A DNA stretch of 11,791 nt, from NCBI GenBank assembly GCA_035289485.1, contig DATDXA010000006.1, positions 1 to 11,791 on the forward strand, read 5' to 3'. A program made the position numbers and the translations under genes. This DNA comes from an archaeon (GTDB lineage: Archaea > Iainarchaeota > Iainarchaeia > Iainarchaeales > Iainarchaeaceae). Shown in pieces: positions 1-11,791 of the stretch. How positions within the stretch are numbered: position 1 is the first letter of the stretch; each line of letters begins with the position of its first letter. The notes below the pieces were generated by a model. That model did no database searches. It was not told the DNA's origin and saw only the letters and a program-made list of their open reading frames with translations.

Positions 1-2
1 AA

Positions 3-167
3 CTCGGAAAGTGGAAAACACTTTACTTCCCAGGAGTGCTCGCGCAAAAGGCGCAGGTGCTCAAGGAAAAAGGAATGGAATTCAACTACACCAGTCTCGC
101 CTCGAACAAATACAGGGGGCTTGAGAATGGAGCGCAGGGAAACGGCGCAATGGTTGGGGGCTGCTAA
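3..167 (+). CDS. 3' end of an uncharacterised protein (5'-truncated by the window) ending in MVGGC
   Basis: Open frame from base 3: LGKWKTLYFPGVLAQKAQVLKEKGMEFNYTSLASNKYRGLENGAQGNGAMVGGC-TAA(165-167). Not in the ORF track. Shares its C-terminal pentapeptide with the next gene. Confidence 0.85.
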   Translation, partial: LGKWKTLYFPGVLAQKAQVLKEKGMEFNYTSLASNKYRGLENGAQGNGAMVGGC

Positions 168-206
168 AATGCTTAACCAAGTTCTAAACAAAAAGGAGGT
201 AGAAAA

Positions 207-428
207 ATGCCATCAACAATGGAATATCTCGCAATAGTTGCCGTAGGGCTGGTGCTCGTGATATCAGTAGTGCAGGCTGTACAGCTAACAGGCCTGAACG
301 AAAAAGCGGCGCAGCAAAACGCCGCACTCGGTTCGCTTGATTCTGGCGGCAACACAAGTGCGCTCAATCAGGCAAATCAGGCCCAGGCACAGGCGGCGCC
401 TTCAAGCCAAATGGTCGGCGGATGCTGA
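207..428 (+). CDS. Small membrane-anchored protein (73 aa): N-terminal TM helix, Q/A/S-rich linker, C-terminal MVGGC
   Basis: Strong SD AGGAGGT just upstream of ATG207. Hydrophobic YLAIVAVGLVLVISVV, low-complexity linker, ends QMVGGC-TGA. Confidence 0.85.
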   Translation: MPSTMEYLAIVAVGLVLVISVVQAVQLTGLNEKAAQQNAALGSLDSGGNTSALNQANQAQAQAAPSSQMVGGC

Positions 429-447
429 CAAATCAACGGGGATTACA

Positions 448-1425
448 ATGGCGGCCAAATTAACAATAGGATTGCTCTTGGTTGCCATTGTGGCCTTCGG
501 CGGCTGCCTGCAGCAGGCACAGCCAAAAAGCCAAATATGCACAATAGATGGCTGCTCAGCGGGCTTGGATATAAACGGCACAAGCAACGCAATTGGCGAT
601 TCAAACAAATTTGCAAACGCAAAGCCTGAAGACAGCAATATCACTTCTGAAAAAACCCATGACGAAATTTTGCAGGAAAAAGTCGCCCCAATCAAAGGAG
701 TGGTTCTGCCAGTAAAGTGGGGCAACGCACTAGTGAAGGCGGCTAAATCCGGAGCAATTGACATGAATAAGTACAAGGAATCATTAAGGCGCGGCGGGGC
801 AAGCCTCACATCCGAACATGAAAAAATCCTTTTGGAAGGAAGCGATGAGAACATCTCCTTCACAGCGGAAAACGCATACTTTAACCTGAACATGCTCTGG
901 GCGCTTGGGCTTGTGAACGAAAACCCGATCCTCACAAAAGGAAAGATTTCAGGGCATGGGGACAAAAAATCCTATTTTGCTTCCACGGGCGGATGGGGCC
1001 TTGGGAAGAAAACGGGCGGCGAGCTGCTCGCAAGCACGAAAATAATCACGCTCACCCCAGAGCAGCAAAAAATTGTCGAAGAAGTGGCGGAAAGCACCTA
1101 CAGGCCATGCTGCAGCAACCCAACCGCGTTCCCTGATTGCAACCATGGAATGGCGGCTCTTGCGCTTGCAGAACTCATGGCATCACAGGGCGCCACGAAA
1201 GAGCAGATTTATGATGCGCTGCTTGTTGCCAACTCATACTGGTTCACGCAAACATATGTGAACATCGCCGAATATTTGGATGAGAATGGGGAAGATTTTA
1301 GCAAGGCAGAATCAAAAGAACTTTTGGGTTATGATTACTCAAGCCAGAACGGCTATAGCAGGATTGCAAATAAACTGGAAAACATTCCAAATGTACAAGT
1401 GAGGGCAAGCACATGCGCAAACTAA
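448..1425 (+). CDS. Putative lipoprotein with Cys/His cluster (PCC-x8-CNH); probable extracytoplasmic metal-binding or redox protein
   Basis: ATG448 preferred over 337, which overlaps the previous gene. N-terminus MAAKLTIGLLLVAIVAFGGC resembles an archaeal lipoprotein signal. Motifs CTIDGC, YRPCCSNPTAFPDCNHGM and C-terminal TCAN. Confidence 0.8.
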   Translation: MAAKLTIGLLLVAIVAFGGCLQQAQPKSQICTIDGCSAGLDINGTSNAIGDSNKFANAKPEDSNITSEKTHDEILQEKVAPIKGVVLPVKWGNALVKAAKSGAIDMNKYKESLRRGGASLTSEHEKILLEGSDENISFTAENAYFNLNMLWALGLVNENPILTKGKISGHGDKKSYFASTGGWGLGKKTGGELLASTKIITLTPEQQKIVEEVAESTYRPCCSNPTAFPDCNHGMAALALAELMASQGATKEQIYDALLVANSYWFTQTYVNIAEYLDENGEDFSKAESKELLGYDYSSQNGYSRIANKLENIPNVQVRASTCAN

Positions 1426-1448
1426 AACAAAAAATTTGCTTTGTGGAA

Positions 1449-1934
1449 TCAGGCCTTTATTTGCCGCAGCTCATCAACAAGCCTTATCATATTGACCTTC
1501 CCGTGCTTTTCCACATGGATAATGCCACGGTCTTCGAGTTTTCTGACGACCCTGTGGGCCTTGAGCCGGGTCATTCCGGGCTGCGCGGAAATGTTGCTCT
1601 GAGTTGTGGCGCCGTCCTTTTCGAGCAGGAGCCTCACAATTTGCCGGTCATCATCGCCAAGGAATTTCATTATTATCTCGACATTGGTCTTGGCCATTTT
1701 CCTCTCGCGCTCAATTGTGCTGCTCATCATGCTATAAACCACAATGCCGGAAACCACGCCGAAAAGGCCCATTATGACCATGAAATGCACATGGTGCTCA
1801 ATGAAGGGCTTGAAAAGGTCAGGGACGGCTTCCCCTTTTGCCGAGAGGACATACACAAAGACAAGGACGGTCACAAGGAAAATGAAAACCGAGACAAGCA
1901 CAACTCCCAGAACTATCTTTTGCCGAAAATCCAT
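1449..1934 (-). CDS. Membrane-anchored winged-helix (MarR-like/COG2512-like) transcriptional regulator, 2 TM + C-terminal wHTH
   Basis: From ATG1934: two hydrophobic helices, then DRQIVRLLLEKDGATTQSNISAQPGMTRLKAHRVVRKLEDRGIIHVEKHGKVNMIRL, a typical wHTH. Divergent from the cop operon. Upstream ATGs at 1955 and 2000 fall in the promoter region. Confidence 0.85.
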   Translation of the reverse strand: MDFRQKIVLGVVLVSVFIFLVTVLVFVYVLSAKGEAVPDLFKPFIEHHVHFMVIMGLFGVVSGIVVYSMMSSTIERERKMAKTNVEIIMKFLGDDDRQIVRLLLEKDGATTQSNISAQPGMTRLKAHRVVRKLEDRGIIHVEKHGKVNMIRLVDELRQIKA

Positions 1935-1943
1935 GCAAACCAA

Positions 1944-1966
1944 ATATTGTTTCATCCCGCTGAAAT
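1944..1966. promoter_or_regulatory. Candidate operator 1: ATATTGTTTCA-tcccgc-TGAAAT
   Basis: Inverted repeat TTTCA(1950-1954)-N6-TGAAA(1961-1965), between the minus-strand TATA-like TTAATAAT (~1965-1972) and the regulator start. Confidence 0.7.
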
Positions 1967-2020
1967 TATTAAGCCTGCAGTTTATGCAAAGGAAAGGCAA
2001 AAAACGATAGTTTCACCATC

Positions 2021-2049
2021 TAATATATATTGTTTCAGATAAATGAAAT
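2021..2049 (+). promoter_or_regulatory. TATA-like box (TAATATATA) plus candidate operator 2: ATATTGTTTCA-gataaa-TGAAAT
   Basis: TTTCA(2033-2037)-N6-TGAAA(2044-2048), with flanks identical to operator 1, immediately downstream of the TATA-like box for the cop operon. Confidence 0.7.
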
Positions 2050-2081
2050 ACAGGGATTGAATCCCACAAGAGGTTTTTAGA

Positions 2082-2501
2082 ATGGCAAACAAAGTCCTTG
2101 CAGAACGGAAGATGTTGGTTATCCTAGCCGCGGCACTGCTGATTTTTGGCGGCATGTTAATGGCCTGGAACTGGGCAAAAGAAAAACCTGCACAAGGCGG
2201 CTCGACCGCTGGCACGGCACTTACGGGGAATGTGCAGGAAATCTACCTCAAGGCACTTGGCAGCGGCACATACGACAAGCAAACCCTCACAGTGAGAAAA
2301 GGCCTGCCTGTAAGGCTGCATTTTAGCGCCGAACCAACGGCAGGATGCGGGAAGGCGCTTCTCATCAAGAAGTTCGGGGTGCAGCTGGTTTCAAAAAACG
2401 GGGAAGAGCAGGTTGCAACATTCACACCGCAGGAAACAGGGACATTTGAATACAGCTGCTCTATGAGGATGTTTGTCGGCAAGATGACGGTGGTGCCATG
2501 A
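2082..2501 (+). CDS. Membrane-anchored cupredoxin-domain protein (CupA-like copper chaperone)
   Basis: N-terminal TM helix; cupredoxin fold features (LTVRKGLPVRLHF...GC...FTPQETGTFEYSCSMRMFVGKMTVV). The Cys...C-x-M-x-M ligand set matches streptococcal CupA. SD GAGG at 2070-2073. Confidence 0.85.
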   Translation: MANKVLAERKMLVILAAALLIFGGMLMAWNWAKEKPAQGGSTAGTALTGNVQEIYLKALGSGTYDKQTLTVRKGLPVRLHFSAEPTAGCGKALLIKKFGVQLVSKNGEEQVATFTPQETGTFEYSCSMRMFVGKMTVVP

Positions 2502-2983
2502 GCGCCACTGAGGCACTCAGAGGGATAATTTCCACACCGAAATATGCCGCCACGGCGATTGCTATTTTCATAGTGCTGGCGCCGGTTTTTGCCCTGACTT
2601 CGGGCCTTATTGTGCCACCTTCGTTAGAACTCAATGCGATTGCAGAACTCCCCAAGATTGGAATGGTGGCGGCAATAGTCGGGCTTTTGGCGGTGAATGT
2701 TGCGGTGCTAAGGCGCAATATGGACATGAATGCCGACTCTGGCAAGGCAGTGGGAATTTTTGGCGGGGTTGCGGGGATGTTTACATCAACATGCGCGGTG
2801 TGCCAGCCTGTCTGGCTCATATGGATTGGATTTGGTTCGGCTAGCGCATTCCTTGCGGAAATAAGCTATTACATAGGCGCAGTGAGCATTGTGCTTCTTG
2901 CCTTCGGCCTTAACGGCCAGCTAAAGGCAGCCGAAGGGTGCGATACCGGAGGGGTGAAGAAATGGAAAAGACAATTAAGGTGA
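2498..2983 (+). CDS. Integral membrane protein (about 4 TM) with intramembrane CxxC (CAVC)
   Basis: ATGA overlap with the upstream stop. Hydrophobic segments and MFTSTCAVCQP, reminiscent of Cys pairs in MerT/MerC-type metal membrane proteins. Confidence 0.8.
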   Translation: MSATEALRGIISTPKYAATAIAIFIVLAPVFALTSGLIVPPSLELNAIAELPKIGMVAAIVGLLAVNVAVLRRNMDMNADSGKAVGIFGGVAGMFTSTCAVCQPVWLIWIGFGSASAFLAEISYYIGAVSIVLLAFGLNGQLKAAEGCDTGGVKKWKRQLR

Positions 2984-3165
2984 AGGGCATGCACTGCAAT
3001 TCCTGCAAGCTTCTTATAGAAGATGCCGTTTTGGAAATAAACGGCGTTGAAAAGGTGAAGGCCGATTTCGAAACAGGGAAAGTGGTTGTTGCATACTCTG
3101 TTGAGGGGATTGTGCCAAAAATCAAAAGCGCTATAGAGAAAGAGGGCTACTTGGTGGTCGGATGA
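2962..3165 (+). CDS. copZ: Copper chaperone, single HMA domain
   Basis: From ATG2962 (SD GGAGGGGTGA): MEKTIKVKGMHCNSC...IEKEGY, canonical GMxCxxC HMA domain, 67 aa. Confidence 0.92.
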   Translation: MEKTIKVKGMHCNSCKLLIEDAVLEINGVEKVKADFETGKVVVAYSVEGIVPKIKSAIEKEGYLVVG

Positions 3166-4088
3166 AAGAATACACGCTGCAGCTTAGCGGCATGACCTGC
3201 GGCTCGTGCGAACACCTCATTGAAAAGGTAGTGGCACGCAACGGCGCATCCGTCAATGCGATAGATGCCACATTGGGATTTGTCAGGCTCACATGTGATG
3301 AAAGCCAGATAGGCACGATTAGGGCCCAGCTGGCGGAAAAGGGGTTTGCAGAAACGGACGAAATTTCCGCGCAGAGGGGAAATCTGGCCAATGTGTGGAA
3401 TTATGCAAGGTCAATAATCTCAGCGAAACCGGAAGTAGAAGTGGAGGCGAAGCTGCTCAATTATGCCATGGGCTCGGCCATTGTGCTCGCGCTGCTTTCA
3501 GCGGCAGCATATTTGTTTGCACTAAATGGGATTCCGAATAAAGAGGCTTACCTTCCGCTCATTGCACTCTCCGTTGTCACTGCAATTTCAACGGCGTACC
3601 CCTACTATCACGCCAAATGCTACACAAAGCGCATGTCATGCAGCAACGGAATGATGTCTGGGATGATAATGGGAATGATGCCGGGTTTCATGGTAGGAGC
3701 GCTACTTGGCGCAACCAATGGCATGTTCATTGGCTCAACACTCGGGCTTATAGCAGGGATATTTATGGGAGTGAAAATCGGCAAATGCTGCGGGGTAATG
3801 GGCGCGCTTGAGGGAGTAATGGCCGGCCTTATGGCAGGGATTATGGGGGCAATGACATCGGTGATGATGCTAAATGACAACCTCATCGCTTTCCTGTACA
3901 TAATGTTCGCGGTCTGCGTATTCGTTCTTGCTGGAATGAGCTATATGATGCACCGCGAAGCCGGGCACACGCCAAAACAGGAATTCCGCACAAACTTCAC
4001 AGGTTTTCTTGCCGCAAGCACAATAATATGGGGGCTTTTAATGGCTTTCATGGCTTTCGGGCCAAAGGGGCCATTGACATTCATATGA
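3162..4088 (+). CDS. HMA domain fused to a Met/Gly-rich multi-pass membrane domain; putative copper transport or binding protein
   Basis: ATGA overlap with copZ. N-terminal GMTCGSC; membrane region with [20 protein letters not shown] and [29 protein letters not shown]. Confidence 0.85.
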
Positions 4089-4101
4089 GGAGATGCGAAA
4101 A

Positions 4102-6780
4102 ATGACAAAAGCAAAAGACCCTGTGTGCGGAATGGAACTGGAAAAAGAAAATGCCAAGTTCAAGGAAACAGTTGGCGGCAAGGAATATTATTTTTGCTCC
4201 AAAGACTGCCACGGCAAGTTCCTCTCCGCCCAAAAGGGCGATACCAAACAGGGCAGCGAAAAAAATGCCACAGACGCGCGTGGAACTGAAAAAAATGCAG
4301 CCAGCACGCAGGGCAGCATTTCAAAAGAAACATTCAGGGTAAGCGGCATGCACTGCGCATCCTGCGCATCCATAATCGAGCGCAGGCTCAAAAAGCTTGA
4401 TGGAGTAAGAAGCGCAACTGTCAATGTTGCAACAAACAAGGCAACGGTAGAGTATGACAGGGCACTTACCGGCGTTGAAAAATTTGACAAAACGGTAAAG
4501 GGCGCAGGGTATGGCATTGAAGGTGATGAGAGCGCAAAACCACAAGGCAGCCAGCGGGAAATAAGGCTGCATGTCAAAGGCATGGATTCGCCCCACTGCA
4601 CAGGAATAGTCCAAACAGCGCTTAGCAGAATTGACGGGATAACTTCAACGAGCCTCAAGTATGAGACGCAAACCGCAGGAATTACATTTGACGGCGCGAA
4701 AACAAGCCCTGAAAAAATACGCAGGGCGATTTTTGATGCGGGCTATGAACCTGAAACATTGCAGGGCGAGAGTGCGGGAGATATGGAAAAAAATGCCCGC
4801 GAAAAGGAAATTGCTCAATTAAAGCATAGGGTGCTCATTTCAGCAATCCTGACAGTGCCTGTAATTTTGCTTGCACTTCCAGAAATGCTAGAAGGGATAA
4901 TTGCAATAGACTATCCGCAAGCCATCATAGCTTATTTGCCAATTCTGCAGTTCGCGCTTTCCACGCCGGTTTTGTACGTGAACAGAGATTTTTTCACAAG
5001 AGGGTTCAGGGGCCTTTTGAACAGGACTCCGGGAATGGACAGCTTGGTGGCATTAGGCGTGGGAGCGGCATATGTTTACAGCATGACAGTTGCATGGGGT
5101 TTTGTGCAGGGCAAAATGTATTTTGAAACCGCAGCGCTTCTGCTCACATTCATAATATTAGGAAGATATCTCGAAGCCGTTGCAAAGGGCAAGACTTCTG
5201 AAGCGATAAAGCGCCTTATCGGGCTGCAGCCAAAAACAGCAATAGTTGTGCGCGCAGGAAAAGAAGTTGAAATCCCCATAAGCGAAGTTGCAGTGGGCGA
5301 CATCATACTTGTAAAGCCGGGCGATAAGATACCGGTGGACGGGATTTTGGTTGACGGCTCAAGCAGCGTCGATGAGAGCATGATTACAGGAGAGAGCCTG
5401 CCGGTACACAAAAACAAGGGAGACACTGTAATTGGCGCCACAATAAACAAAACCGGGGCGTTCAGGTTCAGGGCAACGAAAATCGGCAAGGACACAATGC
5501 TCGCGCAAATAATCAAGCTCGTTGAAGATGCGCAAGGGAGCAAGGCACCAATACAAAAGCTCGCGGACACGGTTGCCGGGTATTTCGTGCAGGGAGTGAT
5601 AGCGCTTTCCATTCTCTCATTTGTTTACTGGTATTTCATTGCTGGAGAGCCGTTCCTTTTCGCGCTTACAATACTTGTTTCAACTCTTGTGATAGCATGC
5701 CCCTGCGCAATGGGGCTTGCAACCCCCACCGCAGTGATGATTGGCACAGGAAAAGGCGCGGAGAACGGGGTGCTCATAAAAGACGCGGCAAGCCTTGAGC
5801 AGCTGCACAAAGTGAAGGTTGTGATTTTTGATAAGACCGGAACTATTACCAAAGGAGAGCCAGCGGTAACGGATGTAATAGCTTCCGGAATGAAAGAATC
5901 AGAGCTCATTTCGCTTGCGGCGAGCGCGGAGAAGAATTCCGAGCACCACCTTGGAAGGGCGATTGTAAAAAAGGCCACGGAGATGAAAATACGCATCTCC
6001 GAACCCAAAAAATTCGATTCAATCCCGGGGCACGGAGTGGTGGCTTATGTTGGCGCCAAAAAAATACTGATTGGAAATCTCGCCCTGATGAAAAAGAACG
6101 CTGTTTTGGTTTCCGAATCCCTGATTTCAAAAATGCACTCGCTTGAAGAGCAGGGAAAAAGCGTTGTGATAGTGGCGGCGGGAACAAAGCTTGCGGGAAT
6201 GATAGCGATTGCCGACACGATTAAGGATAGCTCACGCGGCGCAATAGAGGCGCTTGAGGCAATGGGTTATGAAACTGTGATGATTACGGGCGACAATGAG
6301 CGCACAGCAAATGCGATTGCAAAGCAGGCAGGAATTTTGAAAGTTCTTGCACATGTTCTCCCGCAGGACAAGGCAAATGAAGTGAAAAAACTGCAGCAAG
6401 GAGGGCGCAAAGTCGCATTTGTGGGGGACGGAATAAATGATGCTCCTGCGCTTGCGCAGGCGGATGTTGGAATCGCAATTGGCGCGGGAACCGATGTTGC
6501 AATAGAGAGCGCGAGCATTGTGCTCGTAAAAAGCGATTTGCGCGACATTGTGACCGCAATAGAACTAAGCGAATACACCCTGCGCAAAATCAAGCAGAAC
6601 CTATTCTGGGCATTCGGGTACAATGCTGTGGGAATACCAATAGCAATGGGAGTACTCTACCCGTTCACGGGATTTTTGCTAAGTCCTGTAATTGCGGGCG
6701 CTGCAATGGCATTTAGCTCGGTAAGCGTTGTTGGGAATTCGCTTCTAATGCGCGGATTCACGCCAAAAAGCAAAAAATAG
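4102..6780 (+). CDS. copA: Cu(I)-translocating P1B-1 ATPase with N-terminal YHS/TRASH domain and two HMA domains
   Basis: DPVCGM...YYFCSKDC (YHS), [38 protein letters not shown] and MAFSS Cu(I) signature residues. ATG4102 has better SD spacing from GAGGAG than ATG4093. Confidence 0.96.
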
Positions 6781-6880
6781 GCCCAATCCGCATCGTTTAA
6801 AAAAGAATACTAAACAATTCTCCTGTAATGTAATTCAAGCCGCACAAAGCGCGCTTGGTGCAATATAGGAGGTTTTGGGA

Positions 6881-7015
6881 ATGAAACTCATTGAAGAAAT
6901 GATTAACCTGGTCCGCGACGATGACGAAGGCGGCGGAGAAGACTGGGACTCGGACGATGACGAAGATGGCGATTCAGACGGAGAATCTGAAGGCGACATG
7001 GACGAGAGCTCTTAA
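6881..7015 (+). CDS. Small hyper-acidic protein (44 aa)
   Basis: SD AGGAGG at 6867-6872. MKLIEEMINLVRDDDEGGGEDWDSDDDEDGDSDGESEGDMDESS-TAA. TATA-like TTTAAAAA at 6796-6803 upstream and a T-tract downstream. Confidence 0.75.
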   Translation: MKLIEEMINLVRDDDEGGGEDWDSDDDEDGDSDGESEGDMDESS

Positions 7016-7031
7016 ACTTTCAAATAACTGA

Positions 7032-7053
7032 TTCTTTCTTTTTTTATTTTTTT
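7032..7053 (+). terminator. Archaeal oligo-T terminator
   Basis: Near-pure T tract (interrupted only by two C and one A) shortly after the stop at 7015. Confidence 0.7.
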
Positions 7054-7125
7054 AATGCGAGCCTTGAGATAAGGCTGGAAAAAATAGTTCGCAATGCCTA
7101 AGGCACTGCCTCTTTTCTTTTTGAT

Positions 7126-7165
7126 CAAACTTTTTATTTTCTTGCCAGAGAAAAGAAAAAGTTTG
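7126..7165 (-). terminator. AT-rich inverted repeat / T-tract at the tRNA 3' end
   Basis: CAAACTTTTTATTTTCT (7126-7142) pairs with AGAAAAGAAAAAGTTTG (7149-7165) with one mismatch. The minus strand reads TTTTTCTTTT directly after the tRNA. Confidence 0.55.
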
Positions 7166-7247
7166 CGGAGGGCAGGATTCGAACCTGCGAAGGCACTAAG
7201 CCGCTACCGTCTGAGGGTAGTACGTTTGACCGCTTCGCTACCTCCGC
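7164..7247 (-). tRNA. tRNA-Leu (anticodon CAG), long variable arm, no intron, CCA not encoded
   Basis: Minus strand: GCGGAGG acceptor / CCTCCGC-A73; anticodon stem CTACC-CTCAGAC-GGTAG; variable arm GGC-TTAGT-GCC; T arm GCAGG-TTCGAAT-CCTGC. Confidence 0.95.
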
Positions 7248-7275
7248 AATGTTAACAATTTCTCCCCCTGCAAGA

Positions 7276-7283
7276 TTTTAAAA
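7276..7283 (-). promoter_or_regulatory. TATA box of tRNA-Leu
   Basis: TTTTAAAA about 29 nt upstream of the mature tRNA 5' end. Confidence 0.6.
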
Positions 7284-7297
7284 CAAGACTTTTGAGG

Positions 7298-7864
7298 TTA
7301 TTTGCCTTTGCGCAAAACAAGCCATTTCGCAAGCTTGCGCGTTGCAAGAGCACGGTGCGAAATCCGGTTTTTCTCCTTTATGTCAAGATTAACTAGAGCA
7401 TTTGAATATCCAGCCGGGACAAAGAGTTTCTCATAAGGAAGGCGGTCTTTGTCAACTGAAACCGCGCGCAAAAGCAATTTTCCGCGCAAATACCCTGAGA
7501 AGACCTTGAAGGTTTTGCCGTCGTAATAGCAAATCGCGGTTCCGAAGTGCGCGCTGCGGTTCTTTACCCGGCGGATGAGCGAGAGAAGCCCGTCAAACCC
7601 AATTCCTTCATACACGCGCTTTGCAAAAATACCCGGAAAATTGTGATACGCATCAAAGTACACGCCGGTGTCCTCTGCAATCACCGGTTTTTTTAGTTTT
7701 GCAAATGCCTGCTCCGCTTTTGACTTTGCAACCTCTTCAATCGAATTGAAATCTGGCTCGAGTATCTTGAGGCTTTTTTGCTTAACTGAAATGCCATACT
7801 CAGAGAGGATTGCGGAAATTTCCCCGACCTTGTGGCGGTTTGTTGTGGCGATAAAAATCTGCAT
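7298..7864 (-). CDS. rdgB: Non-canonical purine NTP pyrophosphatase, RdgB/HAM1 family
   Basis: IATTNRHKVGE, AKSKA, AEDTG, FPG, YEKLF, KNRISHRALA (SHR signature). Confidence 0.95.
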   Translation of the reverse strand: MQIFIATTNRHKVGEISAILSEYGISVKQKSLKILEPDFNSIEEVAKSKAEQAFAKLKKPVIAEDTGVYFDAYHNFPGIFAKRVYEGIGFDGLLSLIRRVKNRSAHFGTAICYYDGKTFKVFSGYLRGKLLLRAVSVDKDRLPYEKLFVPAGYSNALVNLDIKEKNRISHRALATRKLAKWLVLRKGK

Positions 7865-7884
7865 CAGGGTTCACTTGAAATGTT

Positions 7885-8277
7885 TCACTTCGAATCCACG
7901 AGTTCTACAAAAGAGAGCTTGAGGCTAAAACCGGCCTTGGCCTTTGCGCGCACAACTGTTCCCTGTATCGGGGGCTTGTCAAAGGTGAAAACATTCATCT
8001 TCCCATAAAGCTCGCCATAGCTCAATTTGAAATTTCCGGAAACGCGCATAACCCTTGAATCCCTTGAAACCTTGGACTGGTAGGAGCTGCGCTCGAAATA
8101 ATTTACAGTGAGTTCTTTTAGAACCCCGTCAGCTTCCTCAACATTCACTTCAGAGACATTGTGCTCCTGCATCGCGGATTTTACTCCTTCGAGGATATTG
8201 TCATCCTCGTCAAAAAAAAGCTCGATGGTTTTTTTCATTCCCTTCTTGTTGAAGATGTGCGCGTCTATATGAGGCAT
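7885..8277 (-). CDS. PPC/DUF296-like domain protein, degenerate
   Basis: Pattern ELFFDEDDNILEGVKSAMQEHNV...G.LKELTVNYF...VSGNF...GTVV resembles the PPC (DUF296) fold. TATA-like TTTTTAA on the minus strand at 8302-8308. Confidence 0.6.
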   Translation of the reverse strand: MPHIDAHIFNKKGMKKTIELFFDEDDNILEGVKSAMQEHNVSEVNVEEADGVLKELTVNYFERSSYQSKVSRDSRVMRVSGNFKLSYGELYGKMNVFTFDKPPIQGTVVRAKAKAGFSLKLSFVELVDSK

Positions 8278-8313
8278 AAAGAGAAATAAATGGCGCAGGG
8301 GTTAAAAATGGTG

Positions 8314-8688
8314 CTATGGTTTCTGCCAGATGTCATAACCCTTTTTCTTGGAAAGCCGGCCCTTTTTTTGCCAAGGCGGATGGCCCTTGGGCCTACGCTT
8401 GCGCCGGTTATAATGCTCCACTGATTGTGCAAGGGCTCTAATCGTAGCCTCACCTACATTAAAGCCGCGGCTTTTTTCATAACGAATAATTTCAGGAGTT
8501 GGGAGGCGCTTTCCGGGGTTTCTGGCTAGGTGAGCCTGCAGCCTATAAAAAAATCCGTTTCTTTGAGAAATGCTGCTATTTGTGAGATCAAGAGGCCTAA
8601 AGCCCACACGCCCCTTAATTGTATAAGCAGGGTAGCCCTTGAATCCTTCTGGCGGCTCAGGCCTGCGAAGCTTTCTTATCCCACTCAT
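8314..8688 (-). CDS. Hypothetical highly basic (Arg/Lys-rich) protein, possibly nucleic-acid binding
   Basis: 124-aa ORF filling the gap; TATA-like T-run/AAA on the minus strand near 8719-8729. No recognisable family. Confidence 0.6.
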   Translation of the reverse strand: MSGIRKLRRPEPPEGFKGYPAYTIKGRVGFRPLDLTNSSISQRNGFFYRLQAHLARNPGKRLPTPEIIRYEKSRGFNVGEATIRALAQSVEHYNRRKRRPKGHPPWQKKGRLSKKKGYDIWQKP

Positions 8689-8802
8689 ATGGCCACATTA
8701 GAATAAATGGATTTTGCCCTTTAAAAAAATAGCCTTTGTTCCGCGCAAGCCTCACAGCGCATAAAGCCGTATGTTTTTTAAGCAAAAGAGAGTAATCTAA
8801 GC

Positions 8803-9045
8803 ATGGATGAATTCTTCGGCCTTGCAGGGCTCGCGCTCATTGTAATTGCTTGGATTCCGGGAGTTATGGAAACTATCCGGACCAGGAAAACCACGATGAA
8901 GCGCGAATTCATTGCCATCTATTTTCTGGGCTCGCTAAGCCTTACAATATACGGCTGGCAGCTGAACGCCATTCCTTTTGTAATACTAAATGCCCTTGCA
9001 GCGCTTGTGCCGCTCGTGCATGCCTATTATTACTTCAAGAAGTAA
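8803..9045 (+). CDS. SemiSWEET/PQ-loop-like small 3-TM membrane protein
   Basis: 80 aa, three hydrophobic helices; AWIPGVMETIRTRK resembles PQ-loop (PQxxKxxRxK), plus YG and LN in helices 2 and 3. TATA-like TTTTTTAA at 8774-8781. Confidence 0.75.
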   Translation: MDEFFGLAGLALIVIAWIPGVMETIRTRKTTMKREFIAIYFLGSLSLTIYGWQLNAIPFVILNALAALVPLVHAYYYFKK

Positions 9046-9114
9046 ATGCGCATACTACTATTTTCAGCGCAAATGAGCGAGCCTTTAAAATAGTTTCCGT
9101 AATCTTTGTGTAAC

Positions 9115-10350
9115 ATGGCAAAATCGCAGTATGATGTCATAATTGTCGGCGGCGGCCCTTCTGGAAGCTCAACTGCACTCTTTCTTGAAAAGCAGGGAGT
9201 AAAAAACGTCCTTCTTGTGGATAAGGCAAGGTTCCCGCGCGATAAAATATGCGGCGATGCATTCTCAGGCAAAAGCATGGGCCTTGCAAGGGAACTTGGC
9301 GTGGTAAATGATTATGACAGCGCCCCGCACGAACCGGTTTATGGAGTGCTCTTCAGCAACCCAAAAGGAACGCTTGTTGATATCCCATTCCCCGGAGCGG
9401 AGAAGGGAAGGAAATCCAAGCCCGGATTTTGCATGCGAAGAATTGACACGGACAATGTGCTGTTCCAGAACGCGAAGAAAAAAGTTGAAACGCTTGAAGA
9501 GTTCACGATTTCGGATTTGATTTTGGAAGACGGGTTTGTAAAAGGAATTAAAGGAAAGCAAAAAGATGGAAAAGAGCTTGAGATTCGCGCAAACATTGTT
9601 GTGGGCGCGGACGGAACCAGCAGCGTAGTTGCGCAAAAAGTAGGGCAGGGAGTTTGCCCGCCTGAACACCAAGTAATTGCAACGCGTGGATATTACCAGG
9701 GCGTTACTGGAATGACTGGCAATATCGAATTGCATTTTGTTGAAGAGGTAATGCCGGGATATTTCTGGATTTTCCCGCTAGATAACGGATGGTCCAATGT
9801 TGGCCTTGGAGTTCTTACAAGCGAGAAGCAGAAGAGGAAGATGAACCTAAAGGAATTGCAAGAGCAGATAATCGCAAACAATGCGATGTTTAAGGAAAGG
9901 TTCAAGGACGCGAAAATTGACGCGCAGGGAATAAAAATCTGGACACTGCCGCTTGGCTCGCATCACCGCAAAAACCACGGCAACGGATGGGTTCTGGTAG
10001 GGGACGCTGCATCACTCATTGACCCTTTTTCAGGCGAAGGCGTTGGAAACGCCATGACATCCGGAAAATTCGCGGCAAAAGCCATTGTTGCGGCGCTAAA
10101 CAGCAATGATTTTTCAGAAAAGGCATTTGATAATTATGATGCGGAGCTTTGGTCAACAATCGGGCCTGAACTTAAGACATCTTACAACCTGCAAAAACTC
10201 GGCAAGTTCAAAACACTTCTAAATATTGTAATTGACAAGGCTTCAACCAAGCCAGAAGTCAAGCGCGCAATCTCAGGAATGCTCGCAAACGAAGAGGCAA
10301 AAAAGGACCTGATATCCCCGCTTGGGCTTCTCAAGCTGCTGCTTACGTGA
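9115..10350 (+). CDS. Geranylgeranyl reductase family FAD-dependent oxidoreductase
   Basis: YDVIIVGGGPSG, FPRDKICGD, VGADG, PGYFWIFP, LVGDAASLIDPFSGEGV. ATG9115 lies about 25 nt after TTTAAAA (9084-9090). Confidence 0.92.
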   Translation: MAKSQYDVIIVGGGPSGSSTALFLEKQGVKNVLLVDKARFPRDKICGDAFSGKSMGLARELGVVNDYDSAPHEPVYGVLFSNPKGTLVDIPFPGAEKGRKSKPGFCMRRIDTDNVLFQNAKKKVETLEEFTISDLILEDGFVKGIKGKQKDGKELEIRANIVVGADGTSSVVAQKVGQGVCPPEHQVIATRGYYQGVTGMTGNIELHFVEEVMPGYFWIFPLDNGWSNVGLGVLTSEKQKRKMNLKELQEQIIANNAMFKERFKDAKIDAQGIKIWTLPLGSHHRKNHGNGWVLVGDAASLIDPFSGEGVGNAMTSGKFAAKAIVAALNSNDFSEKAFDNYDAELWSTIGPELKTSYNLQKLGKFKTLLNIVIDKASTKPEVKRAISGMLANEEAKKDLISPLGLLKLLLT

Positions 10351-10452
10351 AAAAGCCGGAATTGCACAATCTGCCTAGACAAATGCAGAAGCATCACAAC
10401 AATCTCGTCAAACGAAAAATCTAACAAACCTCTTTACATGGACAAAAAGCTC

Positions 10453-10503
10453 TTTATAAAGAATTGTAGCCATAAAATGCACCTATTTATAATGTGTAGC
10501 CAC
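10453..10503 (+). promoter_or_regulatory. Tandem TATA + TGTAGCCA units upstream of fic
   Basis: TTTATAAagaatTGTAGCCA (10453-10472) and TTTATAAtgTGTAGCCA (10486-10502); the two TGTAGCCA copies are 30 nt apart. Confidence 0.55.
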
Positions 10504-10516
10504 CTAATATTATTAT

Positions 10517-11455
10517 ATGTTTGTCGAAGTTAGAGAAGTCGGTGGAAAGAAAAAATACTATTTGGTTCATTCTTTCAGACATGACCAAAAGGTCAGAAAA
10601 ATTAGGAGATATTTAGGCACAAACCTAAACAAGGCAAAACTTAGAGATTTGAGACAAGTTGCGGAAAAGCAAATAATACAAAGAGTTAATGCCTTCAAAA
10701 AAATCAGTGACCCATTGCTTGAAGTTCTTTCAGAAGAAGAAATTCAAAAAATAAAGGAGCTGCAGGATAATAGCCAATTCAAAGTACTCCATCTTTCTGA
10801 AGAGGAATGGCAAAGATTTTCTGAAGTATTTACCTATAACACTAATGCTATTGAAGGCTCAGAACTTAATCAGAAAGAAGTCAAGGAGATACTGGAAAAG
10901 GACAAATGGCCCCAAGATAAAAGCAAAGAAGATATTTCAGAAGCTTATGGGGTAAAGGAAGCAATCCGGCTTATCCGTGAAACCAAAGAACACGTTTCCA
11001 TAGAAATTATCAAAAAAATCCATGAAATCGTCTTCAAAAATTCAAAACCATACGCCGGCCAGCTTAGGCCAAAAGGAATTGAAGTTGTAGTAAGAGACGG
11101 ACTTGGCAATATAGTTCATGAAGGTGCGCCTTCAGAAAAAGTGTCGGAACTGCTCAAAGAGCTTGTAAAATGGTATTCCGAATACCAAAAAAAGTACCCT
11201 CCATTGTTGCTCGCCGCGGTTATACATAACCAGTTTGAAAACATCCACCCTTTCCAGGATGGAAATGGGAGAGTAGGCAGAATCCTGATGAACAACATAC
11301 TCATAAAACACAGCTTACCGCCGGTAAACATTGACCTCAATAAGAGGAAAGAATATTACAAATCCCTCCAGGAGTACGAAAAAAACCACGATATTAGGCC
11401 AACAATAGAGCTTTTGCTCGAGGAATACAAGAAACTAAAAAAACAGCTTAGGTGA
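10517..11455 (+). CDS. fic: Fic-domain protein (AMPylase), class II with N-terminal autoinhibitory helix
   Basis: Canonical HPFQDGNGRVGR catalytic motif; inhibitory (S/T)xxxE(G/N) motif TNAIEG; basic N-terminal extension. Confidence 0.93.
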   Translation: MFVEVREVGGKKKYYLVHSFRHDQKVRKIRRYLGTNLNKAKLRDLRQVAEKQIIQRVNAFKKISDPLLEVLSEEEIQKIKELQDNSQFKVLHLSEEEWQRFSEVFTYNTNAIEGSELNQKEVKEILEKDKWPQDKSKEDISEAYGVKEAIRLIRETKEHVSIEIIKKIHEIVFKNSKPYAGQLRPKGIEVVVRDGLGNIVHEGAPSEKVSELLKELVKWYSEYQKKYPPLLLAAVIHNQFENIHPFQDGNGRVGRILMNNILIKHSLPPVNIDLNKRKEYYKSLQEYEKNHDIRPTIELLLEEYKKLKKQLR

Positions 11456-11481
11456 CCACAAAATCGAAAGGCGTGGTCACC
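11450..11481. repeat. 9-bp inverted repeat GGTGACCAC-N13-GTGGTCACC overlapping the fic stop; first copy of AGGTGRCCACAAAA
   Basis: Arms at 11451-11459 and 11473-11481 are perfect reverse complements. Confidence 0.75.
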
Positions 11482-11512
11482 CAGTGATAACTGATATGGA
11501 GTTGAGAAAATA

Positions 11513-11761
11513 GTGAAAGTAACTGTCGAAGTAACGAACAAGGAACTTGATGCCATGGAAGACCTTGCAGTGGCATGGAATCTTTGCGATAAACACAAAC
11601 GCATTCACAATGCTAGTGAAGAGCAAAACTTCAAGTTCACGCAAACCTGCAAAAAATGCGTAAAAATCAACAAAGAAGTAAGAGGAAAAACGCTGCACCT
11701 TTGGAGCAAACTAGTGACAGGATACCTAAAGGCAAGCAAAAAACGTGGCAGGAAATTGTGA
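11513..11761 (+). CDS. Small hypothetical protein (82 aa) with CxxH and CxxC, possibly Zn-binding
   Basis: GTG start with GGAG upstream (11498-11501); LCDKHKRIH...TCKKC; basic C-terminus. Confidence 0.65.
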   Translation: MKVTVEVTNKELDAMEDLAVAWNLCDKHKRIHNASEEQNFKFTQTCKKCVKINKEVRGKTLHLWSKLVTGYLKASKKRGRKL

Positions 11762-11777
11762 GTGAAAATGCAGCCAA

Positions 11778-11791
11778 AGGTGGCCACAAAA
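11778..11791 (+). repeat. Second copy AGGTGGCCACAAAA (runs to the window edge)
   Basis: 13/14 identical to 11450-11463; both copies are preceded by CAGC. Confidence 0.65.

Follow-up and report, generated by a model that had tools for sequence, protein, structure and literature searches.

This locus raises the question of which protein controls a cop operon in a DPANN archaeon (Micrarchaeota/Iainarchaeota) and how such a protein might perceive its signal. The window, meaning the whole stretch of 11,791 nucleotides analysed here, carries the operon on the + strand. Its first gene, preceded by a Shine-Dalgarno-like GAGGT (2070-2074), encodes a cupredoxin-like membrane-anchored protein (2082..2501; Pfam Cupredoxin_1, 3.6e-08). 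Downstream follow genes for a membrane protein with a CxxC pair (2498..2983; an open reading frame with no family match), a small CopZ-like HMA metallochaperone (2938..3165; Pfam HMA, 1.3e-16), an HMA domain fused to a Met-rich polytopic membrane domain (3162..4088; Pfam HMA, 6.2e-05, with a score of 23.7 bits that falls slightly below the cut-off of 24.8) and a CopA-type P1B ATPase with N-terminal YHS and two HMA domains (4093..6780; Pfam E1-E2_ATPase, 4.3e-61, HMA and YHS). The CopA translation contains CPC, YN and MxxSS motifs, which we take to be of the Cu(I)/Ag(I) type. The cupredoxin-like gene is conserved beside the regulator described below in most loci, the HMA-membrane gene is conserved in the cluster and occurs in 37 of 215 genomes of the phylum, and the CxxC membrane protein gene is found in a subset of loci.

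The initial annotation had stated that known copper regulators are missing here, and a scan of 13 open reading frames in the window indeed revealed no CsoR, CueR/MerR, CopY or TRASH-fused regulator. PadR-TRASH, CsoR, MerR, HisKA and response regulator proteins were likewise not found in the organism's own genome (90% complete), where both HisKA and Response_reg gave 0 matches and YHS matched only CopA and a stand-alone 51-codon open frame (about 47 aa counted from its Met). Control of the cop operon by the divergently encoded membrane protein is well supported by the comparisons below, and this protein is probably, judging from sequence, a new kind of copper sensor.

Architecture of the regulator

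The gene for the membrane-anchored winged-helix regulator (1449..1934, − strand; ATG at 1934, stop codon at 1449-1451) was delimited by its open reading frame and translation together with 102 homologues, and because these share an identical MD-R-K N-terminus, ATG 1934 is supported as the start. Translation from this ATG gives 161 residues without a single Cys, as initially annotated. The proposed order of two transmembrane (TM) helices followed by a winged helix-turn-helix was recovered by Kyte-Doolittle hydropathy, by an AlphaFold2 model (mean pLDDT 91.2) and by Pfam. Hydropathy and the model together define helices at residues 3-32 (TM1) and 39-46 (a short helix in the loop) and an unbroken helix at residues 48-91.

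All of the following features lie on the − strand. TM1 comprises residues 7-30 by hydropathy and AlphaFold2 (1845..1916; model helix 3-32) and leads into a 17-residue extracytoplasmic loop, residues 31-47 (1794..1844; from loop charge, alignment and model), in which Pro38 is near-invariant in the homologue alignment. TM2, residues 48-70 (1725..1793; alignment, AlphaFold2 and helical wheel), runs on into the cytoplasm as a single helix with pLDDT of 87-94, and its AlphaFold2-defined extension (residues 71-91; 1662..1724) joins the membrane part to the DNA-binding domain. The latter, a winged helix-turn-helix of the DUF7343 family at residues 94-157 (1464..1655), was assigned by Pfam, alignment and Foldseek, the AlphaFold2 model placing it after helix 48-91; Pfam DUF7343 (PF24034) matched residues 94-152 with 39.5 bits against a cut-off of 27.6, and the score in a genome-wide search was 41.5 bits. 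Within the recognition helix, M121, R123, L124, A126, H127 and R128 are invariant in the alignment. Foldseek against the PDB matched the winged helix to those of ArsR, MarR and CodY proteins (E about 1e-3); the matches covered the winged helix only, and the search found no solved structure with the membrane architecture of the regulator.

Positively charged residues follow a clear pattern across 73 homologues: K+R averages 2.29 ahead of TM1 and 3.07 beyond TM2, but 0.30 within the loop. This distribution therefore fits an N-in, loop-out, C-in topology, in which the His/Met patch EHHVHFMVIM (residues 46-55; 1770..1799) faces outward, as had been supposed. The patch, characterized from alignments and helical-wheel angles, lies exactly at the loop/TM2 junction where it had been placed.

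Copper linkage and the conserved face of TM2

The link between the regulator and copper genes is strong. Among 75 homologous loci, a sample gathered partly via a pattern containing the motif and so biased towards it, 70 carry cupredoxin, HMA, HMA-membrane or CopA genes divergently adjacent to the regulator, down to 30% identity, in line with the original expectation that homologues would be tied to copper loci. The remaining five consist of two at contig edges, one beside a CopA fragment and two with neither motif nor linkage. As an independent, motif-free check, a family profile was run against 215 genomes of the phylum. Of the 22 best matches (E ≤ 2.2e-49; G000 down to G089), which make the check one of 22 genomes, 21 share a contig with an HMA-membrane gene at a distance of about 2 kb or less; only G094 (the same locus as L039) departs from this and adjoins a CopA fragment. 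Full-length or near-full-length matches lacking His48 and Met52 (L067 and L074) are those without a nearby cop gene. In the phylogenetic tree, the cop-linked clade forms one side of a branch with an SH-aLRT of 89. The window protein falls inside the 73-row clade, its smallest starred set comprising 44 rows (98*), and it shares the features of that clade: TM2 begins with His48 and Met52, a cop cluster lies divergently beside the gene, and the intergenic DNA carries a GAAAC/TATA/GAAAC operator block.

The initial annotation had also named conservation of the His/Met residues as a check, and this was borne out at particular positions. All 73 full-length clade members (28-82% identity) retain His48 and Met52, and Met55 is kept in nearer relatives (42/70; I, V, L or T in the other 28). 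The "HHxH" string as such did not hold up, position 47 being Y, F, H or N (mostly Tyr or Phe) and position 50 being E, H, Q or P. The patch thus exceeds chance only in part, at His48 and Met52. On a helical wheel, a 100-degree arc of TM2 takes in residues 48, 52, 55, 56, 59 and 63; Gly63 is invariant in 74 sequences, and Gly56, Gly59 and Gly63 share one face with His48 and Met52, so that two protomers could offer two His and two Met. Since one His and one Met are the only invariant candidate ligands per chain, a metal site would require a dimer.

The same conserved face could instead serve protein packing. In such a case the regulator would control the cop operon without binding metal itself and would read a neighbouring membrane partner, as CadC reads LysP, with His48, Met52 and the glycine stripe forming a protein-protein interface; the Met-rich HMA-membrane protein, the CxxC membrane protein, the anchored cupredoxin and CopA are candidate partners. 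The recurrence of the same set of membrane proteins beside the regulator in 70 of 75 loci, the packing character of the conserved TM2 face, and an outside loop of just 17 residues with few ligand residues are all consistent with a partner. Against this, near-universality among the neighbours is limited to the cupredoxin and HMA genes, both of which are absent from some loci (cupredoxin is missing among the matches at L050, L053, L054 and L057, for example), while His48 and Met52 stay invariant. His and Met at the membrane-water boundary are classic extracytoplasmic Cu(I) ligands, and a cop-adjacent sister subclade carries a different but likewise ligand-like Cys-x5-Cys-x-His where the window clade has His/Met. 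We regard partner reading as unlikely.

Helix-breaking or small residues within a TM helix are typical of intramembrane protease substrates, and Gly56, Gly59 and Gly63 of TM2 could be viewed in this light. The conserved TM2 residues would then have a structural role or mark a site recognized by a protease, and the protein would be either a tethered regulator released by proteolysis or a constitutive tether holding the cop locus at the membrane, with envelope stress as the signal. Bacterial membrane-bound regulators cut by intramembrane proteases provide a precedent, as described in passages of PMC10449499. However, conserved protease genes are missing from the neighbourhood, this reading would leave unexplained why the regulator is coupled so tightly and exclusively to copper genes and why His/Met is clade-specific, and the continuous, confidently modelled helix 48-91 resembles a transmission element rather than a cleavable linker. 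We consider this explanation very unlikely.

Relatives outside the clade indicate how far copper defines the family. All 20 paralogues from other clades are without the motif and without the four-gene cop cluster of the window; three of the 20 have some P-type ATPase 2-3 kb away. The 2TM-DUF7343 scaffold itself is not copper-specific: for 14 of 20 sister-clade genes the nearest 1 kb contains no cop gene, and sister-clade neighbours are varied, among them ferric-reductase-like, DsbA-like, hemerythrin, cytochrome b5 and 4Fe-4S genes. The sister clade presents a Cys-x(n)-Cys-x-His motif in the loop of the same scaffold, so the description "Cys-free" holds for the window clade only. Two further candidates for metal binding were set aside. 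A metal site on the winged helix, suggested by the invariant Met121 and His127, is not clade-specific, as His127 and its surrounding helix are common to paralogues without copper linkage. Two paralogues with a CGCH loop (L101 and L102), divergent from a gene for a CPYG-motif product, lie near another P1B ATPase, which has its own ArsR-type gene directly upstream.

These neighbourhoods bear on whether the regulator responds to another cue relevant to copper handling, such as redox or oxygen, Ag, Hg or Zn, or pH, or acts as an activator rather than a repressor; we judge this family of possibilities to be decidedly unlikely. Glu occupies position 50 in 37 of 70 homologues and is equally compatible with Cu(I) and with a harder or divalent ion, and the redox-type neighbours in the sister clade would suit a different cue. 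A second, TRASH-type regulator also occurs in some loci and suggests two different inputs: five loci of clade I (L025, L036, L041, L055 and L061) contain an additional PadR-TRASH gene inside or beside the cop cluster, and the membrane regulator therefore need not be the copper sensor there. On the other hand, the regulated genes are all of copper type (HMA, cupredoxin-like and a CPC/YN/MxxSS ATPase, a metal assignment that we presume from these motifs). In some relatives, the cop cluster occurs without the membrane regulator. A PadR + TRASH regulator adjoins cop clusters that lack the membrane regulator (DISPLACEMENT) in G084, a one-contig genome, and in G150 and G020, and is also found beside a CopA gene in L111 and L112.

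Operator-like DNA and a proposed mechanism

The intergenic region between the regulator and the cop operon contains a conserved operator-like element, GTTTC-N8-GAAAC, together with GAAAC repeats that surround a TATA box at a spacing of 22 bp. In the window, an inverted repeat O2 of the form GTTTC-N8-GAAAT (+ strand; 1949..1966) lies 15 nt upstream of the regulator ATG. A second operator/promoter block (2010..2049) comprises a GTTTC half-site (2010-2014), the TATA-like AATATATATT (2022-2031) and the inverted repeat O1, GTTTC-N8-GAAAT (2032-2049). TTTCA-N6-TGAAAC has two matches in the genome of 1,156,387 bases, both in this intergenic region. Of 70 intergenic regions from homologous loci, 66 contain TGAAACAAT, 63 the direct repeat with its 22-bp spacing and 54 the palindrome; for the last two, 200 shuffles gave at most 1 of 70. 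The consensus of the operator block was derived from 61 loci. A TATA run follows none of the other 46 genomic copies of TGAAACAAT, and GAAAC shows no positional enrichment in 835 upstream regions of the same genome, which excludes it as a general BRE-like promoter word. The GAAAC-TATA-GAAAC block precedes eight of the 12 sister-clade regulator genes examined, some of them with no cop genes nearby; the block therefore travels with the regulator gene. We infer that the regulator binds the GTTTC/GAAAC element.

Taken with the architecture, these sites suggest a scheme that we hold with slightly better than even confidence, namely a one-component repressor of the cop operon that is membrane-integral and autoregulated and would sense Cu(I) from outside or within the membrane through a His/Met site where TM2 begins. 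The regulator, acting as a dimer, would control both itself and the divergent copper-export operon (cupredoxin, CxxC membrane protein, CopZ-like HMA protein, HMA-Met-rich membrane protein and CopA). When copper is absent, its winged helices would occupy the GTTTC-N8-GAAA(C/T) inverted repeats and the GAAAC half-sites that bracket the TATA box at a 22-bp spacing, and would thereby block TBP, TFB and RNA polymerase at the cop promoter and at its own. Cu(I), possibly also Ag(I), would arrive from outside or from the outer membrane leaflet; His48 and Met52, where TM2 reaches the outer face, would bind it with help from Glu, His or Gln at position 50 and from Met55. Repacking of TM2 would then be transmitted through the rigid helix 48-91, reorienting the winged helices, releasing the DNA and inducing the operon.

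Within this scheme, copper as the signal, its external origin and the role of His/Met as ligands are more tentative than operon control itself. Palindromic sites and the glycine stripe suggest a dimer; a homodimer prediction with two copies of the regulator and the homologue alignment scored 0.10 against a mark of 0.42, a value that speaks neither for nor against it. Repression is likewise the presumed direction of control. Half-sites flank the TATA box on both sides, an arrangement also compatible with activation and consistent with an activator; archaeal repressors usually act directly downstream of the TATA box, and it is the position of O1, directly downstream of the TATA-like box, that argues against this.

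A search of literature available without subscription turned up neither an account of this protein family nor one of any one-component copper sensor embedded in the membrane. It is possible, though we would put it somewhat short of even, that the family represents an undescribed class of kinase-free, Cys-free membrane one-component metalloregulators, in which Cu(I) held between two TM2 helices at the outer face would act through a rigid helix on a repressor, and that its scaffold is a general archaeal platform for transmembrane signalling by one-component proteins. If so, the short segment before TM2 would be swapped to change the ligand, as in His-x-Glu-x-Met here, Cys-x5-Cys-x-His-Glu in the second cop-linked subclade and other Cys motifs elsewhere. 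One Cys-free chain of 161 aa doing both jobs within the membrane would be a new solution to metal sensing; it would provide tiny DPANN genomes that lack two-component systems with a means of perceiving their surroundings and would explain how envelope copper defence is controlled in very small, kinase-free archaeal genomes. A sensor paired with an 18-bp operator would also be a compact part for biosensor work, and the phylum offers a natural experiment in which the same cop cluster stands under a membrane His/Met regulator, a soluble TRASH regulator or both.

Comparison with known regulators

Copper-responsive one-component regulators of the MerR/CueR, CopY, ArsR/BxmR, TetR/ComR and CsoR types are treated as cytoplasmic sensors in passages of PMC10141476. 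The window protein differs from several of these in domain content: Penicillinase_R (PF03965), the CopY/BlaI domain, is not among its Pfam matches at E ≤ 0.01 and it has no Cys for the C-terminal CxCx4CxC motif of that family, Trns_repr_metal (PF02583), the four-helix bundle of CsoR with its Cys/His/Cys site, gave no match in the regulator or in the whole genome, and the regulator has neither a TRASH/YHS match nor a Cys. Archaeal TRASH regulators (Sulfolobus CopR/CopT type; PadR + TRASH) do the same job in the same place beside the cop cluster (L122, L123 and L127). They are, however, soluble, their Cys-rich C-terminal TRASH domain would read cytoplasmic copper, and they have no sequence kinship to the window protein.

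ArsR/SmtB and MarR metalloregulators are dimeric repressors that leave DNA upon metal binding. Members of these families gave the best Foldseek matches to the DNA-binding domain (pI258 CadC, 1u2w; AntR, 6uvu; 25-26% identity). Those proteins are soluble and carry their metal sites on the winged helix (Cys or His/Asp/Glu, at alpha3N/alpha5), whereas the candidate site of the window regulator lies in the membrane, in a protein with two TM helices and no Cys; NCBIfam HTH_metalloreg scored 20.8 bits against a cut-off of 55, and what links the regulator to ArsR/SmtB is similarity at the level of the fold (E about 1e-3).

BcrR of Enterococcus and ArnR of Sulfolobus are polytopic, membrane-anchored helix-turn-helix regulators that sense at or in the membrane, ArnR being an example of a membrane-bound one-component regulator in archaea. 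Both have an N-terminal HTH and C-terminal TM helices, and their signals are bacitracin (BcrR) and starvation/motility (ArnR). The window regulator resembles them as a membrane-anchored HTH protein but differs in signal, has the opposite domain order and shows no sequence relation.

CusS/CopS sensor kinases use His/Met ligands, and the transmembrane detection of extracytoplasmic copper proposed here would be similar. According to passages of PMC10141476, cells detect outside copper mainly through two-component systems with transmembrane sensors. Unlike these, the window regulator has neither HisKA nor HATPase_c, its genome gave no HisKA or Response_reg matches, and sensor and DNA-binding output would be combined, without kinase or response regulator, in one 161-aa chain.

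In the bacterial activators ToxR and CadC, an OmpR-type winged helix at the N-terminus is combined with a single TM helix and a large domain in the periplasm. As single chains that combine a membrane anchor, an outside-facing sensor and a winged helix without a kinase (passages of PMC5430869 and PMC6320335), they share with the window regulator the joining of all three parts in one polypeptide. The domain order is nevertheless reversed in the window regulator, which has a C-terminal winged helix (DUF7343), two TM helices and a 17-residue loop in place of an outside domain, and its candidate ligand residues lie inside the TM2 helix itself.

A cysteine-free putative membrane regulator beside a divergent cop operon

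The regulator gene occupies positions 1449–1934 on the minus strand (ATG at 1934, stop at 1449–1451) and encodes 161 residues, none of them cysteine. Pfam placed a DUF7343 winged helix at residues 94–152 (39.5 bits versus a cut-off of 27.6), with other winged-helix families matching more weakly and below threshold, and hydropathy marked membrane spans at residues ~7–30 and 51–70. A confident AlphaFold2 model from a 74-row alignment (mean pLDDT 91.2) comprised a helix at 3–32, a short helix at 39–46, an unbroken helix at 48–91 and a winged helix at 94–157. The architecture read in the initial annotation, two transmembrane (TM) helices followed by a winged helix in a protein without cysteine, was thereby borne out, and its EHHVHFMVIM stretch at the loop/TM2 junction was located exactly (residues 46–55, window 1770–1799). 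Across 73 homologues, lysine plus arginine averaged 2.29 ahead of TM1 and 3.07 beyond TM2, against 0.30 for the intervening loop. Because the positive-inside rule and the cytoplasmic requirement of a DNA-binding domain agree, we predict an N-in, loop-out, C-in topology, in keeping with the outward-facing patch originally proposed.

A family scan of the window ORFs identified five divergently transcribed genes from 2082 on the plus strand, encoding a membrane-anchored cupredoxin-like protein (ATG 2082), a CxxC membrane protein without a family match, a CopZ-like HMA protein, a fusion of HMA to a Met-rich membrane domain (3162–4088, +; hereafter the HMA-membrane gene) and a P1B ATPase of CopA type that carries YHS and two HMA domains. 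Among the 13 ORFs scanned there was no CsoR, MerR/CueR, CopY or TRASH-fused regulator, in line with the absence of known copper regulators noted initially. The membrane domain of the HMA-membrane protein is very Met-rich and polytopic; the protein is kept in nearly all cop clusters of the clade and could be a membrane carrier, of no assigned family, for Cu(I).

Other features of the window were also recorded. Downstream of the operon lie tRNA-Leu(CAG) (7163–7248, −), a Ham1-family NTP pyrophosphatase (7298–7864, −) and a Fic-domain protein (10517–11455, +); a Ham1/PCC/geranylgeranyl-reductase block is syntenic in the homologous loci L010, L023 and L124. A 362-aa protein (337–1425, +), whose N-terminus is lipobox-like and which contains a PCCSNPTAFPDCNHGMA segment, has no family in Pfam or NCBIfam; homologues 42–66% identical to it are found close to the cop locus in L016, L018, L031, L111 and L122. 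This 362-aa protein is similar to the Cys-rich segment of a group of predicted secreted or membrane proteins with a common -MVGGC C-terminus, found in the window (207–428, and 3–167, cut at the window start; both +), elsewhere in the same genome (C55:306–1190, −) and in L122 (7931–8191 and 8193–8975, −). The larger of these share the Cys-rich segment CEYCCG...ACGCAHS, and in this lineage -MVGGC may direct sorting or lipidation at the C-terminus.

We then considered linkage in 75 loci from one-genome-per-species contigs, in which the window's own proteins were placed by tblastn. In 70 of them, the regulator gene had cupredoxin, HMA, HMA-membrane and/or CopA genes immediately upstream on the other strand, mostly at gaps of 56–263 bp (a few up to ~1.2 kb) and at identities down to 30%, tying the homologues to copper loci as had been anticipated. 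L003 and L075 end at contig edges, so linkage there cannot be judged; L039 adjoins merely a 142-residue CopA-like fragment; and L067 and L074, which have no cop gene, are the sole two loci without the His/Met residues. Two loci look like decaying ones: a same-genus regulator copy with an in-frame TGA (G101:C21:12731–13204), and L039 (G094:C2), where the regulator is intact beside the CopA fragment only.

Since one of the four peptide patterns used contained the Met52/Met55 segment, the sample leans towards the motif, and the test was therefore repeated without that pattern in two separate searches of 215 phylum genomes, one with an alignment-derived family profile (A2) and one with the HMA-membrane protein. 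Among the best 22 regulator matches (E ≤ 2.2e-49, window's genome included), 21 lay within ~2 kb of a same-contig HMA-membrane gene, the exception being G094 (= L039), and genomes G178 and G191 supplied two more such pairs at E ~1e-45.

The HMA-membrane gene occurred in 37 of the 215 genomes, 14 of which had no adjoining clade-I regulator (the cop-linked form with His48 and Met52), and six of these 14 were examined. Beside the cluster in G084 (one contig, 99% complete), G150 and G020 sits a 136–140-aa PadR-TRASH protein, with PadR above cut-off and TRASH_HVO_1752_C at 23–25 bits, just under its cut-off of 27; in G109 the contig ends, and no regulator was seen in the flanks in G155 and G174. 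A soluble Cys-based regulator in the same place gives good support to the functional assignment. The PadR-TRASH protein also adjoins CopA in L111 and L112, and coexists with the membrane regulator in L025, L036, L041, L055 and L061, directly upstream of copA in four of these five. This coexistence suggests that the two proteins read different compartments; it equally allows that the membrane regulator senses something else in those loci, as an explanation invoking another cue would have it. As locus entries, cop clusters that have the PadR-TRASH gene in place of the membrane regulator include L122 (4527–4949, +), L123 and L127.

Within the window's own genome, an assembly 90% complete in which absence is not proof, we found no CsoR, MerR, HisKA or response-regulator domain and no PadR-TRASH protein (best match, the PadR half only, E 1e-7). 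The genome does contain a BlaI/BlaR1-like pair with a cysteine-free BlaI-like regulator, an isolated 51-codon open frame for YHS (~47 aa from Met) and one HATPase_c match in a 582-aa frame.

Conservation of the His/Met patch and family relationships

In a first alignment of 50 of 102 matches, His48 and Met52 were invariant and Met55, Phe51 and Pro38 nearly so. Among 70 cop-linked proteins, the window's own and those of 69 loci, His48 and Met52 were present in all, whereas position 47 was Y in 42, F in 22, H in 5 and N in 1, and position 50 was E in 37, H in 17, Q in 15 and P in 1; position 55 was M (42), I (12), V (8), L (7) or T (1). This reduces the conserved core to His-x-[Glu/His/Gln]-x-Met: of the patch first put forward, His48 and Met52 stood, and the 'HHxH' string gave way at 47 and 50. 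On a helical wheel of TM2, residues 48, 52, 55, 56, 59 and 63 fall within an arc of 100 degrees; Gly59 and Gly63 were invariant and Gly56 nearly so in the first alignment, and Gly63 was still invariant across the wider 74-row alignment. The shared arc and conserved glycines thus put the His and Met at the outer end of an apparent helix-packing face, where a symmetric dimer would, we infer, join two His and two Met.

A word-indexed search returned 102 relatives, all of ~160 aa, the named ones from Micrarchaeota or Diapherotrites/Iainarchaeota metagenome bins. Exhaustive phmmer against cluster representatives matched 810 sequences at E ≤ 0.001, of which 163 reached E ≤ 1e-10, with lengths mostly of 150–190 aa; the ESM Atlas, taken as a lead only, places DUF7343 clusters of like size in many archaeal phyla. 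The family profile matched in 158 of the 215 phylum genomes, and 40 further members from that search were fetched as two extra locus sets. In a sister clade (n = 20), 18 members carry a Cys-x(5-8)-Cys-x-His-[Glu/Lys] loop motif before TM2 and two, L103 included, a single-Cys variant, as does the separately fetched L128. HMA/CopA genes lie within 1 kb in all six members of one sister subclade (L113, L114, L116–L119) and in none of the other 14, whose neighbours follow no common pattern and include ferric-reductase-like, DsbA-like, hemerythrin, cytochrome b5 and 4Fe-4S proteins. In the six, regulator ORFs at ~6940–7580 of each locus have Cys-x5-Cys-x-His-Glu in place of His/Met before TM2 and may represent an independent Cys-based membrane copper sensor.

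Distant paralogues (n = 20) comprised 13 of ~195 aa with a long loop and seven with CxC-type loops. The His/Met motif is missing from all 20, as is a cop cluster of the window type; some P-type ATPase lies 2–3 kb away in three, and two of those ATPases have their own ArsR-type gene. The 179-aa paralogues in L101 (3998–4537, −) and L102 bear an ETCGCHE loop motif and are divergent from a gene for a CPYG-motif product, with an ArsR-type gene and a P1B ATPase at 2–3 kb. In a maximum-likelihood tree of 114 rows, with the partial rows L074 and L075 left out, a branch with SH-aLRT 89 separates the 73 His/Met proteins from the other rows; support was 99 for the sister clade, 100 for its nested cop-adjacent subclade and 100 for the long-loop group, and L067 sits on a long branch of uncertain position.

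A candidate operator in the intergenic DNA

The 9-mer TGAAACAAT was present in 66 of 70 intergenic regions. With the regulator gene oriented rightward, the consensus of 61 loci reads TgTTTCATtnngcTGAAACAATATATATtAAnTnaTGAAACAATCat and holds a GTTTC-N8-GAAAC inverted repeat and, on either side of a TATA-like run, two copies of GAAAC at a distance of 22 bp (two helical turns). Of the 70 regions, 54 had the palindrome, 63 the direct repeat and 60 a GAAAC with the AT run after it; each of these features was limited to at most 1 of 70 regions in 200 shuffles. By sequence reading of the plus strand, the window carries GTTTC (2010–2014), AATATATATT (2022–2031) and GTTTC-N8-GAAAT (2032–2049), with an SD-like GAGGT (2070–2074) preceding the cupredoxin ATG at 2082, and a second GTTTC-N8-GAAAT (1949–1966) 15 nt upstream of the regulator's start codon.

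The strict form TTTCA-N6-TGAAAC has two copies in the 1,156,387-base assembly, both of them the window intergenic sites, and the AT run follows none of the other 46 genome copies of TGAAACAAT. GAAAC as a general promoter word was ruled out by its even spread over −80 to −1 of 835 long ORFs, upstream of which the enriched words were TTTAAA/TTAAAT/TATATA. A GAAAC-[C/A]ATATATA-N-GAAAC block also precedes 8 of 12 sister-clade regulator genes examined, some without nearby cop genes; the element therefore tracks the regulator gene, like an autoregulatory operator. The recognition-helix residues M121, R123, L124, A126, H127 and R128 were invariant in the first alignment, and we infer that the regulator binds the GTTTC/GAAAC candidate sites.

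Proposed mechanism and relation to known systems

Synteny, operator conservation and regulator displacement together strongly back control of the divergent cop operon, the part of the initial interpretation that held, and the protein very probably regulates it; the conserved set of candidate ligands is smaller than proposed. The best-supported reading is an autoregulated, membrane-integral one-component repressor, which would sit on the GTTTC/GAAAC sites around the cop TATA box and before its own gene. Repression is moderately favoured over activation, its rival. At the outer end of TM2, His48/Met52 would bind Cu(I), and perhaps Ag(I), with help from position 50 and Met55, whereupon the repressor would leave the DNA. 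That copper is the direct ligand at this site we hold to be slightly better than an even bet; the competing explanation is sensing via a partner, with a neighbouring membrane protein as mediator. The continuous 48–91 helix would transmit the change to the DNA-binding domain, for which proteolytic release or mere tethering would be the alternative to such signalling by the repressor.

Searches of full-text literature open without subscription brought up no description of this regulator family or of a membrane-embedded one-component copper sensor; a review (PMC10141476) lists MerR/CueR, CopY, ArsR/BxmR and TetR/ComR as copper one-component families and names CsoR in its results. Membrane-bound one-component regulators and copper-responsive winged-helix repressors are already-known kinds. 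In fold, the DNA-binding domain is an ordinary winged helix of the ArsR/MarR-like type (Foldseek E ~1e-3 to AntR, pI258 CadC, CodY and MarR proteins), yet the protein falls below the ArsR/SmtB family cut-off and has no ArsR/SmtB metal site. It resembles ToxR/CadC-type receptors in joining putative membrane sensing and DNA output in a single chain, but differs in domain order, TM helix number and sensor, and is not a member. Its proposed job equals that of CusS/CopS, but without a kinase, and that of TRASH regulators, but without cysteine, and there is a reasonable likelihood that it represents a separate, new class of metal sensor.
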